Virus genome (UHGV): UHGV-0126763
DNA length: 37,920 bases
Source: a virus
Reading direction: 5' to 3' (one strand)
In this document: piece after piece, positions 1-37,920 of the stretch
Numbering within the stretch: the first letter of the stretch is position 1
How the letters are laid out: the number at the start of each line of letters is the position of its first letter
The notes under the pieces: generated by a model
The model's input: only the letters and a program-made list of their open reading frames with translations
What the model was told of the DNA's origin: nothing
The model's database searches: none
Made by a program: the position numbers and the translations under genes

Positions 1-49
1 TTCGGTATCAAGTGACAGACTCCAGTAAGCAGTAGTGTTTTTATCCATA

Positions 50-493
50 TCACTCTCCTTTGATGCGAATGCCAGCGGCGCGGATTGCAGCGATGACCTC
101 AGAAACTTTGTATGCCATTACCGTTTGGTAATCATCGTGAAAATCTGTTCGATGAAGCATGCTGCTACGTTCCGGGAGCAGTATTTCCCGCTCCTCCAGT
201 TCTGCTATGCGCTTTTTTGCTGTTTCCAGCTCATCCAGCAGCGCCAAGACGGTAGCCGGATTGGCTGCGGCGATGAATTCAGCATTGGCCTGCTGTTCCA
301 TTTGGAAATCTTCATCGAAACCGCTTTCAGGATGCGCTCCTTCAATTCTGCAAATGGGAAGATATCCAACAACTTCACGATGAATTAGCGCATCACCAGC
401 ATCAAATCTCTCCTCTCCATATTCGAGCGACCACACACCACACGTTGCTTTCTCCGCCGCTTCACGCAGCGCCTGTTTGTTGATGTTGCTCAT
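50..493 (-). CDS. Phage early-left protein, possibly Ead/Ea22-like
   Basis: 147-aa ORF at distal end of the minus-strand early operon; start overlaps stop of upstream ORF (ATGA-type overlap at 490-493); family name from memory only. Confidence 0.55.
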   Translation of the reverse strand: MSNINKQALREAAEKATCGVWSLEYGEERFDAGDALIHREVVGYLPICRIEGAHPESGFDEDFQMEQQANAEFIAAANPATVLALLDELETAKKRIAELEEREILLPERSSMLHRTDFHDDYQTVMAYKVSEVIAAIRAAGIRIKGE

Positions 494-1137
494 TGGGCGG
501 CCTCCTGGCGGTCGATTCGTTCAATTTCAGCCAGAATAAGTGCGCCAGCTTTCACCATGTCACGGCGTGGATTTGTCGGCTTCCACCATTCTGGTGTCCA
601 CGGCCAGTCAAATGGAATGCGGTTAAATGGATGGATGGCATTCAGTACGTAGCATGAGGATGCCCACAGTAACTGCGATTTGCTGTACTGGTCATCATGC
701 TCAGGCGTCCATCCCTCAGCTGATTGATGGCGTTGACGCTCTGCAATTACTGACTGAACGGCATTGGATAGCGATTTCACACCCTGCGCACGCACTTCAG
801 CCAGGAACGCATCGGTGGCTGGGGTGTCTGATTGCAGAGACTTTGCGCGATAGTCATTCCACCCTCTTGCATACATGGGATTAACTTGCACTCCATCTTT
901 TACGCAATATGCCTGCCCTCCACGGTTGATAACCTTGATTTCGCCCATAGCGCCAGACTTCAGCCCCGCATTCTCCGCTGCCAGCGCCGCGCACTTGGCC
1001 TCCGCTTCAGCAAATTTACGCACCAGATATTCAGCGTTTGTTTCGTTAACCTTTAAATCATTTGGGATGCATTTACCTTTAAGAAATCCATCCATCTCAA
1101 TTAGTGACATTTGTTTCATTTCTTCCCACTCCGCCAC
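490..1137 (-). CDS. Hypothetical phage early-left protein
   Basis: 215-aa ORF, Trp/Pro-rich C-terminal region, operon-coupled with flanking minus-strand genes. Confidence 0.6.
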
Positions 1138-1280
1138 ATCGCATTCAGATATTTGTTTTGATTTACTGATGGAAAAGAATTTCTCTTAAGCAATTCCTCT
1201 CTCGATGGCATTGGCTTTACGCGTTGGCGAATAATCATTTCTGCCGGAAGAATGCCGGGATTGTATGCAAGTCCTCTCAT
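1116..1280 (-). CDS. Small hypothetical protein (54 aa), not in ORF track
   Basis: ATG at 1280 preceded by AAAGAGGAA 7 nt upstream on minus strand; stop overlaps start of 490..1137 ORF by 22 nt; hand-translated. Confidence 0.3.
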
Positions 1281-1296
1281 GGTAAATTCCTCTTTG

Positions 1297-1611
1297 TTAA
1301 TTTATTCGTATGCCTGTTCTCTCTTCATCAAGTTTTTTTAGCTTGTATCGCATAGCTCTTACTGAATAAATTGAGCGGCAGGTTGCAATTGCTATTTCTT
1401 CTGCGGAGAACTTACCGAAAAGTGATACTTCGGCTCTTGTCCAGCGTCTTCCACGAAGTCGGCTAACAATGTCAGCGCCAATCCTTGTTGCTTTCGCCAT
1501 TACTGCTTTTTCAGTCCTTTCCAGTTTTTCAGCGATAACTTCAACTGGCATTGTCGCCGCTACTTCGCGCAAGAAATCGACTTCCCATTTCTCCCATGGA
1601 GTCTTTTTCAT
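1297..1611 (-). CDS. Hypothetical phage early protein, possibly DNA-binding
   Basis: 104-aa ORF with two internal repeats of a W-x-E/DFLRE-like motif; position in early-left operon. Confidence 0.55.
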
Positions 1612-1622
1612 AGTCGATACCG

Positions 1623-2105
1623 TTATTTGATAAGAAGTGAAGGTTTCCCAACCTTGAGTTGAGCGCCTGGGATATTTATTCCTGCTTTTAGTTGGTGTTT
1701 GATTGCCAGTTTGTCGGCTTTAATTGTCGTTTCAAACTCAACGTATTCAGGAGGAAGGGCGCTTGAGTCGATGATTTCTACAGTTTCTGACGGTTTGCGG
1801 ATTGTTACCTGGTGAATACCTGCTCGAATCTTTTTCTTGCCAACCATTTCAAGCGATGACGCTATATATGATTTGATGCTGTCAATCTTATTTTGAATTA
1901 CTGCGGCTCGCTCATTTAGTGACTTTGCCTCTTCCTTGAGGCGTTCAGCATAACCAGATTCATTTTTAATAATGGCGAGAAGTTGCTCTATTTTATCGGT
2001 AAATTCTCCTTCCATGCCTTCTATTGTGTCAGCAATCATCTCTGTCTCTAAATCTGAATCCATCAATTTTGCGTATTCATTGGCTATTTCATATAGTTTG
2101 CTCAC
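1623..2105 (-). CDS. Gp157-family phage protein
   Basis: ORF-track frame 1623..2111 begins with TTG; GTG at 2105 has GGAGG 6 nt upstream; coiled-coil-like acidic N-terminus recalled as siphovirus Gp157 family; directly downstream of recT. Confidence 0.55.
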   Translation of the reverse strand: MSKLYEIANEYAKLMDSDLETEMIADTIEGMEGEFTDKIEQLLAIIKNESGYAERLKEEAKSLNERAAVIQNKIDSIKSYIASSLEMVGKKKIRAGIHQVTIRKPSETVEIIDSSALPPEYVEFETTIKADKLAIKHQLKAGINIPGAQLKVGKPSLLIK

Positions 2106-3000
2106 TGGCAACCTCCAGTTTCGCTTTGCATTCTATGTAAATGGCTTGTACGTTCTGCTGCAATTTCATTCCAGATGTCAGGCGATATGCTTCTGCAAAA
2201 TATCGCTTCAAATCATCCATCTTTTCTGCCTGAGCCATTTCATCACAAAGAAGTTGTGCTTTATCCGTTATTTCCTGCTGGCGTTTCCGTTCATCTTCGC
2301 GGATATCTTCCTCTGATTTGTACGGCATAACTGGTTCAGTCCATACACCTTCTTCTTCGTTTAGTACGTGAATAGCACTATCAAGACGTGATGCCTTAGG
2401 CCAATACTTGCTTGCACGCTTTACGACCGTCTTTCGCGCCATCTCATTCCAGTGATTTACCCATGGCCCTTTATCGCTGAATGCCGCCTTGCTTGTTTTC
2501 CTTACAGCCTCAATTTCAGCCAGACTCATCTCTTCCGTTAGATAATCACCTGCTGGCGTCTTAACTGTGCAGTAAACGCCAACGATATCACCACGATCAC
2601 CGAAGGCGTTGTATTTATGGGTTGGTGCTTTATCAAGCCCGTTTGACTCATAGGTATCGTTAGCATGAACAAGTTTTGCCTGACCCCATGAGATAACACC
2701 AGACTCCATTGCAATATGGAGCAATCCCATATAGCTGATATCAAGGCAAACCATGCCGTCGCGCGGAACCAGATAAGCCAGTTTGCTGGCCGGGTTTAAG
2801 GTGATGCCGATCGCCGCAACATTGATGATGGCGTTCTGTGCGCTGGTTGGATTTGCCAGTGCTGTTTTAGCCAGGTAATCATTTTTCTGGAAATACTGAA
2901 TTGCAAACTGGCTTTCCTTAGCCCATGTCACCGTCTGTTCAGTCAATGCTCCGCAGAATAACTGCTCCTGCTGTTTAACGAATTCAACGATATTGCTCAT
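2089..3000 (-). CDS. recT: RecT-family single-strand annealing recombinase
   Basis: 303 aa; GPWVNHWNEMARKTVVKRASKYWP segment matches the conserved RecT core as recalled from E. coli Rac RecT; ATG with GGAG RBS. Confidence 0.85.
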   Translation of the reverse strand: MSNIVEFVKQQEQLFCGALTEQTVTWAKESQFAIQYFQKNDYLAKTALANPTSAQNAIINVAAIGITLNPASKLAYLVPRDGMVCLDISYMGLLHIAMESGVISWGQAKLVHANDTYESNGLDKAPTHKYNAFGDRGDIVGVYCTVKTPAGDYLTEEMSLAEIEAVRKTSKAAFSDKGPWVNHWNEMARKTVVKRASKYWPKASRLDSAIHVLNEEEGVWTEPVMPYKSEEDIREDERKRQQEITDKAQLLCDEMAQAEKMDDLKRYFAEAYRLTSGMKLQQNVQAIYIECKAKLEVASEQTI

Positions 3001-3308
3001 GCAGCTTCTCCATAAATATGTCTGCGTTTGAATATTGCGAAGGCATATTCAGCCTTAACTCTTTCGGTTATTGCATCCCAGAACCATTCAGCGGCTTTTT
3101 CCTGATAGTCACAGTCATCATCTTCCAGCCAGTCGATAGCGTCCTTAGTGTGTTCATCTGGCTTATATGAGCGAAGCATTTCGCTTATTGGGTCGCAACG
3201 TTTGCAGAGGCGATCAACTTCACTGTTGATTCGTTCGTAATCATCATCGGTAAAACTTGCGATGATTTGCGATATTTCACGCTTATCATTCAGAGTCAGA
3301 ATCATCAT
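2997..3308 (-). CDS. Hypothetical phage early protein
   Basis: 103-aa acidic ORF, ATGATG start, stop overlaps recT start. Confidence 0.55.
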   Translation of the reverse strand: MMILTLNDKREISQIIASFTDDDYERINSEVDRLCKRCDPISEMLRSYKPDEHTKDAIDWLEDDDCDYQEKAAEWFWDAITERVKAEYAFAIFKRRHIYGEAA

Positions 3309-3393
3309 CTTTCTCCTGTTCTTTGTGCTGATTGAGCATTTCTTTCATCTGACGAATGAATTCTTCGTCTGACCAGTTATCTGTAAAACTCAT
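3286..3393 (-). CDS. Small hypothetical protein (35 aa), not in ORF track
   Basis: Hand translation MSFTDNWSDEEFIRQMKEMLNQHKEQEKDDDSDSE; stop overlaps ATGATG start of downstream gene; weak RBS. Confidence 0.3.
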   Translation of the reverse strand: MSFTDNWSDEEFIRQMKEMLNQHKEQEKDDDSDSE

Positions 3394-3624
3394 GGACGGC
3401 CTTGTTGTTTCAAAATATCCCAAAGCTTTTCGAGCAAACTTTTCATTCTTGGTTGTTTAAAGTCTGCTCCGGTTAAAATGTTTTTTCGTGAATGCTGCAC
3501 CGATAAAATCGGGTTGAAAGGGCGAACCGATGCCGCCCCTGCAATAGCGAACTGTTGCATAGGATGCTCCTTCTGTTTGATTGCATAACGAAAACGCCTC
3601 GAATGAAGCGTTATTGGTATGCAT

Positions 3625-3648
3625 ATAAAAAGGCCCTCACATTGGAGG
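3625..3648 (-). terminator. Intrinsic terminator-like hairpin in early-left operon (tL-like)
   Basis: Minus strand reads GCCCTC-caatgt-GAGGGCC followed by TTTTTATATGC. Confidence 0.45.
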
Positions 3649-3778
3649 GCAAAGAAGATTTCCAATAATCAGAACAAGTCGGCTCCTGTTTAGTTACGAG
3701 CGACATTGCTCCGTGTATTCACTCGTTGGAATGAATACACAGTGCAGTGTTTATTCTGTTGCTTATTCCAAAGCAAAT

Positions 3779-4021
3779 TTAACCATCAACAAACTCTTCT
3801 GGTAATTTATCAACCAGTTGATGACTTATTATCAGCCATTTGCCATCCTTCGTTTCGTATGCATATTTCTGGTCTTTTATCATCATGTGTTCGGCTACTG
3901 CCCTAACTGCCTGATCGGTGACATCTTCTCTCTTTCCTACCCACATTCCTTTTTCAGTGTTTAATGTTCCTTGAAAAATACGACCGCTTAATGGGCTTGC
4001 GCCCATAGTTTTTACTCTCAT
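3779..4021 (-). CDS. Hypothetical phage early protein
   Basis: 80-aa ORF immediately downstream of N; ATG with GAGAG RBS. Confidence 0.6.
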   Translation of the reverse strand: MRVKTMGASPLSGRIFQGTLNTEKGMWVGKREDVTDQAVRAVAEHMMIKDQKYAYETKDGKWLIISHQLVDKLPEEFVDG

Positions 4022-4031
4022 GTATCAGCTC

Positions 4032-4358
4032 TCAAATAAGTGGTTTGCTGCCTAATTTCATTTTCTGGCGACCAACACAAGTCACACCCATTTCACTGCG
4101 TGGCTTGCTGTACCATGTGCGCTGATTCTTGCGTTCAATACGTTGCAGGTTGCTTTCAATCTGTTCGTGGTATTCAGCCAGCACCGTAAGGTCTATCGGA
4201 TTCAGTGCGCTTTCTACTCGTGATTTCGGTTTGCGATTCAGCGAGAGAATAGGGCGGTTAACTGGTTTTGCGCTTACCCCAACCAACAGGGGATTTGCTG
4301 CTTTCCATTGAGCCTGTTTCTCTGCGCGACGTTCGCGGCGGCGTGTTTGTGCATCCAT
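4032..4358 (-). CDS. N: Antitermination protein N
   Basis: N-terminal arginine-rich motif MDAQTRRRERRAEKQAQWKAANPLL matches lambda N as recalled; AGGAG RBS; nutL lies immediately upstream. Confidence 0.9.
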   Translation of the reverse strand: MDAQTRRRERRAEKQAQWKAANPLLVGVSAKPVNRPILSLNRKPKSRVESALNPIDLTVLAEYHEQIESNLQRIERKNQRTWYSKPRSEMGVTCVGRQKMKLGSKPLI

Positions 4359-4556
4359 CTGGATTCTCCTGTCAGTTAGCTTTGGTGATTGGATGGCCGG
4401 CGCTGAACCCCGGCTTACTGGTTAGAGCGCCCGCACTACCAGTGACGCTGTCTTGAGGCGCAGATTGGTTACTGCTTGCCATGAGCGCTGTTTATACATT
4501 GGTCGAGCATCAGCCTGCTCATTCATCCAATCCCAAAGCCTTCTGCTTTGAATGCT

Positions 4557-4587
4557 GCCCTTCTTCAGGGCTTAATTTTTAAGAGCG
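4557..4587 (-). promoter_or_regulatory. nutL: nutL (boxA CGCTCTTA plus boxB GCCCTGAAGAAGGGC hairpin)
   Basis: Minus strand reads CGCTCTTAAAAATTAAGCCCTGAAGAAGGGC between the OL operators and N. Confidence 0.85.
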
Positions 4588-4631
4588 TCACCTTCATGGT
4601 GGTTAGTGCGTCCTGCTGATGGCTTAAAATA

Positions 4632-4712
4632 TACCTACAGGTAAAACCGTTGTCTATACCTGCAGGTAAATAAAATTGGTGTGAGAGTTTACCTGTTTGA
4701 ATTTTCAGGTAA
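4632..4712. promoter_or_regulatory. OL operator cluster (PL region)
   Basis: TACCTACAGGTA at 4632-4643, perfect palindrome TACCTGCAGGTA at 4657-4668, split half-sites TACCTG-N10-CAGGTA at 4690-4711; same motif family as the OR sites. Confidence 0.6.
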
Positions 4713-4730
4713 TTAATTTTTTGGATTGAT

Positions 4731-4754
4731 ATAAAAAAGCCCGCTTTGCGGGCT
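4731..4754 (-). terminator. Intrinsic terminator after the repressor operon
   Basis: Minus strand AGCCCGC-aaa-GCGGGCT stem-loop followed by TTTTTTAT, directly after the stop of the 4766..5062 gene. Confidence 0.7.
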
Positions 4755-4765
4755 GAAAGGAGATG

Positions 4766-5062
4766 TCAGAAGCTATTTGGATTGCTTGGCCATTGCGGCA
4801 ATTTTGATTCTACCGGGGTGTGTTTGGGTTTGAGTCCGTTTAAGTAGTCAAGACGCTCAATGGCGCATTTATACATAGCAATCTGATCTGATGACATGTC
4901 GTCATATGACATGCCTTTGAACTTCTTAATTATCGTTTCTGCCTCATGTATAAGATTCTTCTTCCTCATGAGTTCAGCTGTATGCTTAGAGCTTACAGGA
5001 GATAACTTTGCCCATATGAAGCAGATGATTACAACAGCGACTACTATGCCGGGTATAAACAT
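4766..5062 (-). CDS. Small membrane protein co-transcribed with repressor (rex-position moron)
   Basis: ORF-track frame 4766..5080 begins with TTG overlapping the cI stop; in-frame ATG at 5062 with GAGGA upstream gives MFIPGIVVAVVIICFIWAKL, a single N-terminal TM helix plus about 75-aa soluble domain. Confidence 0.6.
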   Translation of the reverse strand: MFIPGIVVAVVIICFIWAKLSPVSSKHTAELMRKKNLIHEAETIIKKFKGMSYDDMSSDQIAMYKCAIERLDYLNGLKPKHTPVESKLPQWPSNPNSF

Positions 5063-5076
5063 TTGCTGCTTTATCC

Positions 5077-5763
5077 TCAAACTTTTGGCAGATCGTCCTG
5101 GTCTACGTACCTGGTGTGTTTCACAATAGCTGAAACAAAATGCATTTTATCAACTTCTTCAACAGGAAGAGTGATTGGGCGGTGATCACTGTTTATGCTA
5201 CTAAACTGATAATCACCGTCTCTTGTTTTGTTCATGATCTTTATCATGTTGTGACCGTCTTTGGTCCTTACAAAGACTTCATCACCTGGATGTACTGGCG
5301 TATTTGGTTCAATAACAACATATTCTCCTGACTGAATCCTTGGCCACATGCTGTCACCCTTAACCTTCAGACCGTAAGCATCTTTATCGCCGCTGTAGAT
5401 GCTTAACCAACCGGATCTGAATTCAATCATATCCACTGAGCCATCAACTCCCAAAACGGCTTCACCAATTACCGGAACAAAACCCGCACGAACGTTACCC
5501 GCAAACTCAAGATGGTCCGTAGCTCCAGCTTTACCATCTGCAAGCATGTCCATCCATCCGCGTGGGAGATTAAAAGATTTTTCAATTAGTTCCATCATAT
5601 CGTCAGCAATGCGTTTTTTTCCGCTTTTTCCTTCCGGATACAGCATTCTGGAAACGTATGATGGTTCCCTTTCTATTCGACGAGCCAACTCTGAGGCCTT
5701 TCCATTACAGAATCGGTCTCTTATCTCTATCAGCCTTAGTCGTCTTTGTTCGTATTTATCCAT
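5077..5763 (-). CDS. cI: CI-like prophage repressor (HTH N-terminal domain, S24 LexA-like peptidase C-terminal domain)
   Basis: 228 aa; C-terminal GDSMWP serine motif and later Lys typical of S24 autoproteases; divergent from cro-like gene across the operator cluster; no SD before ATG, consistent with a leaderless PRM-type transcript. Confidence 0.85.
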   Translation of the reverse strand: MDKYEQRRLRLIEIRDRFCNGKASELARRIEREPSYVSRMLYPEGKSGKKRIADDMMELIEKSFNLPRGWMDMLADGKAGATDHLEFAGNVRAGFVPVIGEAVLGVDGSVDMIEFRSGWLSIYSGDKDAYGLKVKGDSMWPRIQSGEYVVIEPNTPVHPGDEVFVRTKDGHNMIKIMNKTRDGDYQFSSINSDHRPITLPVEEVDKMHFVSAIVKHTRYVDQDDLPKV

Positions 5764-5769
5764 GATTTA

Positions 5770-5797
5770 ATTCTATCTTTGATTACCTGCCGGTAAA
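5770..5797 (-). promoter_or_regulatory. Candidate PRM-like promoter for the repressor
   Basis: Minus strand TAGAAT -10 about 6 nt upstream of the cI ATG, weak TTTACC -35 overlapping the leftmost OR site; inferred by analogy to lambda PRM. Confidence 0.35.
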
Positions 5798-5835
5798 TAA
5801 CCTATGGGTATTGATTTGCTTTTTACCTACAGGTA
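5784..5835. promoter_or_regulatory. OR operator cluster (three sites)
   Basis: TACCTGCCGGTA 5784-5795, weaker AACCTATGGGTA 5799-5810, TACCTACAGGTA 5824-5835; tripartite arrangement between divergent cI and cro. Confidence 0.65.
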
Positions 5836-5839
5836 AACT
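5811..5839 (+). promoter_or_regulatory. Candidate PR promoter
   Basis: TTGATT -35 at 5811-5816, 17-nt spacer, TAAACT -10 at 5834-5839 overlapping the rightmost operator; 32 nt upstream of cro start. Confidence 0.45.
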
Positions 5840-5871
5840 CATCTTATTCAACAACGGGAAGGAGATAGCAA

Positions 5872-6102
5872 ATGGAAGAACTCCGCTTGTATCTGAACTC
5901 CCTTTCACTGGAAGAGCAGAGAGAATTTGCCACCAAGTGCGGAACTTCTATCGGCTATTTGAGGAAAGCACTTAGCCGTAATCATGAATTGGGCGCAGCA
6001 CTTTGTGTTCTGATTGAGAAGTTCAGCAATGGTGAAGTGACTCGCAAAGACCTTCATCCGGTTGATTGGGAAAGCATCTGGCCTGAATTAATGGCCGCTT
6101 AA
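5872..6102 (+). CDS. cro: Cro-like HTH regulator
   Basis: 76 aa, first gene rightward of OR, GGAG RBS 7 nt upstream. Confidence 0.65.
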   Translation: MEELRLYLNSLSLEEQREFATKCGTSIGYLRKALSRNHELGAALCVLIEKFSNGEVTRKDLHPVDWESIWPELMAA

Positions 6103-6110
6103 GTTATTAA

Positions 6111-6142
6111 CGCTCTTACACATCCCAGCCCTGAAAAAGGGC
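6111..6142 (+). promoter_or_regulatory. nutR: nutR (boxA CGCTCTTA plus boxB GCCCTGAAAAAGGGC)
   Basis: CGCTCTTA at 6111-6118 and hairpin GCCCTGAAAAAGGGC at 6128-6142, between cro and cII. Confidence 0.8.
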
Positions 6143-6218
6143 ATTACCAGAAACAAATCTCTATGGTTTTGCGTTTCTTTGCGAAGCCAACTCTATCTAA
6201 TCATTAAGGAAATTATCT

Positions 6219-6500
6219 ATGGGTACTATTGCAACTAAAAGCAAGAAAGCGGCTCGCATCGAGTCAGCCTTGCTGAACAAACTGGCACTGATGGGGCAGA
6301 AGACATTCGCTCGAGCAATGGGGGTTCCTGAATATCAGGTAAGCCGATGGAAGAATGGTTTCTTCTCGCAGGTAAGCATGATGCTGGCTGTTCTGGAATA
6401 CGGAATCGAAGACGATGAAATGGCTGAGCTGACTAAGCGGCTTGCCAATTACCTGACAAAAGAAAAAGCCCCGAAGAACGGCGAATTCTTCGAGGCCTGA
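6219..6500 (+). CDS. cII: CII-like transcriptional activator
   Basis: 93 aa; ARIESALLNK...SRWK...MLAVLE segment resembles lambda CII as recalled; AGGA RBS. Confidence 0.8.
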   Translation: MGTIATKSKKAARIESALLNKLALMGQKTFARAMGVPEYQVSRWKNGFFSQVSMMLAVLEYGIEDDEMAELTKRLANYLTKEKAPKNGEFFEA

Positions 6501-6534
6501 TGTAGAAAGACTGGATCAATCCACAGGAGTCATT

Positions 6535-6696
6535 ATGACAAAACGTCGTAAGAAATACCAGGAAAAAGAAGAGATTCGACACCCTGATTCACCTGAGGGA
6601 TTAGTGGTAGCCGCAGCAAATAACAGGGCGTTCGCAGAGCGCCTTGTTGGTGTTTACAGACTAGCCAAAGCAGGAGTGAAACATGGGCGTCGTTAA
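6535..6696 (+). CDS. Small basic hypothetical protein (53 aa), not in ORF track
   Basis: ATG at 6535 preceded by AGGAGT; hand translation [53 protein letters not shown]; stop overlaps the O-like gene start. Confidence 0.35.
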   Translation: MTKRRKKYQEKEEIRHPDSPEGLVVAAANNRAFAERLVGVYRLAKAGVKHGRR

Positions 6697-7504
6697 GTTA
6701 GCTGATTACAGGCCTCAACTGGAGGTCGTGGAGCATCGCGTGGCAGATACCGAAGATGGTTTCATGCGCGTTGCTAACGAGATTACCGACAGTCTGCTGA
6801 TGGCTGATTTAACCGTCCGGCAGTTGAAGGTGATGCTCGCTATCATGCGCAAGACATACGGATTCAATAAGCCGATGGATCGACTCACAAACACGCAGAT
6901 AGCAGCCATGACAGGTATTCATCACACTCATGTTTGCGCTGCCAAGCGCCAGCTTATTGAGCGTAAATTCCTCATTGCTGATGGCGTGAAAATCGGAGTG
7001 AACAAGGTGGTTTCGCAGTGGATTAGCCAGGACAGCTTAACATTAGCTAAAACAGCTAATAAAACATTAGCCAAGTCAGCTAATGGGTATAAGCCAAGTC
7101 AGCTAAACACAAAAGACAATATACAAAAGACAATAAATACAAATACCCCCTTACCCCCTAACGGGGGCGGCGATGGGCAGGTTAAACCTGAACGTCGCAA
7201 GGCAGAACGAATCGACTACGAATCCTTCCTGAACGCCTACAACACCGAAGTCGGTGACAGACTTCCACATGCTGTTGCGGTCAACGAGAAACGCAAACGT
7301 CGCCTGAAGAAAATCATTCCGCAACTGAAAACGCCAAACGTGGACGGTTTCAGAGCGTATGTCAGGGCGTTTGTGCATCAGGCCAAGCCGTTTTACTTCG
7401 GAGACAACGACACGGGCTGGACGGCAGATTTTGATTACCTGCTGAGGGAAGACTCGTTAACGGGAGTTCGGGAAGGGAAGTTTGCAGACAGGGGGATTGC
7501 ATGA
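6683..7504 (+). CDS. Replication initiator, O-like (P22 gene 18-like)
   Basis: 273 aa, AGGAG RBS, origin-like iterons embedded mid-gene, followed by helicase gene with ATGA overlap. Confidence 0.8.
7040..7140. repeat. Candidate replication origin: iterons plus AT-rich tract inside the O-like gene
   Basis: GCCAAGTCAGCTAA occurs twice (7070-7083, 7092-7105) with related TTAGCTAAAA/CAGCTAAT units, then A-rich tract with AAAAGACAATA twice. Confidence 0.5.
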
Positions 7505-8877
7505 GACAGGATATCGAAGCGAGCGTTATCGGTGGCCTGCTGATTGGTGGATTAACACCAACCGCCAGCGACGTTCTGGCAACGCTTGAGCCGGAAGCGT
7601 TTTCAATTCCGCTCTACCGGAAAGCCTTCGAGGTTATCCGCAAGCAGGCGCGAAACAGAAACCTAATCGACGCGCTGATGGTTGCCGAGGAGTGCGGAGA
7701 GGAGCATTTCACGTCAATCCTGATGACCAGCAAAAACTGCCCGAGTGCCGCAAACCTGAAGGGATATGCCGGAATGGTCGCGGATAACTATCACCGCCGT
7801 CTGGTGCTGGAAATCATGGATGAAATGCGTGAACCAATTCAGAGCGGAACCATCGACGCATCGAGTCAGGCGATGGATGAACTTGTAAAACGTCTCTCAG
7901 CTATCAGAAAGCCCCGTGACGAGGTTAAACCTGTACGGTTAGGGGAAATCATCACTGACTACACTGACACGCTTGACAGGCGTCTGAGGAACGGAGAAGA
8001 GTCAGATACCCTGAAGACCGGAATCGAAGAACTTGACGCCATCACCGGAGGGATGAACGCAGAAGACCTGGTGATTATCGCCGCTCGTCCTGGTATGGGG
8101 AAAACCGAGCTGGCGCTGAAGATTGCCGAAGGCGTTGCAAGCCGCGCTATTCCTGGTTCTGACGTCCGGCGCGGAGTGTTGATTTTCTCGATGGAAATGA
8201 GCGCATTGCAGATTGCAGAGCGAAGCATTGCCAACGCCGGGAGGATGTCGGTTAGCGTGCTGCGAAATCCTGCATCGATGGATGACGAAGGCTGGGCGCG
8301 TGTTGCTAACGGCATGAGTCAGCTTGCAGATTTGGATGTATGGGTAGTCGATGCCTCGCGGTTATCGGTCGAAGAAATACGCTCAATCGCAGAACGGCAC
8401 AAACAGGAAAATCCAAACCTGTCACTCATCATGGCGGATTATCTTGGCCTGATTGAGAAGCCGAAAGCAGACCGCAACGACCTCGCAATTGCTCACATCT
8501 CCGGAAGCCTGAAGGCGATGGCGAAAGACCTGAAAACGCCTGTTATCTCCCTGAGTCAGCTTTCGCGCGATGTTGAGAAGCGACCAAACAAACGCCCGAC
8601 AAACGCAGATTTGCGTGATTCAGGAAGCATTGAACAGGACGCAGACTCAATCATCATGCTCTATCGGGAAGCGGTATATGATGAGAACAGTAGCGCCGCG
8701 CCATTTGCTGAAATCATCGTGACGAAAAACCGTTTTGGCTCGCTTGGTACAGTTTACCAGCGGTTCTGTAACGGACACTTTGTTGCATGTGACCAGGATG
8801 AAGCCAGACAGATTTGCACAACATCAAATGCACCTGCTGCGCGTGGCAGACGATATGCACAAGGGGCTGACGTATGA
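7501..8877 (+). CDS. Replicative DNA helicase, DnaB family (P22 gene 12-like)
   Basis: 458 aa; Walker A GMGKTE; DnaB-like N-terminal [14 protein letters not shown]. Confidence 0.9.
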
Positions 8878-8902
8878 CCATCTACATCACTGAGCTAATA
8901 AC

Positions 8903-8934
8903 AGGCCTGCTGGTAATCGCAGGCCTTTTTATTT
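8903..8934 (+). terminator. Intrinsic terminator after replication genes (tR2-like position)
   Basis: AGGCCTGC-tggtaatc-GCAGGCCT stem-loop followed by TTTTTATTT. Confidence 0.6.
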
Positions 8935-8950
8935 GGGGGAGAGGGAAGTC

Positions 8951-9391
8951 ATGAAAAAACTAACCTTTGAAATTCGATCTCCAGCACATCAGCAAAACGC
9001 TATCCACGCAGTACAGCAAATCCTTCCAGACCCAACCAAACCAATCGTAGTAACCATTCAGGAACGCAACCGCAGCTTAGACCAAAACAGGAAGCTATGG
9101 GCCTGCTTAGGTGACGTCTCTCGTCAGGTTGAATGGCATGGTCGCTGGCTGGATGCAGAAAGCTGGAAGTGTGTGTTTACCGCAGCATTAAAGCAGCAGG
9201 ACGTTGTTCCTAACCTTGCCGGGAATGGTTTTGTGGTAATAGGCCAGTCAACCAGCAGGATGCGTGTAAGCGAATTTGCGGAGTTATTAGAGCTTATACA
9301 GGCATTCGGTACAGAGCGTGGCGTTAAGTGGTCAGACGAAGCGCGACTGGCTCTGGAGTGGAAAGCGCGATGGGGAGACCGGGCAGCATGA
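8951..9391 (+). CDS. ninB: NinB recombination protein
   Basis: Start chosen at [10 protein letters not shown] (ATG 8951, GGGAGAGGGAAG RBS) giving 146 aa, matching lambda NinB length and sequence as recalled; ORF-track start 8933 is upstream in frame. Confidence 0.8.
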
Positions 9392-9561
9392 TGCGATGTT
9401 ATCGGTGCGGTGAATGCAAAGAAGATAACCGCTTCCGACCAAATCAACCTTACTGGAATCGATGGTGTCTCCGGTGTGAAAGAACACCAACAGGGGTGTT
9501 ACCACTACCGCAGGAAAAGGAGGACGTGTGGCGAGACAGCGACGAAGTATCACCGACATAA
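9388..9561 (+). CDS. ninD: Small Cys-rich nin-region protein, NinD-like (57 aa)
   Basis: ATGATG start overlapping the ninB stop; [11 protein letters not shown]...WCLRCE zinc-ribbon-like cysteines; length matches lambda NinD. Confidence 0.55.
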
Positions 9562-9704
9562 TCTGTGAAAACTGCAAATACCTTCCAACGAAACGCTCCA
9601 GAAATAAACGCAAGCCAATCCCAAAAGAATCTGACGTAAAAACCTTCAATTACACGGCTCACCTGTGGGATATCCGGTGGCTAAGACATCGTGCGAGGAA
9701 ATGA
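9528..9704 (+). CDS. ninE: NinE-like small protein (58 aa), not in ORF track
   Basis: GTG start 4 nt after AAGGAGG; hand translation [57 protein letters not shown]; overlaps neighbours in other frames. Confidence 0.5.
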
Positions 9705-10081
9705 CAATGGATTATTCACAGTTAAGTGATTTTGAAATTAACTTAAAAGTCGCGCATATCGTGCTAGGAAAAAACAATTACGACTGGGATCCAGAAAAGA
9801 AAGAAGTTTACTTGGCTGGAATTGATGGTGGTGAGTTTTTGCCTTGCGGATATTTTGACCCATGTAATATGGCCGCTGACGCATATCCGATCATCACTGA
9901 AAACAAAATTAGCACCATGTGGATGACAGCGGAAAAAGAATGGTGCGCATGGTCAGGAGGTGATTTAGAGGAAGGTTGTTGGGAATGGGAAAATATTCCT
10001 GGCTACTACTTCTGCGGCGAATCGCCTCTCCGCGCCGCCATGATTGTCTTTCTCATGATGCAGGACGCCAATAATGCTTAG
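9701..10081 (+). CDS. Hypothetical nin-region protein (NinX-like?)
   Basis: Start at MTMDYSQ (ATG 9701, GAGGAA RBS, ATGA overlap with NinE-like stop); ORF-track start 9665 is in frame upstream. Confidence 0.55.
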
Positions 10082-10250
10082 CCCATCCCAATCCCTTCAA
10101 TACCAGAAAGAAAGCGTCGAGCGGGCTTTAACGTGCGCTAACTGCGGCCAGAAGCTGCATGTGCTGGAAGTTCACGTGTGTGAGCACTGCTGCGCAGAAC
10201 TGATGAGCGATCCGAATAGCTCAATGTACGAGGAAGAAGACGATGAGTGA
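10074..10250 (+). CDS. ninF: NinF-like small Cys-rich protein (58 aa), not in ORF track
   Basis: Hand translation [58 protein letters not shown]; stop overlaps next gene start. Confidence 0.5.
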   Translation: MLSPSQSLQYQKESVERALTCANCGQKLHVLEVHVCEHCCAELMSDPNSSMYEEEDDE

Positions 10251-10512
10251 TTTCTCTGAGCTTATTTCCTTCAAAAAAGACAGAGAAGAAATGCGGACTG
10301 AATCTGTCTATTACGTTCAACACCGGAATAAACGCTCTGTGCTTGATCAGGAGCTGGTTATTACCGGAGACCTGGCATTCAGAACATATAAGGCCAGCAT
10401 GGAAATGAAGGATTTCCCTAAATGTGGTTCTGAAAGAGAAGCCGCGTTAAAGCTGGCTGAGTGGATGCAGAGAATGGCTGCTGCAATTGAGAATTACTGG
10501 AGTGAACCATAA
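10243..10512 (+). CDS. Hypothetical nin-region protein
   Basis: 89-aa ORF, translationally coupled on both sides. Confidence 0.55.
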   Translation: MSDFSELISFKKDREEMRTESVYYVQHRNKRSVLDQELVITGDLAFRTYKASMEMKDFPKCGSEREAALKLAEWMQRMAAAIENYWSEP

Positions 10513-10802
10513 TGGCTAACCTACGCAAAGAAGCACGCGGCAGAGAATGCCAGGTACGTATTTACGGCGTATGCAATGGCAACCCTGAAACTACAGTTCT
10601 GGCACATTACCGGATGGCTGGAATTTGCGGAACGGGAATGAAGCCTGACGACCTGATCGGTGCATGGGCTTGTAGTGCGTGTCACGATGAAATCGACCGA
10701 CGCACCCATAATCTCGACAACAAAGACGCCAGACTTTACCACCTCGAAGGCGTGATCAGAACGCAGGCGATACTGCTGAGGGAGGGGAAGATTAAGTCAT
10801 GA
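10512..10802 (+). CDS. DUF1364-like protein (YbcO-like, putative nuclease)
   Basis: 96 aa; RGRECQVRI...CNGNPETTVLAHYR...CSACHDEIDRR cysteine/histidine pattern recalled from DLP12 YbcO. Confidence 0.6.
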   Translation: MANLRKEARGRECQVRIYGVCNGNPETTVLAHYRMAGICGTGMKPDDLIGAWACSACHDEIDRRTHNLDNKDARLYHLEGVIRTQAILLREGKIKS

Positions 10803-11161
10803 ACGAATATCAGTTTGTGCTTCCATACCCGCCATCGGTGAATACCTACTGGCGAAGACGGGGAAGCCAATACTACATCAGCGATAAAGGCCAGAAATAC
10901 CGAAAAGACGTTCAGCAAATCATCCGCCAACTCAAGTTAGATATTTTCACCAAATCACGACTCCGCATCAAAGTCATCGCAGACGTTCCAGACTCCCGCC
11001 GCCGCGACCTCGACAACATCCTGAAAGGTTTACTCGACTCCCTTATCCACGCCGGATTTGCGGAAGACGACGAGCAATTCGATGACATTCGCGTAATTCG
11101 TGGCGTGAAAGTACCAGGCGGAAGGCTTGGAATAAAAATCACCGAACTGGAGAACGCATGA
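10799..11161 (+). CDS. rusA: Holliday junction resolvase RusA
   Basis: 120 aa; DSRRRDLDNILKGLLDSL and GGRLGIKITE motifs match RusA catalytic region as recalled. Confidence 0.85.
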   Translation: MNEYQFVLPYPPSVNTYWRRRGSQYYISDKGQKYRKDVQQIIRQLKLDIFTKSRLRIKVIADVPDSRRRDLDNILKGLLDSLIHAGFAEDDEQFDDIRVIRGVKVPGGRLGIKITELENA

Positions 11162-11346
11162 ACGCCACAATTCAAACGATACCAGAGCTTCTTATCCAGA
11201 CACGAGGCAATCAGACCGAAGTGGCGAGGATGCTTTCCTGCGCAAGAGGAACAGTGCTCAAGTACAACCGAGACAGCAAAGGCGAGCGTCACGTAATAGT
11301 TAACGGCGTCCTGATGGTCAAACAGGGCAAGAGGGGTAGACCATGA
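11158..11346 (+). CDS. ninH: NinH-like small DNA-binding protein
   Basis: 62-aa ORF immediately upstream of Q, coupled to rusA stop. Confidence 0.5.
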   Translation: MNATIQTIPELLIQTRGNQTEVARMLSCARGTVLKYNRDSKGERHVIVNGVLMVKQGKRGRP

Positions 11347-11966
11347 GACTCGAAAGTGTAGCTAAATTTCATTCGCCAAAAAGCCCGATGATGAGCGACT
11401 CACCACGGGCTACGGCTTCTGACTCTCTTTCCGGTACTGATGTGATGGCTGCTATGGGGATGGCGCAATCACAAGCCGGATTCGGAATGGCTGCATTCTG
11501 CGGTAAGCATGAACTCAGCCAGAACGACAAACAAAAGGCTATCAACTATCTGATGCAATTTGCACACAAGGTATCGGGGAAATACCGTGGTGTGGCAAAG
11601 CTCGAAGGAAATACTAAGGCAAAGGTACTGCAAGTGCTCGCAACATTCGCTTATGCGGATTATTGCCGTAGTGCCGCGACGCCGGGCGCAAGATGCAGAG
11701 ATTGTCACGGTACAGGCCGTGCGGTTGATATAGCAAAAACAGAGCAGTGGGGGAGAGTTGTTGAGAAAGAATGCGGAAGATGCAAAGGTGTCGGCTATTC
11801 AAGAATGCCAGCAAGCGCCGCATATCGCGCTGTGACGATGCTAATCCCAAACCTTACCCAACCCACCTGGTCACGCACTGTTAAGCCGCTGTATGACGCT
11901 CTGGTGGTGCAATGCCACAAAGAAGAGTCAATCGCAGACAACATTTTGAATGCGGTCACACGTTAG
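11343..11966 (+). CDS. Q: Late gene antiterminator Q (lambda-type)
   Basis: 207 aa; MRLESVAKFHSPKSPMMSDSPRATASD and CRDCHGTGRAVD zinc motif match lambda Q as recalled; followed by PR'-like promoter. Confidence 0.9.
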   Translation: MRLESVAKFHSPKSPMMSDSPRATASDSLSGTDVMAAMGMAQSQAGFGMAAFCGKHELSQNDKQKAINYLMQFAHKVSGKYRGVAKLEGNTKAKVLQVLATFAYADYCRSAATPGARCRDCHGTGRAVDIAKTEQWGRVVEKECGRCKGVGYSRMPASAAYRAVTMLIPNLTQPTWSRTVKPLYDALVVQCHKEESIADNILNAVTR

Positions 11967-12008
11967 CAGCATGATTGCCACGGATGGCAACATATTAACG
12001 GCATGATA

Positions 12009-12050
12009 TTGACTTTTTGAATAAAGTTGGGTAAATTTGACTCAACGATG
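12009..12050 (+). promoter_or_regulatory. PR' late promoter with qut region
   Basis: TTGACT -35 at 12009-12014, 17-nt spacer, TAAATT -10 at 12032-12037, then TTGACTCAACGATGG as in lambda PR'/qut as recalled. Confidence 0.6.
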
Positions 12051-12072
12051 GATAAATGCACTCGTTAAATAA

Positions 12073-12108
12073 AGCCCTGAGTTAATAGCTCGGGGCTTTT
12101 TGCGTTTT
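12073..12108 (+). terminator. Intrinsic terminator downstream of PR' (tR'-like, non-lambda sequence)
   Basis: AGCCCTGAG-ttaatag-CTCGGGGCT stem (one G-U) followed by TTTTTGCGTTTT. Confidence 0.55.
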
Positions 12109-12399
12109 AAGCACGGCCTTTCTGAAAGCACATCAAACCAAATACCAGACAGACAAAAATAATCACCTTATCCGCTGTGGCTACGGTGCGGTGTGCTTTG
12201 CATAAAAGAAAACCAGCGCAATGGCTGGCTTCGTGAAAGCGGGTGGCAAGAAGTTGCGCTAACAACCTCATGCCGTTTTGCCCGTGCATATCGGTCACGA
12301 ACAAATCTGATTACTAAACACAGTAGCCTGGATTTGTTCTATCAGTAATCGACCTTATTCCTAATTAAATAGAGCAAATCCCCTTATTGGGGGTAAGAC

Positions 12400-12723
12400 A
12401 TGAAGATGCCAGAAAAACATGACCTGTTAGCCGCCATTCTCGCGGCAAAGGAACAAGGCATCGGGGCAATCCTTGCGTTTGCAATGGCGTACCTTCGCGG
12501 CAGATATAATGGCGGTGCGTTTACAAAAACAGTAATCGACGCAACGATGTGCGCCATTATCGCCTGGTTCATTCGTGACCTTCTCGACTTCGCCGGACTA
12601 AGTAGCAATCTCGCTTATATAACGAGCGTGTTCATCGGCTACATCGGTACTGACTCGATTGGTTCGCTTATCAAACGCTTCGCTGCTAAAAAAGCCGGAG
12701 TAGAAGATGGTGGAAATCAATAA
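12400..12723 (+). CDS. S: Holin S (class I, dual-start MKM)
   Basis: 107 aa; [22 protein letters not shown] matches lambda S as recalled; upstream leader also lambda-like. Confidence 0.9.
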
Positions 12724-13183
12724 TCAACGTAAGGCGTTCCTCGATATGCTGGCGTGGTCAGAGGGAACTGATAACGGACGGCAGAAAACCAGAAATCATG
12801 GTTATGACGTCATTGTAGGAGGAGAGCTATTCACTGATTACTCCGATCACCCTCGCAAACTTGTCACGCTAAACCCCAAACTCAAATCAACAGCAGCCGG
12901 ACGTTACCAGCTTCTTTCCCGTTGGTGGGATGCCTATCGTAAGCAGCTTGGCCTGAAAGACTTCTCTCCGAAAAGCCAGGACGCTGTTGCGCTGCAGCAG
13001 ATTAAGGAGCGTGGCGCTTTACCGATGATTGATCGCGGTGATATCCGTCAGGCTATCGACCGTTGCAGCAATATCTGGGCTTCACTGCCGGGTGCTGGTT
13101 ATGGTCAGTTCGAGCATAAGGCAGACAGCCTGATTGCAAAATTCAAAGAAGCAGGCGGAACGGTCAGAGAGATTGAGGTATGA
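12707..13183 (+). CDS. R: Endolysin R (lambda-type lytic transglycosylase)
   Basis: 158 aa; [26 protein letters not shown] matches lambda R as recalled; overlaps S stop. Confidence 0.9.
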
Positions 13184-13617
13184 GTAGAGTAACCGCGATT
13201 ATCTCCGCTCTGGTTATCTGCATCATCGTCTGCCTGTCATGGGCTGTTAATCATTACCGTGATAATGCAATCGCCTACAAAGAGCAGCGCGATAAAGCCA
13301 CATCCATCATCGCTGATATGCAGAAGCGGCAACATGATGTAGCAGAACTCGACGCCAGATACACAAAGGAGCTTGCTGATGCTAACGCGACTATCGAAAG
13401 TCTCCGTGCTGATGTTTCTGCTGGTCGTAAGCGCCTGCAAGTCGCCGCCACCTGTACAAAGTCAACGACCGGAGCCAGCAGCATGGGCGATGGAGAAAGC
13501 CCAAGACTTACAGCAGATGCTGAACTCAATTATTACCGTCTCCGAAGTGGAATCGACAAGATAACCGCGCAGGTTAACTATCTGCAGGAATACATCAGGA
13601 CGCAATGCCTGAAATGA
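13180..13617 (+). CDS. Rz: Spanin inner-membrane subunit Rz
   Basis: 145 aa; N-terminal [25 protein letters not shown] as in lambda Rz; central and C-terminal parts diverge. Confidence 0.8.
13373..13564 (+). CDS. Rz1: Spanin outer-membrane lipoprotein Rz1 (embedded in Rz, +1 frame)
   Basis: Signal peptide with lipobox-like VVSAC then proline-rich [13 protein letters not shown]; wholly inside Rz in another frame. Confidence 0.65.
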
Positions 13618-13653
13618 TCGGGCGATGAAAACCAAAAAAAACAGGAGCAATAC

Positions 13654-13929
13654 ATGACTAAGCTTTATCACCGCATCTCAACTTTTCTCTCTGGTTGCTG
13701 GGCGTTTATCACGTCTATTTCGTTCGCCATCTTTAGTTTCGGTAGCACAGCGTGCTCGCTTAGTCGGGGTCTGTGGCGTGCTATTTCAGCACTAGCGCCG
13801 AAATTTTTACCTGAAAAGGCTGTTTGGCGAATTGTAGAGCGAATGTGTAGTGAGAGCGTTCGCGAGAAGATTAACGTATTTGGACGTCATCCTCGAAATA
13901 CAGGCGCATTGTGCAGTCCGTTACTGTAG
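13654..13929 (+). CDS. Questionable hypothetical ORF after lysis genes
   Basis: 91-aa ORF with AGGAG RBS, but Cys/Ser/Trp-rich composition looks weakly protein-like; may be non-coding. Confidence 0.25.
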   Translation: MTKLYHRISTFLSGCWAFITSISFAIFSFGSTACSLSRGLWRAISALAPKFLPEKAVWRIVERMCSESVREKINVFGRHPRNTGALCSPLL

Positions 13930-14291
13930 TCATTACAAAGCCCATCTACGGGTGGGCTTGATAATGAAACCGGAATTTATTCTGGGCAACCAGTTACGGC
14001 AGTGCCGCGAAACAACCCAAGCCAGAAAGTGGGGAAATAACACTGGCAGCCACTGAAAGATGAACCTCCAGCCTTATGGCAAAAAAGATTCTTTGTGGTG
14101 GCGGACTGATGGAAAGACATCGGTTATTGCAGAGACCATTCAATGAGTGGTCTCGACAATGGCTTATACCCTACACGGGATAACTTAACTGATATCCCCA
14201 CAAGCGGATAAAGAGGTCCCTCAATGTCAGGAATCTACTTTTAGTCCTAGTAATGATGAACTAGATATCAGTTGAGTCGCTTGGGTGGTGA

Positions 14292-14528
14292 TTACGATTC
14301 TGCTTCAAACTCAGAAATTAGTTGATGAACACGTTCAGTATATGATGGGTTAGAACCTAGAAACTCTTCCACTGTCTGAATGGTTTCATCACCCTCCCAT
14401 TCAAAATGGCTCACAGGTGACGAATGACCAGCCCTGACTTGGTAGGAGCCATTGTCCAATTTGTCCAGGAATATATAAGTTTCATTATCATGACCTGTAT
14501 TTCGGTAAAAAATTTGCTTTGAGTTCAT
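14292..14528 (-). CDS. Small acidic hypothetical protein, opposite-strand moron between lysis and packaging
   Basis: 78 aa, ATG with AGGA RBS 9 nt upstream, antisense to the late operon; start only 24 bp from the divergent terS start. Confidence 0.5.
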   Translation of the reverse strand: MNSKQIFYRNTGHDNETYIFLDKLDNGSYQVRAGHSSPVSHFEWEGDETIQTVEEFLGSNPSYTERVHQLISEFEAES

Positions 14529-14552
14529 TAAAGAAATCCTCTAGAGAAAACT

Positions 14553-15104
14553 ATGGCACTCACCGACAAACAAGAGATGTTCTGTCGCGAGTACCTCATC
14601 GATTTAAACGCCACACAAGCGGCTATTCGGGCGGGGTACAGCGCAAAGACAGCTAACCGTACCGCATCCGAAAACCTGTCAAAACCTGACATACAATTCA
14701 GAATCGCCGAACTGAAAGCGCAACGCAATGATCTTGTTGGTATTAATGCAGAATATGTACTTAATCGCCTTATTGAAATCGACCAGATGGATGTGCTCGA
14801 CATTCTCCTGCAAAACGGTGAGCTAAAGCCCATTAAAGACTGGCCTAAGGTATGGCGCACAACGCTATCAGGAATGGATGTCGTGGAGATAGTATCCGCA
14901 GATAGCGCCGCACTTCTGAAGAAAATCAAATGGCCTGATAAGGTTAAAAACCTTGAGTTGCTCGGGCGTCATGTTTCTGTTCAGGCGTTTAAAGACAATG
15001 TCAAAAATGAAGTGACTGGTGCTGACGGAGGACCAGTCAGAACAGAAATTACCAACTTAACGCCGGAGCAGGCTGCAGAAGCGTATAAAAAAATGATGGG
15101 CTAA
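14553..15104 (+). CDS. Terminase small subunit
   Basis: 183 aa; N-terminal [29 protein letters not shown] typical of P27-family small terminases as recalled. Confidence 0.75.
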
Positions 15105-15106
15105 GT

Positions 15107-16729
15107 ATGCCGTTACCATTTCCCTTCGATTTTAAACATCCTGATTACCAGATGGTTTTTGAATGGCGGATGGAACGCTTACAGCGCATTCGCCAGAACC
15201 CTGAAATATTGCCAGCACTAAAACAGTTTTACCGAACCAACCCGGCTCAGTTCATCATCGACTGGGGCATGACAACGGACCCGCGTAATATTGATTATGG
15301 CCTGCCGGTGACCATTCCGTTTTTACTCTTCCCTAAGCAGGAGGAGTGGATCCACTGGATTATGGAACGCTGGGGCAATCGGGAGAATGGTATTACCGAA
15401 AAATCCCGTGAAATGGGGCTCAGTTGGACCGCGATCGGACTGGCATGTTCGCTTTGTCTCTTCAACAAAGAAATGGTTATCGGTTTCGGCTCCCGTAAAG
15501 AGGAATACGTCGACAGCACCGGTGACCCGAAAGCATTGTTCTGGAAGGCGCGCAAGTTCGTGGAAACACTACCTGTAGAGTTTCGCGGTTCGTGGAGCGA
15601 GAAGAAGCACGCGCCATATATGCGTGTTGAGTTTCCTGATACTGGTGCCGTTATCAAAGGCGAGGCTGGCGATAATATTGGTCGTGGTGACCGTACCACG
15701 CTTTATCTGGTTGATGAGGCTGCATTCCTTCAGCGTCCTCTGCTGATTGATGCGGCGTTGTCACAAACGACGCGTTGCCGTATCGACCTGAGTTCAGTTA
15801 ACGGCATGGCTAACCCGTTCGCTCAGAAGCGTCATGGCGGGAAGATACCGGTATTCACATTCCACTGGCGGGATGATCCTCGCAAGGATGAAGAGTGGTA
15901 TCGCAGGGAATGCGAGAAAATCGATAATCCGGTGGTGGTGGCACAGGAACTTGATCTGAACTACAGCGCATCAGCGGAAGGCGTCCTGATTCCATCCGAA
16001 TGGGTACAGGCTGCCGTTGATGCGCATATCAAACTTGGTATCCAGCCAACAGGCAAACGACTTGGCGCGATGGATGTCGCTGATGAAGGCAGGGACAAAA
16101 ATGCATTTTCCACCCGTCATGGCTTCCTCCTGGAAAATGTGCGGGAATGGTCCGGTGTGGGCAGCGACATTTATCAGTCCGTCGAGAAGGTCTTCGGTTT
16201 TTGCGAACAGGACAACCTCGAAGAGTTTCGCTTTGACGAGGACGGGTTGGGCGCTGGCGTTCGCGGCGATGCACGCGCTATCAACGAACTGCGTAACGCT
16301 GCGCGCCGACCGTCAATACTCGCCACACCGTTTCGAGGTAGTGGCGCGGTATTTGATCCGGACGACGAAGCGGTGCGCGGTGACAACGGACAGGCCGCCC
16401 GCCTGAACAAGGACTTCTTCGCTAACGCCAAAGCCCAGAGCTGGTGGCGGTTACGTAAACTTTTTCAGAATACCTGGCGCGCCGTGGTTGAAGGTATGGC
16501 TTACAACCCGGACGAAATCATCTCAATCAGCAGTAGCATGGCACTCAAAGATAAACTCATCATCGAGCTTTCGCAGCCGACCTATTCCATTAATGGTGTG
16601 GGAAAAATCGTTATTGATAAACAGCCTGACGGCACCAAGTCGCCGAACCTCGCCGACTCGGTGATGATCAGCTACGCGCCAATGAATTCAGCCCTGAACA
16701 TCTGGGAGCTGCTAGGGAGACAGGCCTGA
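15107..16729 (+). CDS. Terminase large subunit
   Basis: 540 aa; Walker A-like [11 protein letters not shown] (compare lambda gpA KSARVGYS) and Walker B-like LYLVDEAAF; immediately after small subunit. Confidence 0.8.
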
Positions 16730-18195
16730 TGGCACGAAACAAGCAAGCCTCTCAGCGAACGGCGCAGGCCACCGCTGATGGCTACGAGAACTTTGTCGCC
16801 CGCGTGGGGATGCAGACGCCTAACCAGCATTCAGCATCGACCTACCGGGCGAACTTCACCAGCCGCAACCGCATGCTGGTGGAATGGTCCTATCGTTCGT
16901 CCTGGATCATCGGCGAAGCGGTCGACGCTATCCCGGATGATATGACCCGCAAAGGCATTCGCATTACTTCGGAAATTGATGCAAAAGATCGCGGCATTCT
17001 CGAATCACAACTTGATGAGTTGCAGATCTGGGATGCGCTGAACGACGTGCTGAAATGGTCTCGCCTCTACGGCGGCGCGGTCGGCTTCATCATGATCGAG
17101 GGGCAGGCACCAATGACCCCGCTGCGGCTCGAAACCATTGGAGAAGGCAAGTTTAAGGGCATTCTCCCGCTCGACCGCTGGATGATTAACCCGGTCCTGA
17201 CCCGCCGCATTAAAGAGATGGGGCCAGATCTCGGCAAACCTGAGTTTTACGACGTGGTGACCACTGCAACGGGCATCCCGGCCTGGCGCATCCATCACAG
17301 CCGCCTGATTCGCTTCGATGGCGTCACGCTACCATTCCAGCAGAAGATGACCGAAAACGAATGGGGAATGTCGGTTGTAGAGCGTATCTGGGATCGGCTT
17401 ACTGCGTTCGATAGCGCTACTGTCGGCGCGGCGCAGCTGGTCTATAAAGCGCATCTGCGTACCTATAGCGTGGAGAAGTTGCGCGAGCTTATCGCGCTTG
17501 GAGGCCCGGCGTTCGAAGCGTTGCTGAAGAACATCGACCTGATCCGCCAGTTCCAGAGCAATGAAGGTATGACGATCATGGACTCGCGGGATAAGTTCGA
17601 AACCCACCAGTACAGCTTCAGCGGTCTGGATGACATTCTTTCGCAGTTCGCTGAGCAGATCAGCGGTGCCGTTGGTATCCCGCTGGTGCGACTGTTCGGT
17701 CAATCCCCGAAAGGCTTCTCTACTGGTGACGCAGACCTCGCCAACTATTACGACCGGGTGAGCTCATTGCAGGAGCGCCGCTTACGGATGCCGATGCGCC
17801 GGATACTGGACATTATGCACCGCTCGGAACTCGGTAAGCCGCTGCCGGACGATTTCACGTTTGAGTTTAACCCGCTCTGGCAAATGTCTGATGTCGATCG
17901 CTCAACGGTGGCGTTAAACACTACCAACGCAATCAGTACGGCGCTGGGTGATGGTCTGATGACACTGAAAGCCGCTATGACCGATTTGCGCGAAAATTCT
18001 GACGTAACCGGCATCGGGGCATCCATTACCGACGAGGACATAGAGAATGCCGAAGACGAAGCGCCGCCAGGCATCGGCGAACTTGGCGACAAACCGCCAG
18101 AGTCGCCAGGCGGAGATCCGATATCGAACGAGCCTACGGCAGATAGCGCGGGCGGTCGGGGATATCGTAAATGGGCGCTACGATGGTTCAAATGA
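16729..18195 (+). CDS. Portal protein
   Basis: 488 aa, follows terminase with ATGA overlap, acidic low-complexity C-terminus. Confidence 0.75.
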   Translation: MARNKQASQRTAQATADGYENFVARVGMQTPNQHSASTYRANFTSRNRMLVEWSYRSSWIIGEAVDAIPDDMTRKGIRITSEIDAKDRGILESQLDELQIWDALNDVLKWSRLYGGAVGFIMIEGQAPMTPLRLETIGEGKFKGILPLDRWMINPVLTRRIKEMGPDLGKPEFYDVVTTATGIPAWRIHHSRLIRFDGVTLPFQQKMTENEWGMSVVERIWDRLTAFDSATVGAAQLVYKAHLRTYSVEKLRELIALGGPAFEALLKNIDLIRQFQSNEGMTIMDSRDKFETHQYSFSGLDDILSQFAEQISGAVGIPLVRLFGQSPKGFSTGDADLANYYDRVSSLQERRLRMPMRRILDIMHRSELGKPLPDDFTFEFNPLWQMSDVDRSTVALNTTNAISTALGDGLMTLKAAMTDLRENSDVTGIGASITDEDIENAEDEAPPGIGELGDKPPESPGGDPISNEPTADSAGGRGYRKWALRWFK

Positions 18196-18820
18196 TAGCG
18201 TTACCGAAATAATGGATGCGCTGGAGCGCTACAGCGAAATCATCACCCCCTGGGCGACTAAGGTTGCTGAGAGCTTCACCGCCGACATTGCGCGCCAGAA
18301 TGAAAAGCAGTGGCGTCAACACAGCCGGAACATCAGCGCAGAGCTGCGCAACATGGTTGACCGCGCCCCGGTAGGCCAGGTGATGAAATCCATCGTCGCC
18401 GAGCAAATTAAGTACATCAAATCTCTGCCTCTTGAGGCCGCCGATCGGGTGTATGACATTCAGAACAAGGCCATCGAGGCTGTAGTAACTGGTGGCCGCG
18501 CTGAGCCATTCGCGAAAGAGATAGCTGCTTCCGGTGACGTGTCACGCTCACGAGCGAACCTTATCGCCCGGACTGAGCTTGGGCGCGCAACCGGTGCACT
18601 GGATCAGGCGCGTGCGCTGTCAATCGGCTCGAATGGTTATATCTGGCGTACAGCCGAAGATGGCGACGTCCGGCATTCTCATCGAGAGATGGAAGGGAAG
18701 TTTGTCGAATGGGGCAAACCTCCAACGCTTGACGGCATGACCGGTCACGCTGGCGAGCTCCCGAACTGCCGCTGTTACAAAGAAATCGTCTTCCCCAACC
18801 CTCATTCTTATCTCGCCTGA
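18047..18820 (+). CDS. Head morphogenesis protein (Mu F-like / SPP1 gp7 family)
   Basis: 257 aa; IARTELGRA and ELPNCRCYKE motifs typical of this family; ATG at 18047 overlaps the portal 3' end by 149 nt in another frame; true start uncertain (next ATG 18212). Confidence 0.7.
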   Translation: MPKTKRRQASANLATNRQSRQAEIRYRTSLRQIARAVGDIVNGRYDGSNDSVTEIMDALERYSEIITPWATKVAESFTADIARQNEKQWRQHSRNISAELRNMVDRAPVGQVMKSIVAEQIKYIKSLPLEAADRVYDIQNKAIEAVVTGGRAEPFAKEIAASGDVSRSRANLIARTELGRATGALDQARALSIGSNGYIWRTAEDGDVRHSHREMEGKFVEWGKPPTLDGMTGHAGELPNCRCYKEIVFPNPHSYLA

Positions 18821-18834
18821 ATCGCAGGTAAACC

Positions 18835-20055
18835 ATGAAATATTTTTTCAATACCCGACTGGGGGAAACCCGCTATCAGCTGGCTGACGGCTCTCTGTTG
18901 TGCAGAGACGTGCCGATAGGACGAACAGGTAAGCAGCTCTATGGTGCTGATGACCTGCCAAACCTCAAACCCGACAAGCTCGGTGAGATAGTCGTAACGC
19001 GTTCTCCTGAGCAGGTATTCCATCCGGCCACGCTCGCCTCATTCGAAGGGATGAGCATCACGATCCTGCATCCTGAAGATGAAAACGGGAATGTGCGGCT
19101 GGTAAATCCCGAGAACTGGAAAGAGCTTGCTGTCGGGCACCTCCAGAATGTCCGGCGCGGGACGGGTGAGCAGTCTGATTTGATGCTGGCTGACCTTATC
19201 GTCAAAGACGAAAACGCCATTCAGCTTATCGAAGATGGCCTGCGTGAAGTGTCGTGCGGCTATGACGCGGAGTACGAGCAGGCCGAGCCAGGTAAAGCCG
19301 AGCAGGTCGATATTACCGGAAACCATGTGGCTCTTGTCCCTAAAGGCAGAGCCGGAAATCGTTGTGCAATTGGAGACAGAGACACAATGGCAAATCAAAA
19401 GAAAAGCTGGTGGACCCGCATGCGCACGGCCATCAAAACGGGTGACGCTGACACCATGAACGAACTGGTGGAGTCGGCTCCCGCATCGGTTACAGGAGAT
19501 GAGGGGGATTTGCCGCAGGGCGTTAATCTCAACATCAACCTGTCCCCGCAGCAACCATTGCCGGACAAAAAGCCGGAAATGGGCGGAGAGCCAACCGGCG
19601 ACGGCGAGGACGATATCAAAACCTTGCTTAAAGCCCTGCTGGCTAAGCTGGAAGGAAATGCGACGGGCGATAACGACAATAAGCCTGACGATAATCCGAC
19701 CGGTGACGGCGAGGACGATGAAGAGGAAACCACGATTACTGGTGACTCAGCCTGGCGTGCCGAGGTTATCGTCCCAGGTATCGATCTGAGCCGTAAGGTG
19801 AAACCGACCGCGTTCAAACGTGATGTGCTGGCTTCCGCTGACAAAACGCTGGTTCGCCAGATAGTCGGCGATGCGGATATCCGCAAATTGCCGAAACAAT
19901 CGGTCAACATGGCGTTTAATGCCGTGTCAGAGATTGCCAAAGGGCGAAACACCCGCAGCACCACGGGCGATGCACAACGTCCAAATATGGGCATGACCAG
20001 CATCGCTTCCCTGAACAAACAAAACGCCGACTTCTGGTCTAACCGCAAAGGATAA
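18835..20055 (+). CDS. Putative prohead scaffold/protease protein (DUF2213-like)
   Basis: 406 aa, position between head morphogenesis and capsid genes, acidic Gly/Asp repeats PTGDGEDD twice. Confidence 0.55.
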   Translation: MKYFFNTRLGETRYQLADGSLLCRDVPIGRTGKQLYGADDLPNLKPDKLGEIVVTRSPEQVFHPATLASFEGMSITILHPEDENGNVRLVNPENWKELAVGHLQNVRRGTGEQSDLMLADLIVKDENAIQLIEDGLREVSCGYDAEYEQAEPGKAEQVDITGNHVALVPKGRAGNRCAIGDRDTMANQKKSWWTRMRTAIKTGDADTMNELVESAPASVTGDEGDLPQGVNLNINLSPQQPLPDKKPEMGGEPTGDGEDDIKTLLKALLAKLEGNATGDNDNKPDDNPTGDGEDDEEETTITGDSAWRAEVIVPGIDLSRKVKPTAFKRDVLASADKTLVRQIVGDADIRKLPKQSVNMAFNAVSEIAKGRNTRSTTGDAQRPNMGMTSIASLNKQNADFWSNRKG

Positions 20056-20059
20056 TCCA

Positions 20060-20563
20060 ATGACTGCATATCTGTACCGGATGCCTGTTGGCATTGCCGG
20101 GGCTATCTCTCGCCCGCAGGACTTAACCGTCGAACCGGTGGTCCTTAAATCCGATAACGCCTTTGCTGCCTATGGGCTGGCTGGTAAATACGATGATGAC
20201 GGTTTTTTCGTGCCGCTGGAGGACGGTGACACCGCCGACAAGGTGAAGGGGATCTACGTTCGTCCGTATCCGACCACTTCGCAGCCGGACATGGTTCTCC
20301 AGGTGGGGACGGATAAGAATTTCCCGGGCGACGCCATGAAACGTGGCTACATGACCGTTAACCTTGGATCTGGCTTCGATGCCAGCACCATCAAAAAAGG
20401 TGATCCTGTCTACGTGGTCGTTTCGCTCGATTCAACCATTGACGTGCCGCTGGGCGGCTTCATGTCCACGTCCGTCAGTGGCAAAAACGTGGCGCTGACC
20501 AACGCCGAATTCACAGGGGCCGGTGACGCTAACGGCAATGCAGAAATCTCCTGGAAGATTTAA
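20060..20563 (+). CDS. Putative head structural/decoration protein
   Basis: 167-aa ORF directly upstream of major capsid gene, AGGA RBS. Confidence 0.5.
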   Translation: MTAYLYRMPVGIAGAISRPQDLTVEPVVLKSDNAFAAYGLAGKYDDDGFFVPLEDGDTADKVKGIYVRPYPTTSQPDMVLQVGTDKNFPGDAMKRGYMTVNLGSGFDASTIKKGDPVYVVVSLDSTIDVPLGGFMSTSVSGKNVALTNAEFTGAGDANGNAEISWKI

Positions 20564-20574
20564 GGAACAGACGA

Positions 20575-21516
20575 ATGATTACTTTTGATCAGGCAACCGT
20601 TGATAGCTCTGGTGCCTTTCTCATCGGGGAGCTGGAGCGACTCGACCAGACGCTGAACCTGCCGCTGGTGGGTTACACCTGGACCCGCGATATTCAGCTG
20701 CGTGAAGACGTTTCTATCGCAGATGACATTTCCAGCTGGACTAACACCAGCTTTGGCGCTGCGGGTACTGGCGCAAATCCGAACGGTAAAAACTGGGTAG
20801 GCAAAGACTCAACCGCTATTGCTGGCGTGAACGTGGATATCGGCAAATCCGGTAACCCGCTGAACCTGTGGGGGATGGAACTTGGCTGGACCGTTGTAGA
20901 GCTGGCAGCAGCTCAGCAGGTAGGTCGCCCGATTGACACCCAGAAGTACGACGGGATGCAGCTCAAATGGCAGATGGACAACGACGAGCAGGTGTATGTT
21001 GGCGATTCCGCATTAAACCTGAAAGGCCTTGTTACCCTGAACGGTGTTCCTGTCAACAACGCTGCCAAAACGTGGGCAACCTCAACACCGGACGAAATCC
21101 GCGCAAGCATTAACCAGGTGCTGTCTGATGCGTGGGCCGCTTCTGGTTACTCTGTGGTTCCGCGTGATTTGCTGATCCCGCCAGAGCAGTTTGCTCTGTT
21201 GTCCAGCATCATCGTTTCATCTGCGGGTAACCAGTCCCTGTTGACGTACCTTCAGACCAACACCATCAGCTATCACCAGAACGGTGTTCCGCTGAATATC
21301 CGCGCGGTTAAATGGCTGAAAGGCCGTGGTGTGGGGAATAAGGATCGCATGGTTGCGTACACCAACGATAAAAAATACGTCCGCTATCCGCTGGTGCCGT
21401 TGCAGAGCGTTCCTATCCAGTATCGCGGTCTGTATCAGATTGCGACCTACTACGGCAAGCTGGGTGCGGTTGAGCCAGTGTACAAAGAAACCATTTCGTA
21501 CGTTGATGGCATTTAA
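20575..21516 (+). CDS. Major capsid protein (DUF2184-like)
   Basis: 313 aa, AGGA RBS, position after scaffold and small head protein; followed by GGCCCC-ctggc-GGGGCC stem-loop. Confidence 0.7.
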   Translation: MITFDQATVDSSGAFLIGELERLDQTLNLPLVGYTWTRDIQLREDVSIADDISSWTNTSFGAAGTGANPNGKNWVGKDSTAIAGVNVDIGKSGNPLNLWGMELGWTVVELAAAQQVGRPIDTQKYDGMQLKWQMDNDEQVYVGDSALNLKGLVTLNGVPVNNAAKTWATSTPDEIRASINQVLSDAWAASGYSVVPRDLLIPPEQFALLSSIIVSSAGNQSLLTYLQTNTISYHQNGVPLNIRAVKWLKGRGVGNKDRMVAYTNDKKYVRYPLVPLQSVPIQYRGLYQIATYYGKLGAVEPVYKETISYVDGI

Positions 21517-21557
21517 CAGCCACATGGCCCCCTGGCGGGGCCATTAAGGATGACCCG

Positions 21558-21779
21558 ATGGCAAAAAATAATGCAGTAATACACGTACATACCCCGTTTG
21601 TGCTCACGCTTCCCGACGGTTCGCGGCGCGAGTTTGTTAAAGGCCGTCATGCAGTGGAGGAAGACGTTGCCACGCACTGGTTCACTCGTGCGCACGCGGA
21701 AGTATCCGTTGGCAAAGCCACAGACGCGCGTAACGAGGTAAAAAATGCCAAAGAATCAAAGTCTGCCAGCGGTAAGTGA
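21558..21779 (+). CDS. Hypothetical head-associated protein
   Basis: 73-aa ORF with AAGGA RBS. Confidence 0.45.
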
Positions 21780-22152
21780 TTTTCGCCGCGACTTCCCGCA
21801 GTTTGCTGACCCTGCCAAATATCCCGAAGCGCAAATCCAGTTTCGTCTGAATCTGGCCGATGAACTGCTGAGCGAAAACGTCACCGGCAAAGATTTGTTT
21901 CCGTACTTTGCCGGGTTGTTCGTGGCTCACTACATGACGCTATGGGCGGCAGATAGTCGGGCAATGCTGGTTGGCGGCCCGGGCGGTTCAACCAATGGTG
22001 TTCAATCCTCCAAGTCCGTTGACAAGGTAAGCGTCAGCTATGACACCAGCGCGACGCTAAACCCTGACGCAGGCTTCTGGAATAACACCCGATATGGCGC
22101 TGAATTTTATCAGCTGATCACGATGTTCGGTGCGGGCGGTCGCCAGCTATGA
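21745..22152 (+). CDS. Putative head-tail connector protein (DUF4054-like)
   Basis: 135 aa, position after capsid gene. Confidence 0.5.
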
Positions 22153-22736
22153 GTTTCAAAAGCGGTGTAACAACGAGGGTGGATAACGCTCAGGCCATTC
22201 TGGATGCGCTCAGGTCGCTAACCAAAAAGGATGTGCTGGTCGGCATCCCTTCGGAAGACAGCGAGCGTGAAGATGTTCCGTTTGGTAATGCCGGGATCGG
22301 CTATGTCAACGAATACGGCTCACCAGCGCAAAACATCCCCCCACGCCCGCACCTGATCCCCGGCGTTAAATCGGTAGAAGAACAGACAGTGCCGCAGCTC
22401 AAAGCAGCGGCGCAGGCTGCGCTTGATGGTAATGCGGCGGGTGCAGAAAGAGCGCTCAACCGTGCCGGAACGCTGGCCGCTAATGGCGTCAGGCGTTACA
22501 TGACTATTACCGGCTTTACACCGCTTGCTGATAGCACCGTTGAAGCCCGCGCACGTCGAGGGCGCAAAGGGGCGAAAGCTGAGTTAGCACGCAGATCGGC
22601 AGACGGAAAGCTTAATGCTATCAACCCAGATTCTGGTCAATTGATAAGCAATGAGAATGTAAGGCCGTTGATTGATACCGGACAGTACCGCAGAGCCATT
22701 ACCCATGTTGTGAGGGATAAAGATGCCGACTCTTGA
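22149..22736 (+). CDS. Hypothetical head completion/structural protein
   Basis: 195-aa ORF coupled (ATGA) to upstream gene. Confidence 0.5.
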
Positions 22737-23112
22737 TGTAACAGACGTGCTTTTCGACCCCGATTTTTGCGACTTCAACCTGTGGGTAACGCGTCGCTCG
22801 CAAACGGTTGACGATGACGGGATCGGCAGTGACAGCGAAGTTAAAACGCAGTTTGCCGGGGTTGTTACTGTTGACCGCTCCCTGGAAAACCGCCGCATGC
22901 AGGCCGGGCAGGTTATCAGCGGCGCGATTCTCATCGTGACAACTGAGCGGCTGACGCAGGGGCAGACTGGCCGTGATGCCGATATCGTGACGTATCAGAA
23001 CCGTGATTATCGCGTGACATTCGTCGACCCGTATACGGCTTACGGTGCTGGCTTCGTCCAGGCTCATTGTGAATTACTGCCGTTTGATGGGGGAACGCCC
23101 ATTGAGCAATAA
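22723..23112 (+). CDS. Hypothetical head-tail joining protein
   Basis: 129-aa ORF in late operon. Confidence 0.5.
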   Translation: MPTLDVTDVLFDPDFCDFNLWVTRRSQTVDDDGIGSDSEVKTQFAGVVTVDRSLENRRMQAGQVISGAILIVTTERLTQGQTGRDADIVTYQNRDYRVTFVDPYTAYGAGFVQAHCELLPFDGGTPIEQ

Positions 23113-23650
23113 CACCAGCACAGAGCGCGGCTGGCTGACACCCACCAGCGGCGATCCGGCTTATGACGAAGCGCTCGACAGGCTGCTAAGCCAGTGGATG
23201 CGCAATGTTTCCGGCTTGCCGTCTGGAATGGTTCGTCCGCGCTGGCAGAAAAATCAGCCGCCACTGCCACCCGTTGAAACGAACTGGTGCGCGTTTGGCG
23301 TTACCGGGTTGCTCATTGATAACAACCCTGCATTCACCGGGCAGACTGAAGAGGGCGCTCAGCTCTGGAGGCATGAAACGTTCGAGTGCATGGCGTCGTT
23401 CTATGGTCCGGCTGGTATGTCTTATGCGTCCCGTTTTCGCGATGGTATATCTGTCCCGCAAAACAATGCTGAGCTGAACGCGCTTGGTTTATCCCTTGGC
23501 GACTATACCGCTCTGACCCCTTTCCCCGAACTTATCAACCAGCAATGGGTTCGCCGTTACGACATGACGGTGCGACTGCGCCGGAAGGTTGTCCGCGAGT
23601 ATGGCATCAAATCGCTGGTGGATGCACCAGTATCATTTTTTGGAGATTAA
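23087..23650 (+). CDS. Hypothetical tail completion protein
   Basis: ORF-track frame 23045..23650; internal ATG at 23087 chosen to reduce overlap; start uncertain. Confidence 0.45.
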   Translation: MGERPLSNNTSTERGWLTPTSGDPAYDEALDRLLSQWMRNVSGLPSGMVRPRWQKNQPPLPPVETNWCAFGVTGLLIDNNPAFTGQTEEGAQLWRHETFECMASFYGPAGMSYASRFRDGISVPQNNAELNALGLSLGDYTALTPFPELINQQWVRRYDMTVRLRRKVVREYGIKSLVDAPVSFFGD

Positions 23651-23653
23651 CCT

Positions 23654-24814
23654 ATGGCACAGGGCTTACCTGTATCCAACGTTGTAAACGTTGATGTGAT
23701 CATCTCGCCGAAAGCGGCTACTGGTCGTAACTTCGGCGCGCTGCTGATCCTCGGCTCTTCCACTGTCATTCCGGTGCAGGAACGCATTCGCCTTTATGCG
23801 TCCGTTGAGGACATTGGCGAGGACTTCGGAGTCGACAGCCCGGAATATGAAGCGGCGCAGGTTTTCTTCAGCCAGTCACCGAAGCCGACACAGGTTTATG
23901 TTGGTCGCTGGGCGAAGACGCTGAGTTCTTCCGAGAGTGGAGATACTGAAACCATCGTGCAAGCTGTTAATGCCTGCCTGCAATATACCAACTGGTATGG
24001 GCTGGTTGTCGCTGATGATGTTGTCGCTGGTGGCGATGTGCTTGATGCTGATGACGTGATTGAGGTCGCCAAACTTATTGAAGCGTCCAGCCTTAGCCGT
24101 ATCTTTGGTGTGACCTCTGCCGACGCCGAGATTATCAGCACGACTTCGACGACCGATGTTGCGTCGAAATTAAAGGCTGGCAAGTATGCCCGTACCTTTA
24201 TTCAGTATTCCACCAGCAGCCCTTACGCAGCGGTTTCTGCTTTCGGTCGTGCGTTTACTGTCAATTTCAACGGCAGCAATACCACCATTACCCTGAAGTT
24301 CAAACAGGAACCAAGCGTAACCTACGAAACGTTGACGGTAGGCCAGGCGGCTGCGGTGGATACGAAGAATGCGAACGTGTTCGTGTACTACGCCAACGAC
24401 ACGGCGATCCTGCAACAGGGTGTCATGGCGAACGGTGACTTCTTCGACGAGCGCCACGGGCTCGACTGGTTGCAGAACTACGTTCAGACCAACCTCTATA
24501 ACCTGCTTTACACCAGCACCACCAAAATTCCGCAGACTGATGCCGGTGTGACCCGTCTGCTTTCCAACGTTGAACAGTCCATGGATCAGTCCGTCACGAA
24601 CGGTCTGGTAGCGGCTGGCGTGTGGAATGGTGGACCTATCGGACAGCTGAATTCCGGCGATACGCTGACCAAAGGTTATTACGTGTATGCGCAACCTCTT
24701 TCAGAACAGGCGCAGGCCGACCGAGAAGCTCGCAAAGCACCGTTAATTCAGGTGGCCTGTAAGCTGGCTGGCGCAGTTCATTATGCCGATGTGCAGATCA
24801 ACGTGGTTCGCTAA
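23654..24814 (+). CDS. Putative tail sheath protein
   Basis: 386 aa, first large gene of tail module, followed by tube-like and chaperone genes; assignment by position and size. Confidence 0.5.
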
Positions 24815-24824
24815 GGAGCGATAA

Positions 24825-25265
24825 ATGTCAACTTATTCTTTTCTCGATGTAACCGCGTCGCTCATCGGGCCGACCGGCGTTATCGATCTTGGTCAGGGTT
24901 CTGCGAACTCTGAGGAAGGTATCACCCAGACCATGGGCGGCAACAAGAACACCATGACCATCGGTGCCGATGGCGAAGTGATGCACAGCCTGCACGCCGA
25001 TAAGTCAGGCACCATTACGGTGACGCTGCTGAAAACCTCCCCGGTGAACAAGAAGCTGTCTCTGGCGTATAACGCGCAAAGCCAGTCCTCTGCCACCTGG
25101 GGCAATAACGTGATCGTCATTCGCAACACGGCATCGGGTGATATTTCTACTGCGCGTTCGTGCGCATTCCAGAAACAGCCTGATTTCAATAACGCCAAAG
25201 AGGGCGGGACTGTTTCCTGGGTGTTCGACTGCGGCAAGATTGACCAGCTGCTCGGGGAGTTTTAA
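24825..25265 (+). CDS. Putative tail tube protein
   Basis: 146 aa, AAGGAG RBS, between sheath-like gene and chaperone. Confidence 0.5.
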   Translation: MSTYSFLDVTASLIGPTGVIDLGQGSANSEEGITQTMGGNKNTMTIGADGEVMHSLHADKSGTITVTLLKTSPVNKKLSLAYNAQSQSSATWGNNVIVIRNTASGDISTARSCAFQKQPDFNNAKEGGTVSWVFDCGKIDQLLGEF

Positions 25266-25268
25266 CGC

Positions 25269-25694
25269 ATGGAATTCGAAATTAAAGGCGTGAAATATCG
25301 CACCGCAAAGCTCAGCGTTTTCGAACAGCTGAAGGTGTCCCGCAAGCTGTTGCCGGTGCTGGCCGGGATGGTTTCTGACTTTCGGAGCGTTCAGGAGAAG
25401 ATCAGCAGCAAAGACACCGAAGGCGCGATGGCTACCATCCTGCCAAAGATTGCCAATGCTGTGTCCGATCTGAGCGATGGCGACGTGGACGCTATCCTGT
25501 TCCCCTGCCTTTCCGTTGTTTCACGCGAGCACATGAAAGGCTGGGTGCCGGTCTGCCAGCATGGCGAAATGGCGTTTGACGATATCGACCTGCTGACCAT
25601 GCTGCAACTGGTGGCGCGGGTGGTCGCCGACTCGCTGGGAAATTTTTTGCAAGGACTCCCTACCAGCGAGACGCCCACCCCGCCAGCGGAATAA
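25269..25694 (+). CDS. Tail assembly chaperone (G-like)
   Basis: 141-aa ORF directly upstream of tape measure gene; contains slippery AAATTTTTTG near its 3' end. Confidence 0.6.
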   Translation: MEFEIKGVKYRTAKLSVFEQLKVSRKLLPVLAGMVSDFRSVQEKISSKDTEGAMATILPKIANAVSDLSDGDVDAILFPCLSVVSREHMKGWVPVCQHGEMAFDDIDLLTMLQLVARVVADSLGNFLQGLPTSETPTPPAE

Positions 25695-25882
25695 CCTTCA
25701 ACAGCCTGCCGGGCGGTGAAGATTTTATTCTTCGTCCGGCGCTTGCCTTCCAGATTGACCAGAAAGACCTTAACAGCGGTGCGGTAGACCTCTGCCGCAT
25801 CGCGCTTCTCAATGACTACCTCGACATGCGCGAGGATAACGACGCCCGGGTAGATAAATGGAGAGCGGCCAATGAGCGGTAA
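25269..25882 (+). CDS. Tail assembly chaperone -1 frameshift product (GT-like)
   Basis: -1 frame is open from the slippery site at 25640-25649 to TAA at 25880-25882; extension translates as protein-like ...TFNSLPGGEDFILRPALAFQIDQKDLNSGAVDLCRIALLNDYLDMREDNDARVDKWRAANER. Confidence 0.5.
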
Positions 25883-27953
25883 CGCAGATACGATTAAAGA
25901 TTTCCTTGTTTCGCTGGGATTCGATATCGATCAGGCTGGCGCTAATAAGTTTGAAGCCGTGCTGAAAGGCGTTACCGCGAACGTTCTGAAGGTCGGCGCG
26001 GTGGTGGAAGGCGCAGCGCTGAGCATTGTCGGATTTACCACCCAGATCGCGAATGGTCTGGATAAAATTTACTGGGCATCCCAACGGACGGGGGCCAGCG
26101 TCCAGGGCATCAAAGCGCTGGGCTATGCCGCATCGCAAACCGGTGCCAGCGCTGAGTCGGCCATGTCCTCCCTCGAAGGGCTGGCTGGCTTCATGCGTAG
26201 CAATCCGGGGGCGGAAGGGTTCCTGAACCGTCTTGGTGTCCAGACCCGCGATGCCAGCGGAAAGATGCGTGATACTGCTGCCATCTTTACTGGCGTTGGG
26301 CAAAAGCTCAACAACATGCCGTATTACCGCGCGAAGCAATACGCGCAGATGCTCGGTATCGATGAAAACACGCTGATGGCGATGCGGCGCGGCATGAATG
26401 GCTTTACCGCCGATTACCAGTCTATGCTGCAAAAGACGGGGTTCAACGCTGATAAGGCAGCCGTTCAGTCCAACAAATTCATGACGTCCATGCGCGGGCT
26501 TACGTCGCTGTTCGGCATTGTGCGGGACAAGATCGGCTCAAATCTCGCTGGTGGTCTGGCTGGTTCGCTGGACAGCCTGCGGCGGCGCATCCTCGACAAT
26601 TTCCCGAAGATTGAAGAGACGCTGACCAAAGTTATTAAGGGCGTGATCTGGCTTGCAAACGCCTTCACACGAATGGCGTGGCGGCTTATACAGGGCGCTG
26701 GCTCTGTCATTGACTGGTGGAAGCGTCTTGATGATGGCAGTAAAAATCTGCTGAAAATATTCGGTGCTCTACTGGTCGCATGGCGTCTGCTTAATTCTGC
26801 GTTCCTGAAATCCCCGATTGGAATTATCACCACACTGATTCTGGCGATCGGATTGCTGTACGACGATTACCAGACGTGGAAAGAGGGCGGTAAAAGCCTG
26901 ATTGACTGGTCCAAATGGCAGCCAGAAATTGAGCAGGCAAAGAAGGTGTTCAAGTGGCTGCGCGATAAGTTTCTGGAGCTCAAGGACAACCTCGGCGGCT
27001 GGAAAAATACGCTTACCATCCTGTTTGGCTTTCTGGCCGGTGCGAAGCTGTTCTCCATGCTCACTGGTATCGGGCGACTTGTCGCCGGATTTATGGGGCT
27101 CGGTAAGGCAATTGGCGGCTCTATTGGTGGGCTGGGTAAGCTGGCGCAGGGGATCGCTCAGTTGGCAATCAAGAATCCCTGGTTGCTTATGTTCATTCCT
27201 GCCAACAATACGCCGACCACCAGTGAAGAAATGGCGTCGATTGGCGGTATAGGCAGCAATATCGTACCTGAAAGGCAGCAGGCATATGAGGCGCTGAGAA
27301 AGGAAAATCCCGGCAAAGACTTTTTCACTGATGAGCAAATCCAGCGAAAAATTCAGGAGATGGGACTGGAGCCGGAGCAGCGAGCGCAGTCGGTTAAACG
27401 CCCACAAGCCACAGCGCAGGGCAAGGTTTTGCTCGACTGGATGGGGCCATTGTTCAATAAGCTGGAGTCTCTTTATCAGCTGCCTGCTGGCCTGTTGAAA
27501 AGCGTGGCGATCACCGAGTCGGGTGGTAACCAGTTCGCTGTGTCCGGCGCAGGCGCGAAAGGACTGTTTCAGTTTATGGATGGCACGGCGCGCGACATGG
27601 GCCTGCGTGGGAATGATGTATTCGACCCGGAAAAGTCAGCTCAGGCAGCCGCTAAGTACCTCAGCCAGCTGTTGCGGCAGAACGGCGGAGACCTTAGCAA
27701 AGCACTGGCATCATATAACTGGGGGATCGGGAATGTTAAGCGTTATGGAATGGGGCTAATGCCGCAGGAAACGCGCAACTACATTCCGAAAGTAATGAGC
27801 AATATGCCCACCAGCGCCCCGGTGATTCAGCAGGAAACGAATATTAACATCCACGGTGTTTCCGATCCGCGTGAAGCTGCCCGTTTGACTGTTGACCGTC
27901 AAAAGGGCGTGAATTCACAGTTAACCCAGCAACTCCCCGCAGGACCGAGATAA
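25872..27953 (+). CDS. Tail tape measure protein with C-terminal SLT lytic transglycosylase domain
   Basis: 693 aa; central hydrophobic/Gly-rich segments; C-terminal ESGGNQFAVSGAGAKGLFQF...YNWGIGNV matches soluble lytic transglycosylase motifs. Confidence 0.8.
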   Translation: MSGNADTIKDFLVSLGFDIDQAGANKFEAVLKGVTANVLKVGAVVEGAALSIVGFTTQIANGLDKIYWASQRTGASVQGIKALGYAASQTGASAESAMSSLEGLAGFMRSNPGAEGFLNRLGVQTRDASGKMRDTAAIFTGVGQKLNNMPYYRAKQYAQMLGIDENTLMAMRRGMNGFTADYQSMLQKTGFNADKAAVQSNKFMTSMRGLTSLFGIVRDKIGSNLAGGLAGSLDSLRRRILDNFPKIEETLTKVIKGVIWLANAFTRMAWRLIQGAGSVIDWWKRLDDGSKNLLKIFGALLVAWRLLNSAFLKSPIGIITTLILAIGLLYDDYQTWKEGGKSLIDWSKWQPEIEQAKKVFKWLRDKFLELKDNLGGWKNTLTILFGFLAGAKLFSMLTGIGRLVAGFMGLGKAIGGSIGGLGKLAQGIAQLAIKNPWLLMFIPANNTPTTSEEMASIGGIGSNIVPERQQAYEALRKENPGKDFFTDEQIQRKIQEMGLEPEQRAQSVKRPQATAQGKVLLDWMGPLFNKLESLYQLPAGLLKSVAITESGGNQFAVSGAGAKGLFQFMDGTARDMGLRGNDVFDPEKSAQAAAKYLSQLLRQNGGDLSKALASYNWGIGNVKRYGMGLMPQETRNYIPKVMSNMPTSAPVIQQETNINIHGVSDPREAARLTVDRQKGVNSQLTQQLPAGPR

Positions 27954-28555
27954 TGGATATTTTATCAGCGATTTTTCGCCAGCAATCCCGGCGAATTGGC
28001 CTGCTGATCCCCAGCGTGGTCGTCTCCGAAAAGCATTCTGATGCGCTCGAAATTACTGAGCATCCGGTGGAGAAGCCAACAACGAATAGCGCGTCGGGTT
28101 TCATCGCCGATCATGCGTATAAGCGTCCCAGCGAAGTCACAATGGAATGCGGCTTCGCTGGTGGCGGTTCGTTGCTGGACTTCATCGATACATCTTCAAT
28201 CGGCCTCAGCGCCGGACTGAGCCCGAAAGAGACTTATCAGCAATTGCTGGATCTCCAGTCCTCTCGGGTGCCGTTCGATGTGGTGACTGGCAAGCGGGTG
28301 TACAGCAATATGCTGGTGCGCGCCATCGAGGTGACGACCGATAAAACCAGCGAGAACGTGCTGAACTGCACGCTTACCCTGCGTGAAGTCATCATAACGC
28401 AGACAAAAAATGTCACCGTTGCAGATAAATCAGATATGCAGGATGGCGTCAGCACATCGGCGGTGCAGAATTCCGGGATGAAATCCACTACACCGCCAAA
28501 CGAATCCTTGCTGAGCCAGCTGGGCGGAAGCGTTACATCAGCATTCGGGGGATGA
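27953..28555 (+). CDS. Tail/baseplate-associated protein
   Basis: 200-aa ORF coupled (TAATG) to tape measure stop. Confidence 0.5.
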   Translation: MDILSAIFRQQSRRIGLLIPSVVVSEKHSDALEITEHPVEKPTTNSASGFIADHAYKRPSEVTMECGFAGGGSLLDFIDTSSIGLSAGLSPKETYQQLLDLQSSRVPFDVVTGKRVYSNMLVRAIEVTTDKTSENVLNCTLTLREVIITQTKNVTVADKSDMQDGVSTSAVQNSGMKSTTPPNESLLSQLGGSVTSAFGG

Positions 28556-28556
28556 T

Positions 28557-28862
28557 ATGCAGTTTAACGAAATACCGCTTTCTCCTGACAATCAGCAGTT
28601 CCGCGTTTTGCTGGGCAATACCACGTATACACTCAGGATCATCTGGCGTGATGCGGCTGGCTGGATTATGGACGTGATGGATAGCGGCGGTGCTGCGCTT
28701 CTTTCTGGCGTACCTCTCCTGACCGGCGTGAACCTATTACGACAATATCCACAGCTTGGCATTGATGGCGCGCTGGTGGTGGCGACCGATAAGGGCGCAC
28801 CAGACGAGCCCACCAAAACCAACCTCGGCACATACAGCCACCTCATTTTCGTACAGGAGTAG
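28557..28862 (+). CDS. Hypothetical tail protein
   Basis: 101-aa ORF in tail operon. Confidence 0.5.
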   Translation: MQFNEIPLSPDNQQFRVLLGNTTYTLRIIWRDAAGWIMDVMDSGGAALLSGVPLLTGVNLLRQYPQLGIDGALVVATDKGAPDEPTKTNLGTYSHLIFVQE

Positions 28863-28864
28863 AA

Positions 28865-29929
28865 ATGTCTCTTAACTGGATGCGCCATTTTGAGCTGCAA
28901 CTGTTGGACCAGAACGGGCAGGGCGTTTCCCTGTCTGACTTTAAGGTCACGTTCCAGATCGAGTGGGCAGACACACGCTGGCCACGCGTGGCGAACGTGA
29001 AAATTTACAACCTTTCGACCGATACCACGAACAAGATACTTGGGCAGGAGTTTGCCAAAATTCGCATCATTGCCGGGTATGACGGTATAGTGCCGGATGT
29101 TGATGCGAGCCAGGTTGGTGTGTCCCGGGAGATTTCACCAGACCAGATAGGGCAGGTGAACGGTCAGAACTACGGCCTGATTTTTGACGGTGATATTCGC
29201 TTCACCGTCACCGGGAAGGACAACATTACGGATTCCTGGGTGTTGATTCAGGCCATTGGTGATCACGAAGCGTTCCTCTATGCGACCACCATCACCACGC
29301 TTGCCGCTGGCTATACCGTTGCGGATCTGCACCGGGCGACGATGCAGGATTTCAACGCGTTCGGCGTGACACAGGGCATTACCGGCGATTTTCCTGATAC
29401 CGTGTTTCCTCGTGGCCGCGCGATTTACTCATCCAGCCGCAACGTGATGGATAATATTGCTGCGCAGTGCAAAGCGACATGGCAACTGGTGGATGGTCAG
29501 GTCCAGATGGTGCCGGAGGATAAATATATTCACGAAGCCATTGTGTTGAATGCCAATACTGGCCTGATCGGTATGCCGCAACAGACAATGGGCGGCGGCG
29601 TAAACGTGCGGTGCCTGATAAACCCAAACATCCGCATTAATGGTCTTATCCAGCTCGATCAGGCTTCGGTGTACCGCGCCGCGCTCGGCAATAGCGAAAT
29701 CGCACAGTCGCCCGGTCGTATCACTGAAACGGAAGAGAACGGCAACCGCGCACTGACCGGCACAACGTCACAGGCTGCCAGCATTGCGACAGATGGCGTT
29801 TATATCGTCAAAGCTATCGACTATACTGGCGACACCAGAGGTCAGGCGTGGTACATGGATTTGATGTGTTTTGCGCGTGGCAGTCGTGATTTAGTTAATG
29901 CTGGTGCTATGCAAAAAACAAACTACTGA
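28865..29929 (+). CDS. Putative baseplate hub / late-control D-like tail protein
   Basis: 354 aa, GGAG RBS, position between tape measure and spike gene. Confidence 0.5.
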   Translation: MSLNWMRHFELQLLDQNGQGVSLSDFKVTFQIEWADTRWPRVANVKIYNLSTDTTNKILGQEFAKIRIIAGYDGIVPDVDASQVGVSREISPDQIGQVNGQNYGLIFDGDIRFTVTGKDNITDSWVLIQAIGDHEAFLYATTITTLAAGYTVADLHRATMQDFNAFGVTQGITGDFPDTVFPRGRAIYSSSRNVMDNIAAQCKATWQLVDGQVQMVPEDKYIHEAIVLNANTGLIGMPQQTMGGGVNVRCLINPNIRINGLIQLDQASVYRAALGNSEIAQSPGRITETEENGNRALTGTTSQAASIATDGVYIVKAIDYTGDTRGQAWYMDLMCFARGSRDLVNAGAMQKTNY

Positions 29930-29939
29930 GGTACGGGAC

Positions 29940-30275
29940 GTGAAACTCGTAATTTTTATCATTGCAGCATTATTTTCTTTCCAAGCTATTGCTGATTCTC
30001 AGTGTGGTGATTTCAAAATCCATTGGGCTGATGATGGTTTCGCTCGCGTAAACGGAGCTAAACCTGAATCGCAAAAAGTGACATTTCTTAAAAATGACGG
30101 TGATTATAACAACGTCAAAATTGAATGGCGCTTAGCGACCAATCAACCAGGGCGATGGGTAGGAATGGAGTTTATTGGCCGTAATGGTAAAGCAATCCTG
30201 AATGCTCAGTGGCTGCAAGCCAGCATGGATTCGCCGCGTCAGTATGCAACATACGACTGCCGAAAAGTAAAATAG
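29940..30275 (+). CDS. Secreted small protein (Sec signal peptide), moron in tail module
   Basis: GTG at 29940 with GAGG 8 nt upstream gives MKLVIFIIAALFSFQAIA followed by DSQCGDF (AXA cleavage site); two Cys in mature part; AT-rich; ORF-track ATG at 29898 lacks the signal peptide context. Confidence 0.55.
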   Translation: MKLVIFIIAALFSFQAIADSQCGDFKIHWADDGFARVNGAKPESQKVTFLKNDGDYNNVKIEWRLATNQPGRWVGMEFIGRNGKAILNAQWLQASMDSPRQYATYDCRKVK

Positions 30276-30293
30276 CCCGCCAGATAGGCGGGC
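30275..30293. terminator. Hairpin between convergent moron genes
   Basis: GCCCGCC-agata-GGCGGGC; on the minus strand it is followed by T-rich CTATTTTACTTTT. Confidence 0.45.
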
Positions 30294-30298
30294 ATGCG

Positions 30299-30589
30299 TC
30301 AAAAATATTGAGCTTTAATTATAATAAACACAATAATTACGAACAGGATGTTTCTAATTATTTTTTGCTTATGAGTAAGTTGTTTTTTTTCTGTCGATTT
30401 CCCGGGAGAGTAAAGGTTAGTGGTATGCGACAGCCCCGTGCCGGGAAGGCCATTTGTCATCTTTACGCCTTTTTTTCCGATGTTAATGGTGGAACCTTTA
30501 CCACCAATTGAAGTGCTTACTCCGCTTTTACTAATGTTGATCGCGAGTCCGGGCGCAATCCGGATTCTTTTACGAAATCTAAATCCCAT
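30299..30589 (-). CDS. DUF4236-like protein with C-terminal membrane anchor, opposite-strand moron
   Basis: 96 aa; AGGAG RBS 6 nt upstream of ATG; N-terminal MGFRFRKRIRIAPG...SKSGVSTSIGGKG...GLPGTGLS resembles DUF4236 from memory; C-terminal hydrophobic ILFVIIVFIIIKAQYF. Confidence 0.65.
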   Translation of the reverse strand: MGFRFRKRIRIAPGLAINISKSGVSTSIGGKGSTINIGKKGVKMTNGLPGTGLSHTTNLYSPGKSTEKKQLTHKQKIIRNILFVIIVFIIIKAQYF

Positions 30590-30776
30590 TTGTTACTCCT
30601 GTAGTCAATAATGCGATGGTGCAGGTCCACTCTATGGCGGCTTCATGGCTGAAATTGATTTTCAATGCTTACTTGTTGCAAACATATCCTAATACACCTT
30701 GTGAATGTGTGCCATTGCAGCGGAAAAGCCTTACTTCACACTGATGTGGCTTAGTTACTAAGAGATAATTGATACC

Positions 30777-30800
30777 AAACCAGCTTCGGCTGGTTTTTTT
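30777..30800 (+). terminator. Intrinsic terminator preceding baseplate genes
   Basis: AAACCAGC-ttcg-GCTGGTTT followed by TTTTT, 12 nt before the baseplate spike ATG. Confidence 0.55.
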
Positions 30801-30811
30801 ATGGGGGTTTT

Positions 30812-31552
30812 ATGCCAATTCCAACTCAATCACAGATCGGCGGTGAGCAGCAGACCGCGCAGGCCATTGTCGATTCGGTGTCTACCCAGATGCGCGTAGC
30901 GATGCCCGGCATCATTCAGTCGTTCGATCCTGACACTGTTACCTGCACAGTAGAGGTAGCGCTTCGCGGTATTGTTGGCGATGGCTCCACCGAATTAAAA
31001 CCGCTGGTGGATGTGCCGGTTATCTTCCCGCGCGGCGGCGGTTGCACGCTGACCTTTCCGGTAAAAGAAGGCGACGAGTGCCTGCTGATCTTTGCCGACC
31101 GTTGCATCGATTTCTGGTGGCAGAGCGGCGGCGTTCAGGAGACCGTCGACCCGCGCCAGCATGACTTATCTGATGCGTTCGCCATCGTTGGCCCGCAGTC
31201 GCAAGCGCAGAAAATCAGCGGTATCAGTACCAGCGCCGCGCAGCTGCGAACCGATGATGGCTCGGCGTTCGTAGAGGTCGCAGCAGGGCATAACATCACC
31301 GTTAAAACGCCGGGCAAGCTTACGGCTACGGCTGAGGGTGGAACGACAATCACATCCCCGACTATCACGCTGAACGGCAACGTAACGATTAATGGCAATC
31401 TGTCTCAGGGAATGGGAGAAAGTGGTGGTACTGCGACGATGCTTGGGCCGGTTACGGTAACGAATGATGTGACAGCTTCAGGTATAAGTGTCGCCACGCA
31501 TAAACATGGCGGAGTTCAGGCAGGCGGGGGAACTACTGGAGGGCCGCAATAA
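30812..31552 (+). CDS. Baseplate spike / assembly protein V-like
   Basis: 246 aa; N-terminal OB-fold-like region then Gly/Thr-rich beta-helix-like C-terminus typical of gpV/Mu gp45-type spikes. Confidence 0.65.
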   Translation: MPIPTQSQIGGEQQTAQAIVDSVSTQMRVAMPGIIQSFDPDTVTCTVEVALRGIVGDGSTELKPLVDVPVIFPRGGGCTLTFPVKEGDECLLIFADRCIDFWWQSGGVQETVDPRQHDLSDAFAIVGPQSQAQKISGISTSAAQLRTDDGSAFVEVAAGHNITVKTPGKLTATAEGGTTITSPTITLNGNVTINGNLSQGMGESGGTATMLGPVTVTNDVTASGISVATHKHGGVQAGGGTTGGPQ

Positions 31553-31905
31553 TGCGATACCGTCGCGAAGATGCTGACGGCGATTACACTTTCGGGCAGG
31601 GTGACGACACCTTCCTTATCGACAGTCCGGAATGTGTCGCCCAGGCCGTGAAAACCCGTTTCGAACTGTGGCGCGGTCAGTGGTTTCTCGATCTGACGGA
31701 AGGCACGCCGTATGTTCAGTCAGTGCTTGGGAAACAGCGATCAGACGTCTACATCCTGGCTATACGCGAACGCATACAGGACACGCCGGGCGTTCTGTCG
31801 ATTCTTTCCTTCGATACCAATTATGACGGCACCAGCCGCCGCGTCACTTTCACTTCCTCCATTGACACAATCTACGGCCAGACGACTGTAACAAGCGAGG
31901 CATAA
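31552..31905 (+). CDS. Baseplate protein (Mu gp46 / W-like)
   Basis: 117 aa, coupled to spike gene, upstream of J-like gene. Confidence 0.5.
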   Translation: MRYRREDADGDYTFGQGDDTFLIDSPECVAQAVKTRFELWRGQWFLDLTEGTPYVQSVLGKQRSDVYILAIRERIQDTPGVLSILSFDTNYDGTSRRVTFTSSIDTIYGQTTVTSEA

Positions 31906-33105
31906 ATGGCTTTGAACCTCGACACGCTGGGGCTATCGGCAACGGTAACCGCCCAGGGGATTAGTGCGCCTGATTACCAGACAATCCTCGATACACTGAC
32001 CAGCTATTTCAGGCAGATTTACGGTAGTGATGCCTACCTCGAACCAGACAGCAAAGATGGGCAAATGGTCGCGCTGGTGGCTCTGGCTGTGCATGATGCT
32101 AACAATACCGCTATCGAGATCTACAACTCGTTTTCACCGACGACAGCGCAGGCCGCAGCGCTTAGCAGCAATGTGAAAATTAACGGGATCACGCGAAAAG
32201 TAGCGACAAACTCTACTGCTGACCTTCTGTTAACCGGTACGGCGGGCACGACTATCACGAATGGCTCCGCACGGGATAAAAACGGCATTATCTGGAATTT
32301 TCCCGCGAGTGTAGCAATCGGGGTTGATGGTACTGTGCTGGTGACGGCCACATGTGCGAATAGCGGTTCGGTTGCGGCGATGGCCGGGACTATCACCACC
32401 ATTAATACACCGACTCGCGGCTGGGTGTCGGTAACCAACCCGGCTGCGGCTACTGTCGGTTCACCAGCTGAAACCGACGCAGAGCTGCGCATCAGGCAGG
32501 GGCAAAGCGTCGCTCTGCCGTCACTCACACCGTTTGAAGGTGTCGACGGTGCGATCGCCAACGTTGCAGGCGTGACTCGTCACAAGCTCTACGAGAATGA
32601 TACTGGTGCTACCGACAGCAACGGGCTGCCTCCTCATTCCATTTCCGCCATCGTCGATGGTGGGGATGTTACCGAGATAGCTCAGACCATCAGGGGGAAT
32701 AAAGGGCAGGGAACGGCAACCTACGGGACAACTTCTGTCACGGTGCCGGATACTTACGGTAATCCTCACGTCATCAGTTTTTCACGCTCTACCGATGTGC
32801 CAATTTTCGTAGCCATTACCCTGAAAGTTTTTACCGGGTATACCTCTCAAATCGGCGAGCAGATCAAACAGGCTGTTGCCGACTATATTAACGGCCTGAC
32901 AATTGGCGACGACGTTCTGCTGAGCCGTATTTATTCCCCGGCAAACCTTGGTGTTGTGAGCGGCGGTAATGCCCGATATTACGACATTACCGAACTGCTG
33001 ATCGGTAAGTCGTCTGGCAGCGTATCGGCATCAAATATTGATATTGCCTATGATGCTTCGGCGTCCTGTAGCACCGCGAATATCACAATCACGGTGACCT
33101 CATGA
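31906..33105 (+). CDS. Baseplate J-like protein
   Basis: 399 aa, canonical position after W-like gene. Confidence 0.65.
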   Translation: MALNLDTLGLSATVTAQGISAPDYQTILDTLTSYFRQIYGSDAYLEPDSKDGQMVALVALAVHDANNTAIEIYNSFSPTTAQAAALSSNVKINGITRKVATNSTADLLLTGTAGTTITNGSARDKNGIIWNFPASVAIGVDGTVLVTATCANSGSVAAMAGTITTINTPTRGWVSVTNPAAATVGSPAETDAELRIRQGQSVALPSLTPFEGVDGAIANVAGVTRHKLYENDTGATDSNGLPPHSISAIVDGGDVTEIAQTIRGNKGQGTATYGTTSVTVPDTYGNPHVISFSRSTDVPIFVAITLKVFTGYTSQIGEQIKQAVADYINGLTIGDDVLLSRIYSPANLGVVSGGNARYYDITELLIGKSSGSVSASNIDIAYDASASCSTANITITVTS

Positions 33106-33782
33106 GCAAATACACCGAACTGATCACTAACTACCACGCTACCAAGCCACTCTTTTTTGACCATATAGACCTAAGCACTCGCCCGCTGATTGATGTGTCC
33201 AGGACTATGTCAGGGCTTGTAACAGCCTTCGATATCGATACGGCGGTCGGCGTGCAGCTCGACACGCTCGGGATCTGGATTGGGCGTAGTCGTATAGTCA
33301 GCCAGCCAATTAGCGGCGTTTATTTCAGCTGGGACACTGACGGCCTTGGATATGACCAGGGCGTCTGGCAGGGGCCGTATGACCCGGATTCGGGCTATAC
33401 GACGCTGAGCGATGACACCTACCGCATCATTCTGAAAGCGAAAATAGCGATCAACAACTGGGACGGCCGGAACGACTCGCTGCCGCCCATTCTTGACGAA
33501 GCGACGGCAGGCTCTGGCCTGAAGATGCAGATCGTCGACAATCAGGATATGACGATATCGGTTTGGGTATTTCCCGAGACTGACATTTCGGACGTGTCTC
33601 TCGAACTGATCGCCGCTATCAAGCAGGGCTATCTCACTGTTAAAGCTGCTGGCGTGTGGGCCGGTGATGTTGAAACGCCTTCGGTAGAAACACCGTCTGA
33701 AGGCACTAAGTTTTTTGGGTTTGATATGGATAACGAATACATCGGTGGGTTCGATGTGGGAGCATGGGGGACTTTACTCTAA
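33102..33782 (+). CDS. Tail protein (Mu gp48 / P2 I-like position)
   Basis: 226-aa ORF coupled between J-like and fiber genes. Confidence 0.5.
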   Translation: MSKYTELITNYHATKPLFFDHIDLSTRPLIDVSRTMSGLVTAFDIDTAVGVQLDTLGIWIGRSRIVSQPISGVYFSWDTDGLGYDQGVWQGPYDPDSGYTTLSDDTYRIILKAKIAINNWDGRNDSLPPILDEATAGSGLKMQIVDNQDMTISVWVFPETDISDVSLELIAAIKQGYLTVKAAGVWAGDVETPSVETPSEGTKFFGFDMDNEYIGGFDVGAWGTLL

Positions 33783-34720
33783 TGGCAACAAATAACTTTA
33801 AAGCGTTCGCGCTTGATCCTAACGCTAACGTCATGTCACAGGCTGACTGGGAAGCGCTACCGACACTACTATCAGGATTTACTTCAGGTAAGGCATCCAG
33901 TGCGCAGGTGAATAAAGCGCTTAGACAGTCGTTGTTTATTGCTTCTGCCTTGGCTGAATTTGTATCAACGACACTGAATACAGATATCCTTGATGATGGT
34001 GATATCAATGGGTTCATGAGTAAATTGACATCTGCATTACAGTTAAATTCTCCAGGGCGTCTCATTAATATTCAGACTATCACTACTTCAGGAACGTACA
34101 CAAAAACACCTGGTGCGAAGCATGCTTTAATTCGTGCAGTAGGAGGGGGGGCAGGTGGTGGCGGGGTTCCTGCCACTTCATCAACGACTCAGTCAACAGC
34201 AAAAGGTGGGGAATCTGGCGCTTATATTGAAGCGTATGTTGATCTAAGTTCTGTGACTTCTTTATCTGCAATTATTGGTGCTGGTGGAGCTGGAGCCATT
34301 GCTGGCAGCAATAGCGGGACATCTGGCGGAACGACTTCCTTAGGGAGTCTAATTTCATGTCCAGGTGGTGAGCCTGGAATTGGTGGGAATACCAGCGCAG
34401 CAAGTTTTGTATCATCTGACAGGGCATCAAATAAAGCGCCAATGTCAACAGGTAGGGTTTTGGTTTCAACGCCAACATCGTTACCAAACCTTGCCCGCGT
34501 AGCAAATCCATCAGCTCCTACTGTTGGTGGTACCGGTGGATCTAATCCTTTAGGGATTGGGGGGGCTGCTGGAGGCGCCTTACCAGGAACTCCAACAAAT
34601 CCCACCAATGCAACCGGGTATGGTAGCGGAGGTGGAGGAGGTGCATCTGTGGGCGGCAACGCTGCAATGGGAGGAGCCAACGGAGCACCTGGGGTTATTA
34701 TTATTATGGAGTATGCCTGA
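33782..34720 (+). CDS. Tail fiber protein with glycine-rich C-terminal region
   Basis: Start at MATNNFKAFA (TAATG overlap); N-terminal region resembles conserved side-tail-fiber N-domains; C-terminal half Gly/Ser/Thr-rich. Confidence 0.7.
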   Translation: MATNNFKAFALDPNANVMSQADWEALPTLLSGFTSGKASSAQVNKALRQSLFIASALAEFVSTTLNTDILDDGDINGFMSKLTSALQLNSPGRLINIQTITTSGTYTKTPGAKHALIRAVGGGAGGGGVPATSSTTQSTAKGGESGAYIEAYVDLSSVTSLSAIIGAGGAGAIAGSNSGTSGGTTSLGSLISCPGGEPGIGGNTSAASFVSSDRASNKAPMSTGRVLVSTPTSLPNLARVANPSAPTVGGTGGSNPLGIGGAAGGALPGTPTNPTNATGYGSGGGGGASVGGNAAMGGANGAPGVIIIMEYA

Positions 34721-35118
34721 TGAAATGTGCATTAATAAAAAGCAATCAAGTAATAAATATTATTGAAATAGATGAGGAAGGGATTAATGAATTCACAGGT
34801 GGTCAATTAATTTTAATTCCTGAGGGTGAGGTTGTAGATATTGGGTTTTCGGTTGATGGTGATGCTTTTATACCTCCGCCAATATCTGAGTTGACTGATG
34901 ATGAAATAAAGCAACTGAACGAGTCGAAAAGAAAAGAGAAGGTGGCTATTGCGGTTAATTACATATCGCAAAACTCATTGGATTCTAAACTAATGCTTGG
35001 AATGCTTTCTGATGAAGATAAACGCAAATATGCTCAAATTATTACTTACATAGATGATTTGAATTCAATGACATTGGGTTCCTTTTCAGATGTGACTTGG
35101 CCTAAGCAACCGTTTTAA
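34720..35118 (+). CDS. Putative tail fiber assembly chaperone
   Basis: 132 aa, ATGA overlap with fiber stop, GGAG RBS, AT-rich, C-terminal ...DVTWPKQPF. Confidence 0.5.
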   Translation: MKCALIKSNQVINIIEIDEEGINEFTGGQLILIPEGEVVDIGFSVDGDAFIPPPISELTDDEIKQLNESKRKEKVAIAVNYISQNSLDSKLMLGMLSDEDKRKYAQIITYIDDLNSMTLGSFSDVTWPKQPF

Positions 35119-35123
35119 CTAAT

Positions 35124-35149
35124 TGCGCACGGATAGAATTCCGTGCGCA
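35124..35149. terminator. Hairpin between convergent tfa and acyltransferase genes
   Basis: TGCGCACGG-atagaatt-CCGTGCGCA, 9-bp perfect stem; flanking U-tracts weak. Confidence 0.4.
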
Positions 35150-35156
35150 GTGGAAA

Positions 35157-36200
35157 TTACCCTGTAAATATGCTAAGGAATGTTTTTTGAAATGATTTGT
35201 TTTTATTTTTAGCGTTAATTAATGCTACTATACTAACTTGCAGTTTTACCATTATTGTAGCAAGTGTGTAAGTAAGTACATAACTTATTAAATAATGACT
35301 ACCTATTTTTTGACACATTATGATAAATGGGATGTGCCATAAATAAATCCAAATGGAGTTTTGGGATATGAATGAAACAACCTGCCATAATCTTAAAACC
35401 TTAAGTAAAAGAACAGCTTTGTTTGAGAGCAGATAGACTACGAATATCATAAAGGTTGCATAGGACATGTAATATATCCCAGGTGGGTACTTGTCTGACT
35501 GAGTTGGATTAAAGGCACCCAAGGTAATAATGTAATATGCAGTCATGGCAGAAAATAATAATCCACAGATAATGGTTGGGGGTAATAATTCTTTATGATC
35601 AGTGCTTGCAATTTTATAACCAATGATGAAAGCAAGTGTATAAGATATAGAGTTTGATATGTATGTCCCCAAAAGTATATAAATGCTCAACTTGTCAATT
35701 CCATTATACAATGGAATTAACTGGCTATTAATTAATAAAAATGACGCGGATATTGTTAATATCGCTTTTAAATTAAGTGTGTATAGTTTTGGAGGAATGA
35801 AAGTGGCTATCACTGATATTATGAAAAAGAGTCTAATAACCCACACATAACCAAGCCCACTGGATAATGCGAATGATGTTATTATAATTGACTTATTGTA
35901 AGTAAAGTCTTTTATATTAAAAATAAACGAAATGATTTCATTTATTAAGAAAAATGCCGCGAAGAAAATCCAAGTTGGTAAAACTAAACGGCGAAATCGA
36001 GAATTAATATATTTTATTCTGTTGCTATGGCGATGTTCGGTTACACAAAAGGACATCCCCATAACCATAAACATTAAAGGAACATCAAAGTTTCGCAGTT
36101 GAGCTAGCCATAAAGGAGGCTGGACATGGGCTAGAATGATTAGAGAAAGCCCGAGAAATCTTAAAAAATCTATTTTATCAATACGCATGACTTCGTCCAT
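35157..36200 (-). CDS. Acyltransferase family 3 integral membrane protein (putative O-antigen acetyltransferase)
   Basis: 347 aa, about 10 predicted TM segments, N-terminal IDFLRFLGLSLIILAHV motif typical of acyltransferase-3 (OafA/Oac-like); strongly AT-rich; sits between tail fiber genes and integrase. Confidence 0.8.
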   Translation of the reverse strand: MDEVMRIDKIDFLRFLGLSLIILAHVQPPLWLAQLRNFDVPLMFMVMGMSFCVTEHRHSNRIKYINSRFRRLVLPTWIFFAAFFLINEIISFIFNIKDFTYNKSIIITSFALSSGLGYVWVIRLFFIISVIATFIPPKLYTLNLKAILTISASFLLINSQLIPLYNGIDKLSIYILLGTYISNSISYTLAFIIGYKIASTDHKELLPPTIICGLLFSAMTAYYIITLGAFNPTQSDKYPPGIYYMSYATFMIFVVYLLSNKAVLLLKVLRLWQVVSFISQNSIWIYLWHIPFIIMCQKIGSHYLISYVLTYTLATIMVKLQVSIVALINAKNKNKSFQKTFLSIFTG

Positions 36201-36676
36201 TAGATTTTATAGATCAACGATTATACATTAGTATTGATCGGCTATGACACCATTGCTTATAGGTATGCTCTCTGTTGTATGAGTACAGCTCAGGAGCTTC
36301 GCCTTGGTTTGTTATAGCTTACGGTGCCGATTTACGATGTCGGAGTGCCGACACCGTATCGCAAATTCCCGGTAGGCAGTGGTTAGACACGATGCAGGCC
36401 GCCGGTGATTGTTGAGACTGGCAGCCTGCATAATTTACAGCCCAACCTGGCGAACTGTCGGGAACTCAGATACCAGCCACATATCGGCTTCTTCAAACAT
36501 ATCCTCGTTTCTGGTCAAGTGAGGAGTGAAAATTCATGTGCCATTTTTGTGTCACACAAGGTGAAGCATCTAACATTGTCTTGCATCATGTGCCATTAAG
36601 TTTCTTATAGTGAATGCGGCAATGTGTATGTAAAACAGCTAGTTAAATGTGATTCTACTAATTCGTAATGCGAAGG
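36201..36676. other. Candidate attP-containing intergenic region
   Basis: 476-bp non-coding gap between moron and int; 12-bp direct repeat TCATGTGCCATT at 36534-36545 and 36586-36597; core not identified. Confidence 0.3.
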
Positions 36677-37834
36677 TCATGTGACGTTACCGTCTATCCA
36701 GTCCGCCCACCATTGCATCATTTCTCTGCGCTTATCGAGATACTGAGCATGATTGTAAATTCCACGCACAGATCCGCCGTTGGCATGTGCCAGTTGCACT
36801 TCAATGGCGTCGGCAGGCCATTCGTGCTCGTTCATAATCGTGCTGAATTCATGCCTGAATCCGTGACCGCTTTCCAGACCTTCATAGCCGATTTGTTTGA
36901 TCACAAGCAATACCGCGTTCTCGCAGATTGGCTTCTTCTTATCGTTGCGCCCGGCAAAAACAAACTCTGAGACTGGTTTAGTGATGGAGCTTAGCGTAGT
37001 GAGAAGCTCAACCACCTGGTCTGACATAGGAACAACATGAATTTTGCGTCCCTTCATCACATTGGCGTCGATGGTGATAATCCTGTTTTCAAAATCGACG
37101 TTCTTCCATAGCATGGAACGAAGCTCTTTTGTTCTGAGGGCTGTGTAGCGTAAAACTTTGGTCGCAATGAGCGATACGATACTTCCTGAAAATGTTGCAA
37201 GTGCTTTGTTGAATTCCGGGATCTGGTCTGCAGGAAGAAACGGGAAGTTCTTCTTGCGGTATCCCTTCATGGCGTCAGCAAGGTCAGGTGACGGGTTATA
37301 TTTAGCCCTTCCGGTGACAATAGCGTAACGGAAAACCTCGCCGCATCTTCTGCGTGCTTTGTTGGCTCGCTCCATTGCGCCGCGATCTTCAAATCTGCGG
37401 ATTACTTCCAGCAGTTTCATCGGCTCAATATCCTGAATTTCAAGGCCGCCGATGATAGGTAAAATGTCGTCATCAAACATCTTTGCAAGTTCATTTGCAT
37501 AGCCTACTGACCAGACTTGCTTCTTGTGCTCGTACCATTCCTTGTAAATGGCGCTAAAGGAATTGTTGTTAGACGAAGCCTTTTTCGCCTTTACCGGATC
37601 GATGCCAACCGAGATGTCTTTCCTCGCAGTCCATGCTTTATCCCTTGCCTCCTGCAAAGTCATAAGCGGATATTTTCCTACGGTCAGTATTTTTTCCTTA
37701 CCGTCAATCTTGTAGCGAAGCTGCCATACCTTTTTCCCGGATACAGGGACATAAAGGTACAGGCCATTACCATCGAGAAGGCGATATGGTTTTTCTTTCG
37801 GCTTTGCTGCTTCAATCTGCTTAACGGTGAGCAT
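36677..37834 (-). CDS. int: Tyrosine integrase (P4-like family)
   Basis: N-terminus MLTVKQIEAAKPKEKPYRLLDGNGLYLYV typical of this family; C-terminal catalytic region with RHEFST and HANGGSVRGIY; ORF-track start 37870 is an upstream GTG. Confidence 0.85.
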   Translation of the reverse strand: MLTVKQIEAAKPKEKPYRLLDGNGLYLYVPVSGKKVWQLRYKIDGKEKILTVGKYPLMTLQEARDKAWTARKDISVGIDPVKAKKASSNNNSFSAIYKEWYEHKKQVWSVGYANELAKMFDDDILPIIGGLEIQDIEPMKLLEVIRRFEDRGAMERANKARRRCGEVFRYAIVTGRAKYNPSPDLADAMKGYRKKNFPFLPADQIPEFNKALATFSGSIVSLIATKVLRYTALRTKELRSMLWKNVDFENRIITIDANVMKGRKIHVVPMSDQVVELLTTLSSITKPVSEFVFAGRNDKKKPICENAVLLVIKQIGYEGLESGHGFRHEFSTIMNEHEWPADAIEVQLAHANGGSVRGIYNHAQYLDKRREMMQWWADWIDGNVT

Positions 37835-37920
37835 GGGTAAAAATCCGGTGGGTAAAATTATTTTATCCACTTTTTACCCGTCATGGAGTGCGGCTGTCAA
37901 CGATCTGACGCGAACCATGA

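Follow-up and report, generated by a model that had tools for sequence, protein, structure and literature searches.

In the classical lambda imm434-type hybrids, lambda N and the lambda nut sites lie around a foreign immunity region, and phage 434 itself has the same layout, with lambda-type N and nut sites flanking a non-lambda immunity region. The 46 lambdoid mEp phages have been sorted into 19 groups by immunity (Kameyama 1999, cited from the summary in PMC11893012). One phage, mEp043 (JQ182734 / NC_019706 / PV340537), is plaque-forming, and mEp043 c-1 has served as an annotated lambdoid model phage (PMC9836094).

We compared the 37,920-bp stretch of DNA analysed here (the window) with lambda (NC_001416), 434, 21, P22, HK97 and H-19B and mapped the breakpoints, using base-level alignments to lambda. 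The control region at 4019-6544 shares the gene order N - nutL - OL - orf104 - cI - OR - cro - nutR - cII with mEp043, whose cI and cro products are 100% and whose cII and N products are 99% identical to those of the window. At the DNA level, identity to mEp043 amounts to 96.9% in 4019-4400 and 98.5% in 4532-6544, with a replaced patch in the N leader between these blocks. Within the common region, the apical segment of the N leader is a 198-nt allele in the window versus a 268-nt allele in mEp043, the nutL boxA reads CGCTCTTA versus TGCTCTTA, and the centre of OL2 is TG.CA versus TA.TA. Beyond N on the left and 6544 on the right, the two genomes differ: mEp043 encodes an O protein and a primase/helicase, whereas the window carries HK97-type replication genes and myovirus-like late genes.

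The likeness to 434 comprises N (94.5%) and 4533-4630 (97%) and ends at the pL region. Phage 434 has a different repressor and Cro, 14-bp operators and hex after cI, and to the right of nutR its cII and O/P are annotated as lambda-like, unlike in the window. The nearest distinct repressor family is that of H-19B and Stx1 phages (cI 49.8% identical; 68.6% DNA identity in the C-terminal domain), but H-19B has an HK97-like N protein of 127 aa and a different nut type. With lambda, the window shares the N/nut module detailed below, ninB (98%), the placement of OL1 and OL2 over pL and, probably, a near-leaderless cI mRNA from pRM. It differs from lambda in the unrelated cI, cro and operators, in having orf104 in place of rexAB, in the apex of the N leader, and in its replication and late genes.

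Taken together, we give a probability of about 0.92 to the reading that a natural lambdoid temperate phage or prophage has its immediate-early control region at 4019-6544 and that two independent specificity systems are combined there. This reading builds on sequence identities, breakpoints and population-level reassortment that were observed directly.

N and nut sites of lambda specificity

The pattern CGCTCTTA-N(6-12)-GCCCTGAARAAGGGC has exactly two matches in the window, at 4557-4587 on the minus strand (nutL) and at 6111-6142 on the plus strand (nutR), whereas 100 dinucleotide-preserving shuffles gave an expectation of 0; the nut sites are exact and non-random. The nutL site is identical to that of lambda in boxA (4580-4587, CGCUCUUA), spacer and boxB (4557-4571, GCCCUGAAGAAGGGC), and the enclosing 90-bp block from the pL start through nutL (4532-4621) shows 98.9% identity to lambda 35494-35583. 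In nutR (boxA 6111-6118; boxB 6128-6142, GCCCUGAAAAAGGGC), the window and lambda differ at one spacer base (ACATCCCAG versus ACATTCCAG). At both sites boxA CGCUCUUA lies 5' of boxB, with spacers of 8 and 9 nt as in lambda. The two boxB 15-mers, GCCCT-GAAGA-AGGGC in nutL and GCCCT-GAAAA-AGGGC in nutR, have 5-nt loops as in lambda and fit the lambda-specificity hairpin GCCCU-GAARA-AGGGC (5-bp stem, pentaloop) exactly. Placement is lambda-like as well, with one site preceding N in the pL leader and the other between cro and cII on the pR transcript. The preliminary description had reported lambda-like boxA and boxB elements at both positions, on which alignment and pattern search now agree. It had also stated that the boxB hairpins differ in the loop only, which holds as GAAGA versus GAAAA; the loop it gave for nutR, "GAAAAA", had one stem base counted in.

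The N gene (4032..4358, minus strand) encodes a protein of 108 aa with 91% identity to lambda N. The two proteins agree at every position of residues 1-64, a stretch that takes in the arginine-rich motif MDAQTRRRERRAEKQAQWKAAN, which had already been recognised from the sequence. The protein matches Pfam N36 (E=1.5e-26) and the lambda N chains 6gov, 5lm7, 5ms0 and 1qfq in the PDB. With the N motif, boxB, boxA and nut placement all of the lambda kind, the system is predicted to have lambda N/nut specificity. The C-terminal 22 residues differ from those of lambda N, whose C-terminal region contacts RNA polymerase, and full equivalence to lambda N is assumed here. The 3' end of the gene shows 94.7% identity to phage 21 (4019-4112) and 100% to HK97 and H-19B (4031-4085), that is, judged by these identities, it is 21/HK97/H-19B-like inside an otherwise 'lambda' N module. 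Downstream of N on the pL transcript, a terminator scan placed a candidate intrinsic terminator at 3633..3650 (minus strand), in a block with 94-95% identity to lambda, 434 and 21; the aligned position in 434 is annotated as a terminator. RNA polymerase modified by N would have to read through it.

The mEp043-type immunity region and a proposed control scheme

Nucleotide similarity to lambda was not found anywhere between 4622 and 6110. The cI repressor gene of the mEp043 immunity type occupies 5077..5763 on the minus strand. Its product and mEp043 CI are the same (100% identity), the second-best match being the 49.8% identical repressor of H-19B and Stx1 phages, whereas lambda CI matches over only 55 residues at 31% in the S24 domain. 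The protein contains a Pfam Peptidase_S24 domain (E=1.4e-17, residues 104-204), a GDSM serine motif followed by a lysine, and A-G dipeptides at two places (KAGAT, FAGNV); these features place it among the LexA-like (S24) autocleaving phage repressors, with predicted RecA-dependent cleavage. A phmmer search of the PDB with CI returned nothing at E<=0.01, so that no solved repressor, lambda CI included, was detectably similar in this search. The cro gene (5872..6102, plus strand; 76 aa), 100% identical in mEp043, encodes a YdaS/Cro-type protein (PHROG 35) that matches the PDB entries 8co2 and 8c7k, which both carry the name 'Cro' (E about 1e-10); similarity to lambda Cro was not detected. The cI and cro products and the TACCTNNNGGTA-type operators described below thus set this region apart from lambda immunity, whose operators are 17 bp long, in line with the claim of the preliminary description that repressor, cro and operators are not lambda-like. 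The identities of repressor, Cro and operators instead assign it to the mEp043 immunity type, apart from the small differences in the centre of OL2.

The operator pattern has 15 matches on both strands, compared with 3.4 expected, and five cores cluster in OL and OR, over the predicted pL and pR. On the left, a promoter scan identified a candidate pL, TAGACA-17-TATATT (4628..4656, minus strand; 10/12 matches), which aligns with the -35 and -10 elements of lambda pL. The predicted 16-bp operator OL1 (4630..4645, core TACCTACAGGTA) lies 25 bp from predicted OL2 (4655..4670, core TACCTGCAGGTA), which overlaps the -35 element. A split inverted repeat at 4689..4712, TTACCTG-N10-CAGGTAA, is kept in 5/5 immunity-family relatives and is possibly OL3; its half-sites are one helical turn further apart, an atypical spacing for a third OL element. 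On the right, OR (5782..5837) comprises three predicted operators with cores at 5784-5795 (OR3), 5799-5810 (OR2, one mismatch to the core pattern) and 5824-5835 (OR1). A cI mRNA almost without a leader would start from a candidate pRM on the minus strand, TTTACC-16-TAGAAT (5797 to 5770). The putative pR on the plus strand (TTGATT 5811-5816, 17-nt spacer, TAAACT 5834-5839) was read from the sequence and was missed by the promoter scan; pR and pRM are both weak matches to consensus.

Between OL and cI lies orf104 (4766..5080, minus strand), which by its position would be co-transcribed with cI, in the place of lambda rex and 434 hex. It was taken from the open reading frame list and codes for a small protein whose N-terminus has a hydrophobic stretch and whose residues 7-104 match PHROG 10450 (unknown function); a Pfam match was not obtained. 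The gene is 94-100% conserved across loci sharing mEp043 immunity. In a PADLOC search for defence systems, neither orf104 nor the DUF7446 protein nor a 53-aa ORF gave a match. A predicted intrinsic terminator at 4738..4754 (minus strand; a GC-rich stem of 7 bp and then a T run) would end the cI-orf104 immunity operon. To the right of nutR, the mEp043 allele of the activator gene cII (6219..6500, plus strand; 49% protein identity to lambda cII) overlaps a TTGC-N6-TTGC site on the minus strand (6231-6244), likely belonging to pRE, and an oop-like terminator from the terminator scan (6466-6498, minus strand).

From these features we infer operator occupancy, promoter assignments and functional N, nut sites and CI as follows. 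In the immunity module (~4606-6117), the LexA-like CI would bind the 16-bp TTTACCT-NN-AGGTAAA operators at OL and OR and thereby shut off pL and pR, while pRM is probably autoregulated, judging from the geometry; Cro would serve as the lytic counter-repressor. Once transcription starts from pL and pR, N would bind the nascent RNA of nutL and of nutR, each with boxA and a boxB pentaloop, through its arginine-rich N-terminus and together with host Nus factors would render RNA polymerase resistant to downstream terminators. Since N would recognise only boxB and CI only its operators, the two systems could reassort through the short conserved sequences between them; the likely sites of recombination are, left of the immunity genes, the initial transcribed sequence of pL and, to their right, nutR boxA/boxB.

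Module boundaries and reassortment in the population

Lambda homology breaks off at 4621/4622, at +1 of pL between nutL and OL, and resumes at 6110/6111, between the cro stop codon and nutR boxA. Pairwise alignment, the check suggested in the preliminary description, therefore located the junctions between the nut sites and the immunity genes, as had been expected there; N and nut proved to be lambda-like and the repressor region not, and neither of the contrary outcomes (N/nut unlike lambda, or a lambda-derived repressor region) appeared. On the left, the boundary is a short linker at the pL transcript start (4606..4621, minus strand, CATCAGCAGGAC...), which lambda, 434 and every relative of the mEp043 immunity type have kept: lambda homology stops at 4621 and 434 homology at 4630, and the homology of immunity-family relatives begins at 4606-4608. 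On the right, lambda homology starts at nutR boxA (6111) and extends for only about 35 bp, followed by the diverged cII and by replication genes of HK97 type (98.5%).

The same immunity region is present in 52/5,426 complete E. coli genomes, mostly from clinical isolates, and in 31 IMG/VR or GTDB loci, defined by a cI identity of at least 97%. All 27 loci in which N could be scored have lambda-type N, and 30/31 have lambda-type nutR. Across these 30, boxB of nutR is invariant, and variation is found in the spacer and at the first base of boxA; boxB of nutL is exact in all but two readable related loci, which keep a G-U pair. The combination of modules is thus common in E. coli and already known. 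In relatives whose cI is 78-85% identical, the sequence shared with the window is confined to 4606-4721 and 5085-6117; their boxB sequences belong to four other types, and their N genes are P22- or 21-like. Conversely, the exact lambda nutL of 118 IMG/VR loci adjoins at least 17 immunity-side sequence clusters, most commonly imm434-type sequence (44/118).

How the right boundary arose deserves closer consideration. It may be argued that this lineage has no right-side junction and that the ~35-bp nutR island is part of an anciently diverged, homologous cro-nutR-cII segment, held by selection to match a lambda-type N. Indeed, the flanking cII is a true homologue of lambda cII (49% protein and 66% DNA identity), it has travelled together with the immunity region in both the window and mEp043 (98.5% through 6544), and the invariance of boxB next to a variable spacer and first boxA base would fit such constraint. 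However, identity drops sharply from ~97% to ~66%, which is more typical of a mosaic joint than of graded constraint, and 8/31 loci with the same cI turn lambda-type exactly after the boxB GGGCAT and continue into a lambda-type cII flank, so that nutR has demonstrably been used as a crossover point in this population. We consider selection in place of a junction unlikely, and the two views are not mutually exclusive at the right side. According to the population data, the breakpoints are real exchange points.

The layout is also that of laboratory-made lambda imm-X constructs, and 434 shows lambda-type N and nut sites around a non-lambda immunity region. Almost nothing outside N/nut and ninB is from lambda, however: the late genes resemble those of the myoviruses SEN34, Omnitron and vB_EcoM-689R2, and the same arrangement occurs in the 52 independent chromosomes and in many IMG/VR prophage contigs. 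An origin from a laboratory hybrid is accordingly extremely improbable. Many E. coli lambdoid prophages are defective, and N and the nut sites could be inactive, decaying remnants in a cryptic prophage. That is improbable too, though slightly less so, as the regulatory reading frames are all intact (N, cI, cro, cII, O-like and DnaB-like), boxB is conserved across related loci, its two nutL variants retaining G-U pairing, and mEp043 with the same module forms plaques (PMC9836094).

We thus favour the natural combination of two specificity systems. The proposal of a natural immunity-swap hybrid stands insofar as N/nut specificity is lambda's and immunity is not, but the locus is not 'lambda with swapped immunity', given that only ~35 bp right of nutR are lambda-like before the diverged cII and the HK97-type replication genes. 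Nor does it record a special hybrid event: the joining of lambda nutL to at least 17 immunity clusters in public viral contigs points to routine lambdoid mosaicism, and this exact combination is already represented by one sequenced phage, mEp043, and dozens of prophages. As an example of antitermination and immunity specificities assorting independently, which is textbook modular mosaicism, it matters little. What the population data add are unusually clean base-level positions of two exchange points, the pL +1 linker and nutR boxA/boxB, and for annotation the prophage can be labelled imm-mEp043 with lambda-type N/nut.

A structured element in the N leader

More interesting than the combination of immunity and nut sites is a side observation in the N leader. 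Between nutL and the N ribosome-binding site, the 198-nt leader allele of the window is predicted to form a long hairpin (4376..4544, minus strand) with a non-lambda apical structured element, as indicated by folds, leader alleles and a consensus structure; 4388-4531 is not lambda sequence. The ~140-nt element consists of a closing stem and five or six hairpins, with 99.4% of cells paired, and the consensus structure from 33 sequences contains seven pairs with compensatory changes. The conserved long leader hairpin beneath the element is presumably the one that in lambda forms the RNase III site controlling N translation, a subject reportedly covered by Wilson et al. 2002. A one-line statement in PMC9032294 also refers to RNase III and N translation.

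Rfam yielded no match at gathering thresholds in the whole window and only chance-level matches at E<=5 in 3900-6700; likewise, no model in the Rfam 15 scans matched the nut sites or the N leader. A high-copy repeat or MITE was rejected, since the patch occurs in only 142/5,426 E. coli genomes at 1-4 copies (median 1) and is thus not a dispersed chromosomal repeat. A correspondence to the EHEC prophage anti-sRNAs AgvB/AsxR was rejected as well; these are located downstream of PR' and not in the N leader (PMC4104026). A small minus-strand ORF of 34 codons, read by eye from alignments, is unlikely to be coding; its stop is not conserved and its ATG lies inside the closing stem. Our covariance model R1 did not detect the lambda/434 leader allele at E<=1, and we therefore do not claim a single family for all leader alleles; what the element has in common with the mEp043-type and other leader alleles is limited to its closing stem and 3' hairpin.

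We tentatively suggest, at somewhat less than even odds, that 4376-4544 is a structured RNA module not yet described, which moves between phages by horizontal shuffling. Processing might release it as an immediate-early RNA, or it might act in cis to regulate antiterminator expression. Confirmation would mean that a regulatory region among the most thoroughly studied in biology has a further conserved RNA domain, and would suggest an exchangeable RNA cassette in the leaders of N-type antiterminators. At least five unrelated N-type antiterminator genes have the element immediately upstream, and non-lambdoid phages from the genera Jilinvirus and Uetakevirus carry a sister form. The lambda-N locus has at least seven leader alleles, the element among them, that are interchangeable and reassort freely with immunity type.

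N, the nut sites and the immunity genes between them

A search of the window for the pattern CGCTCTTA-N(6-12)-GCCCTGAARAAGGGC yielded exactly two matches, as compared to none expected in shuffled sequence: 4557-4587 on the minus strand (nutL; boxB 4557-4571, boxA 4580-4587) and 6111-6142 on the plus strand (nutR; boxA 6111-6118, boxB 6128-6142). These are the positions at which the preliminary description had placed lambda-like nut sites, and base-level alignment with lambda (NC_001416) agrees, as nutL is identical and nutR differs only by one base in the spacer. The boxB loops are the pentaloops GAAGA and GAAAA, exactly those of lambda; the loop formerly read as GAAAAA was a miscount. Among loci of the same immunity (L008-L043, L088), nutR boxB does not vary and nutL boxB is constant except for two copies, in which the change preserves a G-U pair. 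In these loci, nutL boxA begins with C, T or G, and the nutR spacer has two variable positions.

The N gene (4032-4358, minus) was identified by its similarity to lambda N, to Pfam N36 and to the solved lambda N chains 6gov, 5lm7, 5ms0 and 1qfq. Its product is 91% identical to lambda N, with all 10 differences confined to the last 44 residues. Residues 1-64 are identical; the arginine-rich motif that binds boxB and the segment that binds NusA both fall in this stretch, in keeping with the lambda arginine-rich motif noted before. A mosaic joint lies inside the 3' end of the gene: the final ~25 codons, together with adjoining 3' sequence (4019-4112), resemble phage 21 (94.7%) rather than lambda, and 4031-4085 is 100% identical in HK97 and H-19B. 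The C-terminus of N (PRSEMGVTCVGRQKMKLGSKPLI) differs from that of lambda because this joint brings in a 21/HK97/H-19B-type 3' end.

The genes between the nut sites are of another origin. The cI product (5077-5763, minus; Pfam Peptidase_S24) has only a 55-residue stretch in common with lambda CI, at 31% identity. For the YdaS/Cro-type protein encoded by cro (5872-6102, plus), which is related to PDB 8co2 and 8c7k, no similarity to lambda Cro was found, nor was any nucleotide similarity to lambda found in 4622-6110. The repressor, cro and operators are thus not lambda-like, as had been claimed.

The preliminary description had also expected recombination junctions between the nut sites and the immunity genes, to be located by alignment with lambda, 21, 434, HK97 and P22. 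BLAST comparison of 3000-9600 with these phages, mEp043 and H-19B located them. Lambda/434 N (4057-4387, 94%) is followed by a patch without match among the seven reference phages (4388-4531) and by a segment 98.9% identical to lambda (4532-4621; in 434 as far as 4630). Next, 4622-6110 matches mEp043 only, apart from weak similarity to H-19B where the C-terminal domain of CI is encoded, and is succeeded by a nutR island that is lambda-identical except for one base (6111-6145), cII (6146-6509; 66% DNA and 49% protein identity to lambda), HK97 replication genes (6510-8905, 98.5%) and lambda ninB (8874-9392, 98%). The lambda breakpoints therefore lie at the aligned +1 of pL (4621/4622) and directly before nutR boxA (6110/6111). 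Hence, the proposed immunity-swap hybrid holds insofar as lambda N and nut sites enclose a non-lambda immunity region; however, the window is a mosaic of many parents rather than lambda with an exchanged immunity.

At the cII stop/O start in the oop region, a 33-bp stretch (6510-6542) is common to all reference phages except P22, with 91-100% identity in lambda, 434, 21, H-19B and HK97, whose flanks differ on both sides; this resembles a conserved linker where two modules meet. Two ORFs for small, conserved proteins flank the regulatory region: one for a DUF7446 protein (3779-4021, minus; PHROG 1578) directly downstream of N, and a 53-aa ORF (6535-6696, plus; PHROG 1331) that lies after cII and before the O-like gene, at the place of the annotated HK97 gp53. 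In 12921-37920, the late and structural genes are not of lambda type; their best matches are in the myoviruses Citrobacter phage Omnitron (92.8% over 67% of the query), vB_EcoM-689R2-type phages of E. coli and Salmonella SEN34, whose baseplate and tail tape-measure genes are typical of phages with contractile tails. The window thus couples early genes of lambdoid type to a morphogenesis module of myovirus type.

Exchange of the mEp043-type immunity module

Megablast against 50,697 phage records returned three that cover at least 80% of 3700-6700, all of them phage mEp043 (98.2% identity). Its CI matches that of the window at 100% identity, the runner-up being the H-19B/Stx1-phage CI at 49.8%. 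DNA identity to mEp043 is 96.9% over 4019-4400 and 98.5% over 4532-6544, and the mEp043 contig agrees with the window in cro (100%), cII (99%) and N (99%). At a coverage of at least 80%, 4380-6110 was also found in 52 of 5,426 complete E. coli genomes, with up to 99.0% identity. Lambda nut sites around a non-lambda immunity are thus a correct observation, yet an ordinary one that is already in databases. Phage mEp043 is from the Mexican E. coli phage collection, whose 46 lambdoid isolates form 19 immunity groups (Kameyama 1999, cited after PMC11893012), and PMC9836094 used mEp043 c-1 as a model lambdoid genome with manual annotation.

Loci encoding cI relatives were taken from IMG/VR and GTDB genomes. 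Among the 31 loci with cI at least 97% identical, N is of lambda type in all 27 with a scorable N gene, and nutR in 30. In eight of the 31, the mEp043-type flank TACCAGAAAC after boxB (GGGCAT|) is replaced by the lambda-type flank CAAATTAAACC and cII is lambda-like, which places a crossover within or at nutR. Relatives with cI of 78-85% identity have only two segments in common with the window, 4606-4721 (OL/pL to the first 14 transcribed bases) and 5085-6117 (cI to nutR boxA); their boxB sequences are of four other kinds, and their N genes resemble those of P22 or 21. Looked at from the nut side, at least 120 IMG/VR stretches contain an exact match to the 30-nt lambda nutL. Among the matches listed, 118 had enough flank, and here nutL is joined to at least 17 immunity-side sequence clusters (imm434-type 44, an unnamed type 32, window/mEp043 type 11, true lambda 10, and 13 smaller clusters). 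On these population data, reassortment of immunity versus N/nut specificity is routine. The junctions are short sequences common to all types, namely CATCAGCAGGA at pL +1, and boxA.

Predicted operators, promoters and regulatory circuit

As judged from the sequence, the operators are probably 16-bp palindromes, TTTACCT-NN-AGGTAAA, a pattern with 15 matches over both strands as compared to 3.4 expected. Pattern search places putative cores at 4632-4643 and 4657-4668 (OL) and at 5784-5795, 5799-5810 and 5824-5835 (OR). OL1 and OL2 overlap a candidate pL (TAGACA-17-TATATT) that is rated good by promoter prediction and aligns with lambda pL, and OR1 overlaps a putative pR (TTGATT-17-TAAACT). A gap of 7 nt separates a candidate pRM (TTTACC-16-TAGAAT) from the cI ATG, so that cI mRNA initiated there would be nearly leaderless; its calculated start lies ~41 bp from the centre of the upstream OR2, which is the lambda geometry. 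A TTGC-N6-TTGC site on the opposite strand within the 5' end of cII and an oop-like terminator (6466-6498) would fill out a lambda-like circuit.

By analogy with lambda, CI of mEp043 specificity would hold pL and pR off. Upon derepression, the nut RNAs would recruit N of lambda specificity together with Nus factors, and the N-modified polymerase would pass terminators such as that predicted at 3633-3650; 434 has an annotated terminator at the aligned position.

A split inverted repeat, TTACCTG-N10-CAGGTAA (4689-4712), lies ~35 bp upstream of the pL -35 and consists of operator half-sites one helical turn farther apart. It is kept in five of five immunity-family relatives, even with the OL1/OL2 cores turned to TACCCATGGGTA, which argues that it may not be a CI operator. 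The reading frame orf104 (4766-5080, minus) overlaps the stop codon of cI, precedes the terminator of the immunity operon and takes the position of rexAB in lambda and of hex in 434. It encodes a hydrophobic N-terminal stretch and matches PHROG 10450 (unknown function), Pfam and PADLOC searches being without match, and is a candidate for a prophage-expressed exclusion or conversion gene.

A structured element in the N leader

Between nutL and the N ribosome-binding site lies a structured element of ~140 nt (4376-4544, minus) that is absent from lambda; the patch 4388-4531 is unlike both lambda and mEp043. The distance from boxB to the N ATG falls into five classes among same-immunity loci: 110, 157/158 (lambda and 434), 172, 198 (window) and 268 nt (mEp043); 183 and 243 nt occur in other loci. 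At the lambda-N locus, the element is one of at least seven interchangeable leader alleles of 110 to 268 nt. All alleles have the same flanks, AGCATTCAAAGCAGAAGGCTTTGG... and ...CCAAAGCTAACTGACAGGAGAATCCAG, which in predicted folds pair into a single long hairpin. It takes in the N ribosome-binding region, and its upper stem varies between alleles yet remains complementary. In lambda, the leader hairpin is an RNase III site controlling N translation. According to PMC9032294, RNase III exerts positive control on N mRNA.

Consensus folding of 33 distinct copies (RNAalifold) gives a closing stem with five or six hairpins. Compensatory double changes occur in 7 of 42 pairs, 99.4% of cells are paired as compared to 28-47% with partners slid, and the covariation score of 0.151 (0.050 in shuffles) was reached by none of 500 shuffles; independent covariation events are few because the copies are closely related. 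A 34-codon ORF inside the element would offer a coding explanation, which we consider unlikely. No Rfam match to the element was found. A covariance model built from its alignment (R1) detected the closing stem and 3' hairpin in other leader alleles; the lambda allele was not found by this model. Our best guess is that the element serves as a platform for RNase III and N-translation control, and it may be released as an immediate-early RNA.

Related copies occur in the fetched loci L111-L192. The apical segment of the window allele is present in 11 phage records and 142 E. coli genomes, and its 27-nt core in 95 IMG/VR stretches with 43 distinct flank contexts. At least five unrelated arginine-rich proteins of N-like type are encoded directly downstream of the segment, and a sister form of the element is found in a Jilinvirus and a Uetakevirus, both non-lambdoid phages.

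Follow-up and report, generated by a model that had tools for sequence, protein, structure and literature searches.

A conserved split half-site element at the OL3 position of mEp043-type lambdoid phages, a candidate auxiliary operator

The switches of lambdoid phages are a textbook case of lysogen stability being determined by the number, spacing, and affinity of operators. In lambda, the third left operator, OL3, is a normal 17-bp operator located 20 bp from OL2. In phage 933W, only two of the operators are found at OL. The 933W repressor has only five operator sites, which are 15 bp long and follow a different consensus from the one described below, and their cooperativity departs from the lambda paradigm (PMC3317979). 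The cI repressor of coliphage mEp043, whose immunity type is considered here, is annotated as similar to 933W CI; no split site is described for 933W in PMC3317979. Widely spaced operators are known from the C repressors of phages P2 and WPhi, whose half-site centres lie 2 to 3 helical turns apart and flank promoter elements, with the DNA bent on binding and whole-turn changes in spacing tolerated (PMC1904263). These are phage immunity repressors acting on widely spaced half-sites and provide a precedent for the element reported in this study.

The window analysed is the whole 37,920-nucleotide stretch of UHGV virus genome UHGV-0126763 and represents a lambdoid phage. Its immunity region was of the mEp043 type, sharing 98% identity with coliphage mEp043 (c-1 and wild-type records), and its early region was lambda/Sf6/HK620-like. 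The late and structural region (window positions 8000-32000) was nearest to Citrobacter phage Omnitron and to vB_EcoM-689R2-type phages (terminase, portal, DUF3383, and baseplate); as the late and early affinities differ, the genome is a typical mosaic. The whole OL region was present in public records of mEp043 and of ∼50 complete E. coli genomes. A literature search with the mEp043 operators and the operator strings found no paper on the operators of this immunity type, and its OL/OR system is classed here as an uncharacterised member of the lambdoid switch family. Reading leftward on the minus strand, the order of features was cI, orf104, terminator, A/T block, split element, OL2, OL1, PL, nutL boxB, and N. 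Those flanking the split element are given below by window position.

4032..4358, minus strand: N antiterminator gene, the first of the PL operon (ORF; Pfam N36, E value, 1.5e-26; ∼98% identical to lambda N DNA)
4557..4571, minus strand: nutL boxB hairpin GCCCTGAAGAAGGGC (sequence reading and inverted-repeat scan; the DNA matches lambda, where Nutl is annotated)
4628..4656, minus strand: PL promoter, TAGACA-17-TATATT (promoter scan, 10/12; "putative PL" annotated at the homologous place in mEp043)
4632..4643, unstranded: OL1, TACCTACAGGTA, over the PL spacer and −10 (−12 to −23)
4657..4668, unstranded: OL2, the perfect palindrome TACCTGCAGGTA, abutting the PL −35 (−37 to −48), 25 bp centre-to-centre from OL1
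4713..4722, minus strand: A/T block upstream of PL (AAAAAATTAA in PL orientation; conservation, 0.92), in a position common to several immunity types
4738..4754, minus strand: intrinsic terminator of the cI-orf104 immunity operon (terminator scan; RNA fold, −12.6 kcal/mol; z = −4.1)
4766..5080, minus strand: orf104, downstream of cI in the immunity operon (ORF, 104 aa; phrog_10450, unknown function, E value, 1.4e-54)

The original prediction had assigned the operator cluster to OL, and the context backs that assignment: N and nutL boxB lie downstream on the minus strand, PL is overlapped by two 12-mers, and an S24-type cI gene is located upstream. Given this PL/nutL/N context, together with the recurrence of the same operators in the cI-cro interval at spacings of 25 and 15 bp, the identification of the cluster as OL is well founded. 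Operators that overlap PL and lie upstream of nutL and N are the arrangement of a lambdoid CI/Cro switch. The boxB sequence we take to be identical to that of lambda, and the PL start was placed at the A at position 4620 by homology to lambda ATCAGCAGG in an alignment with lambda. As 12- to 16-bp palindromic operators, OL1 and OL2 would occlude the PL −10 and −35 sequences. The gene orf104 overlaps the end of cI by 4 bases, precedes the operon terminator, and occupies the position of lambda rexB; it could be an exclusion or conversion gene expressed in the lysogen.

The right side of the immunity region carried the following features.

5077..5763, minus strand: cI repressor gene, 228 aa (Pfam Peptidase_S24, E value, 1.4e-17; phrog_4 and phrog_5736; residues 1-80 100% identical to mEp043 cI)
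5784..5795, unstranded: OR3, TACCTGCCGGTA, which holds the predicted PRM −35 (TTTACC)
5799..5810, unstranded: OR2, AACCTATGGGTA (3 mismatches), 15 bp from OR3 and 25 bp from OR1, abutting the PR −35
5824..5835, unstranded: OR1, TACCTACAGGTA, overlapping the PR −10 (TAAACT, 5834-5839)
5872..6102, plus strand: cro-like gene, 76 aa (ORF; phrog_35 transcriptional repressor; Cro annotated in mEp043)

Thus, divergent cI and cro genes flank three operator repeats that lie over PR and PRM, and OR1 sits on the PR −10 in the same way as OL1 on PL. OR2 was kept at its position in six other loci with four distinct OR sequences. PRM (window 5763-5797) was predicted as TTTACC-16-TAGAAT, its −35 being the outer half of OR3. 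With 7 nt between the end of its −10 and the cI ATG, PRM probably yields a leaderless cI mRNA, like its lambda counterpart. The cI protein combines a predicted N-terminal helical DNA-binding domain with an S24 LexA-like C-terminal domain, and its translation contains the self-cleavage features of S24 proteins, namely, GDS138M, K175 (37 residues apart, as in LexA), and A93-G94. Residues 1-74 matched the phrog_5736 and phrog_4 repressor families, and no Pfam HTH match was obtained at an E value of <0.01. A single-sequence AF2 model placed five helices in residues 3-75 at a pLDDT of only ∼60 (40 overall), and a sequence search of the PDB with cI found no relative.

In the window, the 12-mer family TACCTNCAGGTA was enriched, with 16 matches at ≤2 mismatches against 4.9 expected and none of 100 shuffles reaching 16. 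When relatives were compared, the operator consensus with flanks was TTTACC-N4-GGTAAA, in which the outer bases were fixed and the inner four variable (TACC[T/C/G/A]NN[A/G/C]GGTA). The OL2 position of relatives was occupied by TACCTATAGGTA, TACCTACAGGTA, or TACCCATGGGTA; the inner bases of OL2 vary symmetrically among lineages (TACCTGCAGGTA, TACCTATAGGTA, and TACCCATGGGTA) such that the palindrome stays perfect. Elsewhere in the window, TACCAACTGGTA at 23986-23997 was at chance level. A remote candidate operator of the form TTACC-N4-GGTAA (TTACCGTTTGGTAA, window 118-131) lies within an Ea22-like ORF (50-493, minus strand) and is very likely coincidental; as the motif is identical in heteroimmune HK620 and in the Stx2a phage Stx2_PV12-16, it belongs to the Ea22-like gene.

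Beyond OL2, the original prediction had recognized the half-sites TACCTG (4690-4695) and CAGGTA (4706-4711) separated by 10 bp instead of adjacent. The positions given for these half-sites and for OL1 and OL2 were all right, and the separation was exact, the interval being TTTGAATTTT. Since the conserved unit in relatives is TTTACC-N4-GGTAAA with variable inner bases, the element is better written TTACC-N14-GGTAA (4689-4712), located 21 bp from OL2 and at −69 to −92 from PL. Its parts are as follows.

4689..4693, unstranded: promoter-proximal half-site, TTACC on the plus strand and GGTAA in PL orientation (−69 to −73)
4694..4707, unstranded: 14-bp interval between the cores, comprising the 10-bp spacer and the inner bases of the half-sites; 4 of 14 columns invariant
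4708..4712, unstranded: promoter-distal half-site, GGTAA on the plus strand and TTACC in PL orientation (−88 to −92)

The half-sites agree with the five canonical operators in the part that does not vary (the outer bases TACC and GGTA), but their centres are 19 bp apart, compared with 9 bp in canonical sites, a difference of exactly 10 bp in all 17 enteric lineages described below. OL therefore holds only two operators of the same geometry rather than three, the third element having N14 instead of N4. About two helical turns separate the two half-sites, which share a face of the DNA, as in widely spaced operators. TACCTG-N(1-30)-CAGGTA had a single occurrence in the window and none in 100 shuffles, and TTACC-N14-GGTAA arose anywhere in the 38 kb in 55 of 2,000 block shuffles; the element is unlikely to have arisen by chance. 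This anatomy is solid.

To place the element among relatives, public viral and metagenome contigs were scanned with the OL2-(−35)-OL1 module only, the split element being absent from the query. The enteric set (TAGACA −35 and lambda-like PL leader) comprised 42 distinct sequences, which were reduced to 17 representatives at <90% identity. The split element was present in 17/17 of these lineages at a distance of 43 bp (from its TACC to the OL2 TACC), with no indels, and both cores were intact in 15 of the 17 representatives and 40 of the 42 distinct sequences. Because the 17 lineages share ancestry, part of this conservation, and of the major-allele frequencies of 0.99 for the distal core TTACC and 0.98 for the proximal core GGTAA, is inheritance. 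The frequency was 0.79 in the 14-bp interval, 0.68 in the inter-operator columns, and 0.46 upstream of the A/T block. Conservation also extended beyond the cores: the interval contains an invariant TCA (plus-strand TGA, 4698-4700), ACTTTT follows the proximal core, and the distal half is consistently ATTACC rather than TTTACC. The element is, as judged from this alignment, under constraint.

The original prediction had offered three options, namely, a degenerate operator, a site for looping, and a site for another protein. In its decaying form, the first of these is argued against by the intact element and fixed OL2 distance in 15 of 17 diverged lineages. A nonfunctional relic, formed when an ancestral OL3 was disrupted by a 10-bp change, could account for the fact that removing 10 bp restores TTACCTGCAGGTAA, which is the same as OL2 except for the first base of the 14-mer, but neighboring columns have drifted to 0.68 while the element kept its form and place. 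The conserved dyad could instead be a hairpin or terminator for plus-strand transcripts, given that the plus-strand arms can pair and are followed by TTAATTTTTT. The stem is weak, however (7 bp with 3 GC pairs and a 10-nt loop; −6.8 kcal/mol), the plus-strand fold was no better than that of shuffles (z = −1.2), and the inner stem did not covary (TG...GG and TC...GG in relatives); moreover, no plus-strand gene in need of termination is located there. The terminator scan made no call at the split element, and an intrinsic terminator was rejected. Relic and hairpin together are accordingly regarded as very improbable explanations.

The consensus of the host LexA (SOS) box is CTG-N10-CAG, which is contained in TACCTG-N10-CAGGTA, and the window does have CTG and CAG 10 bp apart around an A/T-rich centre. 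Relatives, however, keep TTACC and GGTAA and not CTG and CAG (CTG...CGG, CTC...GGG, and CTG...GGG), and 11 of 20 positions match the LexA consensus; there is hardly any chance that the element is a LexA box. The CRP, FNR, Fis, and ArgR consensus sequences were compared with the interval by eye, and none fits.

Two heteroimmune groups of relatives (L062-L066 and L068-L092) carry a cI protein whose C-terminal domain is 80 to 88% identical to that of the window but whose N-terminal domain is only 29 to 33% identical. They share with the window the PL/nutL/N module, the 25-bp OL1-OL2 spacing, and the right half of OL3 at the same place, and they differ in their operators (TTTAGC or TTTATC-N5) and in lacking a half-site shifted by +10 bp. 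Their OL3 is normally spaced (TTAATC-N5-GCTAAA or TTTATC-N5-CATAAA), with its centre 33 bp from OL2. If a canonical operator of the window type were to end at the proximal GGTAAA, its centre would fall at the same 33 bp, and this shared position identifies the proximal half-site as the right half of OL3. Where the canonical left half would lie, the window type has only WWTTCA, and an intact left half is found 10 bp further out. The bases at the place of that distal half-site are TTCAT in lambda and TTCTT or TTCCT in the L062 type; as they are unrelated despite a shared adjoining A/T block, the distal TTACC is specific to the immunity type of the window. The conservation of the element is solid, and its positional homology and immunity-type specificity are likewise shown by these sequences. 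That the distal TTACC occurs only where the operators themselves contain TTACC argues, more strongly than any other indirect evidence, that the split element may be read by the same protein.

In lambda (L150), the window type, and the heteroimmune L066 type alike, 99 to 100 nt separate the A/T block, AAAAT(A/T)AATT, from the PL start. This constant distance indicates that the immunity-specific OL cassette is of constant length across heteroimmune phages, and it suggests that phasing of the A/T block relative to PL may matter. Like lambda OL3, the split element is a third repressor-type element upstream of OL2 and OL1 and outside the PL core, lying between OL2 and the immunity-operon terminator with its A/T block. 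It differs from lambda OL3 in that its centre is 38 bp from OL2, its half-sites are 10 bp further apart, its recognition sequence is another, and the present cI and lambda CI have unrelated N-terminal domains.

The lambda position homologous to the split element is the IHF/UP region upstream of PL, for which a dual promoter system and control by IHF were reportedly described by Giladi in 1992. The window resembles this region in the distance of its A/T block from PL and in a weak promoter-like pair upstream of PL, and it differs in having a cI-type half-site in place of the IHF core of lambda (TATGAA, on the other strand). The element might therefore mark a weak tandem promoter upstream of PL, similar to lambda pL2 and with an UP-like A/T block, in which the half-site appearance would stem from a −35-like TTTACC, the −10 would lie within GGTAAACT, and repressor action would be optional. 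Two candidate pairs recur across lineages. The first, ATTACC-16-TAAACT (7/12), has the same −10 as PR and a −35 of the same kind as PRM. The second, TTCAAx-18-TAAAAT-like (7 to 8/12), includes the invariant TCA in its TTCAAx hexamer, a possible pL2-like −35, and would start ∼44 bp upstream of the PL start. Lambda pL2 starts 42 bp upstream of the PL start, close to this candidate. Both pairs are weak, however, falling below the 9/12 threshold, and neither was called by the promoter scan; the −10 of the TTCAAx pair is variable (AATTTT, TAAAAA, or TAAATA in several lineages), and the L062 type keeps TAAACT without any −35. Selection on promoter strength would not hold a 3/6 hexamer such as ATTACC invariant, and a promoter leaves both the dyad symmetry and the exact identity to the operator cores unexplained. 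As the main explanation, a tandem promoter is considered unlikely.

A host architectural protein such as IHF could also act at this place and modulate PL as it does in lambda, one or both cI-like half-sites then being incidental. Besides sharing the distance of the A/T block, the three immunity types all carry [A/T]TCAA-N4-xTA at one fixed place, preceded by an A-tract ∼9 bp upstream. Against this, the best conserved match to WATCAANNNNTTR averages 2.1 mismatches, and 350 window positions (∼1%) do as well; the ATCAA of the heteroimmune types is simply the OL3 half-site TTTATC plus AA; and the distal TTACC destroys the lambda-like site orientation (4 mismatches). The invariant C-C/G-G cores and the dyad symmetry are likewise not explained by IHF. 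An IHF site at the conserved position was rejected, since the match there is at the 2-mismatch level, above the limit of 1, and the half-site takes the place of the lambda-like core, and a host architectural site is on the whole improbable.

The comparisons speak for a functional repressor site in the position of OL3, with which simple auxiliary binding and looping would be alike compatible, as would a promoter or host-factor role of the conserved bases outside the half-sites. The preferred reading, to which we give an even chance of being right, is that the split element serves cI, and perhaps Cro, as an auxiliary operator equivalent to OL3, the DNA-binding domains sitting one turn further apart than on a canonical site. 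We infer cI binding, its geometry, and its regulatory consequence from the sequence comparisons. According to this proposal, the absent normal left half of OL3 would be replaced by the perfect half-site one helical turn (10 bp) further out, beside the A/T block, so that a cI dimer, possibly also Cro, would contact both half-sites on the same DNA face. The N-terminal domains of cI would then be spread by ∼19 bp instead of 9, which could be allowed by a flexible tether of ∼20 residues (residues ∼73-95) preceding the S24 dimerisation domain, as suggested by the sequence and by a model of low confidence. A split site of this kind would be weaker than OL1 or OL2 and dependent on help, either through cooperation with OL2-bound repressor or through an OL-OR loop, as at lambda OL3. 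When bound, it would also cover contacts of RNA polymerase or a host factor with the conserved bases between the half-sites. In four lineages (L106, L115, L118, and L119), a further TTACC in direct orientation precedes the distal half-site by 22 bp and OL2 by 66 bp; it sits between the immunity-operon terminator and the A/T block, and this suggests that phased arrays of half-sites may exist.

Several points count against an OL3-equivalent operator bound by cI, among them the shared ancestry noted above and the non-enteric loci described below. Binding of cI alone does not explain the conserved bases outside the half-sites (TCA, ACTTTT, and ATTACC), and one protein would have to accept half-site separations of both 9 and 19 bp. 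We know of no lambdoid CI protein for which this has been documented, and such a binding mode would be unusual for a lambdoid CI. The P2 C and WPhi C repressors differ from the present case in several respects: their half-sites are direct repeats rather than inverted, the proteins are small, unrelated to the S24 cI, and not LexA-like, and all of their operators are widely spaced, compared with one variant among compact palindromes here.

A composite of these elements may be put forward more tentatively. The split element would be the bipartite operator of a whole lambdoid immunity group, in which one LexA-like CI dimer sits on half-sites two helical turns apart and straddles a pL2-type −35-like hexamer beside an UP-like A/T block, the extended OL3 acting as a low-affinity sensor for OL-OR looping or for control upstream of PL. 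We regard this fuller version as possible but doubtful. If true, the same repressor would use two geometries, compact at OL1, OL2, and OR1 to OR3 and extended at OL3.

Outside the enteric lambdoids, TACC-N4-GGTAT-TGAC-N6-TTTACC-N4-GGTA (OL2, −35, and OL1) was observed in ∼24 diverged lineages (metagenome contigs L151-L194 and two genome loci), and this promoter-operator design is, from such sequence matches, apparently widespread. The split element was not found in these ∼24 non-enteric lineages with the same operators (TTGAC-type −35), including Paraburkholderia xenovorans (L020), nor at a Stenotrophomonas locus with the same operators. As such loci lack it, the repressor does not intrinsically require the split element, which, in the genomes compared, appears as a trait of the lambdoid PL region and not of the whole repressor family. 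In L020 (P. xenovorans LB400, 2900-3960), a 136-aa protein without S24 is 64% identical to the cI N-terminal domain; it adjoins OR- and OL-like clusters of TACC-N4-GGTA operators with 25- and 15-bp spacings, as in the window. The module of operator and DNA-binding domain seems to span Beta- and Gammaproteobacteria and, judging from this locus, can occur without a self-cleavage domain.

The operator map (TTTACC-N4-GGTAAA with spacings of 25, 15, and 33 bp) can be used for immunity typing and for reporter design in mEp043-type prophages, a practical value that is modest. If the repressor binds the split element, mEp043-type phages would encode a LexA-like phage repressor that tolerates two half-site spacings, and the element would offer a natural setting in which to study the contributions of domain tethers, DNA bending, and cooperativity to operator strength.

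Follow-up and report, generated by a model that had tools for sequence, protein, structure and literature searches.

We identified, in the virus genome UHGV-0126763 (the whole stretch of 37,920 nucleotides analysed here, hereafter the window), a 98-aa open reading frame (ORF) that is the second and last gene of an operon opened by a cI-type repressor gene, and we hold both the reality of this gene and the anatomy of its surroundings with high confidence. The gene is already in the databases as gp49 of phage mEp043 and as a member of phrog_10450, in both cases with no assigned function. Its product is a predicted inner-membrane protein with a single helix. The best explanation we can offer, and a tentative one, is that it would be expressed in lysogens and exclude superinfecting phages at the step of DNA entry; an anti-phage role of whatever kind has, in our estimate, a little better than an even chance.

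The repressor operon and its control elements

The operon and its flanking elements were delineated with profile matches, alignments, and scans for promoter consensus sequences, operator palindromes and intrinsic terminators. All features below are given in window coordinates.

4032..4358, minus strand: lambda-type antiterminator N, first gene of the PL operon (PF11438 N36, E 1.5e-26; phrog_271)
4628..4668, minus strand: OL/PL region (consensus scan and operator palindrome scan)
4656..4628, minus strand: PL-like promoter, TAGACA, 17 nt, TATATT (consensus scan)
4728..4754, minus strand: intrinsic terminator, with stem AGCCCGC/GCGGGCT at 4754-4738 and T-run at 4737-4728 (terminator scan and folding)
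4766..5062, minus strand: the ORF under study, 98 aa, with stop codon TGA at 4768-4766 (phrog_10450 profile and alignment)
4766..5080, minus strand: mechanically called version of the ORF, 104 aa, with a TTG start (ORF list)
5063..5078, minus strand: cI/ORF junction (read from the sequence)
5063..5080, minus strand: six-codon TTG extension, MRIKQQ, probably not translated
5077..5763, minus strand: cI-type repressor, 228 aa, with an S24 autopeptidase C-terminal domain (PF00717, E 1.4e-17; phrog_4)
5770..5797, minus strand: PRM-like promoter, TTTACC, 16 nt, TAGAAT, inside OR (consensus scan)

The same repressor carries the annotation cI in phage mEp043, and the control elements around it follow the lambda pattern. 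The operator palindrome TACCTNNNGGTA occurs in two perfect copies, at 4632-4643 and 4657-4668, that overlap the PL-like promoter, and a putative PL is annotated at the equivalent place in mEp043. Three more copies (5784-5795, 5799-5810 and 5824-5835) make up OR, between cI and a divergent Cro-like gene; in the window as a whole, 15 matches to the palindrome were found against 3.4 expected. The -10 element of the PRM-like promoter ends 7 nt before the ATG of cI, as it does in lambda, which by analogy suggests that the cI message is leaderless or nearly so.

Downstream of cI, 14 nt separate the repressor stop codon from the ATG of the ORF. The consensus and terminator scans revealed no promoter-like site and no terminator in this junction, nor is there space for either, and the terminator scan found none inside the cI coding region. 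Considering that there is no terminator in cI or in the gap, that the spacing is only 14 nt, and that a PRM-like promoter lies upstream, the simplest reading is that the ORF would be co-transcribed with the repressor, as an earlier sequence-only reading of this region had proposed. The intrinsic terminator begins 11 nt past the stop codon of the ORF, and consists of a 7-bp stem with six G-C pairs followed by TTTTTTATAT. It has a folding energy of -12.6 kcal/mol (z -2.35 relative to shuffled sequences), and its exact 22-mer is kept in 30 of 30 related loci. In our analysis this terminator ends the cI-ORF transcript, like t_imm of lambda; the description of a clean intrinsic terminator before OL was thus borne out. 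Beyond the OL/PL region, the N gene forms the far boundary of the cI-N slot. The order cI, ORF, terminator, OL/PL, N therefore reproduces the lambda layout cI-rexA-rexB-t_imm-OL/PL-N, with one short gene replacing rexAB, and the assignment of the ORF to the rexAB position agrees with the lambda map. The window also carries a conversion gene, encoding an O-antigen-type acyltransferase, beside the integrase.

The start of the ORF had to be set with some care, since the extension MRIKQQ would place two positively charged residues ahead of the membrane helix, reversing the predicted topology. The mechanically called TTG (5080-5078) overlaps the cI stop codon TGA (5079-5077) within GTTTGA, and on this point the sequence-only reading, which had the repressor stop overlapping the ORF, was half right: the overlap exists for the mechanical start, but not for the conserved one, which is the ATG at 5062. 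We rejected the TTG because the phrog_10450 profile and all homologues begin at the codon of ATG 5062. Among 49 related loci the start codon is ATG or GTG and nothing else (GTG in mEp043), and in two distant relatives (L010 and L014) the frame is closed by a stop one or two codons ahead of it. In another locus (L034), the GTG start has a strong ribosome-binding site, AAGGAGG, separated from it by a spacer of 5 nt. In the window, a Shine-Dalgarno-like GAGGA (5078-5074) overlaps the cI stop codon and is followed by 11 nt before the ATG. Translation thus probably starts at ATG 5062, giving the 98-aa product.

Conservation and genomic contexts of the family

Judged by its conservation, the ORF is a real gene, far beyond a chance reading frame. 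It matches the phrog_10450 profile with an E-value of 1.4e-54, residues 7-104 of the mechanical ORF aligning to profile positions 1-98, i.e., over the full length, and all 19 aligned family members match the same profile. The module of cI and ORF is 98.2% identical to that of mEp043, where gp49 is annotated as a hypothetical protein. A query of cI plus ORF was matched in 52 of 5,426 complete E. coli genomes; all 52 matches cover at least 80% of the query, and none has cI alone. The same arrangement is found in mEp043 and in 26 IMG/VR loci, and the exact protein is recorded as a Shigella flexneri hypothetical protein on 55 contigs. An unbroken ORF is present in mEp043, three RefSeq genomes and all 25 full-length IMG/VR copies, and among the related loci it is never frameshifted where the terminator is kept.

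Selection at the protein level is apparent in both branches of the family. We obtained dN/dS values of about 0.14 among the cI-linked alleles and about 0.12 in a paralogous subfamily (range 0.12-0.16), with individual pairs, which rest on few substitutions, spanning 0.12-0.5. Homologues at 28-43% identity keep the frame and the length (97-114 aa), together with ten invariant residues (K34, I38, E40, A41, M56, C66, A67, L71, W91 and P92) and four nearly invariant ones (H27, L37, R70 and L74). The family is small: only 10 clusters were recovered from 1.84 billion representative proteins, and a profile run against 5.8 billion proteins recovered 26. Wherever an organism is named, the members come from Enterobacterales (Escherichia, Shigella, Salmonella, Cronobacter and Citrobacter). 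In most RefSeq genomes the NCBI PGAP pipeline leaves the ORF unannotated, and our literature search returned no study, experiment or transcript data on the mEp043 gp49 gene or on any other family member.

Among the related loci, which were collected using single family proteins as queries, the gene occupies only two kinds of site, directly after cI or in the sieA slot of P22-like phages, bar one copy in a degraded P22-like remnant (P0008, L015). Protein and loci searches turned up no chromosomal, non-phage homologue, the family being seen in prophages only. Close copies all directly follow the same cI family. Distant copies (42-43% identity) also follow cI, in E. coli and Cronobacter prophages (L010-L013) and on a metagenome contig (L014), with gaps between cI and ORF of 39 and 3 nt; the metagenome copy has its own, different, clean terminator before OL/PL. 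Between the window and these five loci, cI is 83-84% identical but the ORF only 42-43%, so that the ORF has either diverged much further than cI or been swapped for a distant allele. Alleles are reshuffled even among close relatives: relative to one of these (L005), cI differs at one site and the ORF at 11. The cI-linked copy also moves with the immunity module across virion types, occurring with the myovirus-type module of the window, in mEp043 and in a P22-like phage, and therefore no particular phage target is implied.

In the second context, a family member lies between ejection gene 16 and either mnt or the tailspike gene of P22-like podophages, oriented convergently to gene 16 and in the same direction as mnt. 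This arrangement was seen in phage N7, in three assembled contigs and in 25 IMG/VR loci. It is the exact position of sieA in P22, in which sieA and mnt, together with their promoters, lie between genes 16 and 9. Two loci (L033 and L034) gave no sign of mnt, and in the ORF list of the latter the family member is the sole gene between gene 16 and the tailspike gene; copies such as this one possibly have a promoter of their own. No sieA of type A (P22) or type B (queried with the E. coli HS protein, identified through its FNRYPGEARKFNK motif) turned up in any of the 30 P22-slot loci, which represent few independent lineages, whereas the search did pick up both positive controls. That sieA is missing may merely reflect one slot holding one gene. 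By the count of Leavitt et al. (PMC10883804), sieA is present in only 22 of 66 P22-like phages, and the phrog_10450 family is therefore one alternative occupant of the slot. One 38-kb viral contig has both paralogues, one after cI (L059) and one in the sieA slot (L037), and the two are 37% identical. Both slots are classical sites of lysogen expression, and the stretch between cI and N is a recognised hotspot of mosaicism, occupied by rexAB in lambda and by bstA in phages like BTP1 (PMC8585504).

Predicted topology and remote homology

The single hydrophobic stretch of the protein spans residues 1-18, and some 78 soluble residues come after it, in line with its earlier description as a small single-span membrane protein. 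In all 19 members the hydrophobic stretch begins at residue 1-3 with no lysine or arginine before it and 1-4 of them in the next 15 residues, and the remainder of the protein past the helix has a net charge of 0 to +7. Reading this charge distribution by the positive-inside rule, we predict a bitopic inner-membrane protein with its N-terminus out and its C-terminus in, which would place the domain of about 78 residues in the cytoplasm. A Sec signal peptide or lipoprotein was considered and rejected, as there is no basic N-terminal region and no lipobox. An AlphaFold2 model built on a 13-sequence alignment (pLDDT 77.8) contains a long helix at 4-47, i.e., a membrane span running on into the cytoplasm, then a loop, a helix at 58-76 and an extended W-P tail; a model from the single sequence is similar. 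The membrane helix is accordingly placed at residues 1 to about 20, and the soluble part is modelled as a helical hairpin (about 24-47 and 58-76) with a conserved W-P tail.

Searches of Pfam, NCBIfam and PADLOC gave no informative match for the protein, phrog_10450 being the only family found, and Pfam was equally uninformative for all 19 members. The family profile reached a best E-value of 1.5 against PDB sequences, and Foldseek comparison of the models with PDB and BFVD gave no match with an E-value of 0.001 or lower. The remote-homology and structure searches suggested at the outset thus led to phrog_10450 and to no known fold in these two collections. Comparison with T4 Spackle and other solved exclusion proteins revealed no similarity in sequence or fold, and hhalign assigned a probability below 1% to P22 orf59a. 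The further possibility raised at the outset, that homology would reveal an ordinary exclusion protein of a known family, found no support among the families compared: the protein matched phrog_10450, with hhalign probabilities below 1% for SieA and HK97 gp15.

Candidate functions and comparison with known systems

From the layout, composition and contexts above we infer expression in lysogens, the membrane topology and the anti-phage function as a whole, and we propose the following model. In the lysogen, the ORF would be transcribed from PRM, and from PRE while lysogeny is being established. Translation would begin at the ATG 14 nt past the cI stop codon, and the transcript would stop at the gene's own strong terminator before OL/PL. 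The product would be anchored in the inner membrane by the helix that starts at residue 1, with the hairpin domain and the W-P tail facing the cytoplasm, and would shield the lysogen from other phages, most probably by disturbing the delivery of their DNA at the inner membrane. In other words, it would carry out superinfection exclusion of the kind known for P22 SieA and HK97 gp15, by means of an unrelated protein. We favour exclusion because both slots are lysogen-expressed and because SieA and gp15 resemble the protein in predicted membrane placement. Apart from the points made above on virion types and on the missing sieA, two things count against it: the positional argument is one of guilt by association, as lysogen-expressed slots also hold non-defence genes, and a cytoplasmic domain is less obviously placed than a periplasmic one to block a tail or ejection-protein channel. 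As a broader conjecture, which we again regard as somewhat less probable than not, phrog_10450 may be an unrecognised single-gene exclusion or defence family with a cytoplasmic effector domain, recruited to the rex and sieA slots and replacing SieA in the latter, in which case the co-carried paralogues at 37% identity might differ in target specificity.

It is also conceivable, if unlikely, that the protein is a lysogenic-conversion factor with no part in phage defence, which would modulate an inner-membrane protein of the host, such as a transporter, a sensor kinase or a protease, and thereby alter the physiology or fitness of the host. Small regulatory membrane proteins of bacteria are of similar size and architecture and have the same N-out/C-in orientation, so the product would be typical of that class. 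The presence of an acyltransferase conversion gene elsewhere in the window points the same way, as does the occurrence of non-defence genes in lysogen-expressed slots of prophages (PMC3594210). Against this stand the restriction of the family to prophages and, bar the remnant copy, to two repressor-linked slots, with no chromosomal homologues; both the positional replacement of sieA and the high divergence point to a phage-directed role.

Somewhat less likely again is an abortive-infection effector, a single-protein analogue of RexAB whose cytoplasmic domain would sense an infecting phage, oligomerise, and depolarise or permeabilise the membrane, killing the cell. The slot is shared with two abortive-infection systems, rexAB and bstA; the protein combines a membrane anchor with a cytoplasmic domain that could serve as a sensor; and the ORF is far more diverged than the adjoining cI, by the identities given above for the distant cI-linked loci (42-43% versus 83-84%). 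However, the single helix carries no conserved polar or small-residue motif for oligomerisation, no similarity was found to RexB, holins or any PADLOC model, and the P22-like relatives sit in the slot of an entry blocker, not in an abortive-infection slot.

The tight and invariable linkage of the gene to one cI family, along with its probable co-expression, could also be taken to mean that it modulates the phage's own lysis-lysogeny circuit, for instance by tethering or inhibiting FtsH or RecA at the membrane, so as to stabilise lysogeny or tune induction. The predicted cytoplasmic domain would lie at the membrane, where FtsH acts, the choice of FtsH itself being speculation. We consider this improbable: the paralogous subfamily is tied to Mnt or, as in L034, to no repressor, which disfavours a cI-specific role, and related prophages such as L003 already encode cIII. 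Finally, the omission of most RefSeq copies by PGAP and a rather long Shine-Dalgarno spacing of 11 nt might be read as signs of an unexpressed or functionless ORF, merely a conserved stretch of 3' untranslated sequence in the cI message, but this is very hard to reconcile with a dN/dS of about 0.15, with frame, length and invariant residues kept at 28-43% identity, and with the intactness of every copy examined.

Should the protein indeed protect lysogens, a small and easily tested family would join the short list of inner-membrane exclusion proteins (SieA, HK97 gp15 and T4 Imm). The family is common in prophages of Shigella, E. coli, Salmonella and Citrobacter, and many copies in reference genomes are missed by automatic annotation. 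Its two repressor-linked slots and the two copies in one phage amount to a natural experiment on specificity, and the cytoplasmic orientation that we predict would be relevant to the question of how a protein on the inner face of the membrane can block DNA entry. Without an anti-phage role, it would still be a conserved, putatively lysogen-expressed membrane protein that is worth a phenotype screen, though of ordinary interest only. Such a gene at such a site will not surprise specialists; the spread over two slots, the absence of sieA, the high divergence and the phage with two paralogues make it a well-motivated and cheap experimental target.

Of the known systems, lambda RexAB is closest in position. 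In both cases the genes lie downstream of cI on what is, or here would be, the repressor transcript, with a terminator just before OL/PL and N, and in both a membrane-associated product is, or would be, expressed in lysogens. The proteins themselves differ: lambda has a cytoplasmic RexA of 279 aa and a multi-pass RexB of 144 aa, whereas the window has one gene of 98 aa with one helix. With hhalign probabilities of 0.05% for RexA and 0.5% for RexB, and no PADLOC match, the view that this is a single protein unrelated to either stands.

BstA offers a second positional parallel, as it is likewise a single accessory gene immediately 3' of the repressor, with a Rho-independent terminator behind it. 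The BstA protein is soluble and much larger, and neither sequence similarity nor a PADLOC match links the two. The BstA of BTP1 and relatives is an abortive-infection protein presumed to use the repressor promoter; it acts at sites of phage DNA replication, and an anti-BstA DNA element exists (PMC8585504). With a strict moron, the ORF shares the presence of its own terminator but differs in having no promoter of its own immediately upstream; since there is no space for one, we regard it as the distal gene of the repressor operon instead.

In predicted membrane placement, the protein resembles two entry blockers. HK97 gp15 is a proven, moron-encoded and prophage-expressed exclusion protein that blocks genome entry at the inner membrane (PMC3594210). 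It is built like the window protein, with a membrane helix that begins no more than a few residues from the N-terminus and, behind it, a short soluble part that is helical and basic. It differs in being 62 aa long, in having YebO relatives on chromosomes, and in being encoded within the tail operon as a unit with a promoter and terminator of its own; the hhalign probability is 0.6%, and gp15 and YebO belong to phrog_5031, a PHROG different from that of the window protein. SieA, too, blocks DNA entry at the inner membrane, and its most conserved motif is predicted to lie on the cytoplasmic side (PMC10883804). It differs from the window protein in being multi-pass and 164-212 aa long, in belonging to phrog_7745, and in carrying the motif FxRYPxEAxxFNK, which the window protein lacks (hhalign probability 0.4%). 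The two share an inner-membrane location with a conserved, predicted cytoplasmic part, and paralogues of the window protein occupy the very position of SieA, the window copy itself lying after cI instead. Taken together with these systems, phrog_10450 would appear to form a new, uncharacterised family among the accessory and exclusion genes expressed by lysogens.

Genome setting and genes expected in the lysogen

The virion genes of the window are of the contractile-tail type, and their nearest relatives are those of Citrobacter phage Omnitron and Salmonella phage SEN34. This module is fused to an early region that resembles lambda's and carries lambda's own N protein, and the genome is a mosaic lambdoid myovirus.

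14000-34700: virion module, contractile-tail type (DUF3383 sheath-like protein, Baseplate_J, tape-measure protein with SLT domain)
35157-36200 (-): Acyl_transf_3 membrane acyltransferase (PF01757, E 8e-22)
36677-37870 (-), adjoining: tyrosine integrase
5770-5797 (-): PRM-like promoter

An acyltransferase gene adjoining the integrase gene is the usual layout for O-antigen-modifying serotype-conversion genes in Shigella and E. coli phages, and because the window shows this typical layout, the acyltransferase gene is likely to be a second lysogen-expressed gene, besides the small membrane protein gene (the ORF) directly 3' of the repressor gene cI. As the -10 hexamer of the PRM-like promoter ends 7 nt upstream of the cI start codon (ATG, 5763), the repressor message is probably leaderless, as it is in lambda.

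Divergence, annotation and local variation of the cI-ORF module

Between the window and L005, a related locus from a RefSeq genome, we counted 1 differing site in cI (5077-5763) and 11 in the ORF (4766-5062); comparison with a second related locus, L003, gave the reverse pattern. In more distant relatives (L010 and L014), cI is still 83-84% identical to that of the window, with the ORF down to 42-43%. These comparisons show that alleles of cI and of the ORF have been reshuffled, and taken together they indicate a recombination breakpoint where cI meets the ORF, more rapid divergence on the part of the ORF, or a combination of the two.

In most complete E. coli genomes with the intact 98-aa ORF, NCBI PGAP leaves it unannotated, and "S24 family peptidase" is the sole entry in most rows of the table of complete E. 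coli genomes with the module; the ORF is annotated in a few genomes (e.g., WP_000470488.1 at L003).

L004:4066-4363: unannotated 98-aa ORF, RefSeq NZ_CP026399
L005:4065-4362: unannotated 98-aa ORF, RefSeq NZ_LR890349

In one IMG/VR prophage (L050:3299-3980), the alignment of cI is split into two segments that overlap, suggestive of a frameshift around codon 46-50; the ORF and terminator that follow it are intact. The apparent frameshift may be either a sequencing error or the mark of a defective prophage. The otherwise near-identical modules of the loci L044-L067 differ in how far the start codon of N lies from the ORF: the distances form several length classes up to ~160 nt apart (N starts at 4617-4775, locus coordinates). 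This variation suggests indels in the ORF-N interval, which includes OL/PL and nutL.

Family copies in P22-like phages

A single P22-like phage genome, IMGVR_UViG_2563366933_000009 (38,108 bp), contains both family paralogues, which share ~37% identity.

L037:4001-4321: paralogue in the sieA slot (between gene 16 and the mnt or tailspike gene)
L059:4001-4297: paralogue directly after an mEp043-type cI

Of the full-length family members, P0008 (114 aa, L015:5001-5345) has diverged furthest. It is encoded at the margin of a degraded P22-like remnant, of which gp7 and a truncated gp20 are left, and its gene adjoins a T6SS Hcp gene and a Tlde1-domain gene. At two P22-like loci, the strand of the late operon carries terminator-like hairpins beyond the family gene.

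L009:4954-4974 (-): terminator-like hairpin
L034:3824-3843 (-): terminator-like hairpin

Given this placement, late transcripts from gene 16 at P22-like loci would cross the family gene antisense before termination or antitermination. An antisense run of late transcripts is known from the P22 immI region, which the P22-like family loci would resemble in this predicted passage of late transcripts antisense across the gene.

Follow-up and report, generated by a model that had tools for sequence, protein, structure and literature searches.

Palindromic TACC-N4-GGTA sites as predicted repressor operators of an mEp043-type lambdoid immunity region

The DNA analysed here, a stretch of 37,920 nucleotides from the virus genome UHGV-0126763 (hereafter the window), carries three related palindromes between its divergent repressor and cro-like genes, and these are almost certainly real binding sites of the prophage repressor, as judged from sequence comparison. 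The best explanation of the region as a whole, including the mechanistic steps set out below, is that the sites are the operators of an mEp043-type lambdoid immunity region, and we hold this to be very probably correct. The layout is that of an ordinary lambda-like genetic switch, common to a wide phage family. That the sites serve as repressor operators for PR, PRM and PL is a prediction with strong support from their co-conservation with one DNA-binding domain, and the operator assignment itself is strongly supported by comparative evidence, namely conservation over more than 100 independent loci. Full-text literature searches with the site sequences and with mEp043 returned no study describing these operators, and the TACC-N4-GGTA recognition sequence appears to be undescribed.

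Operators and promoters of the immunity region

The three OR sites lie within the 108-nt gap between the oppositely oriented cI and cro-like genes (Table 1), and their sequences and coordinates are exactly those given in the preliminary description. They are built on TACCNNNNGGTA (TACC-N4-GGTA), a dyad that can be lengthened by two bases on each side to TTTACC-N4-GGTAAA. A motif search of the whole 37.9-kb window returns six exact matches to TACCNNNNGGTA where 0.15 are expected, a count reached in none of 100 shuffles. Four of the six fall in the intergenic regions of the immunity region, at OR3, OR1, OL1 and OL2. The 14-mer TTACCN4GGTAA, with at most one mismatch, occurs five times in the window against 0.54 expected. 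Furthermore, a repeat search recovered the same operator copies on its own and, in OR and OL, yielded no repeated element besides the TACC-N4-GGTA sites. The idealised palindrome TACCTGCAGGTA is absent from OR and has its exact copy at OL2. OR2 by itself is weak evidence: it carries one core mismatch, and one-mismatch matches number 13 in the window against 7.3 expected. It counts as a site because it lies 25 bp from OR1, which is the spacing of the OL pair, and because it is kept there in every related locus.

Table 1 Predicted features of the immunity region in window coordinates
Feature	Position	Strand	Sequence or elements	Remarks
cI repressor gene	5077-5763	-		228 aa; N-terminal helix-turn-helix (residues 1-72) and C-terminal S24 peptidase
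cro-like gene	5872-6102	+		76 aa; YdaS-family helix-turn-helix
Predicted PRM	5797..5770	-	-35 TTTACC (5797..5792), 16-nt spacer, -10 TAGAAT (5775..5770)	9/12 consensus positions
Predicted PR	5811-5839	+	-35 TTGATT (5811-5816), 17-nt spacer, -10 TAAACT (5834-5839)	8/12 consensus positions
Predicted PL	4656..4628	-	TAGACA-17-TATATT	10/12 consensus positions; followed by lambda-type nutL and N gene
OR1	5824-5835		TACCTACAGGTA	centre 66.5 nt from cI ATG
OR2	5799-5810		AACCTATGGGTA	centre 41.5 nt from cI ATG; one half-site imperfect; adjoins PR -35
OR3	5784-5795		TACCTGCCGGTA	centre 26.5 nt from cI ATG; 15 bp from OR2
OL1	4632-4643		TACCTACAGGTA	overlaps PL spacer and first 2 nt of PL -10
OL2	4657-4668		TACCTGCAGGTA	perfect palindrome; adjoins PL -35; 25 bp from OL1
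Split site	4690-4711		TACCTG-N10-CAGGTA = TACC-N14-GGTA	centre 38 bp from OL2

The other two exact matches are located in coding sequence. TTACCGTTTGGTAA, at 118-131 (match at 119-130), lies inside the minus-strand ORF 50-493, and TACCAACTGGTA, at 23986-23997, inside ORF 23654-24814; each is isolated. Two such matches slightly exceed the 0.15 predicted by chance, and as candidate operators both were set aside as chance or unexplained. An operator-like sequence with one mismatch, TATCTATGGGTA at 6214-6225, overlaps the cII ATG (6219) and the predicted -10 (GATAAT, 6217..6212) of PRE, the cII-dependent promoter, for which a TTGC-N6-TTGC is found at 6244..6231 on the minus strand. This candidate was rejected as well: one-mismatch matches occur near chance level, and Sf101 shares the last 127 bp of the query, up to position 6220, so that the site is probably coincidental. 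A search for RNA elements by an Rfam scan of positions 4000-7000 brought up nothing that came near a gathering score.

The outer OR sites had been described as overlapping the PRM -35 and the PR -10, and both overlaps hold. OR3 covers four nucleotides of the PRM -35 hexamer TTTACC, itself an operator half-site with its flank, and extends into the spacer. Ten nucleotides of OR1 lie at the end of the PR spacer, and its remaining two open the -10 hexamer TAAACT. The promoter scan lists candidates with at least 9 of the 12 consensus positions; PR falls under this threshold and was therefore read by eye. Its predicted start lies near 5846, and relatives keep a TTGnnn adjoining OR2 and a TAnnnT beginning inside OR1. 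In E. coli K56-43, the PR -10 TAAACT is replaced by TAAAAT, nearer to consensus (aligned to 5834-5845).

The motif was also said to recur at OL, and it does so over PL, as two canonical sites accompanied by a split site and not as three. The OL pair is flanked by the lambda-type N gene with its nutL on one side and by the end of the cI operon on the other. Its geometry is identical to that of PR, OR1 and OR2: in each case O2 adjoins the -35 hexamer, and the -10 hexamer begins with the TA that closes O1. No third canonical OL site was found 15 bp beyond OL2; that side of OL2 has the split site alone. With its flanks (4688-4713) the split site reads tTTACCTG-tttgaatttt-CAGGTAAt and has its centre some 80 bp upstream from the predicted start of PL. 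Its half-sites are perfect, and 14 bp instead of 4 bp separate the cores, corresponding to one extra helical turn. The exact 14-bp core gap and 38-bp offset recur in 43 viral contigs, as well as in Pantoea, Dryocola and other loci, and the interior is semi-conserved (approximately TGAAAWTTCAANC, with TTCAA or ATCAA). The split site could represent a third OL operator with an extra turn, a site for a bending protein flanked by half-sites, or a hairpin. In E. coli K56-43 it carries GGCA instead of GGTA.

At the start of cI, the -10 hexamer TAGAAT is followed by six nucleotides (TAAATC) and then by the ATG, the A of which, at 5763, is the predicted PRM start. No Shine-Dalgarno sequence is present before this ATG. 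The sequence features behind the earlier proposal of a leaderless repressor transcript are present, with the ATG positioned where a transcript from TAGAAT would begin. The cI mRNA made from PRM probably starts at the A of the ATG, as this arrangement suggests, and cI is probably translated from such a leaderless transcript. The cro-like gene, on the other hand, has a Shine-Dalgarno sequence (AAGGAG, 5859-5864) 7 nt before its ATG. Lambda has TAGATT-TAACGT-ATG at the corresponding place, likewise without a Shine-Dalgarno. A -10-like hexamer is found 6-7 nt before the repressor ATG in relatives from Enterobacterales, Burkholderiales and Stenotrophomonas, and among homologues the N-terminus MDKYE is kept from the first codon. 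In Mannheimia phage 587AP2 and Xanthomonas phage Rb1, the repressor ATG is preceded by a leader of at least about 25 nt with an evident Shine-Dalgarno sequence, which makes the leaderless layout lineage-specific.

Conservation of the sites among prophages and viral contigs

Over positions 4522-6220, the window shares 98.4% DNA identity with coliphage mEp043 (JQ182734, NC_019706, PV340537), and the two CI proteins are 100% identical. All five operator cores are the same. The differences comprise two central bases of OL2 and a few spacer positions, while the remaining genome is mosaic. mEp043 constitutes an immunity group of its own (PMC3442831, citing Kameyama 1999). Its records carry PL as a putative PL and annotate a cII site, without operators, and one of them names cro a 'prophage antirepressor'. 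When a clear-plaque mutation was sought in the operators, mEp043 c-1 and the other mEp043 record proved identical over the 4.7 kb compared. Of 5426 complete E. coli genomes, 53 carry the mEp043-type region. In near-identical prophages of this species, operator substitutions fall solely in the inner positions (OR3 GC to AT; OR2 at position 5 or 6; OR1 A to G; OL2 GC to AT), and no core base is changed. In E. coli HH97 (aligned to 5755-5880), cI is frameshifted and the cro Shine-Dalgarno sequence is destroyed (GGGAAAATAGAT for GGGAAGGAGAT), with all operator cores intact; this immunity region looks to be decaying.

Further loci were collected from the protein side. This set consists of the Rac-like prophage of E. 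coli A19 and 11 loci from a genome scan, belonging to Escherichia, Pantoea, Atlantibacter, Dryocola, Izhakiella, Paraburkholderia xenovorans, a Hydrogenophilaceae MAG and Stenotrophomonas, with identities of 44-100% in the N-terminal domain. The A19 repressor comprises 138 aa, lacks S24 and is 79% identical to CI over its first 72 residues. Measured from the repressor ATG of these loci, the operator centres lie approximately 27, 42 and 67 nt upstream, and the spacings are 15 and 24-25 bp; in Izhakiella the OR1 position is degenerate. We compared 102 half-sites, in which the core TACC/GGTA carries 1.4-1.9 bits per position versus 0.2-0.7 bits at the inner positions. The OR2 half-site facing OR3 is imperfect in most loci (GGTT, GGCC, GGGC or GGCA) and a perfect GGTA in Izhakiella and in phage CharmingMan. 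Most of these loci carry, downstream of the repressor gene, two further sites at a spacing of 25-26 bp. A similar layout is seen in the isolated phages CharmingMan (E. coli), 587AP2 (Mannheimia) and, in degenerate form, Rb1 (Xanthomonas). The TACC-N4-GGTA-type sites of 587AP2 are spaced 25 and 16 bp apart, and the degenerate set of Rb1 includes a 15-bp pair.

The reverse approach started from DNA, using the OR2 and OR3 composite TACCN4GGTTATTTACCN4GGTA, with 19 fixed bases, as a query against IMG/VR. It matches 96 contigs, every one of which has an OR1-type site 24-25 bp upstream. The adjacent ORF, where intact, encodes a CI-type N-terminal domain with an invariant SYVSRMLY helix (92 of 92), and an OL pair at 25 or 26 bp is found in all 76 contigs with enough sequence. 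The C-terminal domains of these contig repressors form at least three S24 groups: 51 are S24 domains unlike that of the window, 33 are 933W-like as in the window, and one is another S24.

These results bear on the simplest alternative, in which the repeats bind no protein and are palindromes that arose by chance or from the make-up of promoter hexamers. The flanks of the half-sites do form parts of promoter hexamers, as TTTACC serves as the PRM -35 and OR1 leads with its GGTA into the PR -10 TAAACT, and OR2 alone stays within the chance expectation for the whole window. However, the shuffled windows never reach the observed number of matches, the cores persist in relatives with as little as 44% protein identity next to bases that are free to vary, and a query of 19 bases leads to viral contigs that all share the same neighbouring gene. 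The chance reading is effectively refuted, and we assign it a probability close to nil.

The repressor and its Cro-like partner

The C-terminal domain of CI is recognised as Peptidase_S24 (E = 1.4e-17). The N-terminal domain has no sequence match in Pfam, NCBIfam or the PDB, and its sole matches are PHROGs 5736 and 27486. Its structural model (pLDDT 87) adopts a helix-turn-helix fold, with helices at residues 23-29 and 34-40. The top structural match is the repressor of Salmonella phage SPC32H (PDB 5D50), with a TM-score of 0.81, an rmsd of 1.2-3.7 A and 25-27% identity; Cro/C1-type helix-turn-helix proteins come next, and the family profile also picks up 5D50 (E = 3.6e-4). Among 32 homologues the segment SYVSRMLYPEGK is nearly invariant, and the DNA-binding module as a whole follows the pattern MDKYE...SYVSRMLYPEGK...LPRGW. 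This one module is fused to at least four C-terminal types, namely a 933W-like S24 domain, a second S24 type unlike that of the window, other S24 types and short non-peptidase forms (approximately 136-140 aa in total). Short repressors with a CI-type N-terminal domain and no S24 occur in loci L003 and L016 and in many P00xx matches. The operator architecture remains constant across these C-terminal swaps (5077-5763 in the window; loci L003, L008-L017 and L021-L116).

Two known repressor groups were considered for a shared DNA-binding domain or specificity. The first, hinted at by a note on 933W CI in the mEp043 annotation and rejected, is that of the Stx phages 933W and H-19B. Their CI proteins have an S24 domain closely related to that of the window (approximately 49% identity overall), and the OR is tripartite in all of them, but S24 alone is shared: the N-terminal domains are not alignable with that of the window, and the operators of both phages are different, the 933W operator being a 15-bp dyad of another sequence and spacing (PMC3317979). 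The second comprises the Gifsy and SPC32H phages as carriers of the CI N-terminal domain, for which EMSA data (PMC3121763) would have been relevant had the domain been shared. A protein search of sequenced phages with a short-form homologue gave 15 matches, none of them to a Gifsy or SPC32H phage. The recognition helix of the Gifsy-type SPC32H Rep (PDB 5D50) is NLVNRW, compared to SYVSRMLY in the window, and SPC32H Rep is non-cleavable, whereas the window CI carries an S24 domain.

The divergent partner of the repressor is a homologous YdaS-like Cro in 104 of 105 operator-bearing loci. As this Cro and the CI N-terminal domain always occur together, the comparative data cannot tell which of the two proteins constrains which base. 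It could accordingly be argued that the palindromes are mainly targets of the YdaS-like Cro and that CI recognises something else in the region, the Cro-like gene being associated with the operators about as tightly as the CI N-terminal domain. Yet these sites also overlap PL, well away from cro and in the place where a maintenance repressor has to work, and neither OR nor OL offers another repeated element for CI to use. In addition, the recognition helix of CI is invariant exactly where the half-site is invariant. In known lambdoid switches the operators are common to CI and Cro, which further speaks against a division of targets. We judge that reading highly improbable and retain the sites as CI operators, on which the YdaS-like Cro presumably acts too.

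Proposed switch and its genomic setting

From sequence features and their conservation we infer binding, an affinity order, cooperativity, PRM activation, a leaderless start and SOS induction. A CI dimer would read the 12-16 bp dyad (T)TTACC-N4-GGTAA(A) through its N-terminal helix-turn-helix with SYVSRMLY. Conservation resides in the TACC/GGTA half-sites and not in the central 4 bp. CI bound at OR1 and OR2 is predicted to shut off PR, and the same arrangement at OL1 and OL2 to shut off PL. OR2, with an imperfect half-site in most members, would be intrinsically weak, and CI at OR1, 25 bp away, probably helps to fill it by cooperative binding. The centre of OR2 falls at the lambda distance from the cI ATG (41.5 nt), and CI bound there could therefore stimulate PRM, while occupation of OR3 over the PRM -35 would give negative autoregulation. 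The S24 domain implies RecA-stimulated self-cleavage.

The preliminary description held that the sites reproduce the OR3/OR2/OR1 logic of lambda with a different recognition sequence, a claim that stands in part. Like lambda, the window has divergent cI (helix-turn-helix plus S24) and cro genes, three OR dyads, and operators over PL. Lambda has its OR3, OR2 and OR1 centres 19, 42 and 66 nt away from the cI ATG, and the window has them at 26.5, 41.5 and 66.5 nt; the O1-O2 spacing is 24 bp in lambda and 25 bp here. OR1 and OR2 thus occupy lambda positions. OR3 does not, being separated from OR2 by 15 bp throughout the family instead of the 23 bp of lambda. Given this spacing and a consensus match equal to that of OR1, the lambda filling order may not apply. 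Consensus match proved a poor guide to affinity in a study of 933W (PMC3317979). Further differences concern the sites and proteins themselves. The dyad spans 12-16 bp (TACC-N4-GGTA), whereas lambda sites span 17 bp; lambda OL consists of three sites 24 and 20 bp apart, compared to two canonical sites and a split site; the CI N-terminal domain has no sequence similarity to that of lambda; and the Cro, a YdaS-family helix-turn-helix protein, is unlike lambda Cro.

These deviations leave room for a switch in which the operators are real but do not work as in lambda, with OR2 and OR3 forming a composite element that is filled by a tetramer or occupied in a mutually exclusive manner, and with PRM simply autorepressed. 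The cores of OR2 and OR3 are 3 bp apart and lie on nearly opposite faces of the helix, and their 15-bp spacing is kept in all loci whatever the C-terminal domain of the repressor. OR3 is a full consensus site and OR2 nearly always imperfect, and PRM already has 9 of 12 consensus positions unaided. Moreover, the closest solved relative of the CI N-terminal domain, the SPC32H repressor, is reportedly a tetramer that binds DNA in a non-canonical way. Against this stands the position of OR2 at 41.5 nt, close to the 42 nt from which lambda CI activates PRM. We regard such a switch as somewhat unlikely, and the lambda-like reading remains our preferred one.

A broader proposal, which we consider rather doubtful, is that the sites belong to an undescribed and widespread cassette, defined by the SYVSRMLY helix, the TACC-N4-GGTA dyad, OR2 and OR3 at 15 bp, the OL pair and, in about half of the members, the split operator, and that OR2/OR3 and the split site operate by a mechanism unlike that of lambda. 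If true, the architecture would have stayed fixed even though the oligomerisation and induction domain was swapped at least four times, involving non-cleavable short forms as well as S24 domains of two or three unrelated types. The geometry would then be set by the N-terminal domain and the DNA and not by C-terminal cooperativity. OR2/OR3 and the split site might in that case rely on opposite-face or mutually exclusive occupancy, or on binding that depends on bending or looping.

The analysis provides a testable operator map of the mEp043 immunity group, and the map extends to a large set of related prophages across Enterobacterales, Pasteurellaceae, Burkholderiales and Xanthomonadales. It can serve to annotate immunity regions, to predict which prophages are homo-immune, and to design orthogonal repressor/operator pairs. 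For the most part the findings confirm the lambda paradigm, and what goes beyond it are the 15-bp OR2-OR3 spacing, the split OL site and a DNA-binding module reused with several induction domains. These family-wide peculiarities are modest but genuine leads, and will not surprise a specialist.

Outside the operators, lambda-like similarity picks up again close to the PL start. The N protein (4032-4358), nutL (approximately 4557-4590) and nutR (approximately 6110-6135) are lambda's own, with boxA CGCTCTTA and boxB GCCCTGAAGAAGGGC and GCCCTGAAAAAGGGC. With an mEp043-type immunity region lying between lambda N/nutL and nutR, the prophage is a natural imm-hybrid. On the minus strand, an ORF of 104 (or 98) aa at 4766-5080 overlaps the cI stop codon, and an intrinsic terminator (4738-4754) marks its end. 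The ORF encodes a predicted membrane segment, has PHROG 10450 (function not assigned) as its sole match, and occupies the position of lambda rexAB. We regard it as a candidate exclusion gene expressed in the lysogen.

Follow-up and report, generated by a model that had tools for sequence, protein, structure and literature searches.

Lambdoid phages carry their replication origin as a set of iterons and an AT-rich tract in the middle of the initiator gene O (PMC7466680, PMC3349717), an anatomy that has been described for ori-lambda (PMC3349717). The genome UHGV-0126763, a mosaic lambdoid phage of 37,920 bp (hereafter the window, meaning the whole stretch of DNA analysed), contains an O-like gene with repeats and A-rich DNA at its centre, which raises the question of whether this is where the phage starts its replication. 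We infer from the sequence that it is: with a probability of roughly 0.9, the array and the tract form the bidirectional (theta) origin of the phage, of the ori-lambda type, within the stretch of its own initiator gene that encodes the linker.

The window as a whole resembles a complete temperate phage, with RecT, a Q antiterminator, structural genes, a low-GC acyltransferase gene and an integrase. Its early region is ~97% identical to phages Gally, 611R6, Kapi1 and HK140, and its late region is ~92% identical to Citrobacter phage Omnitron. The O-like gene occupies the place in a rightward early operon that is expected of a gene holding a lambdoid origin, in the order S24 repressor, Cro-like, CII, O, DnaB-type helicase and NinB, with the following parts.

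5077-5763, minus strand: S24 CI-type repressor, early module.
5872-6102: Cro-like ORF, early module.
6219-6500: CII, early module.
6535-6696: small gp53-like ORF, early module.
6683-7504, plus strand: O-like replication initiator gene, an ORF of 273 aa, from Pfam, PHROG and megablast.
6737-7021, plus strand: N-terminal Phage_rep_O domain (aa 19-113), presumed to be the iteron-binding winged-helix domain, from Pfam and the AlphaFold secondary structure.
6911-6955, plus strand: segment aa 77-91, a predicted turn and recognition helix; its class tracks the iteron class, and the helix at 81-93 comes from AlphaFold.
7169-7501, plus strand: C-terminal domain of O (aa about 163-273), an exchangeable module found joined to other N-domain/iteron sets.
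7501-8877, plus strand: DnaB-type replicative helicase of the P22 gp12 / HK97 gp55 type (Pfam DnaB_C, E=8e-78; DnaB N-terminal domain, E=2e-13; PHROG 19).
8933-9391: NinB, early module, after the helicase.

The identity of the initiator is clear from its matches, with aa 19-113 matching Pfam Phage_rep_O (E=5.8e-33) and the whole protein matching PHROG 345, 'replication initiation O-like' (E=3e-105). The peptide quoted in the original prediction agrees with the translation of the 6683-7504 ORF, the stop codon of which overlaps the start codon of the helicase gene (ATGA). By megablast, the gene was 99.0% identical in nucleotides over its whole length to gene O (gp54) of HK97, and 98.7-98.9% identical to ST104 gene 18, Nil2 o and the O genes of Stx phages 2851 and 1717 and of many Salmonella P22-like phages. 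This allele is carried by 715 of 5,426 complete E. coli genomes (~13%) and is also present in several Stx-converting phages.

In the middle of the gene, a repeat finder resolved four copies of the 18-bp sequence ATTAGCCAAGTCAGCTAA, with 83-100% identity to the reference copy, which consensus and dyad searches also recovered, followed by an A-rich tract and a C5/G5 element.

7022-7039: iteron 1, ATTAGCCAGGACAGCTTA, the most degenerate copy.
7042-7059: iteron 2, ATTAGCTAAAACAGCTAA.
7066-7083: iteron 3, ATTAGCCAAGTCAGCTAA, the reference copy.
7089-7106: iteron 4, ATAAGCCAAGTCAGCTAA, abutting the AT tract.
7104-7143: A-rich/AT-rich tract directly after iteron 4, presumed from its composition to be the DNA-unwinding element.
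7146-7167: C5-TTA-C5-TAAC-G5 element, with a possible hairpin of 5-bp stem at 7154-7167 in the ssDNA fold.

Every iteron is a dyad, TTAGCY-N5-AGCTWA, and the copies follow one another at start-to-start distances of 20, 24 and 23 bp, giving the at least four dyad iterons of ~18-19 bp, about two helical turns apart, that characterize a lambdoid origin. The array spans nt 340-424 of the gene, starting at codon 114 (nt 7022) just after the Phage_rep_O domain, and sits, again as in lambdoid origins, inside an O-family gene between the N-domain and the exchangeable C-domain, which begins at about nt 7169. Such an array is far beyond chance: on both strands of the 37,920 bp, the consensus with up to three mismatches had four matches (0.09 expected) and the dyad pattern TWAGCYNNNNCAGCTWA had four (0.01 expected), in each case the four iterons themselves, and 0 of 100 shuffles reached four matches. 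The repeats that the original prediction had placed inside the O-like gene are thus present, with GCCAAGTCAGCTAA occurring twice (7070-7083 and 7093-7106) and TTAGCTAA at 7043-7050, but they are copies of one 18-bp dyad-symmetric iteron rather than two kinds of unit, and they number four rather than two or three. Its span of 7040-7140 took in iterons 2-4 and missed both iteron 1 and the C5/G5 element. At base 7078 in iteron 3, the window has A where HK97 and most relatives have G, a synonymous difference, and G at this position would give iteron 3 a perfect TTAGCC/GGCTAA dyad. A terminator-like match at 7085..7065 on the minus strand was discounted, since it consists of the iteron 3 dyad and the T-run of the spacer after it.

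The composition of the DNA directly after iteron 4 points in the same direction. The 40-mer at 7104-7143 has a GC content of 20%, against 50% for the window, and only 0.4% of window 40-mers have a GC content as low; with 27 A and 5 T on the plus strand, it is the most AT-rich, strand-asymmetric tract of the replication module and the easiest-melting DNA of the neighbourhood, and it is unstructured in the ssDNA fold. Inside it, the 14-mer ACAAAAGACAATA(T/A) is repeated in tandem at 7109-7136, and within this unit lies the duplicated AAAAGACAATA that the original prediction had described in an A-rich tract, at 7112-7122 and 7126-7136. A strand-asymmetric AT-rich tract right after the last iteron is a further feature of lambdoid origins, and the window has the ACACAAAAGACA motif in common with lambda; a ACACAAAAGACA-type A-rich tract after the last iteron was found in lambda, in P22 and in all the other relatives examined. 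The arms of the neighbouring C5/G5 element are also expected from Pro-Pro and Gly-Gly codons. This element stands where lambda has an inverted repeat on the right-hand side of its AT tract, and it may or may not contribute to the function of the origin: its 5-bp stem was not significant against shuffles (p about 0.25), the best stem of the region reached p<0.05 in only 24% of the variants when 38 distinct relatives were compared with shuffles, and two close variants break the stem.

An array of this kind might instead be an O-binding site with a mainly regulatory role, in titration or handcuffing, in replication inhibition and incompatibility or as a transcription roadblock, with initiation taking place elsewhere. 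In lambda, plasmid-borne ITN3-4, combined with oop, inhibit the replication of lambda-type replicons without any need for the AT tract (PMC3349717), and the window also has an oop-like box and a terminator just upstream of the array: the conserved oop/pO 33-mer is found at 6510-6542 with 1 mismatch, and a promoter/terminator scan of 5700-7700 placed a terminator-like hairpin at 6498..6466 on the minus strand. The same scan found no promoter-like site inside O, and Rfam, run on the whole window, gave no family above threshold, the oop-like RNA having no match to a curated model. We regard this explanation as very unlikely, because neither strand of the 37.9-kb window holds a further iteron copy outside the array to serve as the real origin, because the array abuts an AT-rich tract as it does in the experimentally defined lambda origin (PMC7466680), and because a regulatory role would be compatible with origin function and no replacement for it.

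The layout of the presumed origin recurs in relatives of the gene. We compared the O genes of lambda, P22, BTP1, SEN34, E. coli 4A7 and the Yersinia, Cronobacter, Klebsiella, Erwinia and Providencia phages, searching each de novo for its best family of 17-mer repeats, and in lambda this search returned precisely the annotated set of four in NC_001416 (39034-39118). Four copies spaced at 20/24/23 were present in lambda, P22, BTP1, the Yersinia and Providencia phages and the window, and in these six groups the array starts at nt 340-365 of the gene; the frame pattern of the copies is 0/2/2/1 in both the window and lambda, and the arrays of P22, BTP1, Yersinia and Providencia cycle through the same phases. 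Five iterons were found in Cronobacter phiES15, Klebsiella RCIP0034 and E. coli 4A7. Despite the common layout, the iteron sequences are entirely different between groups. The likeness to the lambda origin within gene O, as originally proposed, therefore extends to four dyad iterons, their spacing, their position in the gene and the ACACAAAAGACA-type tract.

Several relatives are hybrids with respect to the window gene. In a distant BLAST search, Stx2a phages shared query positions 445-822 alone (window 7127-7504), at 96.6%, and in Stx2_EH0787 the N-domain ahead of the window-type C-half is a divergent Phage_rep_O member that brings its own CCGCACATGA(A/T)G repeats and a short AT tract. Pfam thus places a Stx2a N-domain among the distant members of Phage_rep_O (E=6e-15), as a divergent allele and not a different family. 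BTP1 combines the N-domain and iterons of P22 with a window-type C-half, and in the Klebsiella phages and SEN34 the match to the window at the DNA level is limited to 7038-7142. The partner of the C-domain is a DnaB-type helicase in the window, P22 and the Yersinia, Erwinia and Providencia phages, and of the lambda-P type in lambda, 4A7 and SEN34. The hybrid genes indicate that the N-domain with its cognate iterons and the C-domain with its helicase partner are separate modules, and the joints between them lie within or beside the AT tract and the C5/G5 element.

An alternative reading is that the AT tract and the C5/G5 element are conserved chiefly because they offer a homology 'linker' for the exchange of O alleles, and not as an unwinding element. 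P22 gene 18 is identical to the window over ~57 bp (AAACACAAAAGACAATATACAAAAGACAATAAATACAAATACCCCCTTACCCCCTAA), comprising the AT tract and the C5 element, despite its other iteron class and diverged N-domain, and the hybrids of BTP1 and the Stx2a phages are joined in the AT/C5-G5 stretch. However, the A-rich character and the position of the tract are retained where its sequence differs, as in lambda, Cronobacter and Yersinia, suggesting a compositional or functional constraint, and a role as a junction is the expected by-product of a conserved functional core. We therefore consider the homology explanation highly improbable and the presumed unwinding element the better account of the tract.

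Given that the iteron sequences differ between groups, we asked how they relate to the proteins encoded beside them. A scan of IMG/VR with an O alignment yielded 80 more loci, at 54-100% protein identity. Across 94 loci (32 distinct classes), a given class of aa 77-91 goes with a given iteron consensus, a co-variation confounded by tight linkage, the iterons lying within 70-200 bp of the co-varying segment, and all copies within one array carry one half-site. The pairs observed are as follows.

Segment TGIHHTH(V/I)C...: iteron TTAGCY-N5-RGCTAA.
Segment TGMAPTKCS or TKIDSTKCS: iteron TTTACCGA(A/T)(A/T)CGGTAAA, i.e. TTTACCGAwwCGGTAAA.
Segment TGILPHKCS: iteron TTACCCGAATCAGGTAA.
Segment I(Q/G)KH(H/L)THCS: iteron TTAGCGGAAGTTGCTAA.
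Segment TKLPVKRCN of lambda: iteron ATCCCTCAAAACGAGGGA.

Linkage alone would account for the co-inheritance of neighbours, but not for one half-site throughout each array. The pairing, like the half-site conservation described next, is indirect evidence that the cognate N-domain of O may bind the iterons specifically.

The conservation of the iterons within one class was then compared with that of the surrounding gene. Among 11 diverged genes of the IHHTH class, the mean pairwise identity was 92% for the iteron half-sites and 88% for their third codon positions, compared with 70% for the central 5 bp of the iterons, 67% for the linkers between them and 49% for third codon positions in the N-domain. 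Over 51 unique sequences, 54% of third positions were invariant in the array, compared with 3% in the N-domain. The conservation of the half-sites and of their third positions indicates that the repeats are conserved and under constraint at the DNA level. Repeat conservation in related initiators had been set beforehand as the check that could refute the origin reading, and the relatives do retain arrays at this place in the gene, with half-sites conserved well above the synonymous background.

The frames of the iterons agree with this constraint. The pattern 0/2/2/1 spreads the four copies over three reading-frame phases, which indicates that the repeat is a DNA-level and not a peptide-level one; together with a pLDDT below 50 for the origin-encoded aa 109-176, it fits the low-complexity linker of the original prediction. 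That the repeats are merely such a linker, of the LAKxAN type and generated by slippage, with no cis-acting role for the DNA, is scarcely credible, for although aa 109-176 are predicted to be disordered and iterons 2 and 3 share a frame, encoding LAKTAN and LAKSAN, iterons 1 and 4 lie in other frames and encode unrelated peptides, the half-site third positions far exceed those of the N-domain in conservation, and the dyad symmetry, the lambda spacing and the concerted switch of the copies are left unexplained at the peptide level.

To see where the co-varying residues may lie in the protein, we used an AlphaFold model run on a 20-sequence alignment, from which, given a mean pLDDT of 48, the order of secondary structure alone was taken. 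Confidence was moderate at aa about 41-110 (pLDDT 65-76), and the order in the model was helix 45-58, helix 70-77, helix 81-93, strand 97-100 and strand 103-106. This H-H-H-E-E order is that expected of a winged helix-turn-helix, in which the co-varying residues would fall where the third helix begins, and sub-threshold matches to HTH_Crp_2 and HTH_23 were found at aa 66-98. A search of solved structures by sequence profile gave no meaningful PDB relative of the O family. Since the model is of low confidence overall, we assign helix 81-93 as the recognition helix only tentatively.

Taking these observations together, we propose how the origin may work. On derepression, transcription would run rightward from the cro-side promoter through cro, cII, O and the helicase gene and read through the origin, a step that takes its gene order from the window and the role of transcription from lambda. 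Dimers of the O-like protein would then occupy the four dyad iterons (7022-7106) through their N-terminal winged-helix domain, in which the helix around aa 81-93 would read the TTAGCY half-sites, as the co-variation of segment and iteron suggests; in the Stx phages 933W and P27, the four AT-proximal iterons are those bound efficiently, and in lambda-type origins the AT tract is dispensable for binding and required for unwinding (PMC7466680). By analogy with lambda, four sites about two helical turns apart could give an O-some-like wrapped complex. This complex would destabilize the adjoining A-rich tract, a step suggested by its composition. Finally, the C-terminal domain of O, presumed to be the recruiter, would bring in the DnaB-type helicase that the phage itself encodes, in place of a loader of the lambda-P type acting on host DnaB, as the pairing of the two genes and P22 genes 18 and 12 suggest. 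The latter are reportedly the P22 replication genes of Backhaus and Petri (1984). The peptide encoded across the origin would be a passenger linker, its sequence dictated by the DNA signals.

The significance of these results lies mainly in annotation, in that the locus can be labelled with a probable origin and a replicon-specificity type (HK97/ST104/Nil2, half-site TTAGCY). The element is of a known kind and a known allele, of the HK97/ST104/Nil2 type, and is unannotated in the GenBank records checked, those of HK97, Nil2 and ST104, none of the three having an origin annotation at the O gene; the literature searched, with the HK97 genome paper outside the search, yielded no description or experimental test of these TTAGCY iterons. 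The principle of specificity between initiator and origin has been established since the work on lambda, phi80, 82 and P22. The pairing table illustrates the co-evolution of initiator and origin and the exchange of modules at the AT tract, and it could help to predict which co-resident prophages share replication specificity.

A recent preprint proposes that P2 OLD senses palindromic iterons at the melted ori-lambda (10.64898/2026.07.10.737580). By extension, the pairs of N-domain and iteron specificity on a constant scaffold might be driven by host defence that senses the palindromic iterons of a melted origin, as opposed to the view that the specificity pairs stay separate solely because this prevents cross-talk among prophages in the same host. 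We hold the defence-driven view to be very unlikely; the pairing itself was observed across the 94 loci. If it were true, the code HHTH/TTAGC, T/H-K-C/TTACC and VKRC/TCCCTC would predict both replicon compatibility and defence sensitivity among enterobacterial prophages.

Among known systems, the iteron plasmids show both likenesses to the window and differences from it. The origins of pSC101, R6K, RK2, P1 and F likewise place tandem initiator repeats beside an AT-rich unwinding element and use a winged-helix initiator. However, plasmid iterons are found outside the rep gene, as a rule accompanied by DnaA boxes, whereas those of the window lie inside the initiator ORF without a nearby DnaA box: DnaA boxes (TTWTNCACA) had one match in the window, at 9712, a number below chance, with none near the array or in the replication module. 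The initiator belongs to Phage_rep_O and not to a plasmid Rep family, and a plasmid origin of the Rep/iteron/DnaA-box type was rejected on these grounds. The Stx phages 933W and P27 resemble the window in having an iteron array and an AT tract in the middle of O, but their iterons are lambda-like and six in number and their partner is of the lambda P type, in contrast to the four iterons of other specificity in the window (PMC7466680).

Ori-lambda itself shares with the window the mid-gene position in an O-family gene, where the origin separates the parts coding for the N- and C-terminal domains (gene nt 349-433 in lambda, 340-424 in the window), four 18-bp dyad iterons at 20/24/23 bp with the same frame pattern and a ACACAAAAGACA-type A-rich tract directly after the last iteron. 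By contrast, the iteron sequences are unrelated (ATCCCTCAAAACGAGGGA in lambda, TTAGCY-N5-RGCTAA in the window), the O proteins are 29% identical, the C-domain of lambda is different and paired with lambda P instead of a phage DnaB-type helicase, and an EcoRI-centred inverted repeat lies to the right of the AT tract in place of the C5/G5 element. P22, the gene 18 of which has four ~20-bp repeats, with phage L having its own set (PMC8022706), has the same gene order as the window, including the ORF48/gp53-like small ORF, a DnaB-type helicase partner, four iterons at 20/24/23, the identical AT tract and C5 element and a C-terminal domain of related type. Its gene 18 protein is 50% identical to the window O overall, the differences including TTTACCGAATCGGTAAA-type iterons, unlike the TTAGCY type of the window, and a different recognition segment, TGMAPTKCSTAKNEL. 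HK97 gp54, ST104 gene 18 and Nil2 o are the same allele at 98.7-99.0% nucleotide identity, and they share all four iterons, the AT tract and the C5/G5 element with the window.

The interval upstream of the O-like initiator gene O contains two features:

6466-6542: oop-like antisense RNA unit
6535-6696: small ORF of 53 aa, of the HK97 gp53 / P22 ORF48 type, PHROG 1331 (unknown function)

On the − strand, the oop-like unit carries a terminator-like hairpin of 14 pairs with a T-run (6498..6466), which overlaps the end of cII, and the unit as a whole (6466-6542) gave no Rfam match. The small ORF lies between cII and O, begins at 6535 within the oop/pO box, a conserved 33-mer matched at 6510-6542 with one mismatch, and overlaps the O start with its 3′ end; it is kept in HK97, Nil2, ST104, and Yersinia and Erwinia phages. 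At the other end of O, the helicase start codon overlaps the O stop codon (ATGA, 7501-7504), which suggests that initiator and helicase are translationally coupled.

A further gene lies close to the integrase:

35157-36200 (−): Acyl_transf_3 family acyltransferase gene
36677-37870 (−): tyrosine integrase region

Having a GC content of 32% and flanked by a tail-fibre assembly gene and the tyrosine integrase, the acyltransferase gene looks like horizontally acquired cargo, with a predicted role possibly in surface polysaccharide modification.

Among the related phage loci compared with O, variant forms were found in the following:

L006 928-1875: hybrid O gene of Stx2a phage Stx2_EH0787
L010 1430-1550, L007 1458-1569 and L011 1499-1610: five-iteron arrays, as against four

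The hybrid O combines a divergent Phage_rep_O N-domain without the RKTYG motif and about six repeats of CCGCACATGA(A/T)G type (L006 ~1355-1480), coding for an AHE/AHD-rich peptide. Beyond the repeats come a short AT tract and a C6/G5 element, and after these the window-type C-terminal half (96.6% identity). In two database entries (P0006 and P0007, 446-474 aa), the same O protein carries an extra domain, PF16532, and these may be read-through, mis-called ORFs, or real fusions.

Within iteron 3, the window has A at 7078, giving AGCTAA; the same base is G (GGCTAA) in HK97 and most of ~35 near-identical relatives, among which the A recurs in L025 and L046 alone. A G at this position produces the perfect dyad TTAGCC/GGCTAA, and the exchange is synonymous (TCA/TCG, both Ser).

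Iteron number also differs between relatives: Cronobacter phiES15 has five iterons, with the additional copy at a 36-bp step. In Klebsiella RCIP0034 and E. coli 4A7, the additional iteron lies upstream and the spacing is 29/19/24/23. In the five-iteron relatives, the three AT-proximal spacings are constant at about 24/23.

Follow-up and report, generated by a model that had tools for sequence, protein, structure and literature searches.

Between its late antiterminator gene Q and its holin gene S, the prophage studied here carries an interval of 433 bp (positions 11967-12399 of the window, by which we mean the whole 37,920-nucleotide stretch of virus genome UHGV-0126763). The interval raises the question of what kind of late leader follows a promoter that looks like lambda PR', and how long an RNA that leader would yield when Q does not act. 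An earlier note, made from the letters alone, had proposed that PR' and the first transcribed bases resemble those of lambda, that the similarity then breaks off and returns near 12230, and that a strong intrinsic terminator lies about 30-60 nt past the start, against about 194 nt in lambda. From the comparisons set out below, we consider it very probable that the late genes of a mosaic lambdoid prophage are controlled from this interval, and that it combines lambda-type (type 1) Q antitermination with a P22-type leader. Beyond a correct annotation, the significance of this arrangement is small, as it amounts to the standard lambda/P22 Q switch with a P22-type terminator.

The Q gene, PR' and the initial transcribed region

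The Q gene lies on the + strand at 11343-11966. Its 207-residue product is identical to lambda Q at 206 of 207 amino acids and to P22 gp23 at 202 of 207, and it matches Pfam PF03589 (Antiterm) with E = 1.3e-57. On the other side of the interval, also on the + strand, stands the first late gene, holin S (12400-12723), which opens with the dual start ATG AAG ATG; the protein shares 106 of 107 amino acids with lambda S and matches PF05106 (E = 2.4e-30). The gap between these two genes is the interval under study. The Q proteins of lambda and P22 are both of type 1 and are interchangeable (PMC8022706), and phage epsilon34 also carries a lambda-type Q and qut (PMC2629481).

The Q gene may have a second transcript of its own. 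In P22, gene 23 carries an annotated C1-activated antisense promoter and terminator (a23; P22 locus 219-484, corresponding approximately to window 11378-11643). Since, at the DNA level, Q and P22 gene 23 agree to about 96% in the global-alignment profile, a P22-like antisense a23 unit is probably present inside Q of this phage as well. The terminator scan also returned a terminator-like site on the - strand inside Q, at 11406..11388.

Within 11000-13500, the promoter scan found a single sigma-70-like site on the + strand, consisting of TTGACT (-35, 12009-12014) and TAAATT (-10, 12032-12037) with 17 bp between them. Alignment with lambda 44443-45239 shows that both hexamers and their spacing are those of lambda PR', and we assign the late promoter PR' to 12009-12037. 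Two of the 17 spacer positions, 12016 and 12026, differ from lambda in the segment that holds the Q-binding element. The same PR' sequence is found in P22, HK544, HK022, HK97 and Emek, and a promoter or qut is annotated at the equivalent site in the records of HK544, HK140 and P22.

Position 12044 aligns with lambda 44587, at which the late RNA of lambda begins, and transcription would thus start there (+1, + strand). The first six transcribed bases form the -10-like element AACGAT (12044-12049), which is unchanged in lambda and P22. Nineteen of the first 23 nt match lambda, and the four that differ (+9, +11, +15 and +17) are all common to P22. The resemblance of the -35 and -10 elements and of the first transcribed bases to lambda, as first noticed, is therefore sound. 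We take AACGAT to induce a sigma-70-dependent pause, expected near +16/+17 (12059/12060) as in lambda; because +9, +11, +15 and +17 are not the lambda bases, the exact position of the pause could be different here. Four elements of a lambda-type (type 1) Q control region are found in the sequence of this locus, namely a Q homologue, a PR' with its Q-binding element, AACGAT, and an intrinsic terminator before S.

Loss of lambda homology and the P22-type terminator

The boundaries of lambda homology were taken from BLAST (word size 7, E<=1). Window 11343-12066 corresponds to lambda 43886-44609 at 97.0% identity and window 12229-12723 to lambda 45015-45509 at 98.6%, with no alignment at all returned between the two blocks at these settings. 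Similarity to lambda is therefore lost between +23 and +24 and is regained at 12229. The left mosaic junction falls at 12066/12067, where the alignment ends at lambda 44609, and the right one at 12228/12229. The non-homologous module that they enclose, from +24 to just before CTTCGTGAAAGC, measures 162 bp in the window and 405 bp in lambda (44610-45014). In the global-alignment identity profile, cheap gap extension makes the values for window against lambda within 12067-12228 artefactual, and these were set aside; those for window against P22 were used in clearly homologous segments.

The earlier description of this region is borne out by these boundaries. Lambda similarity is lost right past qut and the initial transcribed region, lambda-like sequence is back near 12230, and junctions of the kind expected from recombination lie inside the late regulatory region. 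The alignment with lambda is not collinear, since the 162 bp are unrelated to the 405 bp that stand in their place. On this sequence evidence, the mosaic junction with lambda is real and is typical of lambdoid phages.

Lambda has the same Q (206/207), promoter hexamers and AACGAT as the window, and its S leader is alike from lambda 45015 on, but its Q-S interval is 243 bp longer and contains orf-64 and the body of 6S RNA, both lacking in the window. The 6S RNA of lambda is a transcript of about 194 nt that ends at tR'; in the window, homology to it stops at +23. With an interval that is so much shorter (162 against 405 bp) and flanks that are 97-99% identical to lambda, one could suppose that the short leader is simply the lambda leader minus about 240 bp and otherwise collinear. 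We regard such an origin as practically untenable, and a deletion derivative of the lambda leader was rejected, because the 162 bp show zero BLAST similarity to lambda's 405 bp at word size 7 and E<=1. The same 162 bp are homologous end to end with P22 (76%) and with the HK and mEp phages (94-99%), and the sequence of the terminator within them is unlike lambda tR'.

That terminator, on the + strand at 12071-12101, is of the P22 't late / tR'' type, as judged from the terminator scan, its predicted fold and the annotation of P22 and Emek. According to the scan, its stem spans 12071-12099 (+28 to +56) with 13 pairs, six of them G-C, and a loop of 3, and is followed by TTGCGTTTTA. In the core of the stem, GCCCTGAG (12074-12081) pairs with CTCGGGGC (12089-12096). 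The U run occupies 12097-12101, so that its last U is +58, and a second T run is located at 12105-12108. With just five U before GCG and then UUUU, the efficiency of termination could be less than 100%. When the 65-nt leader was folded, a small 5' hairpin and the terminator hairpin were predicted at -23.3 kcal/mol, against -12.2 +/- 2.4 kcal/mol for shuffled sequences (z = -4.62), and 0 of 200 shuffles were as stable. The hairpin of the terminator is kept in 8 phages, in which it reaches -15 to -22 kcal/mol when each is folded singly.

In P22 (BK000583), the homologous elements are annotated as follows: 'P late or P R'' at 37852-37880, qut at 37871-37900, an RNA 5' nt at 37887, and, at 37917-37945, a terminator described as 't late or t R'; antiterminated by gene 23 protein action to allow full late transcription'. 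The label of the RNA 5' nt reads 'similar to phage lambda P late RNA 5' nt', so the P22 annotation was made at least partly by similarity. The P22 terminator is placed 30-58 nt past the start and that of the window at +28 to +58, the same spacing, and in Salmonella phage Emek, too, the hairpin has been annotated, as a rho-independent terminator. Window and P22 agree at 40 of 40 positions in 12023-12062 and at 38 of 40 in 12063-12102, where the differences fall inside the terminator loop; the stem and the U run are the same. In a six-way alignment, the window follows P22 from the end of Q to about 12118, apart from the terminator loop (about 2-3 positions), and the two diverge beyond. The match of segment 12060-12235 to P22 takes in 100% of the segment, with 76.4% identity and E = 2e-24.

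The window thus has both hallmarks of a P22-type late leader, a homologous and equally spaced terminator and a homologous spacer. By sequence comparison, its leader is the P22-type late leader that has already been annotated, is already known and is widespread among lambdoid phages. P22 is like the window in the -35, the -10, the Q-binding region, AACGAT, the initial transcribed region, the terminator stem and the U run. It differs in the spacer beyond about 12118, which is just about 76% identical; in having its own S leader and holin, where the window has the lambda version (98.6%) from 12229; and in its host, which is Salmonella for P22 and E. coli for the phage in the window. HK022, HK97, HK544, HK140 and the mEp series agree with the window at 95-99% identity throughout the 433 bp, with PR', terminator, spacer and lambda-type S leader all alike and only point differences, such as a G to T change in the 3' arm of the terminator in HK022 and an extra A before +1 in HK97. 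The morphogenesis genes of these HK and mEp phages, however, are unlike those of the prophage in the window.

The position of the hairpin also allows for a different assignment. It lies 105 nt past the stop codon of Q and is the first + strand intrinsic terminator after that gene, and its main task could be to end the early rightward operon by stopping read-through past Q, rather than to act as a Q-controlled late terminator. We find this improbable, given that the hairpin is just 27 nt from the conserved PR' start and qut, at the very position of the annotated P22 late terminator, and that it also occurs behind the unrelated Q genes of ES18 and ST104 and in the late leader of phage Meifeng. 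The two roles are, moreover, compatible with each other.

The predicted short leader RNA

The length of the leader in lambda, computed from 44587 to the U run of tR', is 194-195 nt, which agrees with the figure of about 194 nt given in the earlier note. In the window, the terminated RNA made independently of Q is predicted to be about 58 nt long. The much shorter terminated late RNA that had been anticipated is thus upheld as a prediction, drawn from the sequence and from homology to P22, as is the presence of a strong terminator some 30-60 nt past the start. Folded, the predicted leader RNA would have a stem-loop in its 5' part, which a single-stranded linker rich in A and U (UAAAUAAA) would join to the terminator hairpin and its U tail. 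Short RNAs whose synthesis from late promoters is regulated by antitermination are mentioned for phages 21, phi80, 82 and P22 in a passage of PMC7547250 that cites Roberts et al. (1976).

We infer the start site, the pause, the point of termination and the dependence on Q from what is established for lambda and from homology, and on that footing the switch could operate as follows. PR' (12009-12037) would be constitutive, with RNA polymerase initiating at 12044. Sigma-70 would then re-bind AACGAT (+1 to +6) and, because of this, the polymerase would pause near +16/+17. Without Q, the polymerase would resume and stop at the hairpin and U run of 12071-12101, and a transcript of about 58 nt would be set free. 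Once accumulated, Q would bind between the -35 and -10 hexamers and load onto the paused polymerase. The Q-modified polymerase would resist the terminator at 12071-12101 as well as later ones, so that S, R, Rz and the morphogenesis genes could be transcribed.

A further possibility is that the predicted transcript of about 58 nt from PR' is more than a by-product of antitermination and acts in trans as a regulatory small RNA, made constitutively in lysogens in the manner of StxS. The predicted shape of the RNA, with its 5' stem-loop, linker, terminator hairpin and U tail, would fit such a role. The leader also hardly varies between E. coli phages and P22 of Salmonella, although the DNA just downstream is only about 76% identical. 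Terminated PR' RNAs can indeed be Hfq-dependent small RNAs, as exemplified by StxS (PMC7547250), and lambda 6S RNA has been recovered on Hfq, with a few targets (bioRxiv 10.1101/2024.10.31.621285). We nevertheless hold this to be unlikely. The leader matches no Rfam family, the best hit scoring 21 bits where the gathering score is 55, and its conservation is equally well explained by the constraints of qut, pause and terminator together with the movement of Q and PR' as a unit. In addition, natural variants disturb the structure: the 5' hairpin is broken in Emek (C to G at +20), the terminator stem is weakened in HK022, and so is the U tail in PS34.

StxS and the predicted leader RNA are alike in position and origin, each being a short RNA that ends, or would end, just past a constitutive, Q-antiterminated late promoter. 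StxS itself, 74 nt long, is cut by RNase E from a primary transcript of 258 nt, and its Hfq binding and its targets have been demonstrated (PMC7547250). It has no sequence similarity to the leader of the window and is associated with a different type of Q. The broader proposal is slightly more doubtful still: that the P22-type leader RNA would be made constitutively in all lysogens of the HK022/HK97/P22 group, would be a functional trans-acting small RNA, and would owe its near invariance partly to that function. If this were true, a short leader RNA with a lysogen function of its own would constitute a widespread prophage small RNA. We prefer to regard the RNA of about 58 nt as the predicted by-product of the Q switch.

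Mosaic surroundings of the late leader

The terminator occurs in more than one genetic setting. ES18 and ST104 have unrelated, longer Q-like proteins (from genes of 765 bp and 774 bp, respectively) and other promoter regions upstream, and yet they share with the window the outer stem GCCCTG/CGGGGC, the tail TTTTTGCGTTTTAAGCACG and the downstream spacer (ES18 locus 1187-1260; ST104 locus ~1190-1260). Their inner stem reads CA/TG instead of AG/CT, which amounts to two compensatory pair changes, and their hairpins fold at -19.7 to -20.7 kcal/mol. In the MAFFT alignment of the terminators, the inner stems of ES18 and ST104 were set in loop columns, and each variant was therefore folded separately. 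HK633 has the Q, PR' and terminator of the window, followed past the U run by about 700 bp of other DNA and then by the conserved hairpin described below and CTTCGTGA. Within this insert (HK633 locus 1243-1935), stretches resembling the post-tR' segment of lambda, such as CAGGTAAGAGCATT, can be seen by eye.

An identical hairpin, AAGCCCTGAGTTAATAGCTCGGGGCTTTTT, is present in two distant phages, Hafnia phage Meifeng (locus 1501-1536) and Pantoea phage AH01 (locus 1501-1530). In Meifeng, it stands in the late leader, directly before tRNA-Arg, tRNA-Thr and the holin gene, and the 208-aa protein encoded upstream is unrelated to the Q of the window; in AH01, it lies 3' of the endolysin gene. Breaks in homology were thus located at +23/+24 in the comparison with lambda, in the 5' arm of the terminator with ES18 and ST104, just past the U run with HK633, and at about 12118 with P22. 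Mosaic junctions cluster around the terminator, in keeping with the usual mosaicism of lambdoid phages. The late leader is a recurrent mosaic joint, at which the terminator has been paired upstream with two or more unrelated Q/promoter modules, and downstream with several inserts.

How common each version of the leader is was assessed by sequence matches. The full-length 433-bp interval is 95-99% identical in HK544, HK140, HK106, mEp234, ECP1, Gally, HK542, mEpX1 and others, with further full-length matches in the same range to Sf101, HK022, mEp213, mEp043 and HK97. Emek matches it at 98.6% identity over 97% of the interval. Coverage of at least 80% of the query was reached in 68 phage records and, among 5426 complete E. 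coli genomes, in 265. The central segment of P22/HK type was found at that coverage in 89 phage records, and the 405-bp segment of lambda in only 24, largely lambda itself and its close kin; the lambda version is thus the less common of the two in phage records. In complete E. coli genomes, the lambda segment was found in 217, and the best matches listed were mostly laboratory strains. The 194-nt 6S leader of lambda is therefore unfit as a norm for phages with a lambda-type Q, the short leader being the commoner one in phage records.

Past the terminator, the variable spacer of the late leader (12102-12212, + strand) has no similarity to lambda by BLAST, whereas segment 12060-12235 is 94-99% identical in the HK and mEp phages. 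A permissive Rfam search of 11800-12600 returned chance-level matches only (<=21 bits, against gathering scores of 39-90), and zero matches were obtained at the gathering threshold across the whole window. The tRNA scan found none in the window and none in lambda 43800-45600; the leader therefore lacks the tRNA genes that are present in some late leaders. Two open reading frames were considered and set aside. One, a 51-aa + strand frame annotated in HK140 (equivalent to window 12193-12348, GTG start), is crossed in P22 by single-base indels, so its frame is not conserved and it was not taken as a gene. The other, a 65-aa frame on the - strand (12107-12304, TTG start), was without support.

Immediately after AAAAGAAAA (12204-12212), the terminator scan and the comparison of phages revealed a conserved hairpin, CCAGC-GCAATG-GCTGG, at 12213-12228. 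Segment 12195-12240 (46 nt), which contains it, folds at -13.5 kcal/mol. The hairpin ends exactly where lambda homology returns, and lambda itself is without it. It is also found in P22, ES18, ST104 and HK633; in P22, ST104 and HK633 the arms read CCCAG...CTGGG, where one C more in the 5' arm is matched by one G more in the 3' arm, so that the stem is longer. Read on the - strand, the hairpin resembles a terminator (12232..12209, with the tail TTTTCTTTT). We know of no leftward transcript that a - strand hairpin at 12204-12232 would stop.

The lambda-type S leader (12229-12399, + strand) is 98.6% identical to lambda from 45015 on. It contains a hairpin at 12245-12274, followed by GTTTTG, and a stem-loop at 12378-12394 just upstream of the dual start of S. 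The lambda counterpart of window 12245-12279 (lambda 45031-45065) is a perfect 10-bp hairpin, GGCAGGAGGT/ACCTCCTGCC, which is followed by GTTTTG and is terminator-like; tandem late terminators have been described in lambda. The window has three substitutions relative to lambda here, which leave two mismatches in the stem, and a 67-nt segment with this hairpin folds at -20.9 kcal/mol in the window against -29.9 kcal/mol in lambda, with HK544, HK022 and HK97 intermediate.

Two observations concern DNA outside the interval. First, many rV5-like E. coli myoviruses have a segment with 82-85% identity to lambda 44866-44952, a part of lambda's own Q-S spacer that the window lacks. Some of the myovirus records annotate the segment as tRNA-Lys or tRNA-OTHER. 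ARAGORN detected no tRNA in the lambda segment, and lambda 44866-44952 may be a tRNA remnant. Second, the prophage is mosaic on a larger scale. Over about 1-14200, which comprises the early region, nin, Q and the lysis genes, its identity to the lambdoid phages Gally, vB_EcoP-611R6, Kapi1 and HK140 is about 97%, and the structural genes rightward from about 12.7-13.3 kb match another set of phages, namely Citrobacter phage Omnitron (93%) and the vB_EcoM-689R2 group (91%).

Follow-up and report, generated by a model that had tools for sequence, protein, structure and literature searches.

A small acidic-protein gene in a variable cargo slot between the lysis and terminase genes of a lambdoid Escherichia coli prophage, and its likeness to the P22 pid locus

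Introduction

Morons, as defined by Hendrix and Juhala, are accessory genes inserted between two genes that stand side by side in related phages. In phage lambda, the reverse-strand lysogenic-conversion gene bor is located between Rz and cos, and its product, Bor, is an outer-membrane lipoprotein. In P22 and SPP1, phages with related small terminases, the pac sites are in or next to terS.

The moron definition has also been used in describing pid (PMC3573128), and the published pid moron insert extends from 40357 to 40998 in P22 (PMC3573128). The pid promoter (Ppid) has been mapped. Its -10 box, AATCCT, is 181-186 nt upstream of the pid ATG, and transcription starts at P22 position 40880, giving a leader of 174 nt that is processed (PMC8835761). 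Ppid is described as a weak promoter that requires sequence further upstream too (PMC8835761). In P22, the substitutions C-183A and C-182A raise its activity. In a different case, the cargo of the LT-II enterotoxin loci has been inserted directly 3' of a phage lysis gene, on the 5' side of a gene for the small terminase (PMC3252337).

Here we analyze the region between the lysis genes and terS in a stretch of viral DNA of 37,920 nucleotides (UHGV virus genome UHGV-0126763; hereafter the window). We found that this lysis-terminase gap is a recognised cargo slot and that the minus-strand gene in it, encoding a 78-aa protein, is an ordinary accessory gene of the moron type.

Results

Layout of the lysis-terminase gap

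The window is a lambdoid E. coli prophage. The genes that define the gap and its surroundings are:

11343-11966: Q, in the late region
12400-12723: holin gene, in the late region
12707-13183: endolysin gene, in the late region
13180-13617, plus strand: Rz (i-spanin), which closes the lysis cassette and bounds the gap on its left (Pfam Phage_lysis, E 6e-36)
~13373-13564: ORF for an Rz1-like lipoprotein, embedded in Rz (lipobox VVSAC)
14553-15104, plus strand: terS, the right boundary of the gap (Pfam Terminase_2)
15107-16729: terL, directly after terS
16729-18195: portal gene of the DUF1073/HI1409 type

The match of terS to PF03592 exceeded the Pfam gathering score (137.3 bits, cut-off 26.1, E 7e-40), and by Pfam the terminase of the window is of the Terminase_2 type and not of the Nu1/gpA type.

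From the end of Rz (13617) to the start of terS (14553), the gap is 935 bp. An earlier sequence-only reading of this DNA had given the separation as about 930 bp and had taken the gap for an accessory region, placed like lambda bor but with neither lambda cos nor Bor. The coordinates confirmed the separation, and the accessory nature of the region, in the position of lambda bor, was borne out (see below). The absence of lambda cos and Bor was confirmed by a cohesive-end scan and by Pfam. The lambda cohesive end, GGGCGGCGACCT, had no match with up to two mismatches in 13618-14552; there were five such matches window-wide, a number that is not above chance. No ORF in the gap matched the Bor family, or any other Pfam family, at E <= 1. 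Rfam gave nothing in the gap region (E <= 1) or in the whole window (gathering scores), and no tRNAs were present.

The features in and next to the gap are:

13654-13929, plus strand: ORF for a basic 91-aa protein (pI 10.2) with a hydrophobic N-terminus, homologue of HK140 gp68
13926-14198: shared block that has no confirmed gene and no Rfam match, the proposed left homology anchor of the slot
13930-13967: two-tier hairpin of 6+9 bp with a 4-nt loop, beginning one base past the end of the 91-aa ORF and its stop codon
14199-14291, minus strand: cargo-specific 3' flank of the 78-aa gene, 43% GC
14292-14528, minus strand: gene for an acidic cytoplasmic protein of 78 aa, with an ATG start; a moron-type accessory gene
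14529-14552: divergent spacer of 24 bp between the starts of the 78-aa gene and terS
14700-14728, minus strand: predicted promoter of the 78-aa gene, inside terS codons 50-59, the positional homologue of Ppid

We favor, with moderate confidence, an explanation in which the gap is a two-part accessory region, composed of a left module (13618-14198) and a cargo cassette (14199-14552). That level of confidence is for the explanation taken as a whole: the two-part gap, a cargo consisting of a single gene, a pid-like promoter, and expression in the lysogen or carrier state.

The 78-aa gene is real, rare and under selection

The pattern of substitutions indicates that the minus-strand ORF at 14292-14528 is a real gene under purifying selection. 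For eight diverged DNA homologues, pS was 0.67-0.95 (saturated) vs a pN of 0.09-0.33, and dN/dS was 0.05-0.14 in most of the computable pairs (maximum 0.33). Among 16 members of the family, with identities down to 31%, both the length of the protein and the pattern ExYIFLD...VRxGxS...EEF are kept. The gene has a Shine-Dalgarno sequence (SD), GAGGA (14541-14537), 8 nt from its ATG, and an SD is present in every homologue despite the diverged spacer. In the window, a palindrome in the 24-bp spacer, CTCTAGAG, provides this SD and also a weak SD for terS. The gene starts 24 bp from the terS ATG and is divergent from terS. Coordinates, SD and selection pattern all agree with the sequence-only reading, which had described a well-initiated gene for an acidic 78-aa protein here and had given the same distance to the start of terS. 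We also considered that the ORF might be a chance frame. This is contradicted by the substitution pattern, and the conservation of SD and length and the confident predicted fold also speak against it.

The 78-aa protein has a pI of 4.6 and a net charge of approximately -9, and most members of the family are acidic too. PGAP calls the product a hypothetical protein (WP_023565728 / WP_047672399). The 3' flank of the gene (14199-14291) had no match in the phage collection, was not predicted to fold better than shuffled sequence (z -1.5), and had no canonical terminator.

Few relatives were found. The family comprised 13 clusters among 5.8 billion sequences and, in a profile search, 16 representatives among 1.84 billion sequences. 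The protein had no family match in Pfam (E <= 1), PHROG, NCBIfam or PADLOC. A profile search of PDB sequences gave nothing below E 0.27 and no match to PUR or PC4, and a scan of genome contigs gave no confirmed relative. The cargo part of the gap (14199-14552) had no counterpart in 50,697 phage records, either by blastn or by tblastn of the 78-aa protein. The gene was found in 12 of 5,426 complete E. coli genomes. E. coli strains PD7 and GZ2408P, which carry this prophage, match at 100%. Judged from these searches and the substitution pattern, it represents a rare, clearly selected small-protein family. Homology and structure prediction, the checks suggested for this protein by the earlier reading, gave a real rare family with a confident fold, but not a known family. 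At three loci (L005-L007) the gene is interrupted by an IS3-family element, and in some genomes it is frameshifted; these split or frameshifted copies indicate that the gene is dispensable.

The 78-aa gene occurs with different terminases

At most of its loci, the 78-aa gene is 24-27 bp from, and divergent to, a terS of the Terminase_2 type. These terS-adjacent loci span four different head/terminase sets:

set 1: DUF1073 portal (this window)
set 2: P22 portal with Terminase_3
set 3: Phage_portal_3 with Mu_F
set 4: DUF4055 with Terminase_6C

The homologous loci match the window from the stop codon of the 78-aa gene to approximately 14625-14950 and then break.

Other homologues are found in different surroundings. 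At one locus (L027), the homologue is reversed between the lysis genes and an Sf6-type TerS gene, and upstream of it is a remnant of ~78 nt from a Terminase_2 terS. At another (L026), it is 2.2 kb from the true terS and has a decayed terS remnant beside it. A further reverse-oriented homologue (P0018, locus L045; 46% identical) is located between an Rz-like gene, on the lysis side, and the Nu1-type TerS gene of a lambda-type cos prophage. Two further homologues are in non-phage chromosomal islands. By this distribution among sequenced loci, the 78-aa gene is independent of terminase type. There was no conserved partner gene downstream. The neighbours differ at every locus and are YfbU, a protein with a weak, sub-threshold HEPN-like match, or uncharacterised.

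The slot next to terS holds variable cargo

The same 5' end of terS was present in 203 E. coli genomes, 12 of which had the 78-aa gene. In close relatives the slot is empty or filled with different cargo, and the base composition of the 78-aa gene is unlike that of the flanking genes (39.2% vs 46-53% GC); both are properties of morons. In BL21, E. coli B and EPEC E2348/69, the slot contains an unrelated 182-aa ORFan on the reverse strand that starts 19 bp from terS. Phage ES2 has a 144-aa reverse gene 20 bp from terS, P22 and BTP1 have pid, L026 has a DUF6173 gene, and STEC1587 has no annotated gene. In phage vB_EcoM-606R2, with a TerL that is 99.3% identical, there are 61 bp between Rz and terS. 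Apart from the DUF6173 gene, the other cargo proteins had no known-family match. Since other phages have unrelated reverse genes or nothing in this place, we conclude that it is a variable cargo slot.

An alignment of 13 terS genes points to how cargo might be exchanged. The N-terminal 30 aa of TerS are invariant among the enterobacterial relatives. Synonymous changes do occur in this stretch and are frequent in the relatives from Morganella and Pseudomonas. The gene is a mosaic: the N-terminal two-thirds of TerS is common to different terminase sets, and the C-terminal 65 residues track TerL. The simplest explanation is that the invariant 5' stretch of terS and the block at 13926-14198 serve as homology anchors for the exchange of cassettes. 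The terS remnants in P22, L027, L004 and L026 would be scars of exchange at these anchors. We also considered the first ~75 nt of terS as a conserved operator or promoter for the cargo, and rejected this as unproven given that the invariance is at the level of the protein and that there are synonymous changes. A rare Arg codon, AGA or AGG, is under the putative -10 in 11 of the 13 terS genes; this is suggestive, but AGA is used elsewhere in terS too.

A left module in common with cos phages

From 13400 to 14198, where the match ends, phages HK140 and N7 were 98.5% identical to the window. The left part of the gap (13618-14198) was matched in 2,327 of the 5,426 complete E. coli genomes. These ~580 bp are a module that is also present in HK97-like cos phages with a different terminase.

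The 91-aa ORF in this module matched phrog_34701 over its full length (E 7e-57), and its product is 100% identical in HK140 and N7. Klebsiella phage ST15-VIM1phi2.1 has an orthologue of equal length (61.5% identity) in the same place after Rz. For this one diverged pair, compared in frame, pS was 0.72 and pN 0.25. The differences by codon position were 29/20/50, and both other frames give the opposite pattern. The ORF has an SD, AGGAG, 7 nt upstream, and PGAP leaves it uncalled in most E. coli genomes. It had been noticed in the earlier reading and called questionable. The ORF exists, and its selection pattern indicates that it is probably a real gene of the late operon.

The hairpin is also there but is larger than the one previously placed at about 13938-13959: it extends from 13930 to 13967 with 6+9 paired bases. 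Its predicted dG was -21.8 kcal/mol on the plus strand (z -5.0) and -17.6 on the minus strand (z -4.0), and on either strand none of 200 shuffled sequences was as stable. There is no U-tract on either strand, and so this is not a canonical intrinsic terminator. The hairpin was also absent from the output of the terminator scan.

The block from 13926 to 14198 had matches in 192 phage records, HK97-like and P22-like phages among them, and is also present in many E. coli prophages. In those E. coli prophages that have a KilA-N gene after Rz, similarity to the window resumes at 13926.

Nothing locates the packaging site in the gap, where the earlier reading had thought it probable: the left part also occurs in cos phages with other terminases, and the right part consists of optional cargo. 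By analogy with P22 and SPP1, any pac site would more likely be within or at the start of terS. The short gap of vB_EcoM-606R2 is not decisive on this point because the N-terminal domain of its TerS differs from that of the window TerS.

The locus resembles the pid locus of P22

The first 250 nt of terS (window 14554-14803) matched P22 40745-40990 at 73.6%, and within the shared block, window 13996-14170 matched P22 40180-40356. Between these two matches, on the minus strand, is pid (BTP1 annotation). The published pid insert corresponds exactly to the interval from the end of the shared block to the end of the terS-like remnant, which indicates that P22 has a truncated Terminase_2 terS beside pid. 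The start codon of the remnant is now GTG. The real, working TerS of P22 is gp3, which is why P22 is left with only this dead remnant of 250 nt. We checked the positions of the mapped Ppid and transcription start site (TSS) in the P22 sequence, and both are on the antisense strand of the terS remnant. By these alignments, the locus in the window is built like the pid moron of P22 and BTP1 and the two loci are homologous. The 78-aa protein had no tblastn match at E <= 1 in a search of all phage records, P22 and BTP1 included.

A candidate promoter inside terS

The 78-aa gene reads against the late operon, so it is not expressible from pR' and needs a promoter of its own. A scan of the minus strand found neither a consensus sigma-70 promoter nor an intrinsic terminator for this gene. 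In the terS alignment, the mapped Ppid (TTGCTT-17-AATCCT) was aligned to a candidate in the window (TTGCGT-17-GATTCT). This predicted promoter has a -35 of TTGCGT (14728-14723), a spacer of 17 nt, and a -10 of GATTCT (14705-14700). Its predicted TSS is at ~14693, which would give a 5' UTR of ~165 nt antisense to the start of terS. The two promoters had the same PWM score (4.17), and each ranked 5 among 1730 upstream positions. Both were below the threshold of the consensus scan, which fits with the description of Ppid as weak (PMC8835761). Based on the mapped Ppid inside the terS remnant and the candidate aligned to it, a promoter inside terS is the best-supported reading and the most likely one for the 78-aa gene. 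The sequence-only reading had anticipated that the promoter would overlap terS.

The Ppid-equivalent in the window has only 3/6 + 3/6 matches to consensus, and the upstream sequence that P22 Ppid needs is not homologous in the window. A second candidate on the minus strand, TTGACA-15-TACGGT (14682-14656), outscores the Ppid-equivalent, and the TSS is uncertain for that reason. There is also an extended -10-like sequence, TGcCATAGT (14558-14550, minus strand), that overlaps the terS ATG; the PWM score of this CATAGT candidate was 2.47 (rank 13). At three loci (L027, L004 and L026), the homology ends at ~14625 and does not include the Ppid-equivalent. The copies there must depend on a different promoter or on co-transcription with genes upstream. 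At three distant loci, promoter scans gave nothing above chance.

By homology with pid, the promoter would be of the sigma-70 type, weak and constitutive, and would lie opposite terS codons 50-59 on the antisense strand. The resulting mRNA would have a leader of ~165 nt that passes over the start of terS in antisense. Expression in the prophage or carrier state is suggested by three features: the gene is oriented against the late operon, it has a cargo signature, and pid provides a precedent. That is, the 78-aa gene would be expressed in the lysogen or carrier state, outside lysis and packaging.

Predicted fold of the 78-aa protein

AlphaFold2 predicted four beta strands followed by two helices (pLDDT 84.4, pTM 0.69). 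With low confidence, we assign the model a PUR/Whirly/PC4/MAM33-like fold. The comparators for this fold class were Pur-alpha from Borrelia (3N8B) and Drosophila (3K44), MRP1/2 (2GIA), BPSL1147 (5A4N) and Mam33 (3QV0). There was no Pfam match to the PUR-alpha, DUF3276 or PC4 profiles at E <= 1, and the likeness to this class is without a sequence-level relation. Unlike the basic nucleic-acid-binding members of the class, the 78-aa protein is strongly acidic, and its net charge makes binding of single-stranded nucleic acid doubtful. Most likely, it acts by binding another macromolecule. One tentative guess, on the unlikely side, is that it acts in oligomeric form to bind and titrate a basic protein that itself binds nucleic acid and belongs to the host or to a competing phage. 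This guess is modelled on Pid and the DgoR-controlled dgo operon.

Discussion

Our results indicate that the 78-aa gene is cargo in a slot that is used by different genes in different phages. The closeness of this gene to terS could mean something else: that its product is coupled to the Terminase_2 TerS, perhaps as a modulator or inhibitor of TerS or of pac recognition, similar to satellite TerS-binding proteins. Such coupling would explain the 24 bp. The recurrence of the divergent arrangement at 24-27 bp in phages with four TerL/portal sets, and the ~75-nt remnant of the terS 5' end that is retained by copies elsewhere, speak for it. However, recombination at the 5' end of terS, which is invariant, accounts for the remnants, and the synonymous changes there give no sign of a special constraint at the nucleotide level. 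In addition, few of the genomes with this terS 5' end (12/203) have the gene, the slot also holds unrelated genes or none, and homologues occur with Sf6-type or Nu1-type TerS and in non-phage islands. We consider coupling to TerS highly improbable. It is also very unlikely that the main product is an RNA, an antisense transcript over the terS ribosome binding site that silences leaky terS expression or hinders late transcription, with the ORF being secondary. Along its whole length, the predicted leader (~165 nt) is complementary to the start region of terS, and in P22 the processed 174-nt pid leader covers the same sequence (PMC8835761). Yet the ORF is under strong purifying selection and is retained at loci with only a terS remnant or no terS, P22 keeps the arrangement with no functional terS opposite the leader, and the variety of cargo genes in one slot indicates that the proteins matter. 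Finally, the chance that the gap is solely a packaging-recognition site and the minus-strand ORF a chance frame is next to negligible. The analogy with P22 and SPP1, in which pac is in or beside terS, speaks for it, but there is a strong coding signal and a confident fold for the 78-aa protein, the cassette is missing from most prophages with the same terS 5' end, and homologues exist away from any terminase.

Among protein functions, the 78-aa protein might be a decoy or sponge in defence or anti-defence, acting as a mimic of nucleic acid or by binding a signalling molecule. We think that this is unlikely. A small, very acidic protein (charge ~-9) from a mostly acidic family, carried by phages and other mobile elements, would suit such a role, as would the weak structural matches to acidic proteins of the MAM33/p32 type and to Lockin, which binds 3'cADPR (TM ~0.5, E 0.3). 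These structural matches are weak, however, there was no PADLOC match, there is no adjacent defence gene, and the orientation against the late operon, within the late region, fits expression from a prophage better than expression early in infection.

Our preferred reading remains that of a moron-type gene in a variable slot, expressed from a promoter inside terS. Taken alone, the 78-aa gene is one more uncharacterised accessory gene of prophages. Whatever the type of terminase, members of its family turn up reversed between the lysis and terminase genes, and this makes the family a clean candidate for a function expressed in lysogens. The comparison with pid adds a small new point. The window shows the intact form of the pid locus. 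In P22, a truncated Terminase_2 terS supplies, with its antisense strand, both the pid promoter and the unusually long leader. The word "terminase" is absent from the two papers on pid (PMC3573128, PMC8835761), and an origin from a truncated terS would explain the odd transcriptional organisation of pid. It also predicts similar expression of other ORFans in the slot, including the 182-aa gene of BL21, E. coli B and EPEC E2348/69.

A bolder notion is that the slot directly 5' of Terminase_2 terS genes is a platform dedicated to expression. Whichever reverse-strand ORFan has recombined into the slot would be driven by a weak promoter hidden in the antisense strand of terS, and the leader, antisense to the terS start, would couple expression of the cargo to silencing of packaging. 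The acidic, PUR-like 78-aa protein would represent a new class of decoys, its target for titration being either a regulator of the host or a DNA-binding protein brought in by another phage. We regard this notion, in all its parts, as distinctly unlikely. If true, it would extend to pid, the 78-aa gene, the 182-aa BL21 gene and others, with packaging being silenced in lysogens or carrier cells.

Among described systems, HK140 has a counterpart to the left module of the gap: the 91-aa protein of the window is identical (100%) to HK140 gp68 (phrog_34701) and is encoded at the same site, directly after Rz. The LT-II enterotoxin loci are similar to the window in that their cargo is 3' of a phage lysis gene and 5' of the gene for the small terminase (PMC3252337), but the LT-II genes are unrelated to the 78-aa gene and are not known as single ORFans in reverse orientation. 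Lambda bor and the 78-aa gene are both accessory genes in reverse orientation that separate the lysis cassette from the terminase genes, and the homologue P0018 occupies exactly the place of bor in a lambda-type prophage with Nu1/gpA. Unlike Bor, the 78-aa protein is acidic and predicted to be soluble, and it lacks a signal peptide, a hydrophobic segment at the N-terminus and a lipobox.

The pid locus appears to be the closest in organisation. Both pid and the 78-aa gene are reversed, both are flanked by the shared block on one side and by the start of a Terminase_2 terS on the other, and both encode small ORFan proteins (86 aa for Pid and 78 aa for the window protein). The distance to the terS-type start codon is 37 nt for pid and 24 nt for the 78-aa gene. 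The sequence of Pid shows no resemblance to the 78-aa protein, and the two proteins are unrelated. In addition, pid has a canonical Rho-independent terminator, in contrast to the 78-aa gene. On both sides, however, the flanks of the P22 pid locus are homologous to those in the window, where terS, a dead remnant in P22, is intact and in use.

A remnant of terS lies within the pid moron

We found that the pid moron of P22 and BTP1 contains a dead remnant, 250 nt long, of the 5' part of a Terminase_2-type terS. The corresponding regions are:

Window 14553-14803: 5' part of intact terS
P22 (BK000583), locus L029 1500-1746: counterpart in the pid moron; also found in BTP1 (L028)

The pid promoter, transcription start site and 174-nt leader have been mapped in P22 (PMC8835761), and all three are carried on the antisense strand of the terS remnant. 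The word "terminase" does not occur in the two papers on pid (PMC3573128, PMC8835761).

Intact terS (window 14553-15104) is itself mosaic, as judged by comparison with L040 2026-2598 and the loci L005, L009 and L011. The N-terminal ~120-130 residues of TerS are common to phages with differing sets of TerL and portal. The TerS of phage vB_EcoM-606R2 is 65% identical to that of the window overall; its C-terminal 65 residues are identical and its N-terminal domain is much more diverged.

Sequences flanking the small gene

The 24-bp spacer between terS and the divergent small gene (window 14529-14552) contains the palindrome CTCTAGAG. One half serves as the Shine-Dalgarno region for the small gene on the minus strand, the other for terS on the plus strand. 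Within the block shared with HK97-like and P22-like phages there are further hairpins on the minus strand at window 14054-14160, for example GAGACCA-N8-TGGTCTC at ~14133-14154. The record of Salmonella phage L (MW013502) annotates a terminator on the minus strand in the homologous region, which corresponds roughly to window 14054-14098. These hairpins, or a terminator of the phage L type, might end the transcript of the small gene.

The 91-aa protein encoded after Rz (13654-13929) and its Klebsiella-phage orthologue (L031 2501-2776) both have a short positively charged N-terminus followed by a lipobox-like motif, L/I-S-G/A-C, at residues 12-15. The late operon might thus encode a small lipoprotein or membrane protein here.

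Other cargo in the slot, and other copies of the small gene

The position of the small gene is occupied by different cargo in E. coli BL21, and the small-gene family itself has broken and distant members:

BL21 (L036) 1633-2181, reverse strand: 182-aa ORFan WP_000762846.1
P22-like prophage L005 5498-6835 (likewise L006 and L007): small gene with an IS3-family insertion (HTH_Tnp_1 and rve)
Prophage L045 5001-5243, reverse strand: homologue of the small gene (46% identical)

Besides the laboratory strain BL21, WP_000762846.1 is encoded by E. coli B and EPEC E2348/69 (L037). Its gene begins 19 bp away from the start of terS; the protein is unrelated to the 78-aa protein and matched no known family. 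Separately, a truncated BL21 gene at the portal (DUF1073) position (L036 4377-4651) is named "anti-CBASS protein Acb1 family protein" by PGAP; its intact homologues in the window and E2348/69 are named DUF1073 proteins. The Acb1 name may be an annotation quirk.

The IS3-family element splits the small gene after approximately codon 32, and other copies (P0010, P0011) are frameshifted and truncated. The L045 prophage is of the lambda type (Nu1/gpA/gpW); its homologue, which is adjoined by a 40-aa DNA_pol3_theta-like gene, has an Rz-like gene on one side and Nu1 on the other. That is, it occupies the position of bor in lambda.

What the first reader, a model, noticed from the sequence alone, without database searches (positions are those of the whole stretch)
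25638..25882. Probable -1 programmed ribosomal frameshift in the tail assembly chaperone gene
Near the 3' end of the 25269..25694 ORF the sequence GGGAAATTTTTTG contains overlapping slippery heptamers (AAATTTT and TTTTTTG). The -1 frame stays open from there for about 80 codons of protein-like sequence and stops at 25880-25882, overlapping the tape measure start. This matches the conserved G/GT chaperone frameshift found upstream of tape measure genes.
Basis: seen in the sequence. Interest (0 to 1): 0.5.

Follow-up and report, generated by a model that had tools for sequence, protein, structure and literature searches.

The report
Frameshifted tail assembly chaperone (G/GT type)
This E. coli prophage most likely makes a long form of its tail assembly chaperone by a -1 ribosomal slip on the run GGGAAATTTTTTG just upstream of the tape measure gene, which is an ordinary instance of the well-known phage G/GT frameshift, although reference annotation splits it into two genes.

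Summary
The tail assembly chaperone ORF (25269..25694) carries G_GGA_AAT_TTT_TTG at 25637-25649, which is three overlapping slippery heptamers, all in phase. The -1 frame is open for 100 codons (25580-25879) and stops at TAA 25880-25882, overlapping the tape measure ATG at 25872.

The 0 frame matches Pfam Phage_TAC_15 (E 5e-33). The -1 extension matches DUF6889 above Pfam's cut-off.

Among 75-78 distinct relatives (45-100% chaperone identity):
- The T run in the phase T_TTT_TTN is present in 74 of 75.
- Asn125 is always AAT and Phe126 always TTT, while other Asn and Phe codons vary.
- The -1 extension stays 60-65 codons long.
- -1-frame residues are conserved through synonymous changes from two codons after the slip site.
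- No start codon is conserved for the -1 part.

Distant phages (Burkholderia, Ralstonia, Acinetobacter, Bordetella) keep the two-frame layout but use other in-phase heptamers at the same position. I found no stimulatory RNA structure.

GenBank already annotates the homologue in Klebsiella phage Mulock as a frameshift product. RefSeq instead calls a separate "DUF6889 family protein" with ATA or CTG starts. This is an ordinary member of a known kind, and its value is as an annotation fix. Nothing here has been shown experimentally.

The parts
25269..25694 (+). Tail assembly chaperone ORF (G-like product, 141 aa, stop TAA 25692-25694)
   Evidence: ORF listed. Matches Pfam PF21822 Phage_TAC_15 at E 4.8e-33 and PHROG 1688 'tail assembly chaperone' at E 3e-57. 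A GGGGAG Shine-Dalgarno lies 9 nt upstream of the ATG.
25637..25649 (+). Slippery run G_GGA_AAT_TTT_TTG, made of three overlapping in-phase X_XXY_YYZ heptamers (25637-43, 25640-46, 25643-49)
   Evidence: Phase checked. The T run in phase T_TTT_TTN is present in 74 of 75 distinct relatives, and about 60 keep the full run. Among relatives Asn125 is AAT 69/69, Phe126 is TTT 77/77 and Gly124 is GGA in 88%.
25643..25882 (+). -1 frame extension (T-like part of the fusion), ending at TAA 25880-25882. The predicted GT product is 204 aa, joining 25269..25643/46/49 to the -1 frame.
   Evidence: Translations. The extension is 60-65 codons long in nearly all relatives, while the +1 frame extension varies from 2 to 60 codons. 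-1-frame residues are conserved through many synonymous codons, for example Arg129 at 97% with 6 codons and Leu175 at 100% with 5 codons.
25760..25867 (+). DUF6889 domain (PF21829) encoded in the -1 frame, fusion residues 165-200
   Evidence: Pfam score 41.6 bits against a gathering cut-off of 23.9, E 1e-10. PHROG 4364 at E 3e-17. Modelled as a confident small helical domain (pLDDT 81-90) after a low-confidence linker in the natural fusion P0004.
25859..25865 (+). TGGAGAG, the Shine-Dalgarno of the tape measure gene, embedded in the Trp198-Arg199 codons of the T part
   Evidence: Sequence. Trp198 is 100% TGG, and Arg199 is the AGA codon in 90% of sequences that have Arg there.
25872..27953 (+). 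Tape measure protein with a C-terminal SLT lytic transglycosylase domain. Its ATG overlaps the end of the T frame by 11 nt.
   Evidence: PHROG 2276 'tail length tape measure protein' at E 5e-216. Pfam SLT at E 3e-25.
24825..25265 (+). Tail tube protein (context, and the presumed binding partner of the T domain)
   Evidence: Pfam PF11681 at E 1.6e-59. It lies directly upstream of the chaperone gene.
23654..24814 (+). Tail sheath protein, DUF3383 family (context)
   Evidence: Pfam PF11863 at E 4e-102. PHROG 205 'tail sheath' at E 1e-127.

Best explanation
This is a programmed -1 ribosomal frameshift of the lambda G/GT type in the tail assembly chaperone gene of a temperate contractile-tailed E. 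coli prophage.

Most ribosomes read 25269..25694 and make the 141-aa chaperone. A minority slip back one base on the run G_GGA_AAT_TTT_TTG (25637-25649) and continue in the -1 frame to TAA 25880. That gives a 204-aa fusion of the chaperone body, a flexible linker and the small helical DUF6889 domain.

The slip probably needs only the slippery run. The three heptamers give three consecutive chances, and A_AAU_UUU belongs to the class that is efficient in E. coli.

By analogy with lambda, the shared G part would coat the tape measure protein and the T part would recruit the tube protein, with neither product ending up in the virion.

- Shown here: the sequence layout, the family matches, and selection on both the slip site and the -1 frame.
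- Inferred: the slip itself, its efficiency, which heptamer is used, and the binding partners.
For: - Phase and open frame.
- Family matches for both halves.
- Gene order of tube, chaperone, tape measure.
- In about 78 distinct relatives from different Enterobacterales species, the -1 extension is 60-65 codons long and the T run is kept in phase in 74 of 75.
- Synonymous sites are frozen only at the slip site. AAT is used 69/69 and TTT 77/77 there, against 37-63% usage of the same codons elsewhere in the gene. The rare Gly codon GGA is used in 88%.
- 0-frame residues are conserved through several codons up to Gly124, and -1-frame residues from Arg129 onward (97% conserved, six codons). That pins the frame switch to these 13 nt.
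- The only start-like codon in the -1 frame is ATG 25826, inside the domain. Among relatives the furthest-upstream start-like codon lies anywhere from 0 to 62 codons before the stop. Only 18 of 78 could cover the whole conserved T part, and only 1 of those has a Shine-Dalgarno-like sequence.
- Database calls of the T fragment range from 42 to 75 aa.
- A T7 variant (L086, protein P0004, also E. coli ISC7) is an in-frame fusion with exactly the predicted junction GNFFA.
- Phages at 30-40% identity keep the two-frame layout, with C_CCT_TTT, G_GGT_TTT plus T_TTT_TTC, or G_GGA_AAT at the same position.
- Mulock and Magia are deposited with joined frameshift CDSs.
- H_HH.U_UU.Y heptamers are among the efficient ones in E. 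coli (PMC4066793).
- Lambda G/GT biology is as reviewed in PMC5009743.
Against: - There is no experimental evidence for the fusion product in this phage or, as far as the searched literature shows, in any member of the family.
- No downstream stimulatory structure was found: z -0.6 in the window, mean z -0.3 over 78 relatives, and an empty consensus fold. Efficiency may therefore be low, although lambda also works without such a structure.
- U_UUU_UUG and G_GGA_AAU are not in the top efficiency class for E. coli.
- A few relatives lack the full layout (L109, L148, L154). These look like decaying prophages.
- Edwardsiella phage ZHS has only a T_TTT tetramer at the site.
Confidence: 0.9

Rival explanations
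1. The -1 frame ORF is a separate small gene (a stand-alone DUF6889 protein) translated from its own start codon, as RefSeq and most phage records annotate it.
For: RefSeq PGAP lists a separate 'DUF6889 family protein' CDS between the chaperone and the tape measure gene. Many databases hold stand-alone proteins of 42-75 aa.
Against: - In this window's sequence the RefSeq CDS starts at ATA. Relatives are annotated with CTG, GTG or TTG starts at different positions.
- The only ATG/GTG/TTG in the window's -1 frame is at 25826, in the middle of the Pfam domain.
- There is no conserved start position. Only 18 of 78 relatives have any start-like codon that covers the conserved region, and only 1 of those has a Shine-Dalgarno-like sequence.
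- -1-frame amino acids are already conserved two codons after the slip site, well upstream of any annotated start.
- This reading does not explain the frozen synonymous sites of the slippery run.
Confidence: 0.03
2. The same fusion arises by transcriptional slippage. RNA polymerase adds one extra U on the T6 run, so that standard translation of the edited mRNA gives GT.
For: Adding one T in the DNA (T7 in L086) gives exactly the in-frame fusion. The T run is the most conserved part of the site. Homopolymer runs are known slippage sites (PMC4066793; PMC5009743).
Against: - Six T is shorter than the runs of about 8-9 or more on which bacterial transcriptional slippage is efficient. This threshold is from my own knowledge of the literature, not tested here.
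- Conservation extends beyond the T run to GGA and AAT, which matters for tRNA re-pairing but not for polymerase slippage.
- Bordetella phage IFTN9 and Salmonella L138 have no T run and keep only G_GGA_AAT. Burkholderia phages have C_CCT_TTT with only four T.
Confidence: 0.05
3. The open -1 frame and the heptamers are chance features with no function.
For: Single in-phase heptamers are common, 22 in 23 kb of this window's genes.
Against: - The -1 frame scores above Pfam's cut-off for a protein family.
- Length, phase and amino acids are conserved across about 78 relatives and in phages of other bacterial orders.
- Off-frame open runs of 100 codons are rare, 4 of 886.
Confidence: 0.01

Closest known systems
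Bacteriophage lambda gpG/gpGT tail assembly chaperone frameshift (Levin et al. 1993; Xu et al. 2004, 2013, 2014, as reviewed in PMC5009743)
   Same: - It sits directly upstream of the tape measure gene.
[quoted passage not shown]
- The first heptamer G_GGA_AAT differs from lambda's G_GGA_AAG only in the last base.
- No stimulatory RNA structure is evident.
- The short extension forms a separate small domain.
   Different: - No detectable sequence similarity to lambda G or T. The families here are Phage_TAC_15 and DUF6889.
- The phage has a contractile tail (sheath and tube) rather than a siphovirus tail.
- There are three overlapping heptamers instead of one.
- Product ratio, binding partners and requirement for assembly are untested.
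Klebsiella phage Mulock CPT_Mulock_014/015 and Burkholderia phage Magia CPT_Magia_015/016 ('tape measure chaperone' and 'tape measure chaperone frameshift product')
   Same: These are homologues (Mulock 56% identity over the whole fusion, Magia about 37%) with the same two-frame layout. Mulock has the identical GGGAAATTTTTTG run.
   Different: Those are computational annotations in GenBank. The Mulock genome announcement does not mention the frameshift. Magia uses C_CCT_TTT.
Myovirus chaperone frameshifts such as P2 E/E+E'
   Same: A contractile-tailed phage with the frameshifted chaperone between the tube and tape measure genes. The review states that this conservation extends to long-tailed phages generally and that efficiency in P2 is 2- to 3-fold higher (PMC5009743).
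   Different: A different protein family. No sequence comparison was made here.

Membership tests
G/GT-type tail assembly chaperone frameshift (Xu et al. 2004) | The gene pair lies between the major tail or tube gene and the tape measure gene | tested here: met
   Tube 24825-25265, chaperone 25269-25694, tape measure 25872-27953.
G/GT-type tail assembly chaperone frameshift (Xu et al. 2004) | A second reading frame overlaps the 3' end of the first and has no start of its own | tested here: met
   The -1 frame is open 25580-25879 and overlaps 38 codons of the chaperone ORF. The only start-like codon is ATG 25826, inside the domain. There is no conserved start among 78 relatives.
G/GT-type tail assembly chaperone frameshift (Xu et al. 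2004) | A slippery sequence lies in the correct phase within the overlap | tested here: met
   G_GGA_AAT, A_AAT_TTT and T_TTT_TTG are all in phase. The site is conserved at synonymous positions.
G/GT-type tail assembly chaperone frameshift (Xu et al. 2004) | The two-frame arrangement is conserved among relatives despite sequence divergence | tested here: met
   About 78 genome loci at 45-100% identity. 37 of 40 matching phage records cover at least 80% of the fusion, each as two pieces in different frames, down to 30% identity. Distant phages use other heptamers at the same position.
G/GT-type tail assembly chaperone frameshift (Xu et al. 2004) | Both products are made in a fixed ratio and both are required for tail assembly | not testable with these tools
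   This needs proteomics or genetics. No experimental paper on this family was found.
G/GT-type tail assembly chaperone frameshift (Xu et al. 2004) | The G part binds the tape measure, the T part binds the tail tube subunit, and neither is in the virion | not testable with these tools
   Inferred by analogy with lambda only (PMC5009743).
Pfam PF21822 Phage_TAC_15 | Score above the gathering cut-off | tested here: met
   114.8 bits against a cut-off of 22.
Pfam PF21829 DUF6889 | Score above the gathering cut-off | tested here: met
   41.6 bits against a cut-off of 23.9, on the -1 frame translation.
Structure-stimulated -1 frameshift sites (IS3 or dnaX type) | A downstream stem-loop or pseudoknot, or an upstream Shine-Dalgarno-like stimulator | tested here: not met
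   Downstream folding is no better than shuffled sequence (z -0.6; mean z -0.3 over 78 relatives with an empty consensus structure). No Rfam match. An upstream Shine-Dalgarno-like element was not tested rigorously.
Transcriptional slippage sites | A long homopolymer run (about 8-9 nt or more in bacteria; threshold from my own knowledge) | tested here: not met
   The run is T6 here and in 78 of 80 close viral loci. Some relatives lack a T run altogether.
Known tail assembly chaperone folds in the PDB | Structural similarity of the G part to a solved chaperone | tested here: inconclusive
   The model has a mean pLDDT of only 66.6. No Foldseek match with E below 1. No sequence match in the PDB.

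The most novel reading that the evidence does not exclude
The triple overlapping slippery run could be a functional design of its own. Three successive slip opportunities without any RNA stimulator might set a higher or more robust GT:G ratio than lambda's single heptamer, and might give two fusion isoforms (…GNFFA… and …GNFLA…). Separately, DUF6889 would be a T domain specialised for the tube protein of DUF3383-sheath contractile tails. Neither idea is excluded by the evidence or supported beyond conservation of the whole run in about 60 of 75 relatives.
Probability: 0.15. Interest if true: 0.35.

Novelty: new member of a known kind. Interest (0 to 1): 0.2.

Why it matters
The main value is correcting annotation. 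In RefSeq E. coli genomes and most phage records the T part is called as a separate "DUF6889 family protein", with implausible ATA or CTG starts, or is mislabelled "lytic transglycosylase". The evidence here says DUF6889 is the frameshift-encoded C-terminal domain of the tail assembly chaperone. That gives a Pfam domain of unknown function a likely role and allows the joined CDS to be annotated across this widespread prophage group (401 of 5426 complete E. coli genomes have a match). It does not change what is understood about frameshifting or tail assembly.

Tried and rejected
- Downstream RNA stimulator: folding of 25650-25740 and of 80 nt after the site in 78 relatives, with a consensus fold, gave nothing above shuffled controls. 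Rfam gave no match.
- Structure route: the AlphaFold model of the G part had only moderate confidence, and Foldseek against the PDB gave no meaningful match. A PDB sequence search gave nothing.
- One mixed alignment of G-only and T-only proteins misaligned the T fragments and was discarded.
- Literature searches for DUF6889, PF21822/PF21829, DUF3383 with frameshift, and Hafnia phage yong1 found nothing.
- Scanning viral contigs for the T7 variant gave 52 hits, none of which encodes a relative of the chaperone.
- The first viral-contig scan returned only near-identical loci (95-100%), which were of no use for comparison. The genome collection supplied the diversity.
- A second in-phase heptamer near the end of the tape measure gene (A_AAG_GGC at 27902) was checked and is not conserved in relatives.

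Full report
**1. What is in the sequence**

The ORF 25269..25694 (141 aa) reads ...GAC TCG CTG GGA AAT TTT TTG CAA... across 25629-25652. The run G_GGA_AAT_TTT_TTG (25637-25649) therefore holds three overlapping heptamers of the form X_XXY_YYZ, all in the phase needed for tandem -1 slippage. They are GGGAAAT (25637), AAATTTT (25640) and TTTTTTG (25643). The first one is lambda's G_GGA_AAG with a different final base.

The -1 frame is closed by TGA at 25577 and is then open for 100 codons up to TAA 25880-25882. That stop overlaps the ATG (25872) of the next gene. The only ATG, GTG or TTG in that frame is ATG 25826, 18 codons before the stop.

For scale, off-frame open runs inside this window's genes average 16.5 codons, and only 4 of 886 reach 100. 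The 13-mer is unique in the window, against 0.11 expected with one mismatch allowed. Single in-phase heptamers are common, 22 in 23 kb of genes, so the motif alone proves little.

**2. What the genes are**

The window is a temperate contractile-tailed prophage of E. coli, 99.8% identical over this stretch to strain LR-71-1. An integrase lies at 36677-37870.

The gene order around the finding is:
- sheath, 23654-24814 (DUF3383, E 4e-102)
- tube, 24825-25265 (PF11681, E 2e-59)
- chaperone, 25269-25694
- tape measure protein with an SLT domain, 25872-27953 (PHROG 2276, E 5e-216)
- a Dit-like protein, a baseplate plug and a hub

The 0-frame product matches PF21822 Phage_TAC_15 (114.8 bits, cut-off 22) and PHROG 1688 "tail assembly chaperone". 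The -1 extension matches PF21829 DUF6889 (41.6 bits, cut-off 23.9; fusion residues 165-200, which is 25760-25867) and PHROG 4364. So the -1 frame encodes a recognised protein family and is not an accidental open frame.

**3. Comparative test**

A scan of one genome per species returned 80 loci from Enterobacterales with 45-100% chaperone identity.

*Frame layout.* In nearly all of them the -1 frame runs 60-65 codons beyond the 0-frame stop. The +1 frame extension varies between 2 and 60 codons.

*The slippery run.* Among 75 distinct sequences the T run in the phase T_TTT_TTN is present in 74, and about 60 keep the whole run GGGAAATTTTTT. The one sequence that breaks the T run, Salmonella L138, retains G_GGA_AAT.

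*Exceptions.* The loci that break the layout look like decaying prophages:
- L148 has a disrupted chaperone.
- L154 has a TAG in the -1 frame.
- L109 has a truncated extension.

*Codon usage.* A codon-level alignment of 78 distinct predicted fusions shows that synonymous sites are frozen only at the slip site.

| Position | Codon usage at the slip site | Comparison elsewhere in the gene |
|---|---|---|
| Asn125 | AAT in 69/69 | Asn182 is AAT in 63%; Asn191 is AAC in 79% |
| Phe126 | TTT in 77/77 | Phe18 is TTC in 63%; Phe103 is TTT in 56% |
| Gly124 | GGA (rare codon) in 88% | other Gly columns have no codon above about 50% |

When residue 125 is Ser, Gly or Asp, its codon still ends in T.

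*Where the frame switches.* Upstream of the run, 0-frame residues are conserved through many codons; Ser122 is 94% conserved using six codons. From two codons after the run, -1-frame residues are conserved in the same way:
- Arg129, 97%, six codons
- Pro131, 96%
- Leu175, 100%, five codons
- Asn191 and Trp198, 100%

This places the change of selected reading frame within the 13-nt run.

**4. Independent initiation is not supported**

RefSeq annotates a separate "DUF6889 family protein". In this phage it starts at ATA, and in relatives at CTG, GTG or TTG at different positions.

Among 78 relatives the furthest-upstream start-like codon after the slip site lies anywhere from 0 to 62 codons before the stop. 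Only 18 could cover the conserved T region, and only one of those has a Shine-Dalgarno-like sequence.

Database entries for the fragment range from 42 to 75 aa, and several are misnamed "lytic transglycosylase".

**5. Further support**

- A relative with seven T (Logan contig L086, protein P0004, 213 aa) is an in-frame fusion whose junction...SLGNFFA..., is exactly the one predicted. Its 90%-identity cluster has 16 members, most of them 212-213 aa, from Logan assemblies and E. coli ISC7. Whether these are real variants or homopolymer sequencing errors is open.
- In the phage collection, 37 of 40 matching records cover at least 80% of the fusion, each as two pieces in different frames, down to 30% identity.
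- At the homologous L-G-x-F position, distant phages carry other in-phase heptamers:
  - Burkholderia phages have C_CCT_TTT.
  - A Ralstonia phage has G_GGT_TTT followed by T_TTT_TTC.
  - An Acinetobacter phage has G_GGA_AAT followed by A_AAT_TTT.
  - A Bordetella phage has G_GGA_AAT only.
  - Edwardsiella phage ZHS has only the tetramer T_TTT.

  Keeping slipperiness while changing the sequence is what a functional frameshift site would be expected to do.
- GenBank records of Klebsiella phage Mulock (identical run, 56% identity) and Burkholderia phage Magia already carry joined CDSs labelled "tape measure chaperone frameshift product". The Mulock paper itself does not discuss the frameshift.

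**6. Mechanism**

No downstream structure is evident. The window's 91 nt after the site fold no better than shuffles (z -0.6). The 80 nt after the site in 78 relatives have a mean z of -0.3, and their consensus fold is empty. Rfam gives nothing. The site thus resembles lambda's in relying on the slippery sequence alone.

In the systematic E. coli study, the efficient classes include H_HH.U_UU.Y, which covers A_AAU_UUU and C_CCU_UUU, but not U_UUU_UUG or G_GGA_AAU (PMC4066793). Across the whole family, the most widely shared feature is also a TTT codon preceded by T. I therefore think A_AAT_TTT, helped by T_TTT_TTG, is the main site here. This is inference.

A slip on either of the first two heptamers gives ...GNFFAR..., and a slip on the third gives ...GNFLAR....

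Transcriptional slippage on T6 would give the same protein. It is less likely because the run is short, because conservation extends into GGA and AAT, and because some relatives have no T run.

The modelled natural fusion has a low-confidence linker followed by a confident small helical domain (pLDDT 81-90). This fits a tethered T domain.

The roles proposed for the two parts are taken from lambda (PMC5009743) and are untested here. In that model the G part sits on the tape measure protein, the T part recruits the tube protein, and both are absent from virions.

**7. Verdict**

This is an ordinary member of a long-known kind. Its homologues have already been annotated as frameshifted by some depositors, but reference annotation of E. 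coli prophages splits it into two genes and leaves the T part as a domain of unknown function.

Interest is low (0.2). The practical value is the annotation fix and the assignment of a role to DUF6889.

Noticed in passing
window 25691-25882; L003 3423-3614; L005 1977-2141; L004 1989-2087: RefSeq PGAP calls the -1 part as a separate 'DUF6889 family protein' with start codons ATA, CTG and GTG at different positions. In other databases the same fragment is often named 'lytic transglycosylase', probably copied from the neighbouring tape measure protein.
   Followed up: yes
L086 1901-1950 (Logan SRR23924998); proteins P0004, P0150 (E. coli ISC7 CDL28562.1): Variants with seven T instead of six encode the chaperone and T part as one in-frame 213-aa protein. 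The P0004 cluster has 16 members, most of them 212-213 aa. They could be real replication-slippage variants or homopolymer sequencing errors. None was found among 80 close viral contigs.
   Followed up: partly
window 25859-25865: The Trp-Arg codons TGG AGA near the end of the T frame are almost invariant, with the rare AGA codon used in 90%. They form the Shine-Dalgarno sequence (TGGAGAG) of the tape measure gene, so this stretch carries two overlapping constraints.
   Followed up: partly
window 29898-30589: A low-GC insert (0.45 against about 0.55) lies between the baseplate hub and spike genes. It holds a 125-aa ORF with a signal-peptide-like N-terminus and no Pfam match (29898-30275, +) and a DUF4236 protein on the opposite strand (30299-30589). 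It looks like a moron.
   Followed up: partly
window 35157-36200 (-) and 36677-37870 (-): An Acyl_transf_3 family acyltransferase with very low GC (0.32) lies next to the prophage integrase. It is a candidate O-antigen-modifying lysogenic conversion gene.
   Followed up: no
window 27902-27908: An in-phase A_AAG_GGC heptamer lies 50 nt before the tape measure stop, with the -1 frame continuing into the next gene (27953-28555). It is not conserved in Hafnia phage yong1 or phage vB_EcoM-689R2, so it is probably chance.
   Followed up: partly
L141 (Izhakiella australiensis), L109, L148, L154: In L141 the -1 frame runs 241 codons past the chaperone stop, so the T stop is lost and the frame reads on into the tape measure region. 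L109 has a truncated T part, L148 a disrupted chaperone and L154 a TAG inside the T frame. These are probably decaying prophages.
   Followed up: no
L135 (record titled Chryseobacterium sp. 18061); Elizabethkingia phage EKP1 (H53): Records labelled as Flavobacteriia or their phage carry an enterobacterial-type chaperone with the same slippery run (52-56% identity). The host label may be wrong, there may be contamination, or the host range may be unexpectedly wide.
   Followed up: no
L225 (Edwardsiella phage vB_EpM_ZHS) about 700-720: This relative keeps the two-frame layout but has no canonical heptamer at the homologous site (GGG GAT TTT ATG). Only a T_TTT tetramer remains, and its -1 extension is longer at 76 codons.
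   Followed up: no
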